A DNA stretch of 63,879 nucleotides, counting the filler, from Stramenopiles sp. TOSAG23-2 (lineage: Eukaryota): the NCBI GenBank assembly GCA_900128395.1. It is 3 parts of 3 records of this genome, joined end to end, with 100 filler letters (N's around TTAATTAATTAA, not from the genome) between each part and the next. Parts side by side here need not be neighbours in the genome. Positions count along the whole stretch, not along the records: positions 1 to 23,293 come from LT649491.1; 2 more parts are not named here. One strand, written 5' to 3'. Shown in pieces: positions 1 through 63,879 of this stretch. A program made the position numbers and the translations under genes. Under the pieces are notes generated by a model. That model saw only the letters and a program-made list of their open reading frames with translations, searched no databases and was not told the DNA's origin. Position 1 is the first letter of the stretch, and every line of letters starts with the position of its first letter.

Positions 1-617
1 GAGATTTAACATTTTTTGTTTTGTTTGATCAACAACACAATAATATCTTTTCTATGTAGCTTCTTCTTCCTGTCTCTATTATATTAATTTCAATTAATTA
101 TATGGTAGACCTAAAATGTGAAAATGTGTCTTGCACACACATGTGTGTGTGTATGTGTGGTGTTACTCCGGGTACCTGAGCATATAAACTTAGCATTGCA
201 AGCGAAGCGTATATACTCAGGATCGCTTTGGCAGAACTATTGCCAGATGCACCCTAATCCTAACCCGACCTTCCAAAAATATGTTAAAAAAGACGGATAT
301 TTCTAAGATATATTGAAATTTAAGTAAATGTTTTGGCTTTTTAGAAAATTAAATTGGAAATACAAATTACCACCGGTGCATTTAGAATAAAATTACACCA
401 TGTGTAGATTACCACCAGTAGGATAGAAAGATACACATTGATAGAAATAAAAATATTACACATTATCACCTGTTTGTAGATACCTATATATTATCTAAAC
501 ATTGCATGTATGTGTGTATATATGTGCTACATTTATCTTAATGACAGAGGATATTAAACATTAAAAAATATTAATGTATATATATATGTTATATATGTAT
601 ATATATATAACCTTTAG

Positions 618-914
618 AAATATAAATATTATGGTGTAATAATTGCTGCAGTTTGTGATAGAAAATGGTATGTTTGTGACCAAAATGACCCTGATTGTCG
701 ACGGTATGCTGGTACGACACTTTGTACCTTAGCAACAGCATGTCCAACTCGTTTGAAAATAGTCGAAAATGGTGGTTTAGTACCTTTAGTGAAAATGGAA
801 GCATTGGTATTTTTAGAATGCCAACGTGCATCTGCACTAGCATTGTTCAATTTATCATGCTCTCCACAAAATCAAATCTCAATTACTGCAGAGAATGAGG
901 GAACCACACAGTGA
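618..914 (+). pseudogene. Armadillo-repeat (Vac8-like) coding fragment or orphan exon
   Basis: Open frame not in the ORF track. It follows a tttag and reads ...DPDCRRYAGTTLCTLATACPTRLKIVENGGLVPLVKM...ECQRASALALFNLSCSPQNQISI..., matching the ARM consensus (IVExGGLxPLV, A+xALxNLS). No upstream partner exon identified. Confidence 0.55.
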
Positions 915-1371
915 TGTTTGGTAAAGATGTTGTGAAACGCGTAATCCAATTGGCACAGTTGCTGTTTTTTAATCAACAAGGAAATGCCAAGCGCAATATT
1001 TTACTTGGAAAATGTAAATCAAAAGATACAACAGCACCAAAGATAATTATTCTTGTGAGTCAGATGCCGGGTGCTTTCTTATTAGCGAAAGATCACAACT
1101 ACGTGTGTTGCTTTTGTTAAAGTTTGTGGGTTTTGTGGTCTCGCTATAATTATCTTAAACGGAATTGTGCAAAATGCAGATGGAGGGAATATTTAAGATA
1201 GGTTTTAATCAATTTTTATTTTTTATATAAGATGAAAATACTCTAAGTTACGAGTATTTTTTATTTGAAATCAAAATAATTGTTTGTTTGTAATATTTCT
1301 TTATTAATGATGATATATGTGTGTATGATATGATATGATATATAAATATGCATTATGCATATATTTATATT

Positions 1372-2066
1372 GAGAGCGCTGAGCTAAGAGTCAATGAGAG
1401 GGTTAGAGAGTAGGGTATAAAAATTAACAATAACCATCATTGACCAAGTCATTCATTTACTCTCAAAAAAAGATAACCATGTCAAAAATGTGCTAGTTTT
1501 TCACGTTTTAAGTCATTCATTTACTCTCTTTTTGAGACAACCATGTCAAAAATGTGCTAGTTTTTCACGTTTTACGAATTTGGAAAAAAAAATTTCAAAA
1601 AAAGAAAAACGTAGGAACACGGAAGCCCCGGGCTTGCATGTTCCTACGTTTTTTGTTTTTCGATTTTTTCCCGCATAAATCCGTAAAACGTGAAAAACTA
1701 GCACATTTTTGCCATGTTTGTCTATTTTTGGCAAATGTGTCCCTCAGACGAAAAAATTGATGGTCGTACCACATAATTCCATATAAAACACTATTATTGT
1801 TGTATGTTGTGAGTTAATGTTAGTTCATATTTAAAATATACATACTTAGTGAACATATTAATGAAGTTTAAACGCACAGATATCATTTTTTCATAATTTT
1901 TTGTGTAAAACATGTGTGTCGTACACACTTCCATGAAGCATTTCAAACGACTTTGAAGGGCTAAAACAATGAGAAATAAAGTGTAATTATGTAGTGAATT
2001 TTTACCTTAAATTAACACTGACACAGCAGTGGATATTTTTACATTGACTCTTAGCTCAGCGCTCTC
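1372..2066. mobile_element. Non-autonomous TIR DNA transposon (MITE-like), 695 bp
   Basis: Perfect 25-bp terminal inverted repeats GAGAGCGCTGAGCTAAGAGTCAATG (1372-1396) and its reverse complement (2042-2066). Flanked by ATT on both sides (1369-1371, 2067-2069). No transposase ORF. Confidence 0.8.
1535..1723. repeat. Long imperfect palindrome inside the MITE; left arm partly tandem-duplicated (~1447-1573)
   Basis: Arms CATGTCAAAAATGTGCTAGTTTTTCACGTTTTACG / CGTAAAACGTGAAAAACTAGCACATTTTTGCCATG, inner AAAAACGTAGGAACA / TGTTCCTACGTTTTT, centre AAGCCC-C-GGGCTT at 1629. Confidence 0.9.
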
Positions 2067-2172
2067 ATTAAATATTTATTATAATATCATAACACATTTT
2101 TTCCTTTTGAAATTATTAAACCGGTATCATGTTATCAATTATTATTGAAATATTTAATCCGTATGTCGGTAA

Positions 2173-2604
2173 TCATTTGCTTGGGCTTCCTTCAACGCTA
2201 TAAAGTGTTCCATGTGACGATGCAATACTAACATTGGAGGGTGTGCGCGCAGGTAAGGAAACATTAGTATTTCGGAATATCTCTTCATATGCAATATCTA
2301 CATCATCATCCATGTTATTGTTTGCATTTGCATCTACTGCCATATCATGCATCATGTTATCATTTGTATTTGCATTTACTGTCTTCTTGATTTTTTTATC
2401 AATATAATACGTTTCTTTCCAAGCGCGTGTTATATCATATTTGGTTCGATTTGGTAGTAATTTTAAGTCCTTCTTACCGTAACGTACTACTAATCGTTCA
2501 TGTTGTAATAGTTGCCAAATCAATAATGAACCATTGCGCTTATGTAAGGATTTATTTGTAATACCATTTGATTCTACAATAGATGCAAGTGATTCTCGTA
2601 ACAT
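2173..2604 (-). CDS. Hypothetical protein or 3' gene fragment
   Basis: 143-aa ORF with protein-like composition (Asn/Asp tract) typical of this genome; no family recognised. Confidence 0.35.
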   Translation of the reverse strand: MLRESLASIVESNGITNKSLHKRNGSLLIWQLLQHERLVVRYGKKDLKLLPNRTKYDITRAWKETYYIDKKIKKTVNANTNDNMMHDMAVDANANNNMDDDVDIAYEEIFRNTNVSLPARTPSNVSIASSHGTLYSVEGSPSK

Positions 2605-3210
2605 TTTATACAGTTTTTATGTATATAATCACTTTACGTTACAATCAGTATTGTGTTATTCTGCTTTATATACAGTTCTTGACCACACTCTTGTCGTATA
2701 TATAATTTCTACCATCTTCGTGTAAGTTTCAGTATTATAGTATAAATATTATTATATAATCCCCTTCTCTCATCATATTGATGCAAAAAATTACATTCAT
2801 TCATTTTCAAAGGTGGATTTTTTTTTCCTGAAAATAAAAATTTTTCTCGTAGTGGTATTACGGCCTAAATGACGTAATGCTATTCACCTACTATATATTT
2901 AAGGTTATTCTCATCTGGCAGAAGGTCTGCCATTAGATTATCGAGTAGTATGTTGTATGTTGTATACTAGCTATAGCTATTGCTGGCTGGCCCAGCTGGA
3001 TTGCCAATGCACCAATCATCCTGGTGTGGTGGTTGCACAACAATAATAATATTTATTCATTATATTTATATTACAAACATTTAAAAGAAGAAACTAAAAA
3101 TATCATTATAATATTCTACAAAGAAAAAAAAGCGCATTTATCCAATACTGACCACATTCTTTGATCTAACAACCCAATCAGAAACTATAAACTACAATCC
3201 TAGAGAAAGT

Positions 3211-3951
3211 ATGTCAGCACTTGCACAAGAAACAAATGAAAGCAAACCTGTGGTCACTGAAGGTGGTTTAGCAGAAGATGTTGCAAAATTATCTGTGAGT
3301 GAGGATAAACCTTTATCCGAATCTTGGCTTGATCAAATGACATTTCACGTTGGCAAAATTAAATTAACAGCAGAGGGTGAAATACCAACAGATCAATGGC
3401 TAAACGCGTTTTGTGATCGGGCAGATAAATGTTATGATATTTTATTTGGCGGAGGAATGTTAGCTGGTCAATTAAAAGGTGATATAAACAATAGTCTTAC
3501 TACTGTTAAAAAACAATATGATGCAAATAAGGATAAATTTGTTACCATCGAACAGATGATTGAAATCGAAGTGAAAGCACGAGGAAAAAAAGATTGTTTT
3601 AAAGATAAGACATCTGCATGTATCGGGCAACTTTGGACATACAGAGCATTGAATTTCTTATGTACATTTATGGAATATATGGTAAAAGGTAACTTAACAC
3701 CTAGTCAGTGTGGCAAACAAACATATAAAGATTGCTTGGAAAGGTATCATGGATGGCTAGCACGTACTGCTGTTGGTAATGCAATGGGTTGGTGTCCAAC
3801 ACGGGAAAAAATCATCGAAAGCTTTCTATTTAAGACACAAGAGGAAATGGCTGAAGCAGCAAATCGTTATATTGCAGTATTACGCCCATTATTGAACCAA
3901 GTTATTGCAATTATGGATAAAAACGATGTTAATTTTCCTGATAAAGTTTAA
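3211..3951 (+). CDS. Glycolipid transfer protein (GLTP/HET-C2 fold)
   Basis: GLTP signatures LKGDINN, LWTYRALNFL, YKDCLERYHGW and CPTREK. Confidence 0.85.
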   Translation: MSALAQETNESKPVVTEGGLAEDVAKLSVSEDKPLSESWLDQMTFHVGKIKLTAEGEIPTDQWLNAFCDRADKCYDILFGGGMLAGQLKGDINNSLTTVKKQYDANKDKFVTIEQMIEIEVKARGKKDCFKDKTSACIGQLWTYRALNFLCTFMEYMVKGNLTPSQCGKQTYKDCLERYHGWLARTAVGNAMGWCPTREKIIESFLFKTQEEMAEAANRYIAVLRPLLNQVIAIMDKNDVNFPDKV

Positions 3952-4218
3952 TAATTTTTACTTATATATATATATGACTAGACCCCATCAATGACCCCGT
4001 TTTTTTTCTAAGCGAGAGAGAGGACTTCCAGTTGTCAAATAAATTTAGTATACTAATAAGTACAAATTACATATATTTTACTATCAAACCTCGTGCATTA
4101 TAATTCCTAGATCTTGCAAAAAATCATGAATTTTTGGAAAATTTGTATCATTTTTATTTTTAATCCAAGAAGATGCGATAAACGCACTCTGGAAATTGAG
4201 CATTTTTATAAAGGGCAT

Positions 4219-4468
4219 GACGGTGATTTTATACATATAAAGAATATTTTTTTTGATCAACAGAAAGTGAAATGACACAATGGTGAAGTTATATAATATA
4301 CATCTCCATTAATGAAATTAAGTAATCTGGTAATCCATCATCAGACGGTGATTTTATACATATAAAGAATATTTTTTTTGATCAACAGAAAGTGAAATGA
4401 CACAATGGTGAAGTTATATAATATACATCTCCATTAATGAAATTAAGTAATCTGGTAATCCATCATCA
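4219..4468. repeat. Perfect tandem duplication, 2 x 125 bp
   Basis: 4219-4343 equals 4344-4468 (GACGGTGATTTT...CCATCATCA). Confidence 0.9.
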
Positions 4469-4500
4469 CACAAAACACAAAAGTTACATTGGTTTAAGGT

Positions 4501-4843
4501 TACATTTTCACCCTTTCCCATCCGATCATATTTACATGTTTTTTTTTATTTTTTAATTTAAATTATTATGTTTTTTTTATTTTCCCCTCAATATTGGTTG
4601 AAATCTCTGGTCTAAGTACGGAGTAGTTGTATACTAGAAATATTTACCTATATAATATGTTATTTATCAATATCGGCCAGAAAAGTCCTCTCTCAGATAC
4701 ATGGGGTCATATATATATCAATTTTTTATTAATCTCTGGTCTAAGTACGGAGTAGTTGTATACTAGAAATATTTACCTATATAATTTGTTATTTATCAAT
4801 TTAGGGCCAAAAAAGTCCTCTCTCAGATACACCGGGTCATATA
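4501..4843 (+). repeat. Dispersed repeat family A, with an internal ~112-bp diverged direct repeat (4602-4713, 4731-4843)
   Basis: Core AATCTCTGGTCTAAGTACGGAGTAGTTGTATACTAGAAATATTTAC occurs at 4602 and 4731 and, with one mismatch, at ~8976. The upstream TTCCCATCCGATCATATTTACA is also shared with ~8890. Confidence 0.85.
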
Positions 4844-4894
4844 AATTATAATCAATATATATCATACATATGTGTCATACGTTTTAACGCCGCA

Positions 4895-6646
4895 TTAAAA
4901 ATCTAGAAACGGATTACTACCACCACTACCATTGCCAGTATTATTGTTGTGAGCACTTGGTTTACGAGGTGCAGGTTTACTAGGAGGCAAGCTGGTATTG
5001 TTTCCGCCATTGTTATTATGCATATTATTATTATTATTAACATTGAAAAACGGATCCATTCCACTATTATTATTAAAGTTATTTTGATTTTGCGATGGTG
5101 CAATACCAAATATGTCTTGGCTGTTACTATTAACATTATTACCTATTTCACCAAATGCATCAGTCGAGACACGCGTGTTATTTTTTTGATTGTTTGGCAT
5201 ACCTGAAAATCCAAAATCATCACCAAACGCATTCATTTCTGTTTTATTATTATTATTATTATCATTATTATTACTACCAAAAAAATTATCTTCCTGGTTT
5301 ACCTCAAAATGACCAAAAGTAGCGGCTGCAGGTGATGGCCAAGCATCGGTTGAATTAGCACGTTTAGCAGTATCGTCTAAAGACTTAGAGATATTCATAT
5401 CAGGGGACGAATTCCATGGGTCATAAGATTGATCGTTATTGGGACTTGAAGACGATGACGTTCTTGTTGTTGTTGTTGTTATATTTGGAGCGGTCGTGTC
5501 CCAGCCACTACCAAATGCATCATCACTGCTAAAATCAACATGATCAGTTACAATCTTGTCGTTGTTAACATTATTATTATTATTATTATACTCAACATTG
5601 CTGCCATTGGTATCGTCGTTGTTAAAGCTTGATGTATCGCCGAAACCCCAATCATCATCATTCCCGCCAACATCGGTGGAATCATTTTGAATATTAAAAA
5701 CATCTGCACCCCAATCGTCGTCATTATTATTATCATTTCCCATTGTATTAACCTTCTCGTTTCTTTTCAATCCTAGACTTGACCTTGATTTTGGTTTTTT
5801 CGGCAATTTTTTCAATGTGCTTGTTTTGTTACTGTTAATACTATTATTTGCTTTCGGCATTTTTTTCTTCTTGTCGGTATTTTTATTCATAGCCTCAAAA
5901 CGCTTTTCCATATCAGATAAACGCTTTTCTAGAACATAATCGCCTTCCCCTATAGTATCTTTTTTTAGTTTAAAAGCATCGCGCCTTAATTTCTCTTCCA
6001 ATTCCGTATGGTCCAAAAGATTTTTGACTGCACCATCTAATTTTCCAGTTGCAGTTCCTAATTCTTTAAATAGTTGGGTCTCAAATTGTATCAGTCGAGC
6101 GACACATGTTCTCATCACTTTGCAGTGCTCCATGCGAAATTTGCGAGTTTCCTCAACAGCTTTTAATTCTGCTGTTGCATATTGTTGCTTCCACTGCTTA
6201 AGCTTCTCTTCGTTTTTACGAAGATACTCTACCTTTGCCTTGCCTTTGGCTAGTTTGTCCTTAATGCCATTAATTTTCTTCTCATAATGATCCCTTTTCT
6301 TTTTTATTTCAATAAATTCTTTACTAGTTTTTTTTCGCTCTTTTACAACTTCAGTCCATTCGAGCAAAGGGTTTAGCACCAAATCATTAAACAATTTCGT
6401 CATGCGTTCTAAAGTTTTCGTTGCTAAATCTATATGCGCTTCGTCAAAACTCTTTAAATCTTCCATACCTACATCGATATCTTCAAAGACTTGCATCATT
6501 TGATTTGTATACCCTGTAAGGCTTGAACAGAATAGTTTTGTGCGCTGTGCGTATGTTTTCATTGACTCCCTGGCCCGCTTAGTGTTAATTACCGCTCTAT
6601 CAATAAAGGCATAACCCGCCATAATCTCAGCTTCTGGAGTTCCCAT
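4895..6646 (-). CDS. BAR-domain protein with disordered endocytic-motif tail (amphiphysin-like, no SH3)
   Basis: Helical N-terminal ~215 aa with BAR-like LVLNPLLEW...KKRDHYEKKI...KNEEKL. Tail has DDDW, DPW, DPF, FGDDFGF, PxxP and a terminal NPF. Confidence 0.7.
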   Translation of the reverse strand: MGTPEAEIMAGYAFIDRAVINTKRARESMKTYAQRTKLFCSSLTGYTNQMMQVFEDIDVGMEDLKSFDEAHIDLATKTLERMTKLFNDLVLNPLLEWTEVVKERKKTSKEFIEIKKKRDHYEKKINGIKDKLAKGKAKVEYLRKNEEKLKQWKQQYATAELKAVEETRKFRMEHCKVMRTCVARLIQFETQLFKELGTATGKLDGAVKNLLDHTELEEKLRRDAFKLKKDTIGEGDYVLEKRLSDMEKRFEAMNKNTDKKKKMPKANNSINSNKTSTLKKLPKKPKSRSSLGLKRNEKVNTMGNDNNNDDDWGADVFNIQNDSTDVGGNDDDWGFGDTSSFNNDDTNGSNVEYNNNNNNVNNDKIVTDHVDFSSDDAFGSGWDTTAPNITTTTTRTSSSSSPNNDQSYDPWNSSPDMNISKSLDDTAKRANSTDAWPSPAAATFGHFEVNQEDNFFGSNNNDNNNNNKTEMNAFGDDFGFSGMPNNQKNNTRVSTDAFGEIGNNVNSNSQDIFGIAPSQNQNNFNNNSGMDPFFNVNNNNNMHNNNGGNNTSLPPSKPAPRKPSAHNNNTGNGSGGSNPFLDF

Positions 6647-7496
6647 GGTTCAAAAATAATATTATAAATATATATTTTAATTATACTATTAAAAAAAATA
6701 TTATATATATGAAGAAAGTTGTTTTTGATGCTCTATAATGTACGTATATATATATATATTCTTTTTCTTCTTCTTCTTCTTTGCAACTATACAGACAATC
6801 TATACTATGGTGATTAAAGTATAAATGTATAATATATGTATTATTTCCCTCTTGCTTTGTTTAATCTATAATATCTATCTTTGTTGTATATAAGTTGTTC
6901 ATGTTTTATCTCTCTCCTCCTTATAAAATTATTATATAAAATTGATAGACGACTATACTAGAGCTACTGTATGCCGCCTGCTACTGTAAGGCCTGGCGCT
7001 ATCCTGTCGCTATAATTTCAATAATAGTTTGCTATGTGCATATACATTTTCAGTACTCATATTAAATTATTTAATACTATTAATTTATTGTGCGATTATA
7101 TCCTTAATACAGTGCTGCAGTGCTACTGCCATGCTGTATAGCTACAGTATCTTTACAGTAAATCTCTGCTGTGGTTATTATTATGTGAAACCAGAGAGGA
7201 CTCTCGGACTCTCTCTGGTGAAACTATAATCGAATGAGGTCCAGGAGTGCTTAAGCAAAGCGTCGAGGCACTCGACTAGTCCAGGAGGATGTATAATAAT
7301 AACATTGAATACATCAGTATTAATACTTATATGCAAGAGATAACATAACATCATTACAAGAATTAGAAAGGATACAATTATCTTCTAAATCATAGTATCA
7401 ACAATCATAATAGTACATTGTCCTCTTTATATTGCTTATTTTGAACAAATAATATTGTTTCTTTTGATATTTTAAATGTAAATTAATTTCGATACA

Positions 7497-8679
7497 ATGA
7501 ATTATGTACTTGTAATATTCGTTGTCATAAATTTGATTCTTTTACAAAAAGAAGTAAGAATGCTACATGCAAAGAAAAATAAAAGGAAACAGAAGAAAAC
7601 TAAAAAACGCCCTGGTTTAGGTATGGTTGGATTGTGCTCAAAGAATATTTGCCAATTTACAATGGGTGGAGATGAAAAGTCTGGATCACCTGGGACAAGA
7701 TACGTGGAATTACAAAGTTATAAAATTGATCGAACGTCGGTAACAAACCAAATGTTTCGAAAATATATCAAAGAAACGAAATATAAGACCGAAAGTGAAC
7801 ATTTTGGCTGGAGTTTTGTATTTGACCCGCTCGTGTCGGATCAAGTTAGAAAAGATAACCCACAGACGCTGGAAAAAGGAGGTAAGCATTGGAGAGCAGT
7901 AGGATCAGCATATTGGCGCAAGCCAGAGGGTGTGGACAGTAATTTGAAAGAAAGATGGGAATATCCTGTCGTCCATATTTCAAAAAATGATGCAGAAGAT
8001 TATTGCAAATATTATGGCTTGCGCTTGCCAACTGAGGCAGAATGGGAATATGCGGCTAGAGGTAAGTGAAACGCATAGCAAAAACTTTAAAGATGCCTAA
8101 TATATAACTAACCAATATTTATTTATAACTGTATTATTTTATTGATGTAAAGGTGGTATAGGTTTGTATCCATGGGGAGATGGTACAAAACCATTTTTGA
8201 ATAATAAATGGATGATGAATGTATATAATGGAACAGATTTTCCTAATGATGATACAGGAAAAGATGGTTTTGTAAATGTATGCCCAGCAACAGCATTTCA
8301 TCCGAATAATTATGAGATATACAATATGTTAGGTAACATATGGGAATGGACGCAATCAAAGTTCGTTACTCAGGATTCGCAAAGTAACCAATTTGTTTTG
8401 AAAGGTGGAAGTTTTATTGACTCTATTGACGGCTTAATCAACCACAAAGTCACTGCAACAACAAGAATGGGTAACACAGCTGATGCTGGGTCAAATAATG
8501 TAGGCTTCCGTTGTTGTAAAGGTCTAGGCGGCGGGCGTAAGGCACCGCCAGATCAAAAGAAAATTGAAAAGATCATGGCTGAAAGTGGTGTTGAAGGAGT
8601 TCAAGAATATTTGGCATCACAAGGTAGCAATATGCAAGCTATATCCGCGAAAGACATGGTGGACCAATATCAAAAGTAA
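7497..8679 (+). CDS. SUMF2: FGE-sulfatase family protein, SUMF2/pFGE-like; 2 exons (7497-8061, 8153-8679)
   Basis: Signal peptide, [46 protein letters not shown] and [19 protein letters not shown]. Intron 8062-8152 (GTAAGT...ACTAAC...AAG) rejoins the frame as [11 protein letters not shown]. Confidence 0.8.
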
Positions 8680-8876
8680 AATGTGTATGCATATTTTGTA
8701 TGTCATATATATGACATTATATGAAAAAGCGCCTGCAAAGAAAAAAGGAAGTGAAAAGAGGAAGGCGCCTGTAAAGGACAGCAAACGTGCAAAGCAAACC
8801 AGTAAAAACGTCAAACGGGTGTAAATAATTCATCGCAAATAAAATCAATATATTTGTGTTTTATTGTTTTATTTGT

Positions 8877-9038
8877 ACATTTTCACACATTCCCATCCGA
8901 TCATATTTACACATGTTTTTTATTTATTTATTATTAATTTTGATGCATGTTTTTTTCCCTCAAATATTGGTTGAAATCTCTGGTCTAAGTATGGAGTAGT
9001 TGTATACTAGAAATATTTACAACCCTATATAATATGTT
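8877..9038 (+). repeat. Second locus of dispersed repeat family A
   Basis: Colinear similarity to 4501-4660. Bounded by a weak 12-bp AT-rich inverted repeat (TATTTGTACATT 8870 / AATGTACAAATA 9043). Confidence 0.8.
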
Positions 9039-9501
9039 TAATAATGTACAAATATAAAATAAATATATCTTAATATATACATACGATGTTCGTAAATTTT
9101 AACCACATATGATGTATATAAAAAATTCTCTTATTCATAATTTAAAGATTTTATTTACTCATAAATATATATAATATTATAATATAATATCATATGTAAA
9201 CACTAAAAACGATGGATACTTATAATAATATGTCAAAAGCAATTTCATAAAATGGAAAAGATAATGCCACCATGTCCTCATGCAATTCCTTATATTGATT
9301 TCCGTCTTTAAAAAATCCCGTTATGCCCCGGTCATCATCATGGGAGTTCTCCATTCGAGTGTCGGTTTTTGTATTTGTTTTTGATTTAACCGTGTGACCA
9401 ATAGAGTCATTCCTGATGTGTTCCGTGTCATGATGTATATATATATTATCATTAATCCATACGTACATTTTAATACATATGTGTGTGTTTCTCTGTTCTT
9501 T

Positions 9502-11229
9502 TTACAAATTTTTTAAATTATTTTTTATTTCCTCTTTTTCCTTTCTAAATTTTTCCAACCATATATTTTCCTCTTCAGTACGACCATACTTTTCCTTTCT
9601 TTTAAATATTGTAGAGTGTGGCCTCAAACCGATACTTTGTCTATATCTTGCCTCCTCAGCTCGCTTCCGTCGCAACATCCCTTCAAGGCCTTTTCGTATA
9701 GTGTCCTTCTCATCGAGTGCTTGCAATGCCTTGCCTGTTGTTATTTCCTGTTCAATTTCTTCCTCCCATGCTTCTTCATCTCGTTGGCGCTTGTTTTTAA
9801 ACCAACGTTTAGACCGCTTTTCGTCGCGTTCTTTCATCCATTGCGGCTTTTCAAGCGGTTTTTCCATTTCATCTTCTTCTTCTTTTACTGCTTCTTCTTT
9901 CTCATCATGTAATTTATTAATAAGAGGCTCATCAATAATATTTTCATTATCTTCATTATTATTCGCATTGTCTATTGTTTCAGTCGCACTAACTCCTTTT
10001 GTTTTAACAGGTGTTAGTATATCTACGTTTCCCTCTTCATACTGCTTCAGTCTCTCTGCCATTGATAATTTACGATTCGGATCTTCTTTCTTTTCGCTCC
10101 CCTTCTTAATTCTGGAATCGCTAAATATGCTTTGATTTTTTTTTTTCTTATATGCCTCATACTCTTCAAGAGTCTCAAAAATGCGTCCTTCGTCCGGCGC
10201 ATCATCGCCGTTGACATCTGCTACATCATCAGCTTTACCATTACCTCTATTATCAAAATATTCCTCTTTCAATGCACGAATAGTATTGATCCATGTGTCA
10301 ATTGGATCATCGTCTTTATTTACATATTTTTGGTATGAGTATGAACCAACGAGAAGGACTCCTAAAGCCATGACAATATTGACGACATTCGAAGAGGAGG
10401 TCGATGTACCATTTAGCTCCACATTGCTACTACCATGCTCAGCTTTCTCTCCACCTTTGCTACTAGCAGATGAGTCTTTGTCTCTACCTTTTCCTCCTAA
10501 CGAAGTTTTATAATTAGATGCATTTGGGGAAGATGTTTTCCTTCGTGATTTTATTGGCGGTGGTAAAGGTTCGCCTTTTAATTTAGATTCTCGAATTTGT
10601 TTGTTTGTTTCTTGTCGTCGGGATGGTGCTTTAGCCTCGTAGAGTCGACGTTCCATTTCCTCTTTTGACATACCACCAACTCTTTTTCCTTTTTTCTTTT
10701 TGCGAGGTGGAGGTGGTGGTGGTGGTGAGTCGCCAGAATTGGCATCTTGTTCAGTAGATTTTGATGGTGTTGTGGAAGTGCTTGATGTTGTAACTTCTTC
10801 CTCTACTTTTAATTTGGCTTGTTTTTCCCCTGTCGTAACATTTACATTAATTTCAAGTCCTGGCGGTAGTATTTGTCCATCTTTCACAGTTTGCCATTCA
10901 GTTGTTGGAACAAATTCTTCAAAATCTGTATATTTCTTTTTATCAGAAAACAGCCTACATGGCAACATTGTTCTATTACAAGTTGTAACAGCATGGTAAT
11001 TCTTAAGTCTGTTTGACTTGTTTATATTATATTTACCACCGTTGAAATAAAAAAATTTATCATGATTTTGCGTTATAGATGAAAAATGATATTTTTTTAT
11101 GGATGATGACGTCGTCCTTCCACTAGTAACCATGGTACTTTTACGAAGTCCATTCTTCGCATGAATGCAACAAGGTCTCATATTGAAGAATCGATGAACA
11201 AACTTTATTGCTTCATTTATATGTTTCAT
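9502..11229 (-). CDS. Uncharacterised single-pass membrane protein with mitochondrial-type presequence and SIL1-like N-terminal motif
   Basis: 575-aa ORF from the first ATG. Basic, acid-free N-terminus ending CRLFSD; FVPTTEWQ...GQILPPGL...TGEKQAKL; TM VVNIVMALGVLLVGSYSY; charged coiled-coil C-terminus. Confidence 0.7.
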   Translation of the reverse strand: MKHINEAIKFVHRFFNMRPCCIHAKNGLRKSTMVTSGRTTSSSIKKYHFSSITQNHDKFFYFNGGKYNINKSNRLKNYHAVTTCNRTMLPCRLFSDKKKYTDFEEFVPTTEWQTVKDGQILPPGLEINVNVTTGEKQAKLKVEEEVTTSSTSTTPSKSTEQDANSGDSPPPPPPPRKKKKGKRVGGMSKEEMERRLYEAKAPSRRQETNKQIRESKLKGEPLPPPIKSRRKTSSPNASNYKTSLGGKGRDKDSSASSKGGEKAEHGSSNVELNGTSTSSSNVVNIVMALGVLLVGSYSYQKYVNKDDDPIDTWINTIRALKEEYFDNRGNGKADDVADVNGDDAPDEGRIFETLEEYEAYKKKKNQSIFSDSRIKKGSEKKEDPNRKLSMAERLKQYEEGNVDILTPVKTKGVSATETIDNANNNEDNENIIDEPLINKLHDEKEEAVKEEEDEMEKPLEKPQWMKERDEKRSKRWFKNKRQRDEEAWEEEIEQEITTGKALQALDEKDTIRKGLEGMLRRKRAEEARYRQSIGLRPHSTIFKRKEKYGRTEEENIWLEKFRKEKEEIKNNLKNL

Positions 11230-11746
11230 CAAAATAGAAATTGAAATAAAAATAAAAATATATTATTGTAGGATAGATCTATTATTTTGTGTTATTTTAT
11301 TATTTTTTTTTATTTTTGCAGTTTTAAGTTGGGCTTTTATTATTTGTTCCATTTTTTTTTTTTTGAAGAATTGTTGTGTGGTGACAGTATAACAGCTCTA
11401 CGTACCTAGATCCTAGATCTAATATACTAGATCTACGTACTTTTCGTCATATTAATATGGTGGATACCTTATCAAGTAATGTACCTTAACCTACTAGTAT
11501 ACTGTAATTTGTAGTTAGGTATAACATCTATTAACAATTTACAATTTACAGACTACAGACGACTACAGACTTACAGACTTTTTTTTAAGTATAACAACAG
11601 TACCAGGAGTACGCCAGTACGCTCACATATACAGCTCGACACATTCAAAACACAGGGGCAAAGTGTTTATTTATATATAACCACTACAAACATAATTGTC
11701 GCAACAAAATTCAGTATCGCTTCAATGAACCATTGAATATAATAAT

Positions 11747-12970
11747 ATGTCATCTTATGTGATAAAAAGGGAGAAAGTTGAGCAGCGGCAAACGGCTGAC
11801 AAAGATAAAGTTGATCATGATAAGCAAAAAAAATATATAGATAAAAAACCTGATATTGTCATTAATACAAACGGGGATGGTTCTATTAATATACATTCTC
11901 ATACTCTGTTCCCAGAACCAGCTGCAATATTTCAACAAAGCTTGTCAAAAATTGTATATGGTGGTGGTGAAATAAACGAAATGTTTACGGTTGCAAAAAA
12001 ATGCGGTAACGGAGGAAATACTAAATTGTGGTATAAATATTGGGATGCTTTAGCTTCAAAGACTTTTGACGATGCACAAGATAGGTTTTCTGTGAATCCA
12101 GTTGCTGCAAGTAAGACCTTTTTACGTGCTTGTACATATTTTCAAACTTCATCTAGGTTTTTATTTAATTGCTTCGATGAGAAATCGATTAAACAGCTTC
12201 GTAATGCATATAGTTGTAGTGATCTGGCATTCAATATGGCCATACCAAATTTACCATACGCTATGAAAAAATATTTGATACCACATACATCCAAATTAAT
12301 TAAGAATGCTATTAACTCATATTTTTTTTGTGCAAATCAAGCCTTGCATGGTTTTAAAGGTGCGCCATTGTTAATAGCAACTTCGGGTTACTATGGTGAT
12401 ATAGCAGAAACTTTTTTTCTTTCACGTGGTGCAATTGAATATGGGTTCCATTTGTTAATATTCGACGGTCCTGGAACAATTTGTGAAAGAGATGAAAAAA
12501 CTCGTCAAAATGAATGGGAAAAGAAAGCTTTACAAATGGTAATTAATTATGTCATAGATCAACGTGTTATTGATTTAAAAGATGGTATAATATGTTACGG
12601 AATGAATACTGGTGGAGTACCTATGATCTTACGAAATGCAATGATCGAGACTCGTCCAATTGCATATTTAATAGACTCTATAGTGCCTGATGTTGTCGAA
12701 TCATTACACAAGAAACATCTTAAAAAGAACAGCAAATTGAAACCTGAAGAGTTTGAAAAGTTGAAAGTTCCCGTATTTATCTGTGAAAACGGGCACGAGG
12801 AACATATAACGTATATAAAAAATGTTAAAAAATCATTGAAAAAAAGTATCGTTCAAAAAGAGAGTAATTGGGTAAAATCTGGTGCAACAAATGTTATCAG
12901 TCGAGAGTTGTTATGGGAAAATTATATTGACAAATTGTTGCCATTGTTAAAAAAGAAGATAAAACACTAA
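11747..12970 (+). CDS. Alpha/beta-hydrolase-fold protein (FrsA/2,6-dihydropseudooxynicotine hydrolase-like), probably inactive
   Basis: YGGGEINE, WYKYWDALA, FLRACTYF, PLLIATSGYYG and LIFDGPG motifs; nucleophile elbow reads YGMNTGG. Confidence 0.65.
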   Translation: MSSYVIKREKVEQRQTADKDKVDHDKQKKYIDKKPDIVINTNGDGSINIHSHTLFPEPAAIFQQSLSKIVYGGGEINEMFTVAKKCGNGGNTKLWYKYWDALASKTFDDAQDRFSVNPVAASKTFLRACTYFQTSSRFLFNCFDEKSIKQLRNAYSCSDLAFNMAIPNLPYAMKKYLIPHTSKLIKNAINSYFFCANQALHGFKGAPLLIATSGYYGDIAETFFLSRGAIEYGFHLLIFDGPGTICERDEKTRQNEWEKKALQMVINYVIDQRVIDLKDGIICYGMNTGGVPMILRNAMIETRPIAYLIDSIVPDVVESLHKKHLKKNSKLKPEEFEKLKVPVFICENGHEEHITYIKNVKKSLKKSIVQKESNWVKSGATNVISRELLWENYIDKLLPLLKKKIKH

Positions 12971-13536
12971 GAAAGAGAATATAAAGAAACTTTATCCAAC
13001 CACATCTCATCGTCTTATTTCCACTTATACCGCTCGTATAGTATACGAGTACCCACATATACGTCTATCTATAATAGCCTAATGGACATAGACTTTGATG
13101 CTGTTTGTTTGTATAATAAATTTCGGAGAACAATATCGATTTTTGGAAAAAAATTTGGCTTCAAACTCTATTTATAATGCTATTCCCACGCTAATATTTT
13201 CGTTCAATGCCTTAAATACTTAATACTACGAATAATAATATAATAATAATAATATATAATAATATATAAATAATAAAGAAGTACTGTGTACGGACTGTAG
13301 CACAAATAATATTAATATATATCTTTTGTATCATAATATATAAACACGTATCCATAGATGCAAAGCTAAGAGTCAAGAATATATATAATATTTCATTCAG
13401 CTATAAATACTAATAGCTGTCGTCATAAGCAAAAAACGTATATTTAATTATTAACTTTTGCAAAGATATATAATATCATACACATATCATTACTTTTAAA
13501 AGTAAAAATTTTTGTTAAATAATTGTTTTTTATTAC

Positions 13537-14313
13537 ATGGCGTCCTTGTTGAAGAAAATTAGTAGTGTTGCGAACAATAAGAGCAATAACATTGACACAT
13601 GGGTAGATGATGAAGATGCAAATGCTTGTTCAGTATGTAAAAAACAGATTATAGCAGGATTTATTTCATCTAATAAACACCATTGTAGAACGTGTGGTCT
13701 AGTCGTATGTGGTAATTGCTCTGCAAAAAAAGTTCAAGGTAAAAGATGTTGCGATATTTGTTTTTGCCAACTAGAACGCAAAGATAAATGTGAAAAATTA
13801 TATATACCGTTGTTAAAAAAGGGGGCCATTTTTCAAAAATTTCCAGGCAGTTCCAATGCGCTTAATCTTGGTGGGGGGGGGATAAATCCTAGATTTATAT
13901 ATTTAAATAATGAAATGAATGCAATATGTTGGAGTTCACCTAGTAAACCATCGCAAGTGAAAGGGTCTATTATGATTATAGATATCACAGCTGTAACAAT
14001 GGGTTGTGAAACACAAGCGTTTATTAAAGCTCGTGTGCCAATGAATAGGGTAAATGGGTGCTTTTCAATTATTAGTAAAGCACGTACTTTAGATTTAGAA
14101 ACACCTTCGCAGGAAATTAGAAATCAGTGGGTTAAAGCAATTGGTGAATATACTAAAAAATTTAAAGCAAAAGGTCCTCATCAAAGATATATGGAAGTAC
14201 AAGGAAATATACAAAATCAATTAATGAAGAAAGAAGAAATGTTAGCGAGGCAACAACGTGAACAACGAGCTGAAGCAATTAGGGCTAAATATAACTTGCC
14301 AAAGGATTCATAA
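13537..14313 (+). CDS. FYVE zinc finger + PH-domain protein
   Basis: WVDD..CSVC..KHHCRTCGLVVCGNCS..RCCDIC, then PLC-type PH (LKKGAIFQKF, CFSIISKARTLDLE, NQWVKAI) and a coiled tail. Confidence 0.9.
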   Translation: MASLLKKISSVANNKSNNIDTWVDDEDANACSVCKKQIIAGFISSNKHHCRTCGLVVCGNCSAKKVQGKRCCDICFCQLERKDKCEKLYIPLLKKGAIFQKFPGSSNALNLGGGGINPRFIYLNNEMNAICWSSPSKPSQVKGSIMIIDITAVTMGCETQAFIKARVPMNRVNGCFSIISKARTLDLETPSQEIRNQWVKAIGEYTKKFKAKGPHQRYMEVQGNIQNQLMKKEEMLARQQREQRAEAIRAKYNLPKDS

Positions 14314-14704
14314 AAAAAATACGAAAAGTAGAGTGTACGTATACGAATTCGTATATACGAAAGTGCGCACGTATTGTGTATATTAAAATATTTTATAAAA
14401 TACGCATGATTTATTTTTTTTATTTCTAGCCGTGATTAATTCCTAAAATCTCTATTTAAATAAAAAGAATAAAAATGTAAAACTGAGAATTGAGAAAAGC
14501 AATAAATTAGTATTATGGATTGAGCATATATATCATTATAGTTTTTACTATAATATGCATACACGACTCACCAAATGCACAGTTTAAAGCAAAACGATTA
14601 TTATAAGCGCAAGTTTAATTATCGCGAGTTGTATATCTCTACATATAGTTGTGATAATTTAAAATGTGTGTGTCTGTATAACTCTTGGTAGAGGTCAGAC
14701 TCTT

Positions 14705-16261
14705 TTACAATCCTTTTGCTTTCTTTTTCGTTGGGCCTTTCGCTCTTGTGGCCTCAATATATTTTACTTCTCGTGGATCCATCAACCCAGTAAGCTGTAA
14801 TTTTCCATGTTTATCTACATCGTAACATAAATCTTGTGGTGAACTGCCGCCATAAATAGCAAATAATGCTGCCCATACAAATCCTAGTGAACCAAAAATA
14901 TAAAATACAGGCTCCCATCCCAAATAATGCTCAATAAGTGGTACACACATCATAGCAATGACAATCCCAGCATACACACCATTTTCTGTAATAGTTACTA
15001 ATATATCCTCCTCATCTCGTGGGAACCATTCACTAAATAAACTATAAACCGCTGGAAAATTTACACCCTCACCGGTACCCATTAAAAATCGTACTAAAAC
15101 TATTAACCATGGATGCACTGCACTGGGAGGTGTTAAAATGGTAAACAGTGACCACCATATAACGCCGAAAATCAAAACGTTCTTTGCACCCCATCTATCT
15201 GATAAATAACCACCAATTAGATGAGATGCCATTAAGCCTAGGAAAAACACACCGAAACAGATTCCTTCAAAGGATTTTGTCCATCCATATTTCTTTGCCA
15301 TTGGGATCATCGTTGCGCTTATATTGGCACGATCCATGTAGCAAATCAAATCAGCCATGCAACAAAATATCATAATATTCCATCGTCTAGGCCAATATTT
15401 AGCCCATATGGAATTTTTTTCAACGTTGTTAAAGTCTTTGGTATCTTGATCTAAATTATTATAATGATCCTCTACAACTTCTTGTGGAAAAATTGGTGTA
15501 AAGGAACTAAATCCCATATATGAAATAAATGATACGATATTAACACCTAAGGCGACAGCAAATGCATTTTCATAATGACCTCTACGCTTTACTAATGCAC
15601 CAGTTATAACCGACGATAAAAAACCAGCACCAGTCGCAAATTCATGTGTCAATGCCATGATTGAACCTGCATATTTTGCACCTATATCAATAACATTTAC
15701 AGCTACACCAGCTATGAAGCTTGCATTTAAAACGTACATAATATTTACAACCCAAAAAGCAACCCATGGTTTACCCACAGGTATTCGTGTCAAAGCTGCG
15801 AAACATCCAATATTTCCTGTATAACATATGCATGCAAGCGTTCTGCGTGTTCGTTTTAATGACCATCGAAAAGATGCGTTTTTTGTCCCAATTGGCTTGT
15901 AAAGGTTCCTATTTGGATCGTCCTCAGCTCCTGCATGCAACGTATTCTTTAATATACCAAAAAATATTACGAATGGTACAGTTAAACCAAAAGGTACAGC
16001 ACTCATGTATGCAGCTGTATGCTCTTTCATACCCATTTCGTGCAAATATGAAGGTAACCACGTAACTATCATAAAAAACGAGTAGTAAAAGCCAAATTTC
16101 GCGATACCCAACGCCCAGACAGGAGTACTTGTTAATATTTCTCCCCATGGTACATCCTCCGAAGGAGTCACTTTTTCTGGATCTATGGTTTTCTCCGAAT
16201 GCATTGGGTTTTGAATGCTTTTTTTATCTATTAAGGAATCATTCTCCTCTTCAGTGGACAT
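14705..16261 (-). CDS. MFS anion:cation symporter (SLC17/PHT4 family), N- and C-domains in permuted order
   Basis: Residues ~37-258 match SLC17 TM7-12 (VPWGEILTSTPVWAL, TWLPSYL, VNVIDIGAKYAG). Residues ~291-518 match TM1-6 (ICYMDRANIS, GGYLSDRWGAK, RFLMGTGEGVNFPA, GWEPVFYIFGSLG). Confidence 0.9.
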   Translation of the reverse strand: MSTEEENDSLIDKKSIQNPMHSEKTIDPEKVTPSEDVPWGEILTSTPVWALGIAKFGFYYSFFMIVTWLPSYLHEMGMKEHTAAYMSAVPFGLTVPFVIFFGILKNTLHAGAEDDPNRNLYKPIGTKNASFRWSLKRTRRTLACICYTGNIGCFAALTRIPVGKPWVAFWVVNIMYVLNASFIAGVAVNVIDIGAKYAGSIMALTHEFATGAGFLSSVITGALVKRRGHYENAFAVALGVNIVSFISYMGFSSFTPIFPQEVVEDHYNNLDQDTKDFNNVEKNSIWAKYWPRRWNIMIFCCMADLICYMDRANISATMIPMAKKYGWTKSFEGICFGVFFLGLMASHLIGGYLSDRWGAKNVLIFGVIWWSLFTILTPPSAVHPWLIVLVRFLMGTGEGVNFPAVYSLFSEWFPRDEEDILVTITENGVYAGIVIAMMCVPLIEHYLGWEPVFYIFGSLGFVWAALFAIYGGSSPQDLCYDVDKHGKLQLTGLMDPREVKYIEATRAKGPTKKKAKGL

Positions 16262-16820
16262 ATTATAATATTATGTGGAAAAATCCTCGAAATAGAAAGA
16301 ACTTAATTTACGATAATGTTTAACATATGCATCTACTTGTTATGTCATTGTTATTCCTGTATAAAAAGTATATAATATATATATCTTATCATAGTTACAA
16401 TATTATAATATATGCTGGTCAGGTATTTGCGATGGATATTGAGAGGAGCTATACTATACTACTGTGTGCTGTAGTATTTGTTGTTGTTCCTCCTTTTGCC
16501 TTTTGCTTTTTGCCCTTCCGTTGTTCTATATAGGTAGATAGCTCTCCTCTAGACTACCACTAGCAGCAAATCTGTACCTCGGATAAAAATAAGTTACAGT
16601 TGATTCATCTGTATTTCATACTGTACCAGGTATAATTAAGGCTGAACCGCACATTTCGGCGTGTGCACGTGTTACCAAGTAGAGTTAGGGCTAATTTAAA
16701 TTTGCCCTATACTAGCTAGTATAGTTTTTTGAAATAACGTCGTGTTGTGTTCCGACTATATAAGCCTATATATACTATGATATTATTCGTACAAAGTTGT
16801 GAGATCCCAGGAGATATATT

Positions 16821-18338
16821 TTATACTCTATCTCTACCTCGTATAGCTCTTTCCCGTTCACTTAAAATGCCATTCTTAGCAATACCAATGGTTTTGCTTT
16901 TCTGTATCAATCGATTTCTTTCCTCAAGACGCTTTTCACTTAAATTATTGATTCGCTCTTCATACGACATTGCAGTCGTTCGATTTAATAAGCTTATATA
17001 TTCGCCACTACTTTCATGACCAGAAATATAATCTGACAATCGGGACTTTATAGGTTTTTTTGTAGAAATAAAATGATTCTCGTCATCATCATCATCATCA
17101 ACAACAAGAAGCTTATTATTGATTTTGGTATTCGTTGAAGAGGAAGTACTCTTGTTTACCGTTGTGCCTTCCTCGACAGCAACTTTACTAATACTTTTAT
17201 TGTACGATTTTTGTGCAACATTTATAAATTCTCGCATCATACAAGCTTTAACTGCATATTCATGCCATAAATCTTCATATCGTTTTAATAACCATTTCAT
17301 AGCATGTTCACTGGTATTAAATGACACTTCTTTATAATTAGTTTTATATAATACTAATGGACCTTCGTTTGACATGTTGTATTGTGGTCGCCTTGGGTGA
17401 TTTACAACATTTAATAATGTTGAAATTATCGGTGGATCTTCTTTACCACTTCCTACCAGAAATAAGACAGCTGTCATCATACGTACTTGATGCCATAAAA
17501 AGGCAGTACCTTCAATTTCAAACATATACATATCAGTGTCATTGATTCCATTCTCTTCATGACCAGTCGAACATTCATCTTCGTTGTTGCCATTAACTTT
17601 ACAGATATCAAATCTAAATATTTTACGTTTATAATTGCTAACGGCGATAACATTCATTTTACAAAAGTTACGAAAGTCATGCTCACCAATAAATAATTTA
17701 GCAGCAAGACGCATATCATTAATATTCATTTGACGTTTTGGAAAATAATATCTATATATGCGTGATAATGGGCTGAAACGTGCACTGAAATGAGCTGGAA
17801 TATCTGACCAAGCCAATATTTTTATATCGGTTGGTAAAAGCCTATTTATCATGTTTACATAATCTAACTCTTCGTGATGTGGTAATAAAGAATTGTTATT
17901 ATTATTGTTGCTATCATTATTGTTGTTGCTGTTATTATTATTGTTGCTGTTCTTTTCATTCGGATTATCATTGATTGATGAAGCAAGTTGTTTCGAACGT
18001 AAATAAATTGATATAACTTGCCCAACTGCACTTACTCCAGCATCTGTTCGGCCACTTAGTGAATACGAAGACGATTTCCTATCTACAATTAAACAAGTCT
18101 TTTTCAATGCCTCAAATAAATAATGCTCAATAGTTTCTGTAGTATCCGCTTGAGATGCATATCCACGATATTTATGTCCAAAATATGCAACATGCAGGGC
18201 GACATATCGTTTTTTATATTTCGTCACATCAAATTGTCTTCGTGTCTTTTTTTTCTTTTGCCTTTTCCGTGGTTTTCCATTATTACCATTATTCTTTCCG
18301 TTGGCATTATTGTAATTATTATTTGATGATCGCTTCAT
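16821..18338 (-). CDS. PUS3: tRNA pseudouridine(38/39) synthase (TruA family, PUS3/DEG1)
   Basis: RYVALHVAYFG, GRTDAGVSA (catalytic Asp), FSARFS, GEHDFRNFCK and GTAFLWHQVR. Confidence 0.93.
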   Translation of the reverse strand: MKRSSNNNYNNANGKNNGNNGKPRKRQKKKKTRRQFDVTKYKKRYVALHVAYFGHKYRGYASQADTTETIEHYLFEALKKTCLIVDRKSSSYSLSGRTDAGVSAVGQVISIYLRSKQLASSINDNPNEKNSNNNNNSNNNNDSNNNNNNSLLPHHEELDYVNMINRLLPTDIKILAWSDIPAHFSARFSPLSRIYRYYFPKRQMNINDMRLAAKLFIGEHDFRNFCKMNVIAVSNYKRKIFRFDICKVNGNNEDECSTGHEENGINDTDMYMFEIEGTAFLWHQVRMMTAVLFLVGSGKEDPPIISTLLNVVNHPRRPQYNMSNEGPLVLYKTNYKEVSFNTSEHAMKWLLKRYEDLWHEYAVKACMMREFINVAQKSYNKSISKVAVEEGTTVNKSTSSSTNTKINNKLLVVDDDDDDENHFISTKKPIKSRLSDYISGHESSGEYISLLNRTTAMSYEERINNLSEKRLEERNRLIQKSKTIGIAKNGILSERERAIRGRDRV

Positions 18339-18344
18339 TATTTT

Positions 18345-18345
18345 C

Positions 18346-18391
<46 letters not shown>

Positions 18392-18406
18392 TAGATAGAT
18401 AGATAT
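18345..18406. repeat. Compound microsatellite (TA)n(GA)n(GATA)n
   Basis: Directly visible just upstream of PUS3. Confidence 0.9.
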
Positions 18407-18972
18407 AATTGATATTATGACATACATTGTACATTATTATTTATTAAATTAATAATAATAATATGAGTAATAATAATGTGTAGATGAGTGATGATATGTT
18501 AACCTTTAAGTCATCATTTCAATCATTGAAATAAAGCAAATCAATCAAATAGATTAAATCCTATAAATCATCCTTAATTATAATCTTCTTAGCTACGTAG
18601 CTAGTACGTTTAATACTTTAATATACTAGTACGTATAAAATATAAAAGCAGTCGTGTATTCTACTTCTTAGTATAAGCAGGCCATTACCATAGACTATAA
18701 TATTGATCAGTGTGGTGGTAATAATATACCTGGGAGGCCGACAAAGGAATAAAAACTAAAAACGGCCACGCTCAGTTTAATGTACAGCAGTGCTACATAT
18801 CACTGAGCTGTGTGATAGTCGTTATGCACTTATATAATATATATATTTCACAAACCTTGTATAGCAAAGACACACGTAATATAATATATAACACTACAAA
18901 GAATACATATAGATAAATATCAGATATTACATTTAAACTAGATCAATTTTTTTTTAAGAAAGAAGGTAGAAA

Positions 18973-19497
18973 ATGGCAGAGCAAAAAGTTGCACCAGTCG
19001 AAGTAATAAGCGAGGAAGTACTTGCAAAAAGAAAGAAAAAAATTGAAGAAGCATTTGCTTTATTTGATCCGGAAGGAAAAGGATGTTTAATACAAGAAGA
19101 AGTTAGTACAGCTATGAGGTATTTAGGTGCATTTCCAAGTGAGCGTGAAGTAGTTGAGACCGTTTTGCCAGACATGATGGAGGATGAGCCTACGGCATTT
19201 GTTACATATGAGAAATTTGAAAAAAAAATGTTAGAAGTTATGGCACAAAATTTATATGAACCTGATACAGATGATATTTTATTAGCTGCATTTAAAGCTA
19301 TTGATACCGATGAAAAAGGGTACATAGATGCTGACCGTATGCGTGAATTGTTATCGACTTATGGTACTGCATTTCGTCCGAAAGAAATCGATGGTTTCAT
19401 GAGTCGTGCAAAAGATATGGAAACAGGAAGAATTTATTTTGAAGATTACATAGCATTATTCTCACAAGAAGTGGAAGAGATGGAAAATGAAGCATAG
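18973..19497 (+). CDS. EFCAB2: Dynein regulatory complex subunit 8 / EF-hand protein EFCAB2
   Basis: Calmodulin-like with EFCAB2-typical EVSTAMRYLGAFPSE, EDEPTAFVTYEKF, LLAAFKAIDTDEKGYI and GRIYFEDY. Confidence 0.8.
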   Translation: MAEQKVAPVEVISEEVLAKRKKKIEEAFALFDPEGKGCLIQEEVSTAMRYLGAFPSEREVVETVLPDMMEDEPTAFVTYEKFEKKMLEVMAQNLYEPDTDDILLAAFKAIDTDEKGYIDADRMRELLSTYGTAFRPKEIDGFMSRAKDMETGRIYFEDYIALFSQEVEEMENEA

Positions 19498-20061
19498 GTT
19501 ATTATATATATTTGATAAAAAATGGAGGAAATATCAAATATATTATTATTTTTATATAATAAAAAAATAATAAAGTGGTGCAGTCCAGCAGTGCATGCCA
19601 GCATGTACACGGTGCCCTCGTCTATTTCGTGCACTTAACTCTTGAGGAGCGAAGCGACGAATAGTAGCCAGCATGCAATGCACCAATAAAATAATATTTT
19701 TGCATTTTTTTTTATATTATTAAAACAAACACAGAATTTGTCCAGATCGATCACAAGCCATTTTTTACTTCCTCTCCATACTATTCTTATGCTAAATAAA
19801 CAGTGCTATGTTCTTGAAGACTACTTTTTTAAGGGTTCCGAAACAGATTTGTAAAACTTACGCCCAGATCGGTTAGCATGCAATAGCACTAAAACACAAA
19901 TGTAAACTTTCCGTCCAAGCTCAGGTACTTATTCAGAGAGAAGATATATTGTACACTACAGACAGATGTGCTATAAGATCGAAGAACAAAACAAACAAAA
20001 ATTTTAAATTGAAATCATATAAGATATAGATATATGTATTGATATTATAAGAAGAACACAC

Positions 20062-21063
20062 ATGACATCATTGAATCTTTTGTCGCGCCCACGGCGAAAC
20101 CGGGTAAATGACGCAATACGTAAATTTCATAGTGAAACATGGTTAGGTCCACAACACTTTGTATTGCCATTATTTATTCATGATTCGGAGGAAAATGTTC
20201 CTATATTATCGATGCCTGGATGCTCCCGTTTAAGTTTAAAAGGTATGATGGACGAGGTACGTGGAGCTGTAGAGGATGGAATCACTTCTATTGAATTATT
20301 TCCAGCTATTGCAGAAGAATTAAAAACTGCCGATGGCAAAGAATGTTATAATTCAAATGGTTTAGTTCCAACTGCAATAAAAATGTTGAAAAAGGAGTTT
20401 CCAAATATAGTGATCGTGACAGATGTAGCTTTAGACCCATATTCATCTGATGGTCATGATGGTATCGTTGATGCTACTTCAGGTAAAATTTTAAATGATG
20501 AAAGTGTCGCCGTCCTGTGCAAACAAGCCCTTTGTCATGCCAGGGCTGGTGCGGACATAATTGCGCCGAGCGATATGATGGATGGCCGTGTCGGTGCAAT
20601 ACGAAAAGCATTGGATAGTGAAAATTTCAAAGACATATTGATTTTATCTTATACCGCTAAATATGCATCTTCATTTTATGGACCATTTCGGGAAGCATTG
20701 GATTCAGCGCCTAAATTTGGTGATAAGAAAACATATCAAATGGATCCAGGGAATGCACGTGAAGCAATTCGGGAATTACAATGTGATGAGAGTGAAGGTG
20801 CTGATATATGTATGGTGAAACCAGCAATGCCATATTTAGATATTTTGCAACGACTTCGGCAAAATACGACATTGCCATTAGCTGCATATCAAGTAAGTGG
20901 TGAATATGCAATGTTAAAAGCTGCATCTCAAAATGGATGGCTAGAAGAAAAAAAAGTTGTAATGGAATCATTATTGTCCATACGACGCGCAGGAGCAGAT
21001 ATAATTTTTACATATTTCGCGAGACAAGCTGCAAGATGGTTAAAAGAAGACAAAATGTTTTAA
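20062..21063 (+). CDS. hemB: Delta-aminolevulinic acid dehydratase (porphobilinogen synthase), Asp-type (Zn-independent)
   Basis: RPRRNR, DVALDPYSSDGHDG, APSDMMDGRVGAIR, KYASSFYGPFREA, MVKPAMPYLD and AYQVSGEY. Confidence 0.97.
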   Translation: MTSLNLLSRPRRNRVNDAIRKFHSETWLGPQHFVLPLFIHDSEENVPILSMPGCSRLSLKGMMDEVRGAVEDGITSIELFPAIAEELKTADGKECYNSNGLVPTAIKMLKKEFPNIVIVTDVALDPYSSDGHDGIVDATSGKILNDESVAVLCKQALCHARAGADIIAPSDMMDGRVGAIRKALDSENFKDILILSYTAKYASSFYGPFREALDSAPKFGDKKTYQMDPGNAREAIRELQCDESEGADICMVKPAMPYLDILQRLRQNTTLPLAAYQVSGEYAMLKAASQNGWLEEKKVVMESLLSIRRAGADIIFTYFARQAARWLKEDKMF

Positions 21064-21397
21064 AAATATGCGAGAATCGTATGAATATTAATACTCGTAT
21101 AATATAATATATATATTATATATATATCATTATTTTATGATATTAAAATATAAATGTACGCGTATTTTAATTTTTTATTCCTACTCATGACAATTCGAGT
21201 ATATATAATTAATGCATTAAAGCATATGATAACTTTCCTACTCTCATATTAATTAAAATACTATAATACTCATGAAGTACTACGCACGATTTTATATGAA
21301 ATCATGCGCACCAGAAAGAGGCTGACGCCGCAGACTACACACGCGTACGAAGTACTTTATTATTAAATAATAATCATTTTAGTATCCACATTAAATT

Positions 21398-22957
21398 TTA
21401 CTCCTTTCCTTGTGCAGCATATCTATTTTCCCTATTTTGCGCTTGATATGCTGTAAATTTCTTTAAAGATTCTCGATCATGTATCCTACGTATACATTCT
21501 GCAACTACACCACCAATAGACACACGAACAATCCTATTATCAACCTTATTTTTTACTGCATGCCATTTCTCTTCTTCCGTTCGCAAATCAGGTATTGTAT
21601 TTGTAACTACTATTAAATCTAGCTCTTTCGCATTATTTAAACGTTCGTATGCATTTTCACTAAATAAACCATGTGTTGCAAAAGCAAATATACGCTTTGC
21701 ACCATTTCTTTTTAAATATGCAGCACGTTGTATTAAGCTCCTCCCTGTATCAATTAAATCATCAACAATGACAACGTCTTTACCTTTGACATTACCAACA
21801 AGATCAAGATTTGTTTTCAAAAGCTTTGGCTTATCACCATCTTCTACACCGCTAGCACTATTATCACTTCGTAAACGATGTGGGTATAAAACATCTGCCA
21901 TACGAAATTTACTATTGTCATCTCCTTCATGATCAGCCGTTTCTGGAATAAATAATGCAACACTAACATCCATTTTTTCCAGCTTGCCATCTTTCCAACG
22001 ATAACCACTACCCAATAAACCAGATTGAAAATCTCTAGTTTTTTTCGTACATGTTGGATTTGCACTAACTATCACAGCATCTTTGGAGACGATTGGTCTG
22101 AAATATTCGACGCCAGCATATGTTGCTTCAATACAATCAACCGGTGCACTATTTGCAAAAAAACCTTCAATTTCTCCTTGACCTGGTGGTTGTAGATCTA
22201 CCGAAACTATACGATCTACACCCATTGTTACCAACATTTGAGCTATATCCGCACTAGCAATTGCAGCAGTAGATTCTTTATTTTTGCTTCGTTGCATGCT
22301 TTGCCCACCTACTTCCAATTTGTAACCATAATATGGAATTACAGCCGTAATTCGTTTCGCAGATGCACGGCGAAAAGCGCTAACCATTAATAATAATTCC
22401 ATTAAATTATCATTTGTTGGTGGACAAGTTGGTTGTATAATGTAGCAGTCGCAGCCACGGACACTTTCACCAATACGTATATTAATCTCACCATCAAGAA
22501 ATTTGCCACTTTTTATATCTGACAAACGAGTCCCTAATTTTTTCGCAATTTCTTTTGCTAATTCTGGATTCCCACTACCAGCAAATAATTTAACGTGTGT
22601 ATCCATAATAGAAAATTTAGATTCACCAGTATCAGTTGAAGGAGATGGTGTTTCTATGACTGGTGATATCGCTTTGGCTGAGGTTAAAAAATTTCTATTG
22701 TCTGTGTCATTATTGTCGATGTCATTAGATTTCCAGTTGGAATATAACATACCTGATGAAGCTAAAGCAATAGCTGCGCCACCAATTATTATTTTTGTAG
22801 TATGATTATTAAAATTTGTATTTTTTTCATTACTAAAATATCTTTTACTATGTTTTACTTTTCTCTTCCGAAACAATTCCATGTTTCTATTCTTGTAACT
22901 ATAAACCCTCAGGGTTCTAATACTTTTCATGGGATACATATGTTTAAAAAACATCAT
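21398..22957 (-). CDS. Ribose-phosphate pyrophosphokinase-like protein with presequence and TM segment, degenerate active site
   Basis: KLFAGSGNPELA, ESVRGCDCYIIQPTC, NDNLMELLLMV, ASAKRITAVIPYYGY, VDDLIDTG and ATHGLFS. Confidence 0.85.
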   Translation of the reverse strand: MMFFKHMYPMKSIRTLRVYSYKNRNMELFRKRKVKHSKRYFSNEKNTNFNNHTTKIIIGGAAIALASSGMLYSNWKSNDIDNNDTDNRNFLTSAKAISPVIETPSPSTDTGESKFSIMDTHVKLFAGSGNPELAKEIAKKLGTRLSDIKSGKFLDGEINIRIGESVRGCDCYIIQPTCPPTNDNLMELLLMVSAFRRASAKRITAVIPYYGYKLEVGGQSMQRSKNKESTAAIASADIAQMLVTMGVDRIVSVDLQPPGQGEIEGFFANSAPVDCIEATYAGVEYFRPIVSKDAVIVSANPTCTKKTRDFQSGLLGSGYRWKDGKLEKMDVSVALFIPETADHEGDDNSKFRMADVLYPHRLRSDNSASGVEDGDKPKLLKTNLDLVGNVKGKDVVIVDDLIDTGRSLIQRAAYLKRNGAKRIFAFATHGLFSENAYERLNNAKELDLIVVTNTIPDLRTEEEKWHAVKNKVDNRIVRVSIGGVVAECIRRIHDRESLKKFTAYQAQNRENRYAAQGKE

Positions 22958-23293
22958 TGTTTGTTATTGAGTATGGTGATTTATTCTTGTTGTGTAAATC
23001 ATATTACATTATATTATGTCCACATGAACATAGTATTTACGTCTATATATATATGACTTATTTTAATTTATTCAATAATTTAGAATAATAAATGCACCAA
23101 GCACCCAACAAAATTAAAAAAAAAATGCCTGAATGGTGCAATGCCAATAATTTCAATAATACTGATGTAACTATTAATATTAATGAAATTAATATATGAG
23201 TTATAAGAATGGAATAATACCAGGTATAATATTCGGACTCTCTCGAAACATCTCGGACTGTTCCCACTTTCTTATACTTGTTAGTATAAGAAC

Positions 23294-23393
23294 NNNNNNN
23301 NNNNNNNNNNNNNNNNNNNNNNNNNNNNNNNNNNNNNTTAATTAATTAANNNNNNNNNNNNNNNNNNNNNNNNNNNNNNNNNNNNNNNNNNNN
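23294..23393. other. Artificial contig linker (44 N + TTAATTAATTAA + 44 N)
   Basis: Exactly 100 nt with a six-frame stop cassette; same structure at 46625-46724. Confidence 0.95.
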
Positions 23394-23679
23394 TATTAAC
23401 ACAGCATGGATTATAATTCCCAATGCTATTCCATTCTAAATCAATAATCATTTTTTATTAGCAGCACATGTTTTTACCAGGTATTTTTTTTTTTATTAAA
23501 ATGATGATGCACAAAAAAAGAAGATCCACAATCCACAACACAATCAAAAAATATTATATTATTTATCTCTTGAATTAGTCGGAACACACACGACGCTCAG
23601 GAGAGATCTTGAATGAGAACTAAAAACAAATAACATCGAAAACAAAGCAACAAAAAACCAAATCATCCATTCATTGAAC

Positions 23680-26600
23680 ATGCGTAATTACAACAACAAC
23701 AACAACAGGCGTCGTAATTACAACAACAACAACAACAACAACAACAACAGGCGGCGTAATAAGAAACCATATTTTCCAGCATTTATTTCCTATGACGAAA
23801 TGGAGCATGGAATAGAAAAAGGAATGTTGTTTCAAGGCCCTTTGCGAATCAATGGTAAAAATAGGCAACAAGCATTTGTAACCGTTGAAGGTCTTGATAT
23901 TGATGTATATCTTGATGGAGAAAAATCGAGAAATCGATCTTTAAATTCTGATTTAGTTGTTTTATCTTTTAATAAAGATAAATCTACATGGAAAGAAGTA
24001 AACACATTTAATGATAGTGATAAAACGAGCAGTAAAAGTAACAATAACCAAAATAAAATCAATAGCGAATCAGAGCAAAAAGCATTGTGGTGTCCACGTG
24101 TTTCCGCTGATGCATCGCAAGCATTTGCACCATATGAAAAACGTAATGGGTTGGAATTAACTACTTTAGCAAAAGAAAAAGTAGCAGAGATTAATTTATA
24201 TTGTAAGGAAAAAAATGTACAACCATCTGCAGTAGTAGTTTATATTAAAAAGCGATGCCATTTACCTGGTCATATTGGTGTATTGGAACCAATAACCAAG
24301 GTAGATAATGGCCAACCATTGGCAAGTAAAGATAATTTTGTTAGATTTAAACCTATGGATGTACGGTTTCCATTTATGATGGTACCAAGGTCACAAATAA
24401 ATAAAGAATTTCAAAATAATCCACATCAATTTTCCACAAATCTTTACAAAGTAAATGTAGAAGCAGAGAAATGGAAAGCGGAAAGTCGATTCCCATTAGG
24501 TTCATATGTGTGTACAGTTGGTGAAGCTGGTGATATTGAAACGGAAACTAGGGTTTTATTGGAAGAATTTGGTTTTGCAAGAAGAGGTTTAAATGGTGAC
24601 TTTAGTGAGGATGTACATAGTTGCTTGCGTTCATATCGTTTATTTAAAGAAGGTGATGAAGTGAAACATAAAGATGAATATTATGATACTGGATCATCAA
24701 AATCAGAATGGAAAATACCAGAGGAAGAATTTCAAAAAAGACGTGATTTAAGAAAAGAACGTATATTCACCATCGATCCAAGCACAGCGAAGGATTTAGA
24801 TGATGCATTGCACGTAACTGATATAGGAAATGGGAGGTATGAAATCGGTGTTCATATTGCAGATGTTAGTTACTTTGTACGACCAGATAATGCATTGGAT
24901 AAAGAAGCATCAATACGCGCGACGACGGTGTATCTTGTTCAAAAATCGTTGCCTATGCTTCCTCGATTGCTTAGTGAAAATTTATGTTCGTTGAATCCAA
25001 ATGCAGATCGTTTAGCATATTCATGTATATGGACGATGAATGATAAAGGGGAAATGGTTGATAAGGAGCCATGGTATGGCCGTACTATCATTCGCACATG
25101 TTGTCGATTGGATTATGCAAATGCGCAAGATATGATTGATGATAAAATAAAACCAGCAGATGCATTTGTGAAAGATGATGGTGTGAACAAAGTGAAATGG
25201 CCGGTCAATCGACGTCCGCAAGATGGACACAAACCTGAAGATGTGATAAATGATGTGAAAATCATGCATAAAATTGCAATGGGTAGGAGGCGAAGACGTT
25301 TTGCCAGCGGTTCTTTAGCATTGAATCAAGCTAAATTATGTTTTAAGCGTGATAAAGATGGACGTCCAATAGGTGTATTTACATATCCAATTAAAGATTC
25401 AAATAGATTGGTTGAAGAATATATGCTGTTAGCAAATTATTTAGTAGCGGAGAAATTGATTTTAGGATCAGGTGGTTTAGCACCAATACGAAGACATCCA
25501 GCACCTCTTAAAAAGAAGTTATATGAATTTACTAATAAAGTCATGCAACGTGGATACCATTTAAATGCTGCGACTGCTGGTGATTTACAAAAATCATTAA
25601 ATGAAGTACAAAAATTTAATTCAGACCCCATGACTGTTACTGCATTAATAAAAATGGCTACGAATCCAATGAAACCTGCTGTATACTTTGCTGCTGGTAC
25701 GCTTGCAAAGCAAGAAACGTGGAGACATTATGCATTAAATATACCATATTACACACACTTCACATCTCCAATTCGTCGTTATGCAGACGTCATGGTACAT
25801 CGTGTTTTAACTGCAGTATTGGAAGATAATGTTGATGAATTAGGTCTTTCCGTGTTTGATATTGAAGATGTTTTAGAACATTGCAATGAAAAGAAAGCAA
25901 AATCTAAAGAAGCACAAGATAGATGCGATCAAACTTTTTTTTGTTTATATATACAAGGACGAGATATAATAGCAGAAGCATGTGTTGTTGATTGGGGGGA
26001 TAAGTCGTTTGAATTGTTTATACCTGAATATGGTGTAAGTAAACGTGTTCATGTTGATGATTTAAAATGTAAAATGAAAACGAAAGAAGACTCGTTTGTA
26101 TTATCACCAAAGGATGATGAAGATAGTGGAAAGAAACATACGAATAATAACAACAACAACAACAACAATAATAAAAAATCGGCGAATGATGATAATAATA
26201 ATAATTCTGCTCCTCCATCGGCACCTACTACGGTAGCAACAAAAACTAAACCACTAGTACCAGATTCAAAGTTAAAAAAATTAGATAGAAATGAAAAAAA
26301 TGCTGAAGTAGATCAATTGGATGATGAAATGAGAAAATTAACAGTTTCACAAGCAAATAGTAATTGGGGCAAAAGTGATAATGATATTGCTGCGTTGCCA
26401 AAATTCAAACCTGGTAGTGATATTCCTGTATTTACATTGCCGAATGAATTGACAGGTATCATGGAAGAAGTGCCTGCTGAAATTTTAGGACGTGCAGTTA
26501 AATTTGGTGTCAATGTCATTTATGTACGTGATTTAAATGGGAAAAAAGTTGAAATGATGATACCAAGCATGAATACTTTTGTTGAAGCTCCAAATACAAC

Positions 26601-26910
26601 TAAAAAACAAAACAATAATAAGTTTAATAAAGGTAATGGTAAGGGTAAATATTCAAAAAAGAAAAGTAATAATGTGAAAGGTAGTGCGAAGAGAAACAAT
26701 TCTAATTATGGCGATGAAAGTAAAAAAGGTGGTGGTAATCAACGCAATGGAAAAATGGGAGATGGTGTATTAACGGAACCAACAACAATAAAAATGTTAA
26801 AACGTATGAAAGTACGCCTATACATGATTAAAAGAGTACCAGTTGATTTTGGTGTTGAAATATTAGATATTTATGATTGGGATCCAATCGGATATGGTGG
26901 TGAGAAGTAA
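23680..26910 (+). CDS. DIS3L2: DIS3-like exonuclease 2 (RNB family)
   Basis: No PIN domain; cold-shock region GPLRINGKNRQQAFV, RIFTIDPSTAKDLDDALH, LVEEYMLLAN and HYALNIPYYTHFTSPIRRYAD. First ATG at 23680. Confidence 0.92.
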   Translation: MRNYNNNNNRRRNYNNNNNNNNNRRRNKKPYFPAFISYDEMEHGIEKGMLFQGPLRINGKNRQQAFVTVEGLDIDVYLDGEKSRNRSLNSDLVVLSFNKDKSTWKEVNTFNDSDKTSSKSNNNQNKINSESEQKALWCPRVSADASQAFAPYEKRNGLELTTLAKEKVAEINLYCKEKNVQPSAVVVYIKKRCHLPGHIGVLEPITKVDNGQPLASKDNFVRFKPMDVRFPFMMVPRSQINKEFQNNPHQFSTNLYKVNVEAEKWKAESRFPLGSYVCTVGEAGDIETETRVLLEEFGFARRGLNGDFSEDVHSCLRSYRLFKEGDEVKHKDEYYDTGSSKSEWKIPEEEFQKRRDLRKERIFTIDPSTAKDLDDALHVTDIGNGRYEIGVHIADVSYFVRPDNALDKEASIRATTVYLVQKSLPMLPRLLSENLCSLNPNADRLAYSCIWTMNDKGEMVDKEPWYGRTIIRTCCRLDYANAQDMIDDKIKPADAFVKDDGVNKVKWPVNRRPQDGHKPEDVINDVKIMHKIAMGRRRRRFASGSLALNQAKLCFKRDKDGRPIGVFTYPIKDSNRLVEEYMLLANYLVAEKLILGSGGLAPIRRHPAPLKKKLYEFTNKVMQRGYHLNAATAGDLQKSLNEVQKFNSDPMTVTALIKMATNPMKPAVYFAAGTLAKQETWRHYALNIPYYTHFTSPIRRYADVMVHRVLTAVLEDNVDELGLSVFDIEDVLEHCNEKKAKSKEAQDRCDQTFFCLYIQGRDIIAEACVVDWGDKSFELFIPEYGVSKRVHVDDLKCKMKTKEDSFVLSPKDDEDSGKKHTNNNNNNNNNNKKSANDDNNNNSAPPSAPTTVATKTKPLVPDSKLKKLDRNEKNAEVDQLDDEMRKLTVSQANSNWGKSDNDIAALPKFKPGSDIPVFTLPNELTGIMEEVPAEILGRAVKFGVNVIYVRDLNGKKVEMMIPSMNTFVEAPNTTKKQNNNKFNKGNGKGKYSKKKSNNVKGSAKRNNSNYGDESKKGGGNQRNGKMGDGVLTEPTTIKMLKRMKVRLYMIKRVPVDFGVEILDIYDWDPIGYGGEK

Positions 26911-27036
26911 GAAGTGAGAAGGAGGGGGTGGGGGGGGGGATTATTCGATTAAATATGATAATATTGATATTTTAAAATACTAGTCTATATATAAGTAACA
27001 TACTTATATATCATATTATATGATATATATTTATTT

Positions 27037-27579
27037 TTACGACATTGGCACTACTTGTGCATTGCTTGTGGGCTGTTGAACAAATATCACAGTAGGGTCG
27101 TTAGGATCAACAAATGCACCATTTGCAATTCCATTATTTGTGACTTCTTGTGCAAATCTTCTACTATCTTGTCTACCACGTTCCATTGACATGAAAAATA
27201 TAGGTAAAAAGGTTCCACAACCACCGTTGTTAAAATTAAATTTAAACTTGAAATCAGAGGTTGAACCAACGACAACAGGAGAGCATTTACCACTTAAATT
27301 ATTAGCACCAAATATAGGCTGATTAAATTTTTCTTCTGTAATGTTTGTTATAGGTAACCGGAAAGAGACGAACTGGAGACCACGTTGCGTTGTAATTTTC
27401 TTAGCAACAAAAAATATTGAATGAGAAGTAAGAAATAAAGTGCCATTTCCACTAAATTTACCAGTTTCCTTTGCTTCTACTGAGAAGCTAATTCCAGCAC
27501 GTGACAATAAGAACACTTCGTTTGCATCCTCCGGTGTGACTGGGATGCCATTTGACGCGACAGTTGGGTTAAATGCCAT
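27037..27579 (-). CDS. WBP2: WBP2-like GRAM/PH-domain protein
   Basis: GTLFLTS, FNQPIFGANNLSG, FNNGGCGTFLPIF and AFVDPNDPTVIFVQQP. Confidence 0.85.
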   Translation of the reverse strand: MAFNPTVASNGIPVTPEDANEVFLLSRAGISFSVEAKETGKFSGNGTLFLTSHSIFFVAKKITTQRGLQFVSFRLPITNITEEKFNQPIFGANNLSGKCSPVVVGSTSDFKFKFNFNNGGCGTFLPIFFMSMERGRQDSRRFAQEVTNNGIANGAFVDPNDPTVIFVQQPTSNAQVVPMS

Positions 27580-27630
27580 TGCGTTGATGTTTTACTTCTT
27601 CTTCTTTCGTAATCTCAATTTTCATATGTG

Positions 27631-27662
<32 letters not shown>

Positions 27663-28667
27663 AATAAAATAAATGTTAAATGTTGTGCATGCAACTAACA
27701 ACTAAAAACTAAAAAAAATATTATTGGAAAGAGAAAATTAAATTTCCTAAAAAAAACCGACTCTTTTTAAGGAAATTGACTCGGTAGTTTTCCATTAATT
27801 AAGCCAAATATTTTAGTACCTGTACTATTTGAACAGCCATGGTAATTTACTTTATTTTATGATAAATAAATATTAAGTATATTAATTTAAATATTATAAT
27901 AAATATGTTTTTTGTTTTTATAAATATTTATTATATATATCATATGTATGTATAATATACGTAACAAATGTGATTCCGATGTATTAATTAATATATGATA
28001 TGAACATACTATTGTGTCATTTTAGTCATTAGAAAAACAGATTAAAAGTTTTATAAACATTTTAAACTACAAGTAATAATAGTTCATAATGTAAGAAAGT
28101 TTTATCCTATATAAAAACTTCTATCCACAAATTCTTATTTCTAATCTTTTTTTCGTTGTTGGTGGTTTTTACATGAAACTACGCACCTACATGACACTAT
28201 TTTAACATTATGGCGACAAATGCCAACCACACATTAGTGCATTAGACATCTGCAACATCTCAGGGATCCCATTTATGCAATTAAAGATTACGCGTCAATA
28301 GATTTTTCCTACCTCATATTTTACTTTTAAATTTAACGGTATTGCCGTACTAGTATCATACTTAAAAAAATTTATAAAATAAAATCTTTAATTTATAAAT
28401 ACCTTGTCAGTACATAAGACGGAAATAAGTGCCTCGAAAAAGTGGGCAGTGGTTGGGATAGGAGTAGGGTTTAATTTAAGTACTACATTAGTGTACTAAT
28501 ATATGCATATTTGATAGTGAGTTACTGGTATTGCAAAAATCGGATATTCTTAGTAAATTCATCAAAAGAAGTATTGGCTATTTTTGGATTTTTTGCATTA
28601 CCAGTACAAAATATTTCTCTATTAAAAAACACCAAACTGGCAAACAAACTACAGTAAAATCCATTAA

Positions 28668-29222
28668 AAACTACTACTACTAAAAACTTTCTTACAAGAG
28701 AGCTTTGTCGAGAGCGGGAAGAATACTTCGGAAACCTTGACGGTCAAGTCCTGGGAGCTGGCAGACCTGCTGTGGCAACGCTGCGGGCCTTGCATTCCTC
28801 CGGAGCTGAGGGAGCAGGGGGCTACGGCACTTGTCCCTGGAACTTACCAAGCGCAGTGCATTGTCCCAGTGTTTCGCTTCATGCGCTACAGTGCAGGGCA
28901 GGGCTTTCGGCCTCACCACGACCCAACACGGCTGCTGCGCCGCCATCCCCGAACGCAAGAGAGTGGTACGTATCGTACTCTGGTGACCATTGCACTATAC
29001 CTGAACTCAGGCAACGAGATGGACGGCGGCGCTCTCAGCTTCTTGCGCGCTGCAACGGGGACGAACGGGCGTAAAGGGTTCGAATCCATCGCCAGCGTTG
29101 AGCCGGCCGCCGGACGGGCTGTCATCTTCCCCCACAATCAACTCCACGAGGGCGGCGAGCTGGCGGGTGGCGTGAAGCACATGTGCCAATGCGACGTGCT
29201 GTACAGGCGGGTCGGGGACTAA
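28668..29222 (+). pseudogene. GC-rich 2OG-Fe(II) oxygenase (P4Hc-like) fragment lacking a 5' ATG
   Basis: FRFMRYSAGQGFRPHHD (HxD), TIALYLN, GGALSF, GRAVIFPHNQLHEG (distal His) and GVKH...DVLY. The frame is open back to a TAA at 28665-28667 with no ATG before the domain. Confidence 0.75.
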
Positions 29223-29539
29223 TATATATATTTAGATATATAAAAATTACGAACGTATATTATATTACCAGGTACATATATATATATATTACGACGAGTA
29301 TCTTTATTAAATAATCCAGACCCTTTTGTTTTATTTTTATTTTTATGATATCTTTTTTGATGTGCATGTTTTTTATAATTAAATTTACGCATAATTTATT
29401 TTTAATTTACTCATGATAATTTATAATATATCAAGAGACATCTGTATGTTTTGTATGATATGTGTGTATTTGTAATAAATATTCAGTTATACAATAACCG
29501 ACATACCATATTTCCTTCTTTTTTATCTTTTTAATTATT

Positions 29540-30319
29540 TTACAATAATATTTCAGTGGAAAAACTTGAAGGGATATCAGGAAATGCAGTTGCGCCAATA
29601 CTAATACTGCTGCTACTACTGCCACTATTAATATTATTTTTTTTATCATTTATTCTCTTTCGTTTCTCTAATTTACGTTTAACTATTGGACTTGCAGAGT
29701 TTAATGCGGTAGCCAACATGTTTAAACCATCTTTTTCTACATTATTATTATTATTATCAATGCGATTTGCATTTCGTTTCCTTTTTTTTTTTCCTTTTTT
29801 ACTACCAGTTGGAGGAGTTGTTCTATCATCAGATTTATTTTTTTCATTATGTGGATCAGCTATAGTTATGGTTACTTCTTTTCCTCGATAATCTCTTGGA
29901 TAAAAATTTACATCTCGTTTACAAGTGCGTTTATGCCTAGATAAACCGGATACATGGGCATACGCGCGTTTACAATATGGACATTTATGTTTCTTTATAA
30001 GTGGTTGCCCTCTACATTTATGTTTAATAAAGTTGCATTGCCATCGAAATACTTTTGCACATTGTGTACATTCCCATCTTTTGTTTTCATGGACATTTTG
30101 TGTATGTGCTCTTACCATTTCTCTTGATGAAAATGTTTTGCTACAAATCTCACAGGCAAATTTTCTTCCTTGATGCACATTTAAATAGTGCCTTTTTGCA
30201 TCACTTTTTTGCGAAAATGTTTTATTACAACCAGGATGTTGGCAAACGGCTCGTTCAACTTGACGTCCACTTATAGGATCTAACATTGTAGTCAACATAA
30301 TTGACGTTTTTTTTGGCAT
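29540..30319 (-). CDS. C2H2 zinc-finger transcription factor (about 4 fingers)
   Basis: CQHPGC..F....H..H, CEIC..H..H, CTQC..HKC and CPYC..HKRTC; basic NLS; GLNMLATA motif. First ATG at 30319. Confidence 0.9.
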   Translation of the reverse strand: MPKKTSIMLTTMLDPISGRQVERAVCQHPGCNKTFSQKSDAKRHYLNVHQGRKFACEICSKTFSSREMVRAHTQNVHENKRWECTQCAKVFRWQCNFIKHKCRGQPLIKKHKCPYCKRAYAHVSGLSRHKRTCKRDVNFYPRDYRGKEVTITIADPHNEKNKSDDRTTPPTGSKKGKKKRKRNANRIDNNNNNVEKDGLNMLATALNSASPIVKRKLEKRKRINDKKNNINSGSSSSSISIGATAFPDIPSSFSTEILL

Positions 30320-31147
30320 GATAATACTAACCAATATATAGTATTTTGATGAAGACTAAGAAAATCACAAAATCACCAATAATAAAAGATTAATAATATA
30401 TATAAACTGTTTGGGGGTGTTGATGAGATGGCACGGAAAATGGTATGGTTATGATGGAGGGCGAAAGCAGCAAGAAGAAACTATACAAATTTCTTTTTTG
30501 TATCCACTTGATCTCACATACACACATATAACGCGCACACGCACACACACACTGATCTCTATTCACACATTCTACTTTTGCTTCTATATTTTTTCATAAA
30601 TGAATTCAATAATCCTCCCACTGACCACACCACAATAATCATAAAATACACAGAGTGCACCATGCTATTCACATGCTAAATAGTAATAGTTGGCAAAGTG
30701 AAAAGGGAAGCGAGACGTATCAAAACCAGTGAGAACGTAAAACTGGTTATTCGCAACCTTTTTCCAGCTTTCTTTAATAGCTTTGCACCCCTCTATTGCA
30801 CTTTTCCTGGATTTTCCTTAATCCTTTTTCCTAAATCCTTAATATATTCTGTAAAAGTGATAGGAATATGTCGATTAGTGTACTATAAGTGTACCAACAG
30901 TAGGTAGGATCGACGTCTCCTCGTTTGTAGAACAACCAAAATTATAGAAAATACAAGAGAGATGTGTGTGTGTGTAAGTGTGCATCTGTTTGAAGAAGGC
31001 AAAGAAACGCAAGATATGGAAAAAACAAGGAGAGAAGTAATAGTATAAGAAGAAGAAGAAGAAGACAAAACTATATATACGGAGAGATTAACTCTGTCTC
31101 TCACACATACGCATACGTATATATGTATATATATAGAGAGAGCTCAA

Positions 31148-31960
31148 ATGGATGTTATAAATGAATATATATCAAAAGCATTAATTGCCGATAATCGCGG
31201 TGGATTAAATGTGGAGAAAATATACCAAGAAAAATTAAAGCAAAAATATGTTAAAGTGAAACAAGATGATAATGGTAATTCAAAAAATAATCATGAGAAA
31301 TCAATTACATCTATTAATCCGTTTCAAAGAAAAATAATTGAATTGAAATATCAATGTAAAGCACCGAAACGAAGTTATACTATACATGATAATAATAATT
31401 ACAAAAAAAAGAAAAAGAGAAAACGGGAATCGATAAAGAAATACACACAAAGTATTTTAAATGAAATAGAGTTAAAACAACTTCATCATTTGTGGAATGA
31501 ATATTGGAAAAAGTCTATAGCAGACAAAACTGATTCTAGAAAAAACTTATTGCAACGCATTCGACGTGGGCTAATATTCACCGGTTGTTGTATGAAAATT
31601 GTTGAATCTACATGTGCTCAAGATATTGGTAATATTGGTTTTGTATTGAAGGAAACATGTAATACTTTTATTTTTCAAAATAAATTGAGTACTAATAGTA
31701 CTCAAAGTAAGAACAAAACAGATGAACCGTCTATCAATAAACTTAGTTGTAAATATAATATTAAAATGATACCAAAACAAGATCGAGTCTTTTTATTATA
31801 CATACCAAACAATAAATCAAATGTAAATGATAATTTAACAGATAATGAAACGATCTTATTGTATGGGAATGATTTTATAGTAATAAAGAATAAAAATGAA
31901 AAGAAAACAAAAATGACGACGCTTTCATCAAGTGATATGTATACAATGAGGAAAGTTTAA
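31148..31960 (+). CDS. POP4: RNase P/MRP subunit p29
   Basis: LHHLWNEY, TGCCMKIVESTC...IGFVLKETCNTF, IPKQDRVF and LYGNDF. Confidence 0.8.
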   Translation: MDVINEYISKALIADNRGGLNVEKIYQEKLKQKYVKVKQDDNGNSKNNHEKSITSINPFQRKIIELKYQCKAPKRSYTIHDNNNYKKKKKRKRESIKKYTQSILNEIELKQLHHLWNEYWKKSIADKTDSRKNLLQRIRRGLIFTGCCMKIVESTCAQDIGNIGFVLKETCNTFIFQNKLSTNSTQSKNKTDEPSINKLSCKYNIKMIPKQDRVFLLYIPNNKSNVNDNLTDNETILLYGNDFIVIKNKNEKKTKMTTLSSSDMYTMRKV

Positions 31961-32036
31961 AAAGAAAAGTGTGTGCCGTGTGTTTGTGTTTGTGTGTGTG
32001 TGTGTATCATTACGAGTACGTACACACGTAGAATAA

Positions 32037-32071
<35 letters not shown>

Positions 32072-32200
32072 TACCTAAAAATATCGTACGGTGTACGTAT
32101 ATTTTTTTACGTGTTTCCTTTCTCTCTCTCTCTTCTTTTTTATAAAATTTTTTTATATTACTCTGATATAAAAAAAGTGTTGTGGTTTTTTTACAATTCA

Positions 32201-33220
32201 TCAATTTTTTTTTATACCAGTATCTTGTTTATTTAAAAACGTTTCATGCGCTTTTACCATTCTTAAGACATTTTGATATTCATTACCATGTCGCGCATGT
32301 GTTATTATGTCATCTAAATTTAAATTTTGTTCTTTCATTAAATGATTCCAGGAACTTTGGCTTGATATCCAATTTGTATCTGCAATGACACGTGAGGCAT
32401 GTATACCAGTAAGTGCTAAATTTAATTTATCAAGCCATAATTTTGAATCATCTCTATTACGAAATCGTAAGATAATCAATGGATCGCCATCATCATCTTC
32501 CACTTCGTAAATATTTGATATAGTTATATAATCAACTTGTTTATTAGCATCATGCTGAAACGCAACACTATGGGTGGATTTCAACCGTATACTAGCTAAT
32601 GGTGGTGTTGGTTCTTTTTTAAGAATATTGCCACCATTATTATTATAAGATACTGCTTGCTGTGCTGCTTTTTTATCTTTATAAATAATAAATCGTACTA
32701 CTAAAGATGACAAAGCACCAGGTTGCATGTATTCGGAAAATATACGAACGTAATCTTTATCAAATTTCGAGCTAAGTTTGTTGGTGGAACGTCCAAACAT
32801 ACGTGTTGAACGTTTACCTTTAGCTTTCACTTCAATTTCACCTTCACATATTGAAGTGCCTGCAACAGTATTAATACCTTTGTTATTATGATATTTTTTA
32901 TTGCTTCCGGTACTATTAGAACTACCCCTAGATTTAAAACTAAGACTTGAAATACGCGATCGTCTATCATCTCTATCGTTACTTTTACCATAAGTTGTCA
33001 AGATGATGGTATCATCATTGTCCATATGTGCATCATTGGTATAGCGCTTTTTGGCAGTTAATAAGTTTTGTACTGTTACAAACTCCCCTTCATGACTTTC
33101 TAATATGGAGTCTGAATATTTAATTAATTCTTTTGTAGATTGTAAATTAAAGAAAGAACGTTTTTTATTATTATTAGTCATGGAAGAAATATTCTTCCCA
33201 TTCGTTTGATTAGAAGACAT
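32201..33220 (-). CDS. Hypothetical protein with probable PH-like domain
   Basis: 339-aa ORF; ICEGEIEVK...RFIIYKD...ILRFRNRDDSKLWLDKLNLAL resembles PH strand and helix pattern. Confidence 0.6.
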   Translation of the reverse strand: MSSNQTNGKNISSMTNNNKKRSFFNLQSTKELIKYSDSILESHEGEFVTVQNLLTAKKRYTNDAHMDNDDTIILTTYGKSNDRDDRRSRISSLSFKSRGSSNSTGSNKKYHNNKGINTVAGTSICEGEIEVKAKGKRSTRMFGRSTNKLSSKFDKDYVRIFSEYMQPGALSSLVVRFIIYKDKKAAQQAVSYNNNGGNILKKEPTPPLASIRLKSTHSVAFQHDANKQVDYITISNIYEVEDDDGDPLIILRFRNRDDSKLWLDKLNLALTGIHASRVIADTNWISSQSSWNHLMKEQNLNLDDIITHARHGNEYQNVLRMVKAHETFLNKQDTGIKKN

Positions 33221-34043
33221 AGATACACGGTAACAAAAACAAAATTACAATTAGGAAGAAGAAAAAAAAGGTAGATCGAATCAATTCTAAATAAATAATA
33301 TGTTAAAGGGCATCAAATGCAAGTTGATGAAATATACATATATATATTTTAAAATATCTATAAAAATATATGTTTTTTCTGATAAATAAGTGTGTTGATC
33401 CCACATTTAGTACAAACTTATAATAGTCGTTTGATAGGCAGAAATCGAAAAAAATGGCCCATACTAGGATCTAGGATACTAATACTAGGAAAAGTTGACT
33501 GAGAGGATGATGTGCTACAGATTAGCATATATGATTAGCATATAAATAAAATTAAGTGCTATTTATTTCATTTATATGCTAAATAGGTACACACAAATCG
33601 ATGAAAACCTTAAATATATCGACTTCACATTACACTTATACAGAAATCGATGTGGGACTGATTTTTGATATTTTGATATCTGATATTTATATTCTGATAA
33701 ATAAGATCTTGATAGGCATAATTAATATTTTAGAATAAGACAAAGCACCAAAAACCAGCAGCACAAGGCAAGGGCGGGAATTACCACCAGTAGTAGTTTG
33801 TACAGGTAATACTAATTTCGAAATTTTAGTATTAATAATTAATAATAAACAACAGTCCTATTTAAACATTGGGATAGAAATACATATTATATATGTAAAA
33901 GAACGTCGGTGTAGTCGTCATCTTGTATATAAATATACAATTGTTGCATTCTTTACTCTTCTTCGCCTTCTTCTTCCTTGTTTACGCGCCCGTGTCTGTG
34001 TGTTTGTGTATGTGTTTGTGTGAATTGAAGAATAGGAAATACG

Positions 34044-35906
34044 ATGGATTTTGATTTTGACGATGATGAATTATCTGCATATCTTGATCAAGAAATGGAT
34101 GGTAATACACATACAAATAATAAAAATAATCATTTAAATTCAGTTATTATGCCAAAGAAAAAGAAAAATGGAAAGAATCATTATACTATGATGAACGACA
34201 ACAGCCAACGAAACGATAATGGTTCTAATCATCAAATTATTGGCAATAGTCAATATCATAGCGATAGTTTAAAACAAAAGGTAAGAGTAGACACCACAAA
34301 GGCATCAACGTCAAAACCTCCGGTTTTAGTAAATAATAAATTTATAGCACCAAATAGTATTATAAAACGAAAAAAAAAAAGTTCTTCGTCTATTATTCTG
34401 GAGCAAGAACAAGATGTCAAAACGCGTAGAAGGAAAGATGAGAATGAGAGGTTTCAATCAACCATATCTTCTAGACGTAAACATAATAGAAATAATAATA
34501 CGAATAGTAGTAGTAATAGTAATAATGCCAATATCAGTGTTGCAAGGGGTTCCCAAGACATTTTAAAGGGGCTTTTATCGAAAAATAGTTACAGCAAATA
34601 CAATAATAATGGCCGAGAAAGTTACTCATCAGGCAAACGAAAAAATGTAAATTTTCAAAATAGCCCATCCAACAAATCTTCTTCTAGTAGCACCAGCAGC
34701 AGCAACAGTGATAGCAGCTATTATCGTAGTAAACCGAAACGAAGGAAAGCTATACCTGGTCCAGTGGGAATATTTAAAGCATCTTTAAATAAAACAGCGA
34801 AAAAAGCTTTGCGTAGGAAAGAAATGGTCGTTTCCAGAATTGCAGCCACGCAAGATAGTATTTTTGATATGTCAGGGCCAGATAAAATCATCGACGAATA
34901 CTCTGATTTCAGACAAGGTCCATGGCTAAAGTTTTGCTATGATCATATGGTACGTCCTCCTATGGCACCAATAAGTTACATGCCGCCAAGAACAACTAGA
35001 CGCGATCCATCAAAATATACCGATTTTGCAACGATTAAAAAATCAAATTTAAAAGGCAAAGTTGCATTTACCGCGGGGATAATTGAATCGTTTAAAGAAA
35101 ATTTTGAAAGCGGGAAAGTTATTTTAAAAGATCCAAGTGGGATTATGAAAGGATCTTTAGGGGGTGATGCTGTGAATGAATATGCGATGAAGTTGACACC
35201 AGGAACCATACTTGTTTTACAAGATATTGCAATATTTACTCCCACGCCTAATACATTTTATTTCAATATTACGCTTAAAAACATACTTCGTGTTATCCCT
35301 GCCGGTACGAAAATTCCACCTCAAATGAAAGAAGTGTCTACAATCCTTCCCCCATCCCAAGATATTGGTATAACATCATTGAACAATAACAATTTGGGGA
35401 GGGATGATGATGACGATAAATTGTTAATCGATTTAAGTCCTGTGTGTGATGATGATAATGATCACGAGCATCGCCGTAAACAGATCAGTAATTTACGAAA
35501 TAATCAACTCTCTAGCACGAGTAAAAGTAAGAAAAACAATAACCATGCGAAAAGTATGATGATGATGATGCCTCCTTCGAAATCTATGATGCATTCATAT
35601 CGAAATAGATCAAATGGTAGTGGTTCAAATGAAAATTTAAATGAAAATAAAACAAATCAACAAAAAAATGGCTCATATGCATCTTCGTCCTTTTCAAAGC
35701 AAGAAATTGTTCCAAAAACAAGTAATAATAATGTAACAACAACAAGAATAAATAATACTGCGAAACCAATACAGACTGATATTGCAAATCCAAGTAACAA
35801 TAAAAAACAAGTGTCCACTTTGATCAGTAAAGAAAATTTAGAGGAATTGTGTGCTGGTGTAGATTTTGATTATGACGATGCATTTGCTGATGAGAACTTT
35901 TTATAA
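34044..35906 (+). CDS. HROB: Homologous recombination OB-fold protein (HROB/MCM8IP/C17orf53, DUF4539)
   Basis: IPGPVG, DFRQGPW, VILKDPSGIMKG and PGTILVLQDIAIFTP...YFNITLKNI. Confidence 0.85.
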   Translation: MDFDFDDDELSAYLDQEMDGNTHTNNKNNHLNSVIMPKKKKNGKNHYTMMNDNSQRNDNGSNHQIIGNSQYHSDSLKQKVRVDTTKASTSKPPVLVNNKFIAPNSIIKRKKKSSSSIILEQEQDVKTRRRKDENERFQSTISSRRKHNRNNNTNSSSNSNNANISVARGSQDILKGLLSKNSYSKYNNNGRESYSSGKRKNVNFQNSPSNKSSSSSTSSSNSDSSYYRSKPKRRKAIPGPVGIFKASLNKTAKKALRRKEMVVSRIAATQDSIFDMSGPDKIIDEYSDFRQGPWLKFCYDHMVRPPMAPISYMPPRTTRRDPSKYTDFATIKKSNLKGKVAFTAGIIESFKENFESGKVILKDPSGIMKGSLGGDAVNEYAMKLTPGTILVLQDIAIFTPTPNTFYFNITLKNILRVIPAGTKIPPQMKEVSTILPPSQDIGITSLNNNNLGRDDDDDKLLIDLSPVCDDDNDHEHRRKQISNLRNNQLSSTSKSKKNNNHAKSMMMMMPPSKSMMHSYRNRSNGSGSNENLNENKTNQQKNGSYASSSFSKQEIVPKTSNNNVTTTRINNTAKPIQTDIANPSNNKKQVSTLISKENLEELCAGVDFDYDDAFADENFL

Positions 35907-35931
35907 AAAAAAAAAATATTATGAATACATT

Positions 35932-37752
35932 TTATCTCAAGATTGCTTCAATTTCATCTAAACTATTTTTATAATTCTCACATAATGCTAAAATATCACC
36001 ATCTTTCGTTTGGTCGCGTTCAAAAAATCCTAAACGTTGTAATATTTTTTCAGTTAATGGATCTTCTTTTACAAACTGCTTTTTATCAGCTTCAATTTCG
36101 CAAAACGGACACAATGACATACCAAGTTTTCTTTTGCTACTCGATGCTACTCTAAATTTTGCTTTTGCTGCCAGCATGGACATACGATGTTTGGTGGCGA
36201 AAGTTGGAGTACGGGAAGATCTTCTACTTGGGCTTATAATAGCTTTTAATCCGCCAACCTTTCCAAATTGACCTGATAATACTGCTACAACTGTTCCCAT
36301 CGAAGTAGAATCAATACCTAGAGGATCAATTAGTTCCCATAATACGTTTTTTTGTTCTTCATTTAACATGATTTTAACACGCCTTAGTGCAATTTCGAAT
36401 TCAAGCCGTGAGATTTTACCATTGTCGTTGTAATCAGTTAATATCTCATGTAATTCTGCTTTTTTTTTTTCAGCTGCCTTTATTAAGCTGGCAAATGAAT
36501 CTAATCTACCCTTATTTCCATTACTAGCAGCCTTCTTTAGACATTTCTGACAAAATACATGACCACAAGTCCAGACTTGCCGAGGATTATCTAAACGTTT
36601 GTCGCAAATTTTACATTCTAAACTAAAGCCTAAACCAGTAGCCAATTCTTTGAAAAACATGGAATAACCATTTAAAGTCAAAACATTTTCATTCATTTCA
36701 ACTCGTATTTTTTCCGGCACAGCTACTTTTGTTTTTGCAATTTTTTCTTCAACATCAATTTCCATTTCCATATCTTCTATCTCTCTATCACGTCTTTTCA
36801 ACGTTTCAATTATTTCCTCTTTTTTGCTTTGTAACACTTCTAATTCTGTTTCTAATGATGGTAATCGCTGTTGTAATGTTTCAAATTCACCTTTTAATCT
36901 TTTAACATTTTTATCTACTCTTTTTTTCCTACTTCCAATTTTTAATTTTAGACTTGCAGCGCCTACATTTGATGATTCCAATAATTTTTCCTGCGCTTCC
37001 ATTACTTGCTTTTCAAGCGAATCATTTTTGTATTTGCAATTTCCATACTCTCGTTTAACTTCCCGCAAATCGTAAACCAACTGCCGTTTGCCAGCAAATT
37101 TATCTATCATTTTATCAACTCTTACCCTAACAGCTGCTAAATATTTTTTTTGTTTCTCTATCACTTTGCCTAAGCTAGCTTCTGACTCTTTTACTATCTC
37201 ATTTAACTTCTCTACGTGTAATTTACTTTCATTTTCTGATATATGTACATATGAATTCAACAAAGCTTCAGTGTATGATTCTACGAATGGGGCTATATCG
37301 GCAAAATTTACCGATGGCTCATCATATATTATAGCCGCTTTACTCTCTGATATTAATGCAGAGGAAATCGGTTGATATTCAGGTATAACTTTGCTGTCAA
37401 TTAAGTATTTATTATTATTGTCTATTGAAAATTTACTACTCTGTATTTGGTTTTGCAAATTGTTAAGCACATGTTTTTTACTTAATTTTATTTTATTGTT
37501 AATGATTCGACCTTGACTTAATGCCTTCGAAAAACTGACTTTGTCCTTTTTTACCTGGCTGTTGTATATTTTATTATTTAATGATTTGTAGTCTATCAAA
37601 CATGATTTTGCACCTTTTTGTCCATTTGGATATAAAACGATGCGTTCATTATTGTCTTCAAGGTCTGCATTTGGATCAATTTCATCATCCAAACCATGGA
37701 ATATGTCTACAGAGGAAGTGGAAACATTGTATTGGCGGTCGTAGACTGACAT
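35932..37752 (-). CDS. Coiled-coil + split RING-HC finger with inserted EF-hands (putative E3 ligase)
   Basis: Long coiled coil; CKIC...TCGHVFCQKC; DYNDNGKISRLEF; distal CPFC. Confidence 0.75.
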   Translation of the reverse strand: MSVYDRQYNVSTSSVDIFHGLDDEIDPNADLEDNNERIVLYPNGQKGAKSCLIDYKSLNNKIYNSQVKKDKVSFSKALSQGRIINNKIKLSKKHVLNNLQNQIQSSKFSIDNNNKYLIDSKVIPEYQPISSALISESKAAIIYDEPSVNFADIAPFVESYTEALLNSYVHISENESKLHVEKLNEIVKESEASLGKVIEKQKKYLAAVRVRVDKMIDKFAGKRQLVYDLREVKREYGNCKYKNDSLEKQVMEAQEKLLESSNVGAASLKLKIGSRKKRVDKNVKRLKGEFETLQQRLPSLETELEVLQSKKEEIIETLKRRDREIEDMEMEIDVEEKIAKTKVAVPEKIRVEMNENVLTLNGYSMFFKELATGLGFSLECKICDKRLDNPRQVWTCGHVFCQKCLKKAASNGNKGRLDSFASLIKAAEKKKAELHEILTDYNDNGKISRLEFEIALRRVKIMLNEEQKNVLWELIDPLGIDSTSMGTVVAVLSGQFGKVGGLKAIISPSRRSSRTPTFATKHRMSMLAAKAKFRVASSSKRKLGMSLCPFCEIEADKKQFVKEDPLTEKILQRLGFFERDQTKDGDILALCENYKNSLDEIEAILR

Positions 37753-38149
37753 ATTTATTCATATAAATAGTATATTAATACAGTAATATAGTGTTTCTAT
37801 TTACTATTATTATTATTGATATGCTATTTTATAAACAGTGAAAGTTATAATATTAATATTATAATAACTGCTATTTTATATTATTATTAAAAACAACAAC
37901 AACAAACAACAAGTGTTGTTGTGGCATTTTTTTGCGAGTTGCAAGCCGCCAAAAAAAGCCGCCTGTGGCAAGAAGTTAAAGCTTTGCTATCTGGCTATTA
38001 CAGTAATATCATAAAGTGTGTGAAACGAAAACGAAAAAAAAAGGCTGCAAACTATATACCAATGGTACGACTCGTAAAACTGGCAATCTAAATCATCGCA
38101 GGGTAAGGTTATAGTTTAAGGTAAATTACGGTCGGTATATATATATACC

Positions 38150-38274
38150 TAGTCTGCGTCGTCAGACTCTTTCTTATATATACCTTTTAATTAAGCTAAT
38201 AAAAGAGTCTGACGACGCAGACTAAATTTTTATTTTCTAGAAAATTTTTTTATGATTTGTGTAATTTTATTATA
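38150..38274. repeat. Repeat family B: 23-bp perfect inverted repeat plus ~90-bp segment duplicated at 41523-41612
   Basis: TAGTCTGCGTCGTCAGACTCTTT (38150-38172) / AAAGAGTCTGACGACGCAGACTA (38202-38224). A two-mismatch copy of one arm lies at 21315-21337. Confidence 0.85.
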
Positions 38275-38865
38275 TTATACAAATATCAAACCTCTAAACA
38301 ACAACTAAAACAACCGAAGGGGATAGCAGCACTTCTTACCGCCGCCTTCGGCGTCGATAAGAAGATGCTTCCTTAAAACTGTATATGTATATGTTTATGT
38401 ATTAACATGTACTAATATATTGATATATATATTTTTAGCAAATATTCTGATCTAGAATATTCGAAATGCTGCTACCGCCCCTCTTTTTTTAAGTGTAGTA
38501 AAGAAAACTTTGCCCTGTAATGCTATTGCATACTAACGATATAGGTCCGAAAATTAAAAAGATAGAAAGTGAGTTGAAGAGGCCTTTGTATTTGGGAAGG
38601 GGTTGTTTATAAAAAAATTCCTCTTGTTTGATGTACATTACACCATTACATGAAAAATGCTTAATATTTTTCCGTAAATTGATTTTATAATATTTTTTAT
38701 TCATATAATTACTTCGTACGTTCGTACTAATTTATCACCATATCACTATGTGCAATTCGTGGATTCCTTCTTCAAAGTGCCAAAATATACTTTGGTATTT
38801 CTTTTTTTGATAACAATTTTATCTTGTAGATGTAGTACCTGTAAATCAATACTCGCGCGCAAAAG

Positions 38866-39799
38866 TTACACTCCAGTATTTACTATTGACGGCGAAACAA
38901 TATTTATACAAAATTTTTCAATAATGTAACCTTCTGGTACGTTTCCAACGACTACTGTTCCTGGACTTTTGTGATCCAAGCTCGATTGTGATGGTGTCCA
39001 TGTCATTACAATTTTGCCTTTAAAGGATGTATTGTTTGCATTTTCGATTGCGGTAAATACGTTGTTTAAAGAATCTGCTGCTTTTTTGTTAAGAATGTAG
39101 CAACCGAAAGCAATTGAGCTAATTATATACAAGAAAAATATTATCGTAAATACCGTTTTCAATGCGGGAATATCCTTAAACACATCGCCTTGCAAAATAG
39201 CTAAAACAATAAAACAAACGATCCACGCGCCTGCTTTCATAAGAAGCGGTTGGGTTACTTTAAAACCAGTCCCGACACTATCGTTTTGTTGATTTATCTC
39301 CAAGATTTCCTTTTTCCACACGTCAACTGGCAAGATACCGACTAGCTGTGCTGGTAGGGAGGTAGGAAGGAATGATTTTGCACTGCAACCGTAGGAGACT
39401 GCGGATACCGCACCTGAATAAAACAGAGGGAAAGTATAGGAAAGATTTTTCTCGTGTTAGATGAAACCAAAAATTTTGTAAGTCAATTCAATTATACTTA
39501 CCATTCAGCTGAAGCGCATTTGGTTCTTTTTGTGGACAGTTGCTTACTATGATAAAGTTTACGGTATCCAATGGTTGCCCGACTGGTGCTGCGCTGGTAT
39601 GCTTCATATCCATATAATAATAACCATCTTGCTCTGACTTGTAGTTAAATCGAACGGAGTTTTCATCTGGCTTGAACCATCCATTTTGTGGCCTTTCGAT
39701 TATTTTGGCTTCTTCCAGAATTTGAGTGGCGACTACAGTTCCTGTTGTTGGCTGTTCGTCAAGTAGACAAAATGGGTCCTTTAATCCACCAGAAGACAT
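38866..39799 (-). CDS. Two-TM membrane protein, 2 exons (39799-39502, 39413-38866); weak ERF4/Golgin-A7-like segment
   Basis: Intron 39501-39414 (GTAAGT...TTCAG) joins MSSGGLKDPF...QLNG to AVSAVSYG...LPAQLVGILPVDVWKKEILEINQ in frame; two hydrophobic helices. Confidence 0.7.
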
Positions 39800-40361
39800 A
39801 GCTCTTCGTGCACTTTTATATGATGTATTTATATGTTTATATATATATATATATTCAATTCTCAAACATAGTTGATATATTGAGACTGCATTTACATGTA
39901 TGTTAACCTCTCTGATGTTGAATGTTCCCATTATTGAAGCATTGAAGAAGAGAAAAGAGAATTTGGCTCACCTGCTGGCTCACCACAAAAAAAAGGCTAG
40001 CCAGGCTAGCCTTTTCTGTCCAAAATTTGTTTGCCTTTGGATCCTCTCTAGTGCTGTGTCTATGGTGTCCCAATCAGTGGCCTATGTGTATAAGTTTCTT
40101 TTTTTTTGGTTTCATTTTTTTCGAGCGAAGTATAGTATATTTACTGGCTGTGTTAAGTCTATAGGACCTAGATTAGTATTAGTATAGAACTTGCTATAAA
40201 TAAAGCGAAATAACTGCCAAAACCAGCCAACTCCTTTTGGATTTTCCAATAAGAAACTGTTTTAAATTAATATATATCAACATTTAAACTTGCAGGTGTT
40301 TTTTTTTAATTAATTAGTAAATAAAAACGTCGTTTAATTCTTATTTGTATTTACGTTTACA

Positions 40362-41050
40362 ATGACTACCATAAAAAATACGAATAATATCGAGGTCGAC
40401 GAATTTGGCAACACTGTTGTAGCAACAGATCAGCAAGTCGTTAATCGTAAGAATATTTCTGTGGATAAGACAGATGTTGTGTTGGAGGATTTGTGTTGTC
40501 CGTGTGGACTTTGCTGCTGCATACAAGCTTGGTACTGCAATCCTAGCGGCTGTTTAGGCTGTGTCCTTAAACAGGAATGTTGTGGATTTAGGTGGTCTGG
40601 CAAGTGTTGCAAATGCATGTCACCAAGCAAAAATGATCAAAAAATGTGCTGTCTATTTCAACAGACCGCGTGTTCTTGCCATCTTCCAACAACGGTAAGT
40701 GTTTTATGTTTTCTTATTTCTCGTTTTTGTTATTTGCTTTTGCTAACATTTTTCTTTTCCCTTTTCCTTCACCACCATTCTAGCTTTGCAATCAATCTAA
40801 TCAATGTTGTTGCGTTTATGCTAGTATGGCTATTCCATGCGACTTTCTTCAAAGCCAAGTTCCTATACTCGTTAGTTGTGGAATCTGTTCTGTTTACCCC
40901 AAAGTTAGTTGTTGCAAATGCAAACTCAAACAGATGATGAATGAAAAATGGCTTAACAGAAATGCTACCAAAACAAACGTACACAGTGAGGTACAAGTCG
41001 CTCCAAATGAATACAATGGCTCGCCTGAAAAGCTTGAAATGGAACGTTAA
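40362..41050 (+). CDS. Small very Cys-rich protein, 2 exons (40362-40694, 40784-41050)
   Basis: Intron 40695-40783 (GTAAGT...GCTAAC...CTAG) joins CSCHLPTT to LCNQSNQCCCVYASMAIPCD in frame. Confidence 0.8.
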
Positions 41051-41111
41051 ATATTAGAGGCACAATAACAAATATATATGTAAAATGTTCATCCTTGTAA
41101 AAATATATTTT

Positions 41112-41390
41112 GAAGATGAAGCATTACGTGCGCGAATATGAGAAAAATGACGGAGGAAGAATTGAAAGCAGAAATTGTGAAACGTGGTCTTACCCCAAAA
41201 GAAATTCTAGCACCGAAAAAAGATTTAGAACAACAATTACTGGATGTAACAGATTTTTCAGAGATGAAACCAGAGGAAGCAGCGAAAGAGAAAGTTCGTA
41301 TAAATAAGATGTCTCAAGTTAAATTACGTCTAGCATCATAGAAGCAAAAAATATGAAACCAAAACGAGTTTAAGTTCCTGGGACTAAAGA
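41112..41390 (+). pseudogene. Frameshifted SAP-like helical repeat fragment
   Basis: MRKMTEEELKAEIVKRGL...KKDLEQQL resembles SAP. Protein-like text continues in other frames on both sides (EDEALRAR upstream, IEAKNMKPKRV downstream). Confidence 0.4.
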
Positions 41391-41522
41391 AATAAATCGC
41401 AATAATTTTCTATAACAAGTACACTAAATTGTATACTCTCAGATATTCCCCCTATCAGAGAGATTCTCTCTGAATTAATATTTTTTAAAAACCTACGGGT
41501 CGGTATAGCAAGTGCTATACAA

Positions 41523-41612
41523 TTTTAATTAAGCTAATAAAAGAGTCTGACGACGCAGACTAAATTTTTATTTTCTAGAAAATTTTTTTATGATTTGTGT
41601 AATTTTATTATA
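41523..41612 (+). repeat. Repeat family B, second copy
   Basis: TTTTAATTAAGCTAATAAAAGAGTCTGACGACGCAGACTAAATTTTT...GTAATTTTATTATA, essentially identical to 38185-38274. Confidence 0.9.
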
Positions 41613-41640
41613 ATTTACATTCAGGAGTGTGCTGGTGTGC

Positions 41641-42006
41641 TCACTTTCCCTTCTCTTCCTCCTTCATACTTTTCTCACTAGCCTTTTCTGTCCAAAATTT
41701 GTTTGCCTTTTCACTACTGCTAACTTTCATACTACTTTCACTTTTCGATATAATTGGTGATATCTTTGTTGGATCGTTATTTTTCGTATCTTTTTTTTTG
41801 ATACACATATTAATGCATTTCTCACCACATGGTGTAGCTAAAATCAACGACATAACAGCAGTTACTATGACAGACATATTCAATACGATCAATGCAACAC
41901 CATATGCATGGTTTTCATCGGCATTTGCTTGTAATGGTTCCTTTGTGTTGTTTACGCGCAGTTTGATTACTAATCCAACCAATAAAGTCAAAAATAATTG
42001 ATTCGA
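41641..42006 (-). pseudogene. Orphan C-terminal fragment of a multi-TM protein
   Basis: No ATG start; SNQLFLTLLVGLVIKL...YGVALIVLNMSVIVTAVMSLILATP (two TM helices) followed by a cytosolic tail. Confidence 0.5.
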
Positions 42007-42809
42007 GTAAACTAAAAATAGAAAAAAAATTTAGAAAATTGTATTTATAAAAAATTTAATATCGTATTCAAATAATGGTACGATACTATATGTAAATAAT
42101 GGTACGATACTATATTGTTACGTATATATAATTATTACTTTGGAAAAAGAATATTTATTGTTTATTGTTCTTGTCTATATGAATTTTTATATCTTTATCT
42201 TTTCAATCTATATCAATTTCTATTCACTTGAAGAACTTTCTTCGTCCTATCTTAATCATCTATGTCCTAAACTTTTCAAGTCCTATAAATTTAGTAGTGC
42301 AAAAAATAATCGTCCTCCTCTCCTCCTTTTTTTTGCAACGTGTTCTTGAACGCACCTTTCCCATGGTACAGTACCAGGTACATACCACTGGTGGTAAAAA
42401 AAAAAATAGAGCTCTGGCCAACTGTGCCAACACGATGTACTTTGTCATAGGTCGGTTACAGATTTAGAATTTTAAGGTGTATTATTTGTTTTTAAATATA
42501 TAAATATTGACTAGCATACTACCACCAGGTAAGCAGCCACTATTTTACTTTCCCTAAGTTTAAGGACTAAGTGTTCATTATAATATCTTCTCTATCTCTT
42601 CGTTATAGTATTAGTATCTTGGTATATGGATATGGACGAAAGCTATAAATATATATATCTTTGTAGCACTACTACTAAACATATATTTGAATAAATGCAA
42701 ACTGGCATATAGGTGATTTTATGAATATACAACAATATAATTTATACAACACAAAAATAATATAAATAAATTATATCACAACAACAATCGCACGAAAAGA
42801 ATCAAAAAG

Positions 42810-44513
42810 ATGTCGCGAATCAAACCGTTTTCCAAAATGACAATGAAACAAAAATTGTTCGTTGTGGTTATACCATTAATATTTGCAATTTATACACCAA
42901 TAGCAGAAATCATTGCTTTTGTCAACTTGGCCCAAAAAACGGATCTGTTAACCAGCTCTTTATCGGATACATTGGTAGTAAATTCGAATTGGGATTCTAA
43001 TCCTATTACTGATGTAAAGCTTGCAGTTGCATGTCCATCTGGTTATTCGGAACTTGGTAAAAAACCTGCAAATGTTGAGGTTAAAGACTTACGCAATATG
43101 GGTGTTACCGGTGTTTGGCCTGGTGCAAAAGCAATGTGTAAATGTGGTAAAACAACTGATACGTCAACATTATCTTGCACAACAAATAAAGATCCGTCGT
43201 CGCCAAAAGCGCCTGGTTGTAAATTTACAAAAAGTAAAGATGGAAAGAATACAACTGTGATATTTCAAGATATCGTTTCGAAATGTACCGCCGATATGAA
43301 AAGTGCTGGTTGTACAGATATCAACAATGAAGGGGAAAAGATTTTAACAAAAATACCTGATGTAGGAGCTGGGACAACAATGACGGAGATTCAACAAAAA
43401 GGGTACAATTACAAGTCAGGAAAATCAATTTGCATCAAAAGAAATTTAAACGTGAAATATTCAGATTTAGCTACCGTCGATACCAATCAAACAGATGTCA
43501 ATAAACAATGTGGAGCTGATACAACAAAATGTGGTGGAATCTGTTATCCAAAAAAAGAAGGGACTTGTCCATTAAGATCATTTTCCATACAATACAATGT
43601 GCAAGCAAAAACGTATAACATTAAACTTGAGCCGCTAAGTGATATCACTGACGGTGAACCGTTGGTCAGTGTTGCAATATCAGCTGGAATTCCATGTTTT
43701 GGAAAACCATTGACTGCTGATGGGTTTGCCAAACCAATCATTCAAGGAGCACCAAACAATGAAGCATTTGAAAGTGCAGCTGGTGCATGTAAAAGGAAAG
43801 ATACAAGATTTGATATGGCTGGAACCATCGCGCAATTTGATTTCTTTAATACTAATGAAATTGGTAATCCAACTGGGATCACAGTTACAAATGACAAAAA
43901 TTACGAAGCATATAATACATATGACAAAGGGGCATGGACATTGTATACACAAGAAGGTATTCAATGGTCGGCGAAATGCAAACATACAAAAGCGGATCTT
44001 GTTGGAGTAAGTGGCAAAGTACAAACGATTAAAGGTGCTCAAGAAGGTGCCTATGTGGTTCAACTAATCTTTGGACTTTTCATTTTAGGGCTTTTCTTCC
44101 CAATTATGGCTGGTTTGCAAGTGTTTGAAAAAGATCAAGATTTAATGTGTATTCCTGGTGAAGGTCTTGAAGAAAAGAGAAATCTTGGAATATGCAAAAG
44201 TGTGTGTTCCTTCATTGCAATCTTGTTGAAATTGATTTTTATTGGCATGGCATCTGGCGCAACACAACCAGTCTATGAAATTTATGATGGAACTGGGGAC
44301 TGTGCAATGGATGACTTGACAAAGGAAACAGTTAATTTCATAACGCCTACAGTGAAGAAGATTCATGAAGGTAACATTACTGCAATGAATTTAGCACTTG
44401 TATCTTTAGTCTTTTGCATTTTAAATTGGTTATACCAAGCATATAATGGTTGCAAAGTGGATAAAACATTAGCAGATGATGAAACTGAAGGTGTAGCACT
44501 TAGTGAAGTTTAA
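42810..44513 (+). CDS. Multi-pass membrane protein with large Cys-rich ectodomain (1 N-terminal + 3 C-terminal TM)
   Basis: 567-aa ORF; NWDSNPITDV..CPSGY..WPGAKAMCKC..ICIKR..CG..C..CP..IQWSAKC. Confidence 0.8.
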   Translation: MSRIKPFSKMTMKQKLFVVVIPLIFAIYTPIAEIIAFVNLAQKTDLLTSSLSDTLVVNSNWDSNPITDVKLAVACPSGYSELGKKPANVEVKDLRNMGVTGVWPGAKAMCKCGKTTDTSTLSCTTNKDPSSPKAPGCKFTKSKDGKNTTVIFQDIVSKCTADMKSAGCTDINNEGEKILTKIPDVGAGTTMTEIQQKGYNYKSGKSICIKRNLNVKYSDLATVDTNQTDVNKQCGADTTKCGGICYPKKEGTCPLRSFSIQYNVQAKTYNIKLEPLSDITDGEPLVSVAISAGIPCFGKPLTADGFAKPIIQGAPNNEAFESAAGACKRKDTRFDMAGTIAQFDFFNTNEIGNPTGITVTNDKNYEAYNTYDKGAWTLYTQEGIQWSAKCKHTKADLVGVSGKVQTIKGAQEGAYVVQLIFGLFILGLFFPIMAGLQVFEKDQDLMCIPGEGLEEKRNLGICKSVCSFIAILLKLIFIGMASGATQPVYEIYDGTGDCAMDDLTKETVNFITPTVKKIHEGNITAMNLALVSLVFCILNWLYQAYNGCKVDKTLADDETEGVALSEV

Positions 44514-45129
44514 ATATATACATTTAACTAAAGAAATATATATGAGAGTATATATATATATTATATGCAGTGTCAAGGCTGTAATATATTGTGCGATTGG
44601 TTGATGGATATGACAAAAGCAGCTTATAAATTTTACATTATTAGAATTATATAAAGCTGAAACAAAAAAGATGAGCAAAAGCCTTAAATAGGAACATACG
44701 TGTAAAAATTAAGTACTGTACAGTAAATTAATATCAACATAGCATTGATTTTTGTTATACAACCTTCCATATACTAACTAGTATACTACTCGTATTTTAA
44801 CCCTAATTCATTGTGCCCCTCTCGCCTTTTTTCGGCTCAAAGTTATATAAATATCCGTTCGGCATCTAACACATTTATTATATTTGATAAAATTACTATA
44901 ACTTAAAATAAAGAGTTAAGAAGATCTTTGATTTATTGTACTAAATACACTGATCATAAATAAATCATTCAATACAAGACGTTTTGTACAATATATTGTA
45001 GTACACGTATATACAACCTGATTACAAAATATAATTTCTATAATAATCACAATAACATCAGCATATATACGTTTTTAATAAGTAATAATCATTTAAATAT
45101 TATATATATATAATATAAACACAGCCATT

Positions 45130-46173
45130 ATGAGATTCTCACAGCCAAAGAAAGGTGGTGACCCAAGGGATATTATTAGTGATCGTGCTGGTGGTTTAGA
45201 TTTAGCAAACACAGCAGAAATGACAAAGTGGCGTTATATGATTGCACATGATGCGCAAATTGACTTGGAAAATATGAGAGGTCATATCCGTAGGTTTAAA
45301 AAAGCGGGAGAGTTAAGCGAAGATGATTTATTAATCAAAGATGACAAATTAAATAAACACATAACGAATGAAGCAATATTAGCAGGTGGACCAAATGCAA
45401 AGGTATTTCCAAAACTAGGACTTGGACAAAGAATTCCAAAAATGTTCAAATCATTGACGCCGCAGGAACATGAAAAAATGTTAAAAACAGTAAAAGAAGT
45501 CAAGGTGATCAAAGGTGAAAAGTTGTCACAAAAGCACTTGAAAGCGAGAATGTTAAAAATGGAGAGAACGTTGAAAACAATTAGACGAGCCAGAAAAAGT
45601 GCAGAGAGCGATTTACATCAACTACAACGTACGTTAAATCTACCTTTATCTCCGGTAGTTAAAATATCAGCACCACCATCCAGAGCTAGTTCAAGGTCTA
45701 GCTTAAGATCCATGAAAAATAATAGTAATAGTAACAATGGGAATAATAACAGTAAGATGAATAAAAGTATTAGTGTGCCAAATATACGGTCCCGTACATC
45801 TACACCAAAAAGACGAAAACAAAAAGATAAAATAATTAAAAAACGTGTTTGGAATAAAAAAACACAAGTTTGGGAAATAAGGCCAGTACGAATGGCATAT
45901 GGTTTACCAGATACAAAAGAATCATTTCGTAGTCAAAATATTTCGAATCTATTTATTGCTGGAGATCATCGTGGTATGGTATCAACTAATCAGATTGGCC
46001 TCATAGCTGCTAGTGATTTATTAAGAAAAGGTTTGGTTGATCCAAATATGTATATGAAATTGTTTGAATTTGATAAAAGTCAAAGATGCCCAAAGATAAT
46101 GTCCCCGGTAACTAAATTTGCTGAACATGCTGTTAAAAACCGATTAAAGCCATTTGCACTTGGGCGTGGTTAG
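45130..46173 (+). CDS. Hypothetical basic protein with coiled coil
   Basis: 347-aa ORF with normal codon composition; no family recognised. Confidence 0.7.
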   Translation: MRFSQPKKGGDPRDIISDRAGGLDLANTAEMTKWRYMIAHDAQIDLENMRGHIRRFKKAGELSEDDLLIKDDKLNKHITNEAILAGGPNAKVFPKLGLGQRIPKMFKSLTPQEHEKMLKTVKEVKVIKGEKLSQKHLKARMLKMERTLKTIRRARKSAESDLHQLQRTLNLPLSPVVKISAPPSRASSRSSLRSMKNNSNSNNGNNNSKMNKSISVPNIRSRTSTPKRRKQKDKIIKKRVWNKKTQVWEIRPVRMAYGLPDTKESFRSQNISNLFIAGDHRGMVSTNQIGLIAASDLLRKGLVDPNMYMKLFEFDKSQRCPKIMSPVTKFAEHAVKNRLKPFALGRG

Positions 46174-46516
46174 AAAAAGAAGCACTTATTATATGTGTAC
46201 GTAAGAATGGTGTTTTAAAACATTAAAAATAAAAATTAAAACAAACAATTTTTTTTAAAAATATTTCTTTTATATATATACGGGGTTCATATAACACTAT
46301 AAATATTATCTTTAAAAAAAAATATAATGCATTTAAATATTTTTTATATTTAATATATTATTAAAAATAAGAATTATTCGTATGATATGCAAGATCGACT
46401 CTCAAATGAACAAACGTTAAATGCCAATATCGACATATTTTCACACCACAATATACACATTCCGCTGTTAAATTGTCAATATTTAACACAACGGTTCCTG
46501 AAATATTTTTTCGGTA

Positions 46517-46624
46517 TTATGATATTAATGGTAAATCTTTTGCATGTGCTGGTGGAGCCTTTGCAAATCTCATGGTTGGATACATACGTTGCAAATCATT
46601 TATAGAAAATTGCATATCTTGTAT
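46517..46624 (-). CDS. Possible terminal exon truncated by the linker (perhaps the end of the WW gene)
   Basis: Open frame IQDMQFSINDLQRMYPTMRFAKAPPAHAKDLPLIS* running out of the gap, on the same strand as 46740-48563. Confidence 0.35.
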   Translation of the reverse strand: MQDMQFSINDLQRMYPTMRFAKAPPAHAKDLPLIS

Positions 46625-46724
46625 NNNNNNNNNNNNNNNNNNNNNNNNNNNNNNNNNNNNNNNNNNNNTTAATTAATTAANNNNNNNNNNNNNNNNNNNN
46701 NNNNNNNNNNNNNNNNNNNNNNNN
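46625..46724. other. Artificial contig linker (44 N + TTAATTAATTAA + 44 N)
   Basis: Same structure as 23294-23393. Confidence 0.95.
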
Positions 46725-46739
46725 CTCGCGTACAAAAAT

Positions 46740-48563
46740 CTACGCATACCCATTCTGTGTGGATACATAATAATTTTCAGCTAATTCCAATACTTTCAAT
46801 TCACTTAATTCTTCCACATCATTTTCTAAGCCTTCAATTGTTTCTTGTTGCATTGAAAATCGTGCCATCCATTTATTACGTTCAGTTGTATGTTCCTCCG
46901 CTAATTGTTTAAATTGCTCTTCACGTTCATCACTTAATGATTTATAATGATCCGCCATTACTTTTAATTCTTCATATTTTTCCAAACTAACAATATTTGC
47001 ACCTTTTAATTTACGATTGAATTCTTGCATTTTAACTTTTTGTTCAGCAATTAAACGATTACATTCTTGTGTAAGTCTTTCCACTTGAATTTTTAACCTA
47101 TTGTTTTCATTTTGCAATTTACGCATATCTCGATTATCTTTACTGCTGGGAGAGGAATCCTTCTTTTTCTTATTATTATCATTATCGTTATTCTCATTTG
47201 CTTCTTCCAATGCATCTTTCAAATTTTTCTTCTCCAGCTCCAATTGTTCAATTTGCGAATATAATGAATCAATTGTATTTACAGTTGTATCATCAAGTGA
47301 TGATGCATTTGATGGAATGGATGATACATTACGTAATATTGTATTCTCATTTTTATTGTTGTTATTGTTATTACTATCCTCTTCCAATTCTGACAATTGA
47401 AGTTTATCCTTACTTTTACTTTGTACTAATGCAACTGCAACTTCTAATTGTTCTTGTACTTTTTGTTTTTCTTGTTCTAACAATGCTTGTAATTCTTTTA
47501 CTGCCTTTTCCGCTGCACGTCTTCGTTTTTTCTCCTCTTTAATTGCTGCTTTATATGCATTTAAATCACGTGTTGTTTTCTTTACTGTTTTATTGACTTC
47601 TATTACTTCTTCTTTTTGATGGATATGTAGAAACTTCACCCATTTTTCAAATCCCCAACGTATTTGATTGGATAATTTTGCTTTCACTTTTTGTAAACTT
47701 TTCGTTGCCATTTTACGTACCAATGCATCTTTTTCTTTTTTCGCTCGTCGCCATGCATCTACTTCCATACGTGCTAATGCTAATTCTGATTTTGCATTGT
47801 TTAATTTTATTTTATTTTCACTTTGCTTCAATTTATCTTCCATTTGTTTTTGTTGTTGCTCCGCTAATATATGTACACTATTAATTTGCCATTTTTTAAA
47901 CCAACGACCAATTGTTTTCTTTTTCCATTCCGTTAATACACGTTTTGCACGATTCAATTGTCTTGCTCCAGTTTCTAAAATAGCTTTAACATCATCACTT
48001 ACTTCCATATCATCATCAGTGCCTAAGTAATTGTTGTTGTTGTTATTATTACTATTATTATTATCAGTATTATATACATTATCCATATCATCTGAATTTT
48101 TTACTGGTGTTATCGATTCTGCAAGTTTTCTTGCACGTGCCAATGCTTCTTGGTATTTACTTTTATTCAATGAAAATGACGATAGTGATTTTTTCCTAGG
48201 TGATGGTGTTGAAGGTTTTGTACTGTTATCTTTATCATTTGTTATACCACTATTTCTACGTGCTTTTGCTAATAAACCTTTAATAACTGCATTTGATTTA
48301 TTAACTGCATCGTTACTACTATCACCACTATTTTTCACAACGCCACGTAATGCACCCCAACGTAATTTTGTTTTCGATGGTGTGGTTTTCTTCTCTTCTT
48401 CATTTGTAATATTTGTTGCCGATTTAGATGTAGCACTTTGTATATTACTAGAAGATGGTTTTGTCCATGATACTTTCCCAGTTGCTTTATTAATATAATA
48501 TAAACGTGAATTTGCACCTGGTGTTTTACACTCTAACCATAACTCGTCGTTATTATTGGACAT
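46740..48563 (-). CDS. WW-domain coiled-coil protein (3' end probably spliced or truncated at the linker)
   Basis: WLECKTP..RLYYINKATGKVSWTKP; long coiled coils; RWFKKW and WGFEKW motifs. Possible GTATGC donor just before the stop. Confidence 0.8.
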   Translation of the reverse strand: MSNNNDELWLECKTPGANSRLYYINKATGKVSWTKPSSSNIQSATSKSATNITNEEEKKTTPSKTKLRWGALRGVVKNSGDSSNDAVNKSNAVIKGLLAKARRNSGITNDKDNSTKPSTPSPRKKSLSSFSLNKSKYQEALARARKLAESITPVKNSDDMDNVYNTDNNNSNNNNNNNYLGTDDDMEVSDDVKAILETGARQLNRAKRVLTEWKKKTIGRWFKKWQINSVHILAEQQQKQMEDKLKQSENKIKLNNAKSELALARMEVDAWRRAKKEKDALVRKMATKSLQKVKAKLSNQIRWGFEKWVKFLHIHQKEEVIEVNKTVKKTTRDLNAYKAAIKEEKKRRRAAEKAVKELQALLEQEKQKVQEQLEVAVALVQSKSKDKLQLSELEEDSNNNNNNKNENTILRNVSSIPSNASSLDDTTVNTIDSLYSQIEQLELEKKNLKDALEEANENNDNDNNKKKKDSSPSSKDNRDMRKLQNENNRLKIQVERLTQECNRLIAEQKVKMQEFNRKLKGANIVSLEKYEELKVMADHYKSLSDEREEQFKQLAEEHTTERNKWMARFSMQQETIEGLENDVEELSELKVLELAENYYVSTQNGYA

Positions 48564-50083
48564 GGTTAATAATGATTATACTGACAATTGTATAATTATA
48601 TATATATACAGAGAGAAAGAGAGAGAGAGCAAAAGCTATATTATGTTACAATGAAATAAACACAAAGATCGTATTCGTACAACAATGTTATCATATATAT
48701 ATATATATATGTTTATTAAAGACATACGCGCACACAACTATCACTATATGTATATATATACTGTATTAAATAATATAAAATAAAAAATAATTGAAAAAAT
48801 GGATCCAAAAAAATGTTGTAAATGTTTATTTCAACGACAAATATTAGTCCATAATTTCTTCTTGAATTGTAGCAGCTTTTTCTAAACTGAGCAGCTCTTT
48901 GTAAATGTTTCTTGTTTTGTCAACGAATTACTATTGACCTCTAAAGGCCACTGAGAGTCCGTATCTCCATGCTGCAACGCCGGCAACGCACTAGAAATTG
49001 ACTCCAGGTCACTCCAATCTGCCGGCGACATTGGCGTGTTGGCCACCAGATGTTTCGCCTTCACAACCTCCAAATCTGCTACAGTAGGATGTCTTGGTAG
49101 AATCCTGGGAAATTTCATGTTAGAATTAGCTTGGAAATTTGACAAAATTAAACATGTTGGAAATAATTTACGAGTAAAAACAATAACTCAACACATATCT
49201 GCCTGGTTTTACTCGTGCCACATTTTTCAATAAAAATTGACTATAATACATTTTTCCTTTTACAACATTACTTCTTTCAAATGCAATAAGTTGCTTTATA
49301 TATAGTTGAAAATTTGATGTGATTGATGTTCCAAGAAGACGTGTAAAAAGTATAGCAGCAAAGAAACCGTTAGACATGTTAGACAGGACTAAACTCATAC
49401 AAACTGTTCGAAATGCTTGTGACGCATTAAAAAAACAGAATAGTTATGTGGGTGGGTGTTTCCATCCACATTTTTGCTAAACTGCTGGTCAGCCAACCGC
49501 TTTTATCAACTGGACAGCCTTACACAGGTTCCAATAGGCCAGGGCCTTGGTGACCGCAGCTGGATTTGGGCGGTTTTGTTCTGAGGGCGGAAGGATCCAG
49601 TTGTGCAGATGCGCATACTGCCTCCAGTTCTGGACCAAATCCCAAACCACCTTCCACTGATGATTATGTTTTTTCCCGGTGTACCAAGTGTACAGCACAG
49701 TGTACATACATTTGTCCCCTTCCATATTCGTGAAAAGGGTTCTTTATTATATATGGACATAGCATTGTTATAAATTTGTCATTTGTCATACATTATTACC
49801 ATTGCATACCACGCTTGAGATTAGCAGTATCCCAGCATTAGAAATAATATCCATCATTGCTATATATATAATTACCAGGGATTAGGTCGACCTCCTCTTT
49901 TTTTGATTAACTTACAACATTTTTTTCCCATAGTAAATAGTTATAAATTTATCATCCACCCAGAAGAATATATATATAATATCTATATCTATGTATACAA
50001 AAAATTAGTGATAACAACAAACTTCTTCCATCATGTATGAATATAGAAAAAAGAGACAAAGCGAACAATCATAAAACAAAAAC

Positions 50084-50358
50084 ATGCAATCGAAGTATAT
50101 GAAATTTAACAACCCCAATGGGTTTGAAGGAGATGTCTCCGATGATGCGACGATGGAACAACAATCATGGATACAAGCATATTTTTTATCTAGACCAGAA
50201 TCGATGTTTTATTGTCGTGTCGATGAAAGTTATATTAAAGACCCGTTTAATTTATATGATTTAAGAGAGAAAATGAATATAGATAATAGTAGATTCCGTC
50301 GCTTAATACATATTATAACATCTTCACGTCGTGTAGAAGATATTGCAAAAACATATTA

Positions 50359-50390
<32 letters not shown>

Positions 50391-51604
50391 ACAATAATAA
50401 TAATCATAAAAGTAGCAATAAAAATATTGGAAGTAGAACCTCTTCATCAAATAACAAAAATAATAATAATAATTATCAAGATTTACGTGTTGTAAGTGAT
50501 AATAATAATAAAACAACGCACAAGATTGGAATTGGTAAGACAAATAATCACCATCGTCGAAGTGGTGAGGGTAAAAATAACAATTCAAGCAAAAGTCGCA
50601 ACAATAAAAACGATGCGAAGAAGCTTTTAAAAAAAAGTGGCTCTTCCTCCACCTCTTCCTCACGCAACAATAATAGTAACATGCAACGTCGTAGTCGTGA
50701 TGAAGTTATAAAAAAATTAATGAAAGAGTGTAGAAAATTGTATGGTTTGATTCATGCACGTTTTATTTGTACAAATCGTGGTCTTGAATACATGCGTATG
50801 AAATATGAAAATGGCGATTTTGGACGCTGTCGTTCCGCGAATTGCAAAAATTTCAAATTGGTACCAATAGGTGCATCAAGTGATTATGGTAAAGATAAAG
50901 TCAAAGTATATTGCGATTGTTGCCGTAGAATATATCGACCAAAATCACAATGTCAAAAAGAAGATGGCGCATATTGGGGTACTACATTTGCACATTTGTT
51001 TTTTCTAGAAAATCCAATAAAAGATAAACCAAAGCAAAAAATTCATGTGCCAAAAGTTTATGGCTTTAAAGTCCATCGCGTAGAAGATGATACGAAAGAA
51101 TTTGAAAAAGAAACGTTGATTCAGAAAAAAGATTTGGAAATACAAAAATTAGTGCTAGAAAATAGAAAGTTAAAAAATGAGCTTCAAGTGTTAAGACAGG
51201 AAAATATGGCAAGAATTGGAGGATATTCAAGCAGTGGTAGTAACGGGACGATGATGTTAAATAGTGGTATGTTGTCTCATGCAGGCAGTATCAGTACGAC
51301 AGATGGTGCAGGTTCACTTTCCGATGCGGATAATACCAATATACATAACAATAATAACAATGGTATTTCAAATAATATGATGAAAGTTGCTGGTTATAAC
51401 ATCAATAATAATAGTAATAATAATAAGTCATCCAATCATAGTCGAAAACGTCAAACTCCATCATCATCTTCCACTACGCAACGAAATAGTAGAGGCAAAC
51501 ATATGCAGCAACAAAGTTTGCTTTTAGCACCTGGAATTGCCAATACAGTTGCAAATAATAGTTCAAAACGGAGAAAAACTGTTCGTCACCATGCTTTAGT
51601 TTAA
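50084..51604 (+). CDS. CSNK2B: Casein kinase II regulatory (beta) subunit, divergent
   Basis: SWI..F..YCRVDESYIKDPFNLYDL, LYGLIHARFI, DFGRC...C, VKVYCDCC, DGAYWGTTFAHLF and PKVYGFKVH. Confidence 0.9.
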
Positions 51605-52296
51605 TCCATTGATGTGTTTGTTGTGAACAATCTTTACTCTTCGATTTATTGCAACTTTTTCCAACTTGGCAAAAAAATAAAAAAGAGAGGAGAGTGCATC
51701 AGCAGGTGTAAAAGTGTGAGGGTACACAGTAGAATACATCTTAATACCCTAGTAAAAATTAAAATAGTAAAAATAGTAAAAAAATTAAAATAGTTTTTAA
51801 TTTGGTAAAAATGTTAATGTACAAAAGGTGCAAAATGCGGGGATTATTGTATTACACCTACAGCAGCTTTTTTCCTCATTATCTGTGTTACGCATATCAC
51901 TCTTTACTACACTGTACACTGTACATATATTAATATTAGAATGAATACTATTAGTTCAATATACTAGTATTTAATAGAGTAATATTATTAAAACACACTT
52001 CTTATTGCCGCCATAAATATCAAAAAAGGTATATTTAATGATGCAAAAATTGCAAAAAGGCAACAAAAAAATATGCATGACCAATTTTAAAAGGAGGAGG
52101 AAGGAGGCCGAAAAAAGGAGGGCGGAACGAAAAAAAATAAAAACAACATATAACAAAAACATCTTCATTATTATCATACATGATTAGAATTATATCTATC
52201 AACATAAACTTTACATTTAACCACGCATTTATATATATATAACTAGTTGTTGTTGAAAGTAGATCAAGGTGTTGCTACTTACTAACACACAACATT

Positions 52297-55200
52297 ATGA
52301 AAAGAATGGGCCGTGTATATAAGTATACGTTGTTTGTTGGTATTATTTTTATTTTGTCTCTATTTTGTTTTTCAGTCAATGTTGTAAGTGAAAAAACTGA
52401 AACGAAGCTACGTGGGCAATCATCTGCTGCTAAATGGGGTGTATTGAAGAAAGGGTGGAAGAAAGTAACGACTACAGTTAAAAAAATTGCTGGACACGTG
52501 AAGAAAAAGGCCAATAAAGTAAAGATTCTTTTTCAAGAACGGGTTCTGGGGAAAATGAGGACGATAAAGGATAAATTTGTTCTTGCTTCATCTGGTGGTG
52601 GAACTCGGGCTTTTTTTGGCTTTGCTGGTTTCATAGAAGGGTATAAAAATGGATTATCAGATATATTAAAAGATACAGAATTCATTGCAAGTAATTCAGG
52701 TTCATCTTGGTTAATGAATAGAGTCTTGATGGAAGGTGGCTATCCAGAGAGTGGTCAAAACAAGTGGGTTGACAAAGTCCATGATGAAATGAGTGGTTAT
52801 GAACTGCGTGAGAAAAAAATGAATGAGCTAAAAGACAAATATGCAAAGGAAAAATTCGACTTTAAAGTTGGCCAGGATGTTTACGTATTTCGGGATGGAA
52901 TTCAGTGTCTGGGGACACTAAAAAGGCAGACATTTCTGGATGGTCATGGTATCGAAAGAAAAGACAAGGAAAAAATTTTAAAAGCTAGGCGTGAAACATT
53001 AGAAAAGTTAGAACCACTAATAAATAAATATTTTGGAAGCAAACATAAGTTTGTAGCTTTTATTAAAGAAAAACGACAAAGTTGCCATGCTCCTAAAAGT
53101 GCTGAAGTTATTGTTCAAATAAAATGTGGAAGGCAAGCGCACGTTGACGATGCTATGCCAGATAGTCAGTGTAAATGCGAGACACTGCATTTACTCCGAT
53201 TGAACATGTTTCATAAAGAAGTCATTCATTTTGATAAACAGACAAAAAAACCAGTACGACTTTTACCAGCATCTTTAGACCAAGATGAGCAAAGATTAAT
53301 GGTGTCGGGACTTTTACAAATGGGTGTTTTTGCTAGTTGGTTTAAACAGCTTTCAATGGTTGGTTTGCTTTTCAATTTTCTTAATGCTCATATTTTAGAA
53401 ATTTTAGATGGTGGCCATCGTACTTGGCGCGATTTTGTCCAGATAAGTGCAATGAGAGGCTTGGAAAAAAGAAATAATAGAAAAGTCATGTGGAGACAAA
53501 TGGTAGCTGTTGGTACATCTGGATCTTACTATGATAAGAATGTTTTAGTAAATACGTACGAAATACAATGTAAGGGCATCAAAAAACCTTTACCTAAATT
53601 AGTTTCCGTATACATTACTGTGGAAAATGGCGATAATCCAATCATCAAAGTCGATGTACCGTATTTTAAAAATAAAAACAATTGTGTTTTTCGTTATAGA
53701 GAATTGAAATATAAAAGAGAACAGTTAAAATTTGAACATTTATTAAATCCAAATATAAAAAAAGAACAGCAATGTTTTGTTCCTGTCACGCACGATACAA
53801 CGGTAACACGTGAAATACCATTTAGTGGAAATGATTTAATCAAAGTCATTAAAGAAGAGTTTACACAATTGTGGAAAAATGAACCATATTTTATGTCATC
53901 TGCAAGTAGTAATTTCCCAGGATTGGCTGCATCGGAAAAATTATTAGATGGTATTGATTTCTTTAAGTTTAAAAACGCTAAATATAACAGTATCAACAAA
54001 TGGTCTCGCAACATGCTTTTTGGTATTGTGAATGCATTTGGTAATGAAATGAAACATAGAATATTTAAGCCACAAAAAGGCGAACGTTACCATTTGAATA
54101 TGCCAAATCCAAATTTAGTCGAAAATGCAAGAGAACAGGTTCCAAATAGTCAACAACAAACAGCTTCTTCTTCATCATCGTCACACGGATTGAATTTCAA
54201 TTTATTAGATGGTGGTTATATTGATAACACTGGTGTTAGCTTAAGTCTTCATTATATGCTGAAGAAATACAAGTCGAACAAGATGCCAAAATTAATTTCA
54301 TTGCTGCATTCTAGTACTTTTGAAGATAACATGGATGCGATCAAGAAATTTTTTGATCATGACGGCGGATTCATGGAATTCGATGAATGCCAAATATTCA
54401 AAGGTAAATTTAACCAAAAGGGTTTTGAAAAAACATGTGATAAAGCAAGAAATCATAAAGAGCCATATTGTTATTATGAAGTGAAAGCAACTACGATTAA
54501 ACATGAAAATCATGGTATACCAGCAGGTAGAAAAGTGAAGATTCTTTTCATTATACCTTTAGCATTTGAAGGTTTACCGGTATTAGCATTAGAGAACTCC
54601 AAAGAATTATTTAAGAGCTCATTTAAAGTTTTGAAAAAAGTTGATGCAATTGAAAATGCCGTTTTTAAACGAACAGAAAAACGCTCATTTTTCTTAATTA
54701 AATGGGTAAAAGATTTATTCAACAAAGGTCATAATACAATATCAGGTATTTGGGGTATATTTTCGATAGCTTCTAAAACAAATGTGGGTTTAAAAAAATA
54801 TACGAGCGGTAGTTTAGGTAAGCTTATTAAAAAAATACTGCGTGTATATAAATGGACTAGAAAATTCAAGAAAGGAAACTGTAATTATAACTATCAAAAT
54901 AACCAGATATATCAAGATACAATTGGCTTTTTCATCGAATTGAAAAATAATATAGGTAAGCATGATGATGAGAATTATGCACAAAATGGTGTAAACAATG
55001 CACAAGATTTATATACACAATATTTAGAACATGAGAGGAACGCTACAAAAAAAAATAAAAATGCAAACTTTGCAAAACGTTATGCAGACGTAAGTCAATT
55101 TTTAGAAGTAGCACTTGCGAAAATGATACGATTTTTTCCAACGTTTCAAAACTATGTCAACGTATGTGGATTTAAAAGTACAAATAGGGGTAGATGTAAA

Positions 55201-55806
55201 TTTTATAAGATTGCTGGTGGAAATCTTATTACCCCATTTGTTGAAGGAGGCTATTTACAAGCAATAGTGGATCTTGTAAATGCTGTGCTGAAAGAAGGAA
55301 AAAATTTGAAACCAAGCTGGTGGCAAGTTATTCAAAAAGTGAAAAACCATTACCATCCTATCAATCGAATAATAGGTATGCTAGATAGATTTTCAAACGA
55401 TTTAAAAAACAAAAAGTGTCAGAAAGATATTATTAAAGGAATAACAACGATTTTTGACAAGTTAATTGTTGACCTTCCATTCAAATACGCAGCAGCAAAG
55501 ACCGATGTAGATAAATTTAATCTTGAAACAGATGCTTCGAATTTTTTTACAAGTACATACAAAGGTGTTGGAAAAGAAACTTTTTCAATGAGAAAAATTT
55601 TCAGAGAAACGACTCGTACATTAAGTAAGAACTTGGCAGATGGCACTATGGATTTTCAACAAACAGGATCTGGTTCAGGATCTGGTAAGAAAACTAGGAT
55701 GAAAAAAAAACGACATAATAAATTATTGTACAAGAATAGATTCTATTCGAATAGATATAAAAAGAAATATAGACCATCCATGATGCAACAAAAACGTAGT
55801 AAATAA
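52297..55806 (+). CDS. Large secreted or signal-anchored patatin/cPLA2-superfamily (lyso)phospholipase
   Basis: Hydrophobic N-terminus; oxyanion loop SSGGGTRA; nucleophile ASNSGSSW; catalytic Asp LLDGGYIDN. Confidence 0.75.
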   Translation: MKRMGRVYKYTLFVGIIFILSLFCFSVNVVSEKTETKLRGQSSAAKWGVLKKGWKKVTTTVKKIAGHVKKKANKVKILFQERVLGKMRTIKDKFVLASSGGGTRAFFGFAGFIEGYKNGLSDILKDTEFIASNSGSSWLMNRVLMEGGYPESGQNKWVDKVHDEMSGYELREKKMNELKDKYAKEKFDFKVGQDVYVFRDGIQCLGTLKRQTFLDGHGIERKDKEKILKARRETLEKLEPLINKYFGSKHKFVAFIKEKRQSCHAPKSAEVIVQIKCGRQAHVDDAMPDSQCKCETLHLLRLNMFHKEVIHFDKQTKKPVRLLPASLDQDEQRLMVSGLLQMGVFASWFKQLSMVGLLFNFLNAHILEILDGGHRTWRDFVQISAMRGLEKRNNRKVMWRQMVAVGTSGSYYDKNVLVNTYEIQCKGIKKPLPKLVSVYITVENGDNPIIKVDVPYFKNKNNCVFRYRELKYKREQLKFEHLLNPNIKKEQQCFVPVTHDTTVTREIPFSGNDLIKVIKEEFTQLWKNEPYFMSSASSNFPGLAASEKLLDGIDFFKFKNAKYNSINKWSRNMLFGIVNAFGNEMKHRIFKPQKGERYHLNMPNPNLVENAREQVPNSQQQTASSSSSSHGLNFNLLDGGYIDNTGVSLSLHYMLKKYKSNKMPKLISLLHSSTFEDNMDAIKKFFDHDGGFMEFDECQIFKGKFNQKGFEKTCDKARNHKEPYCYYEVKATTIKHENHGIPAGRKVKILFIIPLAFEGLPVLALENSKELFKSSFKVLKKVDAIENAVFKRTEKRSFFLIKWVKDLFNKGHNTISGIWGIFSIASKTNVGLKKYTSGSLGKLIKKILRVYKWTRKFKKGNCNYNYQNNQIYQDTIGFFIELKNNIGKHDDENYAQNGVNNAQDLYTQYLEHERNATKKNKNANFAKRYADVSQFLEVALAKMIRFFPTFQNYVNVCGFKSTNRGRCKFYKIAGGNLITPFVEGGYLQAIVDLVNAVLKEGKNLKPSWWQVIQKVKNHYHPINRIIGMLDRFSNDLKNKKCQKDIIKGITTIFDKLIVDLPFKYAAAKTDVDKFNLETDASNFFTSTYKGVGKETFSMRKIFRETTRTLSKNLADGTMDFQQTGSGSGSGKKTRMKKKRHNKLLYKNRFYSNRYKKKYRPSMMQQKRSK

Positions 55807-56350
55807 GGGGTGTTTGTGTATATATATATATATATATACGAGAATATTTTTTTCTTGTCTAATAATGTAGTCGCGCGTGTGTGTGTATGTATTTGTAATA
55901 TAATTCTATTAATACATGTATCATATCGTTTACATTTTTGAAATGTGTGTACTTTCTTTATACTAATAGAACTAATTTTCCTATCAAAATCCAGACACAG
56001 CCTTTTTATTCCGTCTCGATGATTGGTCGTTGTTGTTGTTGTTGAAAAAAGAAATACTGGTACATACTAATAATAATACCCAGTTACTACAAAATTAAAG
56101 TAGTTTCAAAAGTGTTAATGTTAAAAATAAAATACAATTAATTTTAATTTGTGAATATATAGAAATACATCAATTTGGAAAGAATACAAACATATATATA
56201 GATACTATTATACATAAAGATTATCGAGGATAGACTGCAATTGTGTTTTTACATTCATATAAACTTCGTTGTTTATATGTACATATTGGTTTACGTTTCA
56301 AATATATTTATACACATTATTAATTTCAAACAAAATAGAAGAATATAATA

Positions 56351-57757
56351 ATGAAATACTATTATGCAACAACAATAATATTATTGCTGATCATTGCGCC
56401 ACAACATATACTTGCGGAAGATGGGGGTGATATTCCTCAAAATTGGGCAAAAACAGTCTATTATAATCATACAATACATTATCCAAAAACTGTTGAGGAA
56501 ATACAACATATATTACAATACCATGCGAAAATACGTGTTTTAGGTTCCATGCATTCGTTTAATAATATCACTAAACTACCAGAAGAATTTAATGGAGTAT
56601 ATATTTCAATGTCTAATATGAACCAAGTTATTAAATGTTGCAGGGGTGAAAGAGTTACCATTCAACCTGGTATTACATTTGGTGAATTAGGTGAATATTT
56701 ACATGAACGTAATTTTGGTTTTCATAATATGGCATCTTTACCGCATATAACAGTTGGTGGAGCAATATCAACCGGTACACATGGTGCAGGTGTTTTCAAT
56801 GGTAACTTAGCATCACATGTTGTGCAAGTAAAACTTATTAGTGCTGATGGTAAATTACGTACATATCGTATTGGGCAAGATCCAGAATTTCAACACATTC
56901 CTGTATCGTTTGGATTAGCTGGTATTATTGTTGAAATTGAATTAGATATTGTACCAGATTATGATATTCAACAATGCATTTATGAAAATTTACCATTCAA
57001 TACAATTAAAAAATCTGATTATAAAACTGCATTTTCAAGTGCATATTCATTTAGTATATTTACACAATGGAAAAATAGAAAATTTACATCCATATGGGCA
57101 AAGTATCGATTAAGGAAAGGCAGAAATGGCAATGAGGAATCAATCATGATAGATTGCCCCGATATGAATAAAATCAAACCAAGTTCAAATAAAGTCCATC
57201 CATTACCAGGTGGTGATACTTCATTTGTTAGTGGTGGTATTGGTAAAAATTATAAAGAACCTGGATATGTTGGATTACCACATTTTTTGATGGAAGGTGT
57301 TCCTAGTCAAGGGGAAGAATTACAATCAGAATATTTTGTATCATCGCATAAGTTTGATGCTGTAATAGAAGTATTATTCCATCATTTCGAGGAAAACCCA
57401 AAATTGTATGATTTATTATATGTTAGTGAAATGCGTTTTGTAGCTGGTGATAAATTAACATTAAGTCCACAACATGTATTAGGTTCAAGTATTGGATTTC
57501 ATTTTACATGGAAAAAAGAATTTGATCAAGTAGTAGATGCATTGAAAGGAATTGAAAATGTATTAAAACCATATAATGCATTGCCACATATGGGAAAATT
57601 ATTTACAATGACTGGTCGTGAATTAGAGGAGAAATATGGTCAACGCAATTTACGTGCATTTCAATCATTTGTTGCACCATTGGATCCATTGAAAAAATTT
57701 GTAACTCCGTTTTTACAAAATTTGATTTTATTACCGACGGATAAACGTGAGTTGTGA
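56351..57757 (+). CDS. FAD-dependent alditol/xylitol oxidase-like (VAO family) with signal peptide and C-terminal KREL
   Basis: NWA..Y, LGSMHSFN (covalent-FAD His), HNMASLPHITVGGAISTGTHGAG, LPHF..PSQGEELQSEY, GFHFTW and PHMGKLF. Confidence 0.88.
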   Translation: MKYYYATTIILLLIIAPQHILAEDGGDIPQNWAKTVYYNHTIHYPKTVEEIQHILQYHAKIRVLGSMHSFNNITKLPEEFNGVYISMSNMNQVIKCCRGERVTIQPGITFGELGEYLHERNFGFHNMASLPHITVGGAISTGTHGAGVFNGNLASHVVQVKLISADGKLRTYRIGQDPEFQHIPVSFGLAGIIVEIELDIVPDYDIQQCIYENLPFNTIKKSDYKTAFSSAYSFSIFTQWKNRKFTSIWAKYRLRKGRNGNEESIMIDCPDMNKIKPSSNKVHPLPGGDTSFVSGGIGKNYKEPGYVGLPHFLMEGVPSQGEELQSEYFVSSHKFDAVIEVLFHHFEENPKLYDLLYVSEMRFVAGDKLTLSPQHVLGSSIGFHFTWKKEFDQVVDALKGIENVLKPYNALPHMGKLFTMTGRELEEKYGQRNLRAFQSFVAPLDPLKKFVTPFLQNLILLPTDKREL

Positions 57758-58736
57758 AAAAAGAGAATTTTTATTTAAAGAAGATATACAACGATCTAAT
57801 GAACCTTTATTGGAACGTAATAAAAAGTAATCATGCTGAATATATATCACAGAATTATAAAGTGGGAGTGAAAGAGCTGTATTGTTGGGAGTGGAATTGT
57901 GGAAAATCTGTGTTGTCCCAGAGTATAAATAGTACGTGTACTATATGTTAATGTAAATTCAATATTAGTGTATTTAATAATGATTTTAATAATTTATTTA
58001 CTTTATCTTTTTTTAAAAATATTACACTGTCGCACCTGTCCACTGTCCATAAATACTGTATGATGGATAAGGTGCTGATACCGAATATATTTATCTTCTC
58101 AAATCCAAGCCAATCCAATGGTATGCACATGCTATATTTTAATAATCAGTTACACATTTTTAAGCTATAATTCTATATTTATATATATATATAGATGTGT
58201 GCAAGCGTGCAAACGACATATATATTTATTAATAGTTTGATGAAGCAAGAACAATATACATACATAAAAAAAAACGAAATGCCAGAAAACGTTGTAGAAG
58301 AAACAAAACCAAATGAAAATCGTGAAACAAATGAAGATGATATAATTGATCTGGAAAAGTGGGTGTTAGAAGTGGAATTTGAAAAAGTTATCAAACCAGA
58401 GGAAAACAACGGTAGTAATACAAAATGCAAAACAATGGGAAGAAGCAAAGATAAAACTTGAGGCATGAGGGAGTGTTTTTTGTTTTGTTTTTTAAAAATT
58501 ACACAGTGTTGTGTGGTATCTGATATACGAAGAGTATGATAATATAATAAAAAATACGACGCTCGTAAAAATATAATTACGACGCTTCGTATACAATATA
58601 ATAAAAAAATATCATCTCTAGCTTTTGTATATTATGAGAAAATACTATCATACGCGTCGTACACTTCTCGTTACAAACACATTTTTTTTTACAAAGTTCG
58701 TATTTAAAAATCACATTTTCATTTTTCTACACATCT

Positions 58737-59315
58737 TCAATCCACCACAATCGCCACACCATCCACACTCCTTGTCTGCAATTCATACGTTTTCAATAAT
58801 TTACCCTTCTCCTCCTTTCTTTTCCTTCCTGTTGAGGACTTCATATTACAACAATAACATATTGCACCACCAATACAACAGACAGAAATCAATATGATTA
58901 TACCACCAATCAATAACATCATCATTTGCTCCTCCATCTCCTTCTTCCTCTTCTCCTCACCATCCTCATTGTCAGACAATGATGGCCCNNNNNNNNNNNN
59001 NNNNNNNNNNNNNNNNNNNNNNNNNNNNNNNNNNNNNNNNNNNNNNNNNNNNNNNNNNNNNNNNNNNNNNNNNNNNNNNNNNNNNNNNNNNNNNNNNNNN
59101 NNNNNNNNNNNNNNNNNNNNNNNNNNNCTACGACGACGACGCATACGTTTTTCATCATCACATCTAACATCATCACCTGGACAGTCATAAATAGCTATAA
59201 TACTAACTGTATTTGCTGGAACATTAATAGCTGCTGCAATATTTCCCGCAATAGCATTTTTCATCGTTGATGTACTTAATTCTGCTGCTGTTACATCTTC
59301 TGATGTTGATGATAA
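58737..59315 (-). CDS. In-frame continuation of the transglutaminase ORF: juxtamembrane domain, TM helix, cytosolic tail (contains N gap 58989-59127)
   Basis: Same frame directly after the TAA: LSSTSEDVTAAELSTSTMKNAIAGNIAAAINVP...RRRR[gap]...LLIGGIIILISVCCIGGAICYCC. Frame across the gap is uncertain. Confidence 0.65.
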   Translation of the reverse strand, partial: LSSTSEDVTAAELSTSTMKNAIAGNIAAAINVPANTVSIIAIYDCPGDDVRCDDEKRMRRRRXXXXXXXXXXXXXXXXXXXXXXXXXXXXXXXXXXXXXXXXXXXXXXXGPSLSDNEDGEEKRKKEMEEQMMMLLIGGIIILISVCCIGGAICYCCNMKSSTGRKRKEEKGKLLKTYELQTRSVDGVAIVVD

Positions 59316-62300
59316 TTAAAATTTAGCTTCAATTGTTTCAACAACAGGTGCTGATGGTGTTGTTGTTGTTGTACCAATTGTCGTCTTTCCTGGCCCAATC
59401 GTACTAGTACTACTATCACCATTATCAATATTCATCGTTACCACCCTCAATATTTGCATATTAATTGTTTTATTAATTACTGTACCAGCAAATGCAATTG
59501 GAATTGCTTCTTGTTTATTTGCTTCTGTCCATTTCATATTTGTACCTTCACCAGCATTTAATAATTTACCTGTAGTTGCATCTGCTGCGCCACTTCCACA
59601 ATTATCCCACCATGATGGTGGAGATTGTGTGGAATCATAATAATATGTCGAACCTGCTGCTCCCGGATTCCCAGAAATTGTATTTAAACATGAGCCTGGA
59701 ACAACATCACACCAATTATTATGATGATAGCCTGGACTTAAAAATGGATTACCACATGAATGGTTATAAAATTGAAAGACCGTAGAATCCGTATTTGTAT
59801 ATGCCCATTCTTCTTTACATTGACAATTTTGCATCGTACGTGGTTTACATCGTGGTAATTTTCCTCCATTACATGTATCTGGAATTAATTTTGATATTTC
59901 TACATTACATTCCACACGAGTTCGTGCAAATGTAATATTACTACATAGATAGTTTGAAAAGGCTTCACAAAATGATAAAGATGATATGGAAGATCCATTG
60001 ATATATTTCCCAATCAAATCAATTGTTACATCACATTGATTATTATCTTGCTCATCATATTCCTTATAAAGTGGTTTCGTTGGCCTGGAATAATCTAATA
60101 ATTCTAAATTCATTGTTGTAGAAAAATTGTTCACTTTAAATACAGGATCAATACAATCAATCGTATCGTTTAAAATAAAACACCTGTGGGAAAACTGCCA
60201 TGTTTTACCATCACTTCCAAGTTCTTTAAATTCGCCATTTAATTGGAAACATGAATACGTGCAACAATCTCCACCATCCCAACATCCATCCACATTATTA
60301 CTTTGTTGACAAATGCCATCATCTGGTCCACCTATACTAGCCCATGATTTTGTAATCCCAGCATTTTGACATCCAGATTTACGAATATTTTTATCTAAAT
60401 GTGCTAAAGCTGCTTGACTTTTTGTACCAGATGTTGGTCGTATCCATTGTCCACGATTATCGTCACAAAATATTCTAGATTGTAATGAACCTGCGCCAAT
60501 TAATGGAGTACAAATAATTTTTGTACGTTCTTGCATTAATACAACACCATCATTTGCAGTACTTGCTGTTACTTCAAAATGCAATGCATATGCTCTTTCA
60601 CCTGGATCCATTGCACTTGTAATATTATGTTCTACATTTCCAACATCAAAATACGTTGCAGCATATTTTAACCATTGAGAACGTTCAATTTCTTGAAAAA
60701 TACAATTGTTATTGTTGGTACTACTTGCTGTAATTGTTTCTTTAAAAATAGTAGCTACAATATTAGATGTATAATCTCGAACTGTAACTACTAATCCACA
60801 ATTTAATATCGGTACTACTTTGTTATTATTATTATCAACCGTTATCGCAATTAAAACAGCTGCAGCTGGATGACCAGGTTCATTTATTACTGGACCAGTA
60901 GCCGTAGGTGCCATTCCAACACTTATATTGTAAAGTGTTAAATTTACATTTTTATCATTACTATTACTCAAATATCTTCTTCCACTAGAACTACTACTAC
61001 CCGCTGTCGGCATACCAGGTCCACTTGGTTCTTTTCCTTTATACTTACTAGTAATATCATCTAAATCTGCACTACAATCACGTGGTTCATCATCATTTGT
61101 ACTTTTTAAACATGCACTAGATATATCACCTTTTTTCTTTGTTGATATTTGCAAACCAAAACAACCATATTTTGATGTTTGATTACGACAAACTGGATCT
61201 AAATTCTTTTTAATCATTTTTAATGATGCCGGGCCCATCATATAACCACCATTTGTTGGTAAACTTTTATCACCACCCGCAGATGGTTCTTGTGGTGTTG
61301 CATCTACAGCTTGCCAATTATTTGCACATGAAGAACATTTTAAAAATTGATTCAACATTGGTCGTTTAAAATACATTTCATTCCAAACATGGAATGACCA
61401 TATCGAATCATGACCATGTCCATCTGGTATTGCACTTGGTTGGAAAATACCAGTTGCTGAATCTACGGTGTAAAATTTACTAATACTACGATCTGCATTT
61501 GTATCATGCGCTGATTGAAATGTTGTTACTGTTCGTGTTGGTATCCCTAATGAACGCCCTATAGTAGTCATTACTCCACTATAGACAAAACATTGACAAT
61601 ATTGTACAGATTTACCACCAACTTTACGATGTACTTGAAATAATTCAGTTGTACCTTTCCAATGTCCAGGTTCAAAACATGTTGGATTTGTACTACTACT
61701 ACTACAACGATATCCACCACTTGGTCTTCCACTAGTATACGAGCCTTCCCCCCATTTTCCATAACAAATATCACGACCAAGGGAATATGTAAGATGCCTT
61801 GATACTAATGCTACATCACCACGTTCATTAATATGCATTCGACGCAAACTATCTAATGAAATTGCTAAATTATTAAATTCATATTGATCAAAATCCCATA
61901 CATGTGCAGTATTATCATCTGAAAGACCTTGCCATATTAATCCTTTTTCATTTTCAACATATTCATCTCGATTCGACTTGGTTTGTTTCACATCCTCATA
62001 TCTACCATATGGATTAAATAACACAACCATTGTTGTATTACATGAGTATTCAATAATTCGTTTAATTGTATTTTTTACTGGATCTATATCATCTACTTTA
62101 ATAAATGCAGTTAATCTGTACCAGCCGACTGGTGCATTTGGAAATAATTTAACACGAACAGAAACACGTGTTGCACCATCTTGTGTTGTTTCAACTTCAT
62201 AATTTTCCTCCGATAACATTTGTTGATTTGGTTCATTGATAAGATATAATAATTTAGATGATGTCACATCATCATCTTCTTGTAAACCAAAACGATAATT

Positions 62301-63464
62301 TGGATTCTCTCCTACCCATCCATGTATTTCAATACGTACATTCTCTGAAAATATACCATATTCTGGACTATTAATTAAAAATTGAAATGTTGAATCACGA
62401 CGTATCAATAATAAATTAGATGGTACATTTCGATACGACAATGTATTTGCATCACGGCGATTAACTTCATACATAAAATCTACATTAGGTTGTATTTTTC
62501 CTGCTAAATTATAATTTTCATAATACGAATACGTTATAATAGCATCTCCAGATGCATATCCAAATGCCTTCATGGCTAATTTTGTATTTGATACACCAGT
62601 TAATCTTAAAAATTCATTTCCTTTCTCACCATTTTGACCATCATATCCACTATATTCATATTTTCTATTTTTATACATGGTAAATTCTGCTGTACCATCA
62701 TTATTACCGAGTAAACCTTTATTGCAACCTATTGTATCACAATATCCAATAATAGCTTTACCTTCAGAAAATATAGTTTTATTTTCAATATCATATAATT
62801 GTATATCAACATCTTTTGTGGAATATAAATTTACTTGTAAATTTTTTTTTTCACGTGGTATTTCGCCAATATCTACTACACTATTTTTTGCTACGTGCAA
62901 TGTAAATGTACCAGTAAATGGTGTAAGTCCTAAACATTTACTTGTTTGTACTCTATCAAATTTATATGATATAATAGCAGTTCCTGTTTCAAATGCATAT
63001 GCTTTCATAATTAAATTTGTTGTTGTAACACCTTCTACGGATATCCATTCTTTTCCTGGCATTCCACCGGTACCACCGTATCCAGAATAACCAACACGCA
63101 TATGTTTATACATAGCATATCCTGCACCTTCATCTGAACCAAGTGCACCAATATTACATGTTTTTGCATCTGCACACCATGCAACGACGGCTTTTCCTTC
63201 TGAAAATTTTGTCACATCATTTGAATCATAAATTTGAACATCAACATCAGAAGATGCTGTTAAATAGATACGTACATTCCATTTTCCTGAAGGTATTTGT
63301 CCTATTTCAACTAATTCACCAACAGTAGTTAAATTTACATTGAATGTTCCATTACCACCATCACATCCTGCACCCCAATTGAATCCTGCATGGGATGGTA
63401 GGATGGGTGATATGGTGAGTAGGAAGAAGAGGGGGTAGAGTAGGAAATTGTTGGGGCGGGACAT
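59316..63464 (-). CDS. Secreted multidomain protein-glutamine gamma-glutamyltransferase (animal-type transglutaminase)
   Basis: Signal peptide; VLFNPY; YCQCFVYSGV..TIGRSLGIPTRTVTTFQSAHD (Cys); DSIWSFHVWNE (His); WQAVDATPQE (Asp); GPAS; ISTK; DITSKYK. Confidence 0.9.
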   Translation of the reverse strand: MSRPNNFLLYPLFFLLTISPILPSHAGFNWGAGCDGGNGTFNVNLTTVGELVEIGQIPSGKWNVRIYLTASSDVDVQIYDSNDVTKFSEGKAVVAWCADAKTCNIGALGSDEGAGYAMYKHMRVGYSGYGGTGGMPGKEWISVEGVTTTNLIMKAYAFETGTAIISYKFDRVQTSKCLGLTPFTGTFTLHVAKNSVVDIGEIPREKKNLQVNLYSTKDVDIQLYDIENKTIFSEGKAIIGYCDTIGCNKGLLGNNDGTAEFTMYKNRKYEYSGYDGQNGEKGNEFLRLTGVSNTKLAMKAFGYASGDAIITYSYYENYNLAGKIQPNVDFMYEVNRRDANTLSYRNVPSNLLLIRRDSTFQFLINSPEYGIFSENVRIEIHGWVGENPNYRFGLQEDDDVTSSKLLYLINEPNQQMLSEENYEVETTQDGATRVSVRVKLFPNAPVGWYRLTAFIKVDDIDPVKNTIKRIIEYSCNTTMVVLFNPYGRYEDVKQTKSNRDEYVENEKGLIWQGLSDDNTAHVWDFDQYEFNNLAISLDSLRRMHINERGDVALVSRHLTYSLGRDICYGKWGEGSYTSGRPSGGYRCSSSSTNPTCFEPGHWKGTTELFQVHRKVGGKSVQYCQCFVYSGVMTTIGRSLGIPTRTVTTFQSAHDTNADRSISKFYTVDSATGIFQPSAIPDGHGHDSIWSFHVWNEMYFKRPMLNQFLKCSSCANNWQAVDATPQEPSAGGDKSLPTNGGYMMGPASLKMIKKNLDPVCRNQTSKYGCFGLQISTKKKGDISSACLKSTNDDEPRDCSADLDDITSKYKGKEPSGPGMPTAGSSSSSGRRYLSNSNDKNVNLTLYNISVGMAPTATGPVINEPGHPAAAVLIAITVDNNNNKVVPILNCGLVVTVRDYTSNIVATIFKETITASSTNNNNCIFQEIERSQWLKYAATYFDVGNVEHNITSAMDPGERAYALHFEVTASTANDGVVLMQERTKIICTPLIGAGSLQSRIFCDDNRGQWIRPTSGTKSQAALAHLDKNIRKSGCQNAGITKSWASIGGPDDGICQQSNNVDGCWDGGDCCTYSCFQLNGEFKELGSDGKTWQFSHRCFILNDTIDCIDPVFKVNNFSTTMNLELLDYSRPTKPLYKEYDEQDNNQCDVTIDLIGKYINGSSISSLSFCEAFSNYLCSNITFARTRVECNVEISKLIPDTCNGGKLPRCKPRTMQNCQCKEEWAYTNTDSTVFQFYNHSCGNPFLSPGYHHNNWCDVVPGSCLNTISGNPGAAGSTYYYDSTQSPPSWWDNCGSGAADATTGKLLNAGEGTNMKWTEANKQEAIPIAFAGTVINKTINMQILRVVTMNIDNGDSSTSTIGPGKTTIGTTTTTPSAPVVETIEAKF

Positions 63465-63879
63465 GTTCTTATTGGTACTAATTGTTTTGAAAAATAAATA
63501 AATTTGTGAAAAACTTATTACTCTCTCGCATCGTTTGATTTATTATTCATATTATTTTCTATTTTATTAAAAAAGAAGAGGTTTGTTGTAGTTTGTTTTT
63601 TGATGAGAGGAGTTGGTGGCGATGTGGTGCGTACGTTCACCATTCGCAATGATATGTGAGTGTACTTTTAAACTTTTGGTAGCTACCTGGATCCTGGATT
63701 TTTTCGATTTTGTTATAACGTGCTGGTTATAAGTTCAATAAGTACATTACGATATTAAGCAAAACTTGATAGGAAATACAATGTAAAAACACTACTATAC
63801 TTCTCACAGCTCACAGCAATTTCGTCGATTGGAAGACGACTAAAATTACTAGTTTAGCCTTCCATCTAACATAAATTGG

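Follow-up and report, generated by a model that had tools for sequence, protein, structure and literature searches.

Does the order of the two six-helix bundles matter for a transporter that belongs to the major facilitator superfamily (MFS)? No superfamily of secondary transporters is larger than the MFS, and descriptions of its proteins put the N-domain first and the C-domain second. A gene of Stramenopiles sp. TOSAG23-2, found in a stretch of 63,879 nucleotides that we refer to as the window, raises this question, since the initial annotation read it as an SLC17/ACS-type transporter in which TM7-12 are encoded before TM1-6. The open reading frame claimed there is indeed uninterrupted. It lies on the minus strand (as does every part of the gene described below) at 14705..16261, encodes 518 amino acids followed by a stop codon (14705-14707), is intronless and matches Pfam MFS_1; amino acid n begins at nucleotide 16261-3(n-1). 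The reversed order within one intact gene is borne out by crossed alignments, homologues with the same order, bridging contigs, tight flanks and models with an MFS fold. We consider it very probable that this single intronless gene is real, expressed and functional, and that its product is an MFS transporter with 12 helices, from the ACS/SLC17 lineage, whose bundles are reversed.

The order can be read from alignments of the separate halves. Crossed matches, which the initial annotation had anticipated for sialin, VGLUT and PHT4, hold for sialin, VGLUT2, E. coli DgoT and the canonical protein P0015 (428 aa). The first six-helix bundle (aa 37-255, 15497..16153) is homologous to the canonical C-domain, TM7-12, in alignments with sialin and P0015: residues 21-255 pair with P0015 209-424 (BLASTP, 25% identity, E 4e-15) and residues 32-252 with sialin 283-486 (PDB phmmer), while DgoT 247-381 is matched by residues 53-156 (BLASTP, E 6e-5). 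The second bundle (aa 288-477, 14831..15400) is homologous to the canonical N-domain, TM1-6, in alignments with P0015, VGLUT2, sialin and DgoT. Residues 288-477 pair here with P0015 12-202 (BLASTP, 45% identity, E 1e-52), residues 317-476 with VGLUT2 72-231 and sialin 104-261 (PDB phmmer), and residues 287-516 with DgoT 8-226 (BLASTP, E 3e-18). Both P0015 segments, 12-202 and 209-424, have one copy each in the permuted protein. When three canonical proteins were compared with the whole window by tblastn, significant matches appeared at this gene only, every one of them crossed. A colinear alignment to canonical MFS proteins had been named as the observation that would speak against permutation; comparisons with sialin, VGLUT2, DgoT and P0015 gave no significant sequence alignment of that kind, and structure searches are colinear through pseudo-symmetry only.

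Profile searches reflect the same arrangement. Pfam MFS_1 (PF07690) is matched with 130.7 bits against a gathering cut-off of 33.4 (E 7.6e-38) in two stretches. For the ACS/SLC17 family, TC 2.A.1.14, with its NCBIfam profiles TIGR00894 and TIGR00893, the best model is TIGR00894, as it is for canonical ACS/PHT4-type proteins; it is matched in three stretches (E 5e-43), and the 147 bits reached compare with a curated cut-off of 626. Two canonical controls, P0124 (243.6 bits) and P0015 (305 bits), stay under this cut-off too, but in a single stretch, and in general permuted proteins hit the model in two to three stretches and canonical ones in one. Because permuted proteins match family profiles in pieces and far under cut-offs, annotation pipelines would under-call or mis-model them.

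All motifs that the initial annotation had assigned to the halves could be located. The first half carries VPWGEILTSTPVWA (aa 37-50), WLPSYL (68-73), VNVIDIGAKYAG (188-199) and FSS (251-253); the second carries PRRW (291-294), YMDRANIS (308-315), GGYLSDRWGAK (350-360), RFLMGTGEGVNFPA (391-404) and GWEPVFYIFGSLG (448-460). According to alignment columns against VGLUT2 and sialin, VNVIDIGAKYAG (15665..15700) is the counterpart of the SLC17 C-domain signature, which reads VNHLDIAPRYA in VGLUT2 and INHLDIAPSYAG in sialin; N189, D192, I193, A195, K196, Y197, A198 and G199 are invariant in the family alignment. MFS motif A has the consensus G-x-x-x-D-[RK]-x-G-x-[RK], quoted in part in PMC4889909, and lies between TM2 and TM3. 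Its counterpart here, GGYLSDRWGAK (15182..15214), lies between the TM2-like and TM3-like helices, with G350, G351, Y352, L353, D355, G358, A359 and K360 invariant in 7/7 family sequences.

Between the bundles, the old C-terminus (end of TM12) is joined to the old N-terminus (before TM1) by a linker at aa 256-287 (15401..15496). It was announced as a hydrophilic stretch of about 30 residues and measures ~32; it is hydrophilic, has low pLDDT and only 2 of its 32 columns are invariant. In the BLASTP alignment it stands in place of P0015 residues 425-428 and 1-11. The ancestral central loop supplies both cytosolic tails. Its second part forms the new N-terminal tail (aa 1-36, 16154..16261), of which residues 21-36 already pair with P0015 from residue 209 (BLASTP); this tail is variable, the start Met alone being invariant in the family alignment (1/36 columns). 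The first part of the loop, with its E..YI pattern, lies in the new C-terminal tail (aa 478-518, 14708..14830), which has a basic end. None of its 41 columns is invariant, yet E..YI recurs across the family alignment, and EVKYIE pairs with ELDYIR of DgoT (BLASTP).

An order of this kind could arise on paper only, if the assembly or the gene model had mis-joined tandem canonical genes, or collapsed a duplication, so that the C-domain of one copy runs into the N-domain of the next. The window is in fact made of joined pieces: N runs flank TTAATTAATTAA at 23294-23393 and again at 46625-46724, and 58989-59128 is a plain N run. A related metagenome contig (L003) is a clear inverted chimera of the permuted gene. 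The gene itself, however, lies wholly within one gap-free piece, and its halves meet without a stop codon or frame change. The initial annotation had called for reads across the junction; it is bridged by RNA contigs of two studies (X11 record 5 and X19 record 20) and by one independent DNA contig (X3 record 29, 15018-16159), all of which cross the linker. The gene is also complete on metagenome contig L001, where amino-acid identity is 99.6%, and seven divergent homologues have the identical half order. Splicing that adds further halves, also raised initially, is not seen: splice joints are absent in 4/4 runs, and the flanks are too short for further halves, the neighbouring genes ending at 14313 and 16821, i.e. 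within 390-560 nt of the permuted gene. Against this evidence an artefact is extremely improbable.

The stretch is present in 20 of the 24 listed runs, from 13 studies; RNA accounts for 7 of them, and 2 may be sources. RNA contigs cover the locus between ~14587 and ~16302, and polyA metatranscriptome contigs from several studies contain the gene, although RNA libraries may contain DNA; run evidence consists of contigs, from which transcript ends, strand and level are not readable. Two candidates were set aside. One run (X14) does not count as bridging, as its contigs at 14650-15392 and 15373-15860 meet at the linker edge and do not reach 31 letters on each side of it. L003 was considered as a rearranged locus, but its 5´ UTR is identical to that of L005, whose upstream region is normal; it is therefore best taken as an inverted chimera.

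The suggestion to search for the same order elsewhere proved fruitful. Canonical order is not what this protein has, and among 267 proteins it shares its C-like then N-like arrangement with a group of 10, seven of them independent at 44-70% identity; 176 are canonical, 75 contain one half only and 6 are repeated or tandem. The related sequence L002 contains an uninterrupted permuted ORF of 536 aa. In L004 and L006 a ribosomal protein gene of divergent orientation lies upstream, and the permuted gene begins with its C-like half. Purifying selection acts on both halves. Comparison with a relative gives pN/pS of 0.119/0.819 and 0.048/0.871, and invariant columns number 86/219 in the C-like half and 123/190 in the N-like half, against the 2/32 of the linker.

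These figures bear on whether the gene might be a pseudogene, a decaying remnant of a tandem duplication that is still open by chance and non-functional. The long stem branch of the C-like half would agree with decay, and so would an organism-specific insertion of ~20 aa in the loop between the TM8-like and TM9-like helices (aa 110-134, 15860..15934); all other aligned members are gapped there, and the insertion is predicted to be disordered, with pLDDT <50 at aa 111-131. It sits in a cytosolic loop, however, and decay would hardly leave 209/409 core columns invariant in seven proteins of three subclades, nor the catalytic or coupling residues intact in all of them. With pN/pS ratios of ~0.06-0.15 at saturated synonymous sites, and with the gene seen in polyA contigs, we judge a pseudogene very unlikely.

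In separate trees for each half, as the initial annotation advised, the permuted proteins are monophyletic (SH-aLRT 100) and fall into the same three subclades. The clade sits on long stems, with 1.29 and 2.11 changes per column, the latter in the C-like half. Because of this stem (2.11), together with only 25% identity to canonical C-domains, the function of the C-like half may have shifted. The nearest relatives of both halves, in sequence as well as in phylogeny, are ACS/SLC17 proteins; sister groupings inside the family are tentative, with supports of 81-89. P0124 is the top-scoring canonical protein for both halves. It belongs with P0015, P0016 and the plant proteins P0017, P0018 and P0020 to the ACS/PHT4-type canonical sequences that are closest to the permuted proteins.

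Would a chain with exchanged halves still fold as an MFS transporter? Structure prediction, one of the checks proposed at the outset, gave complete 12-helix MFS folds for two family members. The AlphaFold model of the window protein (alignment of 20 rows) has pLDDT 76.2 and pTM 0.76, and that of its relative P0007 (alignment of 12 rows) has pLDDT 70.4 and pTM 0.67. The models thus predict two bundles of six transmembrane helices each, twelve in all, in the MFS fold; the first-bundle helices are modelled at aa 46-75, 89-109, 135-157, 165-223 and 231-251. Against whole solved MFS chains, the models reach Z of 34-41 and rmsd of 2.6-3.6 Å over 350-384 residues. A structure search does not serve as a test of permutation: owing to MFS pseudo-symmetry, the alignment of the models to canonical MFS chains is colinear, so the permutation is readable from the sequence alone.

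We propose that the same symmetry makes the exchange tolerable. Along the MFS pseudo-twofold axis, TM6 corresponds to TM12 and TM7 to TM1. Because of this axis the topology would be kept, with both ends cytosolic, and the fold would be indistinguishable from that of an ordinary MFS protein. The linker from TM12 to TM1 would then substitute for the canonical TM6-to-TM7 loop, and the cut of the ancestral central loop would create the new termini. One may imagine instead that the halves pair between chains in a domain-swapped dimer, each C-like half packing with an N-like half from the partner chain. The connection between the halves is unlike the canonical one, and oligomers are compatible with the analyses. 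Such swapping is nevertheless improbable: the linker of 32 aa (up to ~110 aa in relatives) is long enough for pairing within a chain, the TM12-to-TM1 connection equals the canonical TM6-to-TM7 loop by pseudo-symmetry, and the monomer is modelled as a compact MFS fold. On the last point, the models are weak evidence for intramolecular pairing, because AlphaFold knows the MFS fold and the alignments are shallow.

The second bundle contains two pairs of polar residues. Firstly, D310-R311 in the TM1-like helix (15329..15334) is aligned with D46-R47 of DgoT by BLASTP (D31-R32 in the 430-aa annotated protein correspond to D46-R47 of the paper, with a constant offset of +15). Secondly, R391...E398 in the TM4-like helix (15068..15091) is aligned with R184/E191 of VGLUT2 and E133 of DgoT, as follows from alignment arithmetic and the title of entry 7t3n. 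Both pairs are invariant in 7 family sequences, so that the polar pocket of ACS/SLC17 proteins is present. Position 322 in TM7 of VGLUT2, an Arg that we take to matter for glutamate, aligns with F58, and the invariant K55 stands one turn before it. For DgoT, the passages of PMC6532931 that deal with these residues describe D46 and E133 as required for H+-coupled transport and R47 as contacting the substrate carboxylate. The permuted protein is probably a rocker-switch anion transporter working by alternating access. Coupling to H+, as in DgoT and sialin, is suggested by the aligned residues with a chance that we put at even or slightly better.

Its place in the cell may be indicated by the N-terminus. 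The dileucine-like ENDSLI reported there is present at aa 6-11 (16229..16246) and conforms to the acidic dileucine type [DE]xxxL[LI], a candidate endolysosomal or vacuolar sorting signal; this pattern is defined as a cytosolic sorting motif in the relevant passage of PMC8946281. The strict motif occurs in 6/9 family N-termini, where it is matched by <=0.049 of shuffles per tail, and is absent from the other 3/9. This recurrent motif would place the protein in an endolysosomal or vacuolar membrane, which we regard as an evenly balanced call. An endomembrane location is plausible; sialin is among the lysosomal transporters with sorting-motif mutation studies in a table of PMC8946281.

How could the order have been reversed? 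The initial annotation proposed a tandem duplication and fusion followed by loss of the outer halves. Relics of the old termini at the linker edges fit this proposal. At one edge, FSSFT (FGSAEDQF in other subclades) resembles the FASGEKQFD of canonical ACS/PHT4-type proteins, and at the other, YWPRRW resembles their EYWPRRY. The cut in the central loop is nearly lossless, falling between P0015 residues 202 and 209. In a search for longer, fused relatives none of 3384 candidates gave a score, and no 18- or 24-helix intermediate appeared near the permuted clade, which is weak evidence. One may also think of a fission of the gene into N6 and C6 and a re-fusion in opposite order, or of exon shuffling. 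The lack of a tandem intermediate related to the clade would suit these routes, and so would LacY, whose halves form an active permease when made as two polypeptides. Fusions of the N-C-N-C type that duplication needs occur, or are predicted, in this family as 24-helix SLC17-like tandem proteins (P0126, 1029 aa; P0178, 880 aa; P0225, 968 aa), but these keep all four halves, are distant (half-scores of 13-82 bits) and may be merged gene models. Fission and re-fusion, however, have to face relics of both ancestral ends flanking the linker and a near-lossless cut, the pattern that duplication followed by trimming predicts. In addition, a representative search gave no stand-alone half-gene family, only exon fragments of intron-containing members. 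We therefore hold fission or shuffling to be unlikely, at perhaps half the plausibility of their competitor or less, and moderately favor a tandem duplication whose copies fused in frame and lost their outer halves.

For the fusion step we can imagine an additional possibility. One subclade still has a GTAAGT intron of phase 1 inside the Phe codon of ...PQF, the relic C-terminal motif, one or two codons ahead of the ancestral stop position. The fusion may have come about by splicing across the intergenic region of a tandem duplicate pair, and the ...PQF intron may be its trace.

The proteins most alike in sequence among solved structures are sialin (SLC17A5) and VGLUT1-3, with best PDB matches of E 8.6e-35 (VGLUT2, 8sbe) and 8.8e-35 (sialin, 9ayb). 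They share with the permuted protein the 12-helix fold, the TM4 Arg/Glu pair, the C-domain signature N..DIA..YAG and the PW..IL.S.PVWA preceding TM7. The permuted protein differs in its reversed bundles, cut central loop, joined termini and a C-like half of ~25% identity. DgoT, the E. coli D-galactonate:H+ symporter and bacterial ACS model of SLC17, has its D46, R47 and E133 kept as D310, R311 and E398 and is matched by the model with Z of 34.3 and rmsd of 3.4 Å over 375 residues. It differs in canonical order, in only 26% identity to the N-like half and in a match to the C-like half that is limited to TM7-9.

The initial annotation knew of no described natural SLC17 permutant, and our literature search, with subscription journals outside its reach, likewise found no natural permutant of the MFS or SLC17. 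We lean, by a small margin, towards regarding this as the first documented natural circular permutation in the MFS, represented by a small, monophyletic, lineage-restricted family of SLC17-like proteins of marine protists whose C-domain is made and inserted first, and which perhaps arose by intergenic-splicing fusion. If this is true, then bundle order in the MFS is free of co-translational folding constraint, and rearrangement of 6-helix units is a real evolutionary route. A conserved reversed family would mean that the order of bundle synthesis and insertion is inessential for folding or alternating access. What the central loop and the termini contribute to gating and regulation could further be studied with this family as a natural control.

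The case also bears on a disputed matter. Rearrangement of 3-helix units by "mix-and-match" was proposed by Madej, Kaback et al. and disputed by Vastermark and Saier, as PMC4889909 presents it. That proposal concerns an ancient reordering of 3-helix units, inferred without clear homology, whereas here a 6-helix swap is legible straight from significant alignments within a family. As the family comes from abundant marine eukaryotes, it could serve as a comparative-genomics marker for those lineages, too.

Two minor observations concern the surroundings of the gene. Downstream of it, a stretch at 14563-14644 has high depth; it occurs in one copy within the window, contains no tRNA and has no Rfam match at E up to 0.1. 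The neighbouring ALAD gene has its best named matches in bacteria, namely in MAGs of Myxococcota and Planctomycetota, at ~70% identity.

The gene at 14705-16261 (minus strand) consists of 518 codons plus stop in one uninterrupted frame, which is closed just 9 bases 5' of its ATG. The initial annotation had read it as a permuted MFS transporter, with the homologue of canonical TM7-12 encoded before that of TM1-6, and every motif listed there was found at the residues named. The C-like half spans aa 37-255 and the N-like half aa 288-477. Pfam assigns MFS_1 (E 7.6e-38, 130.7 bits, cut-off 33.4) in two stretches; the stronger one pairs aa 305-470 with positions 6-171 of the 347 in the profile, so that the beginning of the MFS profile falls on the second half of the protein. 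The expected crossed hits were obtained, significantly, in each comparison: with sialin (query 320-476 to 104-261, 32-252 to 283-486), VGLUT2 (317-475 to 72-231, 37-274 to 264-491), the canonical ACS protein P0015 of 428 aa (288-477 to 12-202, 45% identity, E 1e-52; 21-255 to 209-424, 25% identity, E 4e-15) and the E. coli symporter DgoT (287-516 to 8-226, E 3e-18; 53-156 to 247-381, E 6e-5). When three canonical proteins were compared with the whole window by tblastn, significant matches were confined to this gene, always in crossed order, and no further MFS-half remnants appeared at E < 0.1. The P0015 segments 12-202 and 209-424 are each present in one copy. The cut site of the permutation is the central cytosolic loop of the canonical protein, and the 32-residue linker (aa 256-287) takes the place of just 4 residues at the C-terminus and 11 at the N-terminus of P0015.

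The permuted gene is neither an artefact nor a piece of a larger gene. Although the window is a scaffold with N-gaps, the gene sits within a gap-free piece, between a plus-strand gene for a FYVE/PH protein, which ends at 14313, and a minus-strand pseudouridine synthase gene, whose end is at 16821. The stretch is present in 20 of 24 listed sequencing runs (13 studies; 7 RNA libraries; 2 possible sources of the window). Contigs of four runs were aligned to the window; such contigs show that the sequence is there and unbroken, but say nothing on the ends or level of transcripts. The linker (15401-15496) is bridged by two RNA contigs, X11 record 5 (14587-15572) and X19 record 20 (14798-15642), as well as by an independent DNA contig, X3 record 29 (15018-16159), so that continuity across the junction, which the initial annotation wanted confirmed, holds in both kinds of data. 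Contigs of run X14 touch at the linker edge and were left out of this count. The case raised there against the permutation, splicing that adds extra halves, found no counterpart: none of the four aligned runs contains splice or junction joints in the gene, and no MFS-like frame was found in the flanking gaps of ~390 and ~560 nt. The gene is also found on the metagenome contig L001, with 99.6% amino-acid identity. Elsewhere in the window, the N runs 23294-23393 and 46625-46724 enclose a six-frame stop linker, TTAATTAATTAA, and 58989-59128 consists of N's alone. Separate contigs have thus been concatenated in the window, and order or orientation across these runs is no evidence of linkage.

Just 3' of the stop codon at 14705 lies a stretch of ~80 nt (14563-14644) whose contig depth is very high in each of the four runs: the binned mean reaches ~3500 for the DNA run and 100-160 for the RNA ones. 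Near it, contig flanks diverge at 14616 and at 14642-14650. Tests as a tRNA and against Rfam were negative, and the window contains a single copy. A dispersed repeat is one possible explanation, a short element also present in other organisms another.

The reversed order is not restricted to one protein. Each half was scored separately against 267 proteins, and the C-like half preceded the N-like half in 10 of them; 176 had the canonical order, 75 only one half, and 6 repeated or tandem forms. The ten comprise the window's own protein, two near-identical ones and seven independent ones with 44-70% identity (P0004, P0005, P0006, P0007, P0008, P0009 and P0010). The top 13 family matches (P0002-P0014) are all metagenome-derived, none coming from NCBI or UniRef. 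Contig L002 carries an uninterrupted permuted ORF of 536 aa. On L004 and L006 a ribosomal protein gene, transcribed divergently, lies a few hundred bases from the start of the permuted gene, which opens with the C-like half; no N-domain is found 5' of it there. The loci differ in GC (0.34-0.48) and intron content, which implies that several genomes are involved. The eukaryotic genome behind the window is compact and AT-rich, with a GC of 0.33 and apparently few introns, and its organism is found widely across marine metagenomes and metatranscriptomes. In two of three subclades (P0006-P0012) the longer linker contains an invariant CCCCC, C-terminal to a conserved TP.F.R motif; such a run could be a palmitoylation or lipid-anchoring site. 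The window's protein has no CCCCC run in its linker.

Among seven full-length permuted members, invariant columns number 86 of 219 in the C-like half, 123 of 190 in the N-like half, 2 of 32 in the linker and 1 of 77 in the two tails together. Against the closer relative on contig L003, pN/pS is 0.119/0.819 (aa 1-195) and 0.048/0.871 (aa 396-518), with synonymous sites saturated. In L003 (positions 1-1059), two parts of one close relative's gene are joined: the reverse-complemented 3' part, which covers aa 396-518 with 90% identity, and the 5' end, made up of the 5' UTR and codons 1-186. Because this 5' UTR is identical to that of L005, whose upstream region is normal, L003 is probably an inverted assembly or cDNA chimera.

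Separate maximum-likelihood trees of the halves (quick IQ-TREE search, SH-aLRT support only) each place the permuted proteins in one clade with support 100 and the same three subclades. The N-like tree has 71 rows, 10 of them permuted, and a stem of 1.29; the C-like tree, from which 15 near-identical canonical rows were dropped, has 52 rows, 9 of them permuted, and a stem of 2.11. The best-scoring canonical protein is P0124 for either half, and the position of the clade inside the ACS/SLC17 radiation is tentative, with supports of 81-89. From these results we conclude that the family arose once, out of a single ancestral gene, and then changed faster, above all in the C-like half.

How might the permutation have arisen? 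The linker starts with FSSFT here and with FGSAEDQF or FGSADPQF in other subclades, equivalent to the canonical C-terminal FASGEKQFD-stop, and ends with YWPRRW, equivalent to the canonical N-terminal EYWPRRY; relics of the ancestral C- and N-terminus thus bound the linker. The new C-terminal tail retains the E..YI segment that canonically follows TM6, and the new N-terminus starts just ahead of the PW..IL..PVWA segment that comes before TM7. This is the pattern expected if an ancestral SLC17-type gene was duplicated in tandem, the copies were fused in frame, ancestral C-terminus to N-terminus via the linker, and the outer halves were subsequently lost, leaving the C-like then N-like order. SLC17-like proteins with a tandem N-C-N-C layout do occur, though far from the permuted clade, and a search for longer relatives found none near it; fission of the ancestral gene and re-fusion in the opposite order is therefore a possible route as well. 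P0126 (1029 aa), P0178 (880 aa), P0225 (968 aa), P0190 and P0198 have two N-C units in tandem (~24 helices) or extra N-halves, and may represent either genuine fusions or gene models in which tandem genes were merged.

As regards fusion after tandem duplication, one subclade (L004, P0011, P0012, P0123) has an intron at the linker boundary. On L004 (3853-4141) a GTAAGT donor follows ...GAA CCA CAA T, so that the intron splits the Phe codon of the relic PQF in phase 1, one or two codons ahead of the canonical stop point. P0123 reads through this donor, and P0011 and P0012 read in from the acceptor at the same place. Its position would fit a fusion in which splicing bridged what had been the intergenic region. 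The gene of the window and L002 have no intron at this place. A GTGTGGATGT-type microsatellite fills the intron of L004.

Fold models were built on shallow alignments for the window's protein (20 rows; mean pLDDT 76.2, pTM 0.76) and for P0007 of another subclade (12 rows; 70.4, 0.67). Both have twelve long helices, 6 + 6, with disordered tails and linker. The former matches complete solved MFS chains with Z 34-39 and rmsd 3.0-3.9 A over 348-384 residues (DgoT among them, Z 34.3), covering model residues ~40-480 and thus nearly the whole structured length; P0007, likewise matched over almost all of its structured part, reaches Z 41.1, with rmsd 2.6 A over 360 residues. These alignments are colinear, with 10-14% identity. 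Because a pseudo-twofold axis relates the two MFS bundles, a swapped-bundle protein has the same fold, and the permutation is invisible to structure comparison. By the same symmetry, the TM12-to-TM1 linker is equivalent to the TM6-to-TM7 loop, and this accounts for the swap being tolerated. With model helix boundaries, and the long helix 165-223 split by hand at 192/195, loops and tails carry 22 Lys+Arg on the presumed cytosolic side and 6 on the other, a predicted distribution that fits a cytosolic location of both protein ends.

D310-R311 in the TM1-like helix align with D31-R32 of DgoT, and E398 with E118 (annotated 430-aa protein); a constant offset of 15 gives D46, R47 and E133 in published numbering. 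According to the DgoT study, H+-coupled galactonate transport is lost in the D46N and E133Q variants, and it is Arg47 that contacts the carboxylate of the substrate (PMC6532931). VGLUT2 R184 and E191, which are mutated in entry 7t3n, correspond in the alignment to R391 and E398. D310, R311, R391 and E398 are invariant in the family, and the protein also keeps motif A (GGYLSDRWGAK) and the N..DI..KYAG signature of the C-domain. Since functional residues of characterised relatives are retained, we read the protein as a putative alternating-access anion transporter, probably H+-coupled. Of the 9 family N-termini available, 6 have a strict [DE]xxxL[LI], which is seen in <=5% of shuffles per tail. 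According to PMC8946281, this is an adaptor-complex sorting signal at N-termini of lysosomal or vacuolar transporters, MFS proteins included, which makes an endolysosomal or vacuolar location plausible.

By homology, the protein is a member of the ACS/SLC17 branch of the MFS, from which it differs in lacking the canonical domain order. Against TIGR00894 it scores 147 bits (cut-off 626) in 3 stretches, whereas canonical controls, also below cut-off, match in one. Its predicted fold is ordinary, and its chemistry probably so. A search of full-text literature, with most subscription journals outside it, found no report of a natural MFS or SLC17 permutation; the nearest discussion is a disputed 3-helix 'mix-and-match' idea (PMC4889909). 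To our knowledge, the bundle-swapped architecture is undescribed so far for MFS.

The window also contains a delta-aminolevulinate dehydratase gene (20062-21063, plus strand). The best named relatives of its product (~66-72% identity) come from metagenome-assembled genomes of Myxococcota, Planctomycetota and Bradymonadia, not from eukaryotes, and it may be a bacterial-type or transferred enzyme. Intergenic repeats include an exact 125-nt tandem duplication at 4219-4468, an 83-nt repeat with copies at 4602 and 4731 (4602-4813) and at 8975, and a 97-nt repeat in two copies with 98% identity, 3.3 kb apart (38185-38281 and 41523-41619).

Follow-up and report, generated by a model that had tools for sequence, protein, structure and literature searches.

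Phagotrophic protists are said to acquire genes from the organisms they ingest, and Doolittle reportedly described this prey-to-predator gene transfer in 1998 as a 'you are what you eat' ratchet. A different route is known from NUMT and NUPT insertions, in which stray organelle DNA is caught at double-strand breaks through end-joining. For uncultured marine protists, a report on single-cell genomes of Paulinella ovalis-like cells describes prey DNA as well as two cyanobacterial HGTs (PMC3322482). Here we describe a short GC-rich island in the DNA of an AT-rich marine protist, which is probably a very recent foreign gene fragment that was really inserted into the chromosome, was dead on arrival and is already decaying.

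The window, i.e. the whole 63.9-kb stretch of DNA that was analysed, is AT-rich (32.5% GC), and its ORFs are long and mostly unbroken and encode asparagine-rich proteins. The island (28693–29222, plus strand, 530 bp) has a GC content of 61.1%, while the remaining 530-bp windows average 32.3% (SD 3.7, maximum 42.3%), so that the island lies ~7.7 SD away from them. Followed in 20-bp steps, GC rises from 0.25 to 0.60 at 28700 on the left edge and drops from 0.70 to 0.05 at 29220 on the right edge. The GC content at codon positions 1, 2 and 3 is 0.64, 0.49 and 0.71, respectively (GC3 70.5%), compared with a GC3 of 0.14–0.30 across 13 long native ORFs in the window. The preliminary description of this DNA had estimated an island of ~520 bp with 60–65% GC and a codon usage unlike that of the other genes, and had suggested sliding-window GC and codon usage as a check; the estimates hold, and in this check the island alone stands out, with none of the 13 native ORFs above a GC3 of 0.30. 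The start that it had placed at 28690 is corrected to 28693, where two independent environmental contigs begin their donor-type match.

On the basis of GC content, a PF13640 domain, homologues and contigs from two marine runs (X4 and X15), this foreign island comprises the 3' 176 codons and the stop codon of a P4H-type 2OG-Fe(II) oxygenase gene, corresponding to residues ~131–306 of a family of ~300 aa. In an ORF scan, it belongs to a stop-to-stop open frame of 184 codons (28668–29222, plus strand), the initial eight codons of which are AT-rich, host-derived sequence. A TAA at 28665–28667 precedes this frame, and its terminal stop is a TAA at 29220–29222 with an adjoining (TA)n run. By simple arithmetic, the chance for a random frame of equal length and 61% GC to remain open is about 0.4%. 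The earliest in-frame ATG occurs at 28881. The longest ATG-initiated ORF, identified by ORF scan and family alignment (28881–29222, plus strand, 113 aa), retains the HHD, the distal H and the K of the family and, judging from a structural model of low confidence, would be without those strands and helices that form the N-terminal part of the fold.

The 184-codon frame matches the Pfam family 2OG-FeII_Oxy_3 (PF13640) over its residues 70–169, with 46.4 bits (cut-off 27) and an E value of 8e-12. The Fe(II) facial triad HxD...H is present, with HHD in RPHHDP and the distal H in QLHEGG, and a K in GVKHM occupies a conserved column 10 residues past the distal H. In a family alignment of 20 sequences, conservation reaches at least 90% in each of these columns, and the window copy has every one of the residues. 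In collagen-type P4Hs, the C5 carboxylate of 2OG is bound by a Lys that follows the distal His at a distance of about 10 residues, and we presume the K of GVKHM to be the residue with this role. An intact frame with intact metal ligands and a 3' boundary at the stop codon had already been noted from the sequence by eye, and the same is true of the truncated 5' end; the open 184 codons, the conserved columns, the TAA with its (TA)n run and the lack of any in-frame ATG before 28881 agree with that reading, as does the absence from the window of the N-terminal ~130 residues of the family.

The extent of the truncation is apparent from the homologues. A search of a large protein collection gave 292 candidates, and a threshold of E ≤ 0.001 left 19 homologues, 14 of which (P0001–P0014) are full length (296–308 aa) and share 73–84% amino acid identity with the window frame, aligning to it only from their residue ~123–133. 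P0019 (310 aa) also has the N-terminal region, with a long N-terminal extension, and aligns from residue 256. The N-terminal parts of these 15 homologues have no match anywhere in the 63.9 kb by tblastn, and with all 19 homologues as queries every tblastn match outside the island has an E value of at least 0.008. Of a gene of ~300 codons, the window therefore contains just the final 176. The island is a gene fragment, 5'-truncated with about 58% of the coding sequence through the stop codon, and not a member enzyme of the family; the start codon and the N-terminal strand–helix elements of a complete, translatable gene are missing.

Beyond the close family, sequence and structure searches lead to a broad class of enzymes. 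In a profile search over 1.84 billion representatives, 20 clusters passed E ≤ 1e-30 and 1937 passed E ≤ 0.001, and the matches outside the close family correspond to the generic oxygenase domain, from position ~132–142 to the end. By sequence profile, PDB gave 0 matches, and the ESM Atlas gave generic 2OG-oxygenase clusters from bacteria and viruses only, which do not indicate the donor. The family of the island has its own helical N-terminal extension of ~65 residues. Full-length P0001 was modelled with AlphaFold at low confidence (mean pLDDT 57); the best Foldseek matches of this model are prolyl 4-hydroxylases, among them 5iat and 2jig (E 2e-5 to 6e-4), which may point to the P4H class and serve as a lead only. 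Chlamydomonas P4H-1 (PDB 2jig, 3gze) and the Bacillus anthracis P4H (5iat, 3itq) share with the island the PF13640 domain and the HxD...H...K motif, with an identity of only about 14–16% in comparisons that use this low-confidence model. Unlike these enzymes, the window copy is without residues 1–130 of its family.

Other incomplete sequences occur among the relatives. P0018, a 128-residue ORF of the oxygenase family on a 42,021-base contig (ENA), begins mid-gene and differs from its close relative P0009 by a stretch that resembles a double frameshift (SAQAAARGRRAK vs PHKQLHEGGELR in relatives); it could represent a second decayed family copy, carried by a long contig as a pseudogene or as a further piece of captured DNA. 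P0020 and P0021 (67 aa; P0021 on a 5,340-base NCBI contig) equal the island product from an ATG at 29019, with K for T as the sole difference. Such an ORF is expected from a frame broken slightly upstream, comparable to the TA insertion at 28995 in run X3 (see below), and these two proteins may derive from additional host-type alleles. In addition, P0019, P0025 and P0027 run from the N-terminus and diverge directly past PPELRE, while P0016, P0017, P0022 and P0024 begin at MALVPGTY, just past the same point. This divergence at PPELxE may reflect an intron in certain family members; the island and three metagenome contigs with the full-length gene (L001–L003) are uninterrupted across the PPELRE/MALVPGTY site.

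These three JGI metagenome contigs (1.9–3.3 kb) each carry the gene as a single unbroken ORF and are informative about the donor group. They have 60–62% GC along their entire length, flanks included, and the flanks contain microsatellites and low-complexity runs and not dense bacterial-type coding. The GC3 of their ORFs is 0.68–0.76, a range with which the 0.71 of the island agrees, and their nucleotide identity to the island is 81% (L001), 76% (L003) and 76% (L002). Further, one protein in the 90% cluster of P0001 is an 'mmetsp' transcript, from the transcriptome of a cultured marine eukaryote. Searches with two short peptide patterns, which provide weak evidence of absence, gave 38 matches in IMG/VR viral contigs and 183 in prokaryote genome contigs, with 0 relatives in either set. 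Together, a GC-rich marine eukaryote lineage is indicated as the donor group. Prey, a virus or cDNA had initially been named as possible sources. A eukaryote source gains from the GC-rich relatives and a viral one loses from the 0 relatives in viral contigs, while cDNA and DNA origins are inseparable because the relatives are intronless in DNA; naming prey as the donor is guesswork. Between the island and L001–L003, dN/dS is 0.10–0.12 at a dS of 0.9–1.4, which suggests that the sequence evolved in a functional gene until shortly before its capture. On the GC-rich marine contig L002, a 376-codon open frame with no Pfam match also lies upstream of the oxygenase gene (positions 3–1133 of that contig).

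Donor-type sequence is also found in seawater at much closer identity. In X4, a marine metagenome, a 270-letter contig matches 28693–28928 without interruption, with one difference in 236 letters, and continues upstream with 34 letters that are not in the window. In X15, a poly(A) metatranscriptome, a 186-letter contig matches 28693–28760 with one difference in 68 letters and has 118 non-window letters upstream, and a 201-letter contig matches 28764–28964 with 0 differences in 201. The 30 letters of X15 directly upstream of 28693 translate in frame to AYRLRRELG-I, the family-conserved sequence immediately before the breakpoint of the window copy. Because these contigs continue into N-terminal coding sequence, a full-length expressed gene about 99–100% identical to the island exists in seawater, and because the matches in both X4 and X15 begin at 28693, the break is placed between 28692 and 28693.

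Whether the island is physically linked to host DNA was evaluated with Logan contigs of public sequencing runs, not with raw reads. Twenty of the 23 listed runs (14 studies) hold part of 27900–30000, and three hold at least half of the sampled words; four runs (X2, X3, X4 and X15) were examined over the locus. The best holders of the window, X1 and X2, are very small runs from one study, and X2 is a second cell whose study and organism label are those of the probable window source, of which it is not independent. Uncovered parts (28681–28893 in X3, the joining contig aside; both junctions in X4; the host flanks in X15) carry no weight. In X2, a 612-letter contig at a depth of 6.4 covers 28538–29149 and a 200-letter contig at a depth of 4.4 covers 29183–29382, each with 0 differences and compared with a depth of 7.2–7.5 in the flanks. 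Both junctions are thus bridged in X2, the 5' junction in this run only. X3 represents a different strain from another study, with 4 substitutions in 1677 aligned bases and several microsatellite indels. Its 2094-letter contig covers 28920–29341 with 0 substitutions at a depth of 75.7 (flanking contigs 68–77) and extends across the 3' junction, reaching 303 letters into the island and 119 into the flank. In this contig, a TA inserted behind 28995 causes a frameshift, and ~1534 non-window letters replace 28673–28919; near its end, this ~1.5-kb replacement contains a 23-letter match to the high-copy repeat at 29378–29400. A transposon insertion with a deletion is our guess for its origin.

These contigs bear on the possibility, also raised in the preliminary description, that contaminating or ingested GC-rich DNA was stitched into the sequence by an MDA chimera or by the assembler. 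X1 and X2 are indeed very small runs from one study and of a chimera-prone data type, and a near-identical free sequence occurs in seawater. However, an artefact requires two chimeric junctions in the same orientation, X2 assembles both junctions independently at the depths given above, the 3' junction recurs at single-copy depth (about 75×) in another strain and study, and the junctions have no long identical words in common that could mislead an assembler. Two chimeric junctions of the same orientation that also recur in a second strain from another study are not credible as an artefact, which we regard as highly improbable, and the island is real chromosomal DNA. Four joints (27949>29272, 28385>29375, 28561>29741 and 28672>29378) were considered as empty-site alleles and rejected, as their sides of 20–23 letters are probably repeat matches; no clean empty-site allele was seen in the contigs of the examined runs.

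Comparison of the host copies with the seawater forms indicates how the fragment has changed since its capture. Position 28734 is G in the X4 and X15 contigs and A in the window, which converts a family-conserved A residue into T. At 29062, an A>C change replaces K with T in both the window and X3, while K is found in a second X4 contig, P0015 and P0020–P0022. Both derived changes of the window copy are non-synonymous, and the host-side changes appear, as expected, to fit evolution without selection. One of 269 bases separates the island from the X15 form, and 4 of 1677 flank bases distinguish the two host strains, a similar divergence that suggests a capture about as old as the strain split; the same 3' junction in both strains implies that the capture predates this split. 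The GC3 of the island reveals no amelioration. The initial view of a very recent, unameliorated foreign capture thus stands, with a GC3 like that of the relatives, near-identical donor-type contigs and bridged junctions.

The surroundings of the island are rich in repeats. Directly upstream, a dispersed repeat (28414–28609, unstranded) looks like a miniature inverted-repeat (MITE-like) element, given its inverted repeat, hairpin and contig depth. The arms (28523–28539 and 28590–28606) are 17 nt long and 94% complementary with 50 nt between them, and the hairpin has an energy of −13 kcal/mol (z = −3.7); the imperfect ~20-bp inverted repeat recorded at 28523–28606 in the earlier reading is therefore present. 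In X3, the element reaches 3–4 times the base level in summed contig depth, and in X2 and X4 the excess is far greater; many of the contigs that match it are partial, at 90–95% identity. One X3 contig links 28521 to 28592 on opposite strands. Within the window, blastn finds no other copy of the flanking repeats, and the inverted-repeat arm has only look-alikes with three mismatches. On the 3' side, the flank (29223–29291, unstranded) is AT-rich by its sequence, with (TA)n microsatellites adjoining the stop codon, and its length differs between strains, with ATATAT inserted behind 29288 in X3. The native neighbours are both on the minus strand: upstream, a 184-codon ORF with a weak GRAM-domain match (27037–27591, GC3 0.28), which has its 5' end toward the island, and downstream, a C2H2 zinc-finger protein gene (29540–30355, GC3 0.18), which has its 3' end toward the island. 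Rfam and tRNA scans of 27.0–30.5 kb gave no hits.

A second dispersed repeat (29320–29461) includes 40 bases (29382–29421) with very high summed depth in all four runs, namely 32,114 in X2 (~7 nearby), 2,500 in X3 (~70 nearby), 7,979 in X4 and 73 in the RNA of X15. The stretch lies about 120–160 bases past the stop of the minus-strand zinc-finger gene and has loose ends on both sides, and in X15 a 1231-letter RNA contig ends 8 letters away from it. Its sole weak look-alike in the window is at 9136–9177 (79% identity). A short element in high copy number, or a motif common to transcript ends, would fit this pattern.

Such repeats on both sides of the island (28414–28609 and 29320–29461), together with its near-identity to the expressed full-length forms, might suggest an origin within the protist itself, from its own gene, a resident mobile element or a virus. 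The island would then be an internal duplicate or a transposon-captured piece, and the protist itself would carry the seawater form, at a different locus or episomally. We consider this unlikely. All 13 native genes in the window have a GC3 of at most 0.30. Where the DNA of a relative is known, the whole contig is GC-rich. X15 contains island-like RNA, but the host flanks and the neighbouring gene are uncovered there save for short repeat matches. In X3, where the host is at ~75×, the sole contig that crosses the locus has other letters over 28673–28919. The 0 relatives among the pattern matches in viral contigs and the lack of terminal repeats at the island also argue against a virus or mobile element.

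According to the reading we prefer, the source would be a P4H-type 2OG-Fe(II) oxygenase gene of a GC-rich marine eukaryote that was prey, host or close associate of the AT-rich marine protist. A fragment of this gene may have entered as naked DNA and been joined by end-joining into a double-strand break in the repeat-rich 1.9-kb spacer between the two minus-strand genes. End-joining is suggested solely by what is missing around the island, where no poly(A) tail, target-site duplication or terminal repeats were found; a 3' UTR-like GC-rich tail is likewise not present there. Lacking a start codon, any evidence of a promoter and the N-terminal third of the fold, the fragment would have been non-functional on arrival. 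It would now be decaying neutrally, and its residence time may be about equal to the separation of the two sampled strains.

Expression through an upstream exon had also been proposed. This is not borne out: there is no upstream ORF with an ATG, no RNA contig joining host flank to island was seen in X15, and the X3 copy is frameshifted. The AAG/GAG at the 5' boundary is donor coding sequence and, by reading, a poor splice acceptor. Nothing suggests that the host uses the fragment, and a functional or nascent gene is very unlikely.

A captured catalytic module that is becoming a host gene would have its 176-codon frame under selection, and would start from an upstream exon, a non-ATG codon or the ATG at 28881. 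In its favour, no stop interrupts the frame and every catalytic residue is present. The fragment ends at the natural stop, with its 3' end 0–3 bases from the stop codon, and its 5' end is close to the generic 2OG-domain start (~132–142); both placements together are improbable for a random fragment (roughly 0.1%) and hint at selection or another mechanism. A natural short form may also exist, as the 182-aa homologue P0042 has an M ~10 residues before the equivalent point. Against this, the frame has no ATG before 28881 and no ATG-containing ORF upstream, its boundary is a poor splice acceptor with no host–island RNA contig seen, and the strand–helix elements before residue 131 are missing, as judged from the low-confidence model. 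Further, the X3 strain has a frameshifted copy that has lost its 5' part, and the two derived changes of the window copy are both non-synonymous. We therefore find it quite improbable that a module is becoming a host gene. A related scenario, in which the module was cut almost exactly from domain start to stop, remains open in one strain and is lost in another, and the spacer serves as a landing pad that tries out foreign DNA, is similarly doubtful on present evidence. If it were true, the acquisition of a domain by one eukaryote from another would be visible in progress at the population level.

For the preferred reading of a decaying foreign fragment, the significance lies in its early stage. 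Claims of gene transfer among eukaryotes mostly depend on old genes whose composition has already ameliorated, and contamination is a frequent objection to them; the present locus exposes the starting material itself. The case represents the first, mostly futile step of the gene-transfer ratchet, with the source gene still expressed at sea and two decay states of the insert. It suggests that the rate of influx is measurable, from the number of GC-rich islands in a genome and their ages as estimated from strain divergence. It also illustrates that chimera formation need not be the cause when an abrupt GC island appears in a single-cell assembly.

The locus resembles each of several described systems in part. 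LINE-mediated processed pseudogenes are likewise 5'-truncated and intronless with an intact coding 3' end; unlike them, the island has (TA)n and not poly(A) past the stop codon, no 3' UTR and no target-site duplication. Its lack of introns is uninformative about a retrocopy origin because the relatives are intronless in DNA. With NUMT and NUPT insertions it shares the character of a short, non-functional, intergenic fragment of alien composition without poly(A), target-site duplication or terminal repeats, but their source is the organism's own organelle and that of the island would be another organism's nuclear gene. The Paulinella ovalis-like case is similar in that foreign DNA is found in the nuclear DNA of an uncultured marine protist from data of the single-cell type, and in that the source organism co-occurs in the water (PMC3322482). 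It involves a cyanobacterial source and a working gene, whereas the island probably has a eukaryote donor and is a headless fragment; unlike in that case, donor-type sequence is still about 99–100% identical and the structure of the insert differs between two strains. The composition of the island separates it from the host (GC 61% vs 32%; GC3 0.71 vs 0.14–0.30) and places it with its relatives (GC3 0.68–0.76), and contigs link it to host DNA at the 3' junction in the independent run X3 and at both junctions in X2, from the probable-source study. The island is a further example of a known event, the horizontal acquisition of DNA by a protist, for which the evidence is unusually direct.
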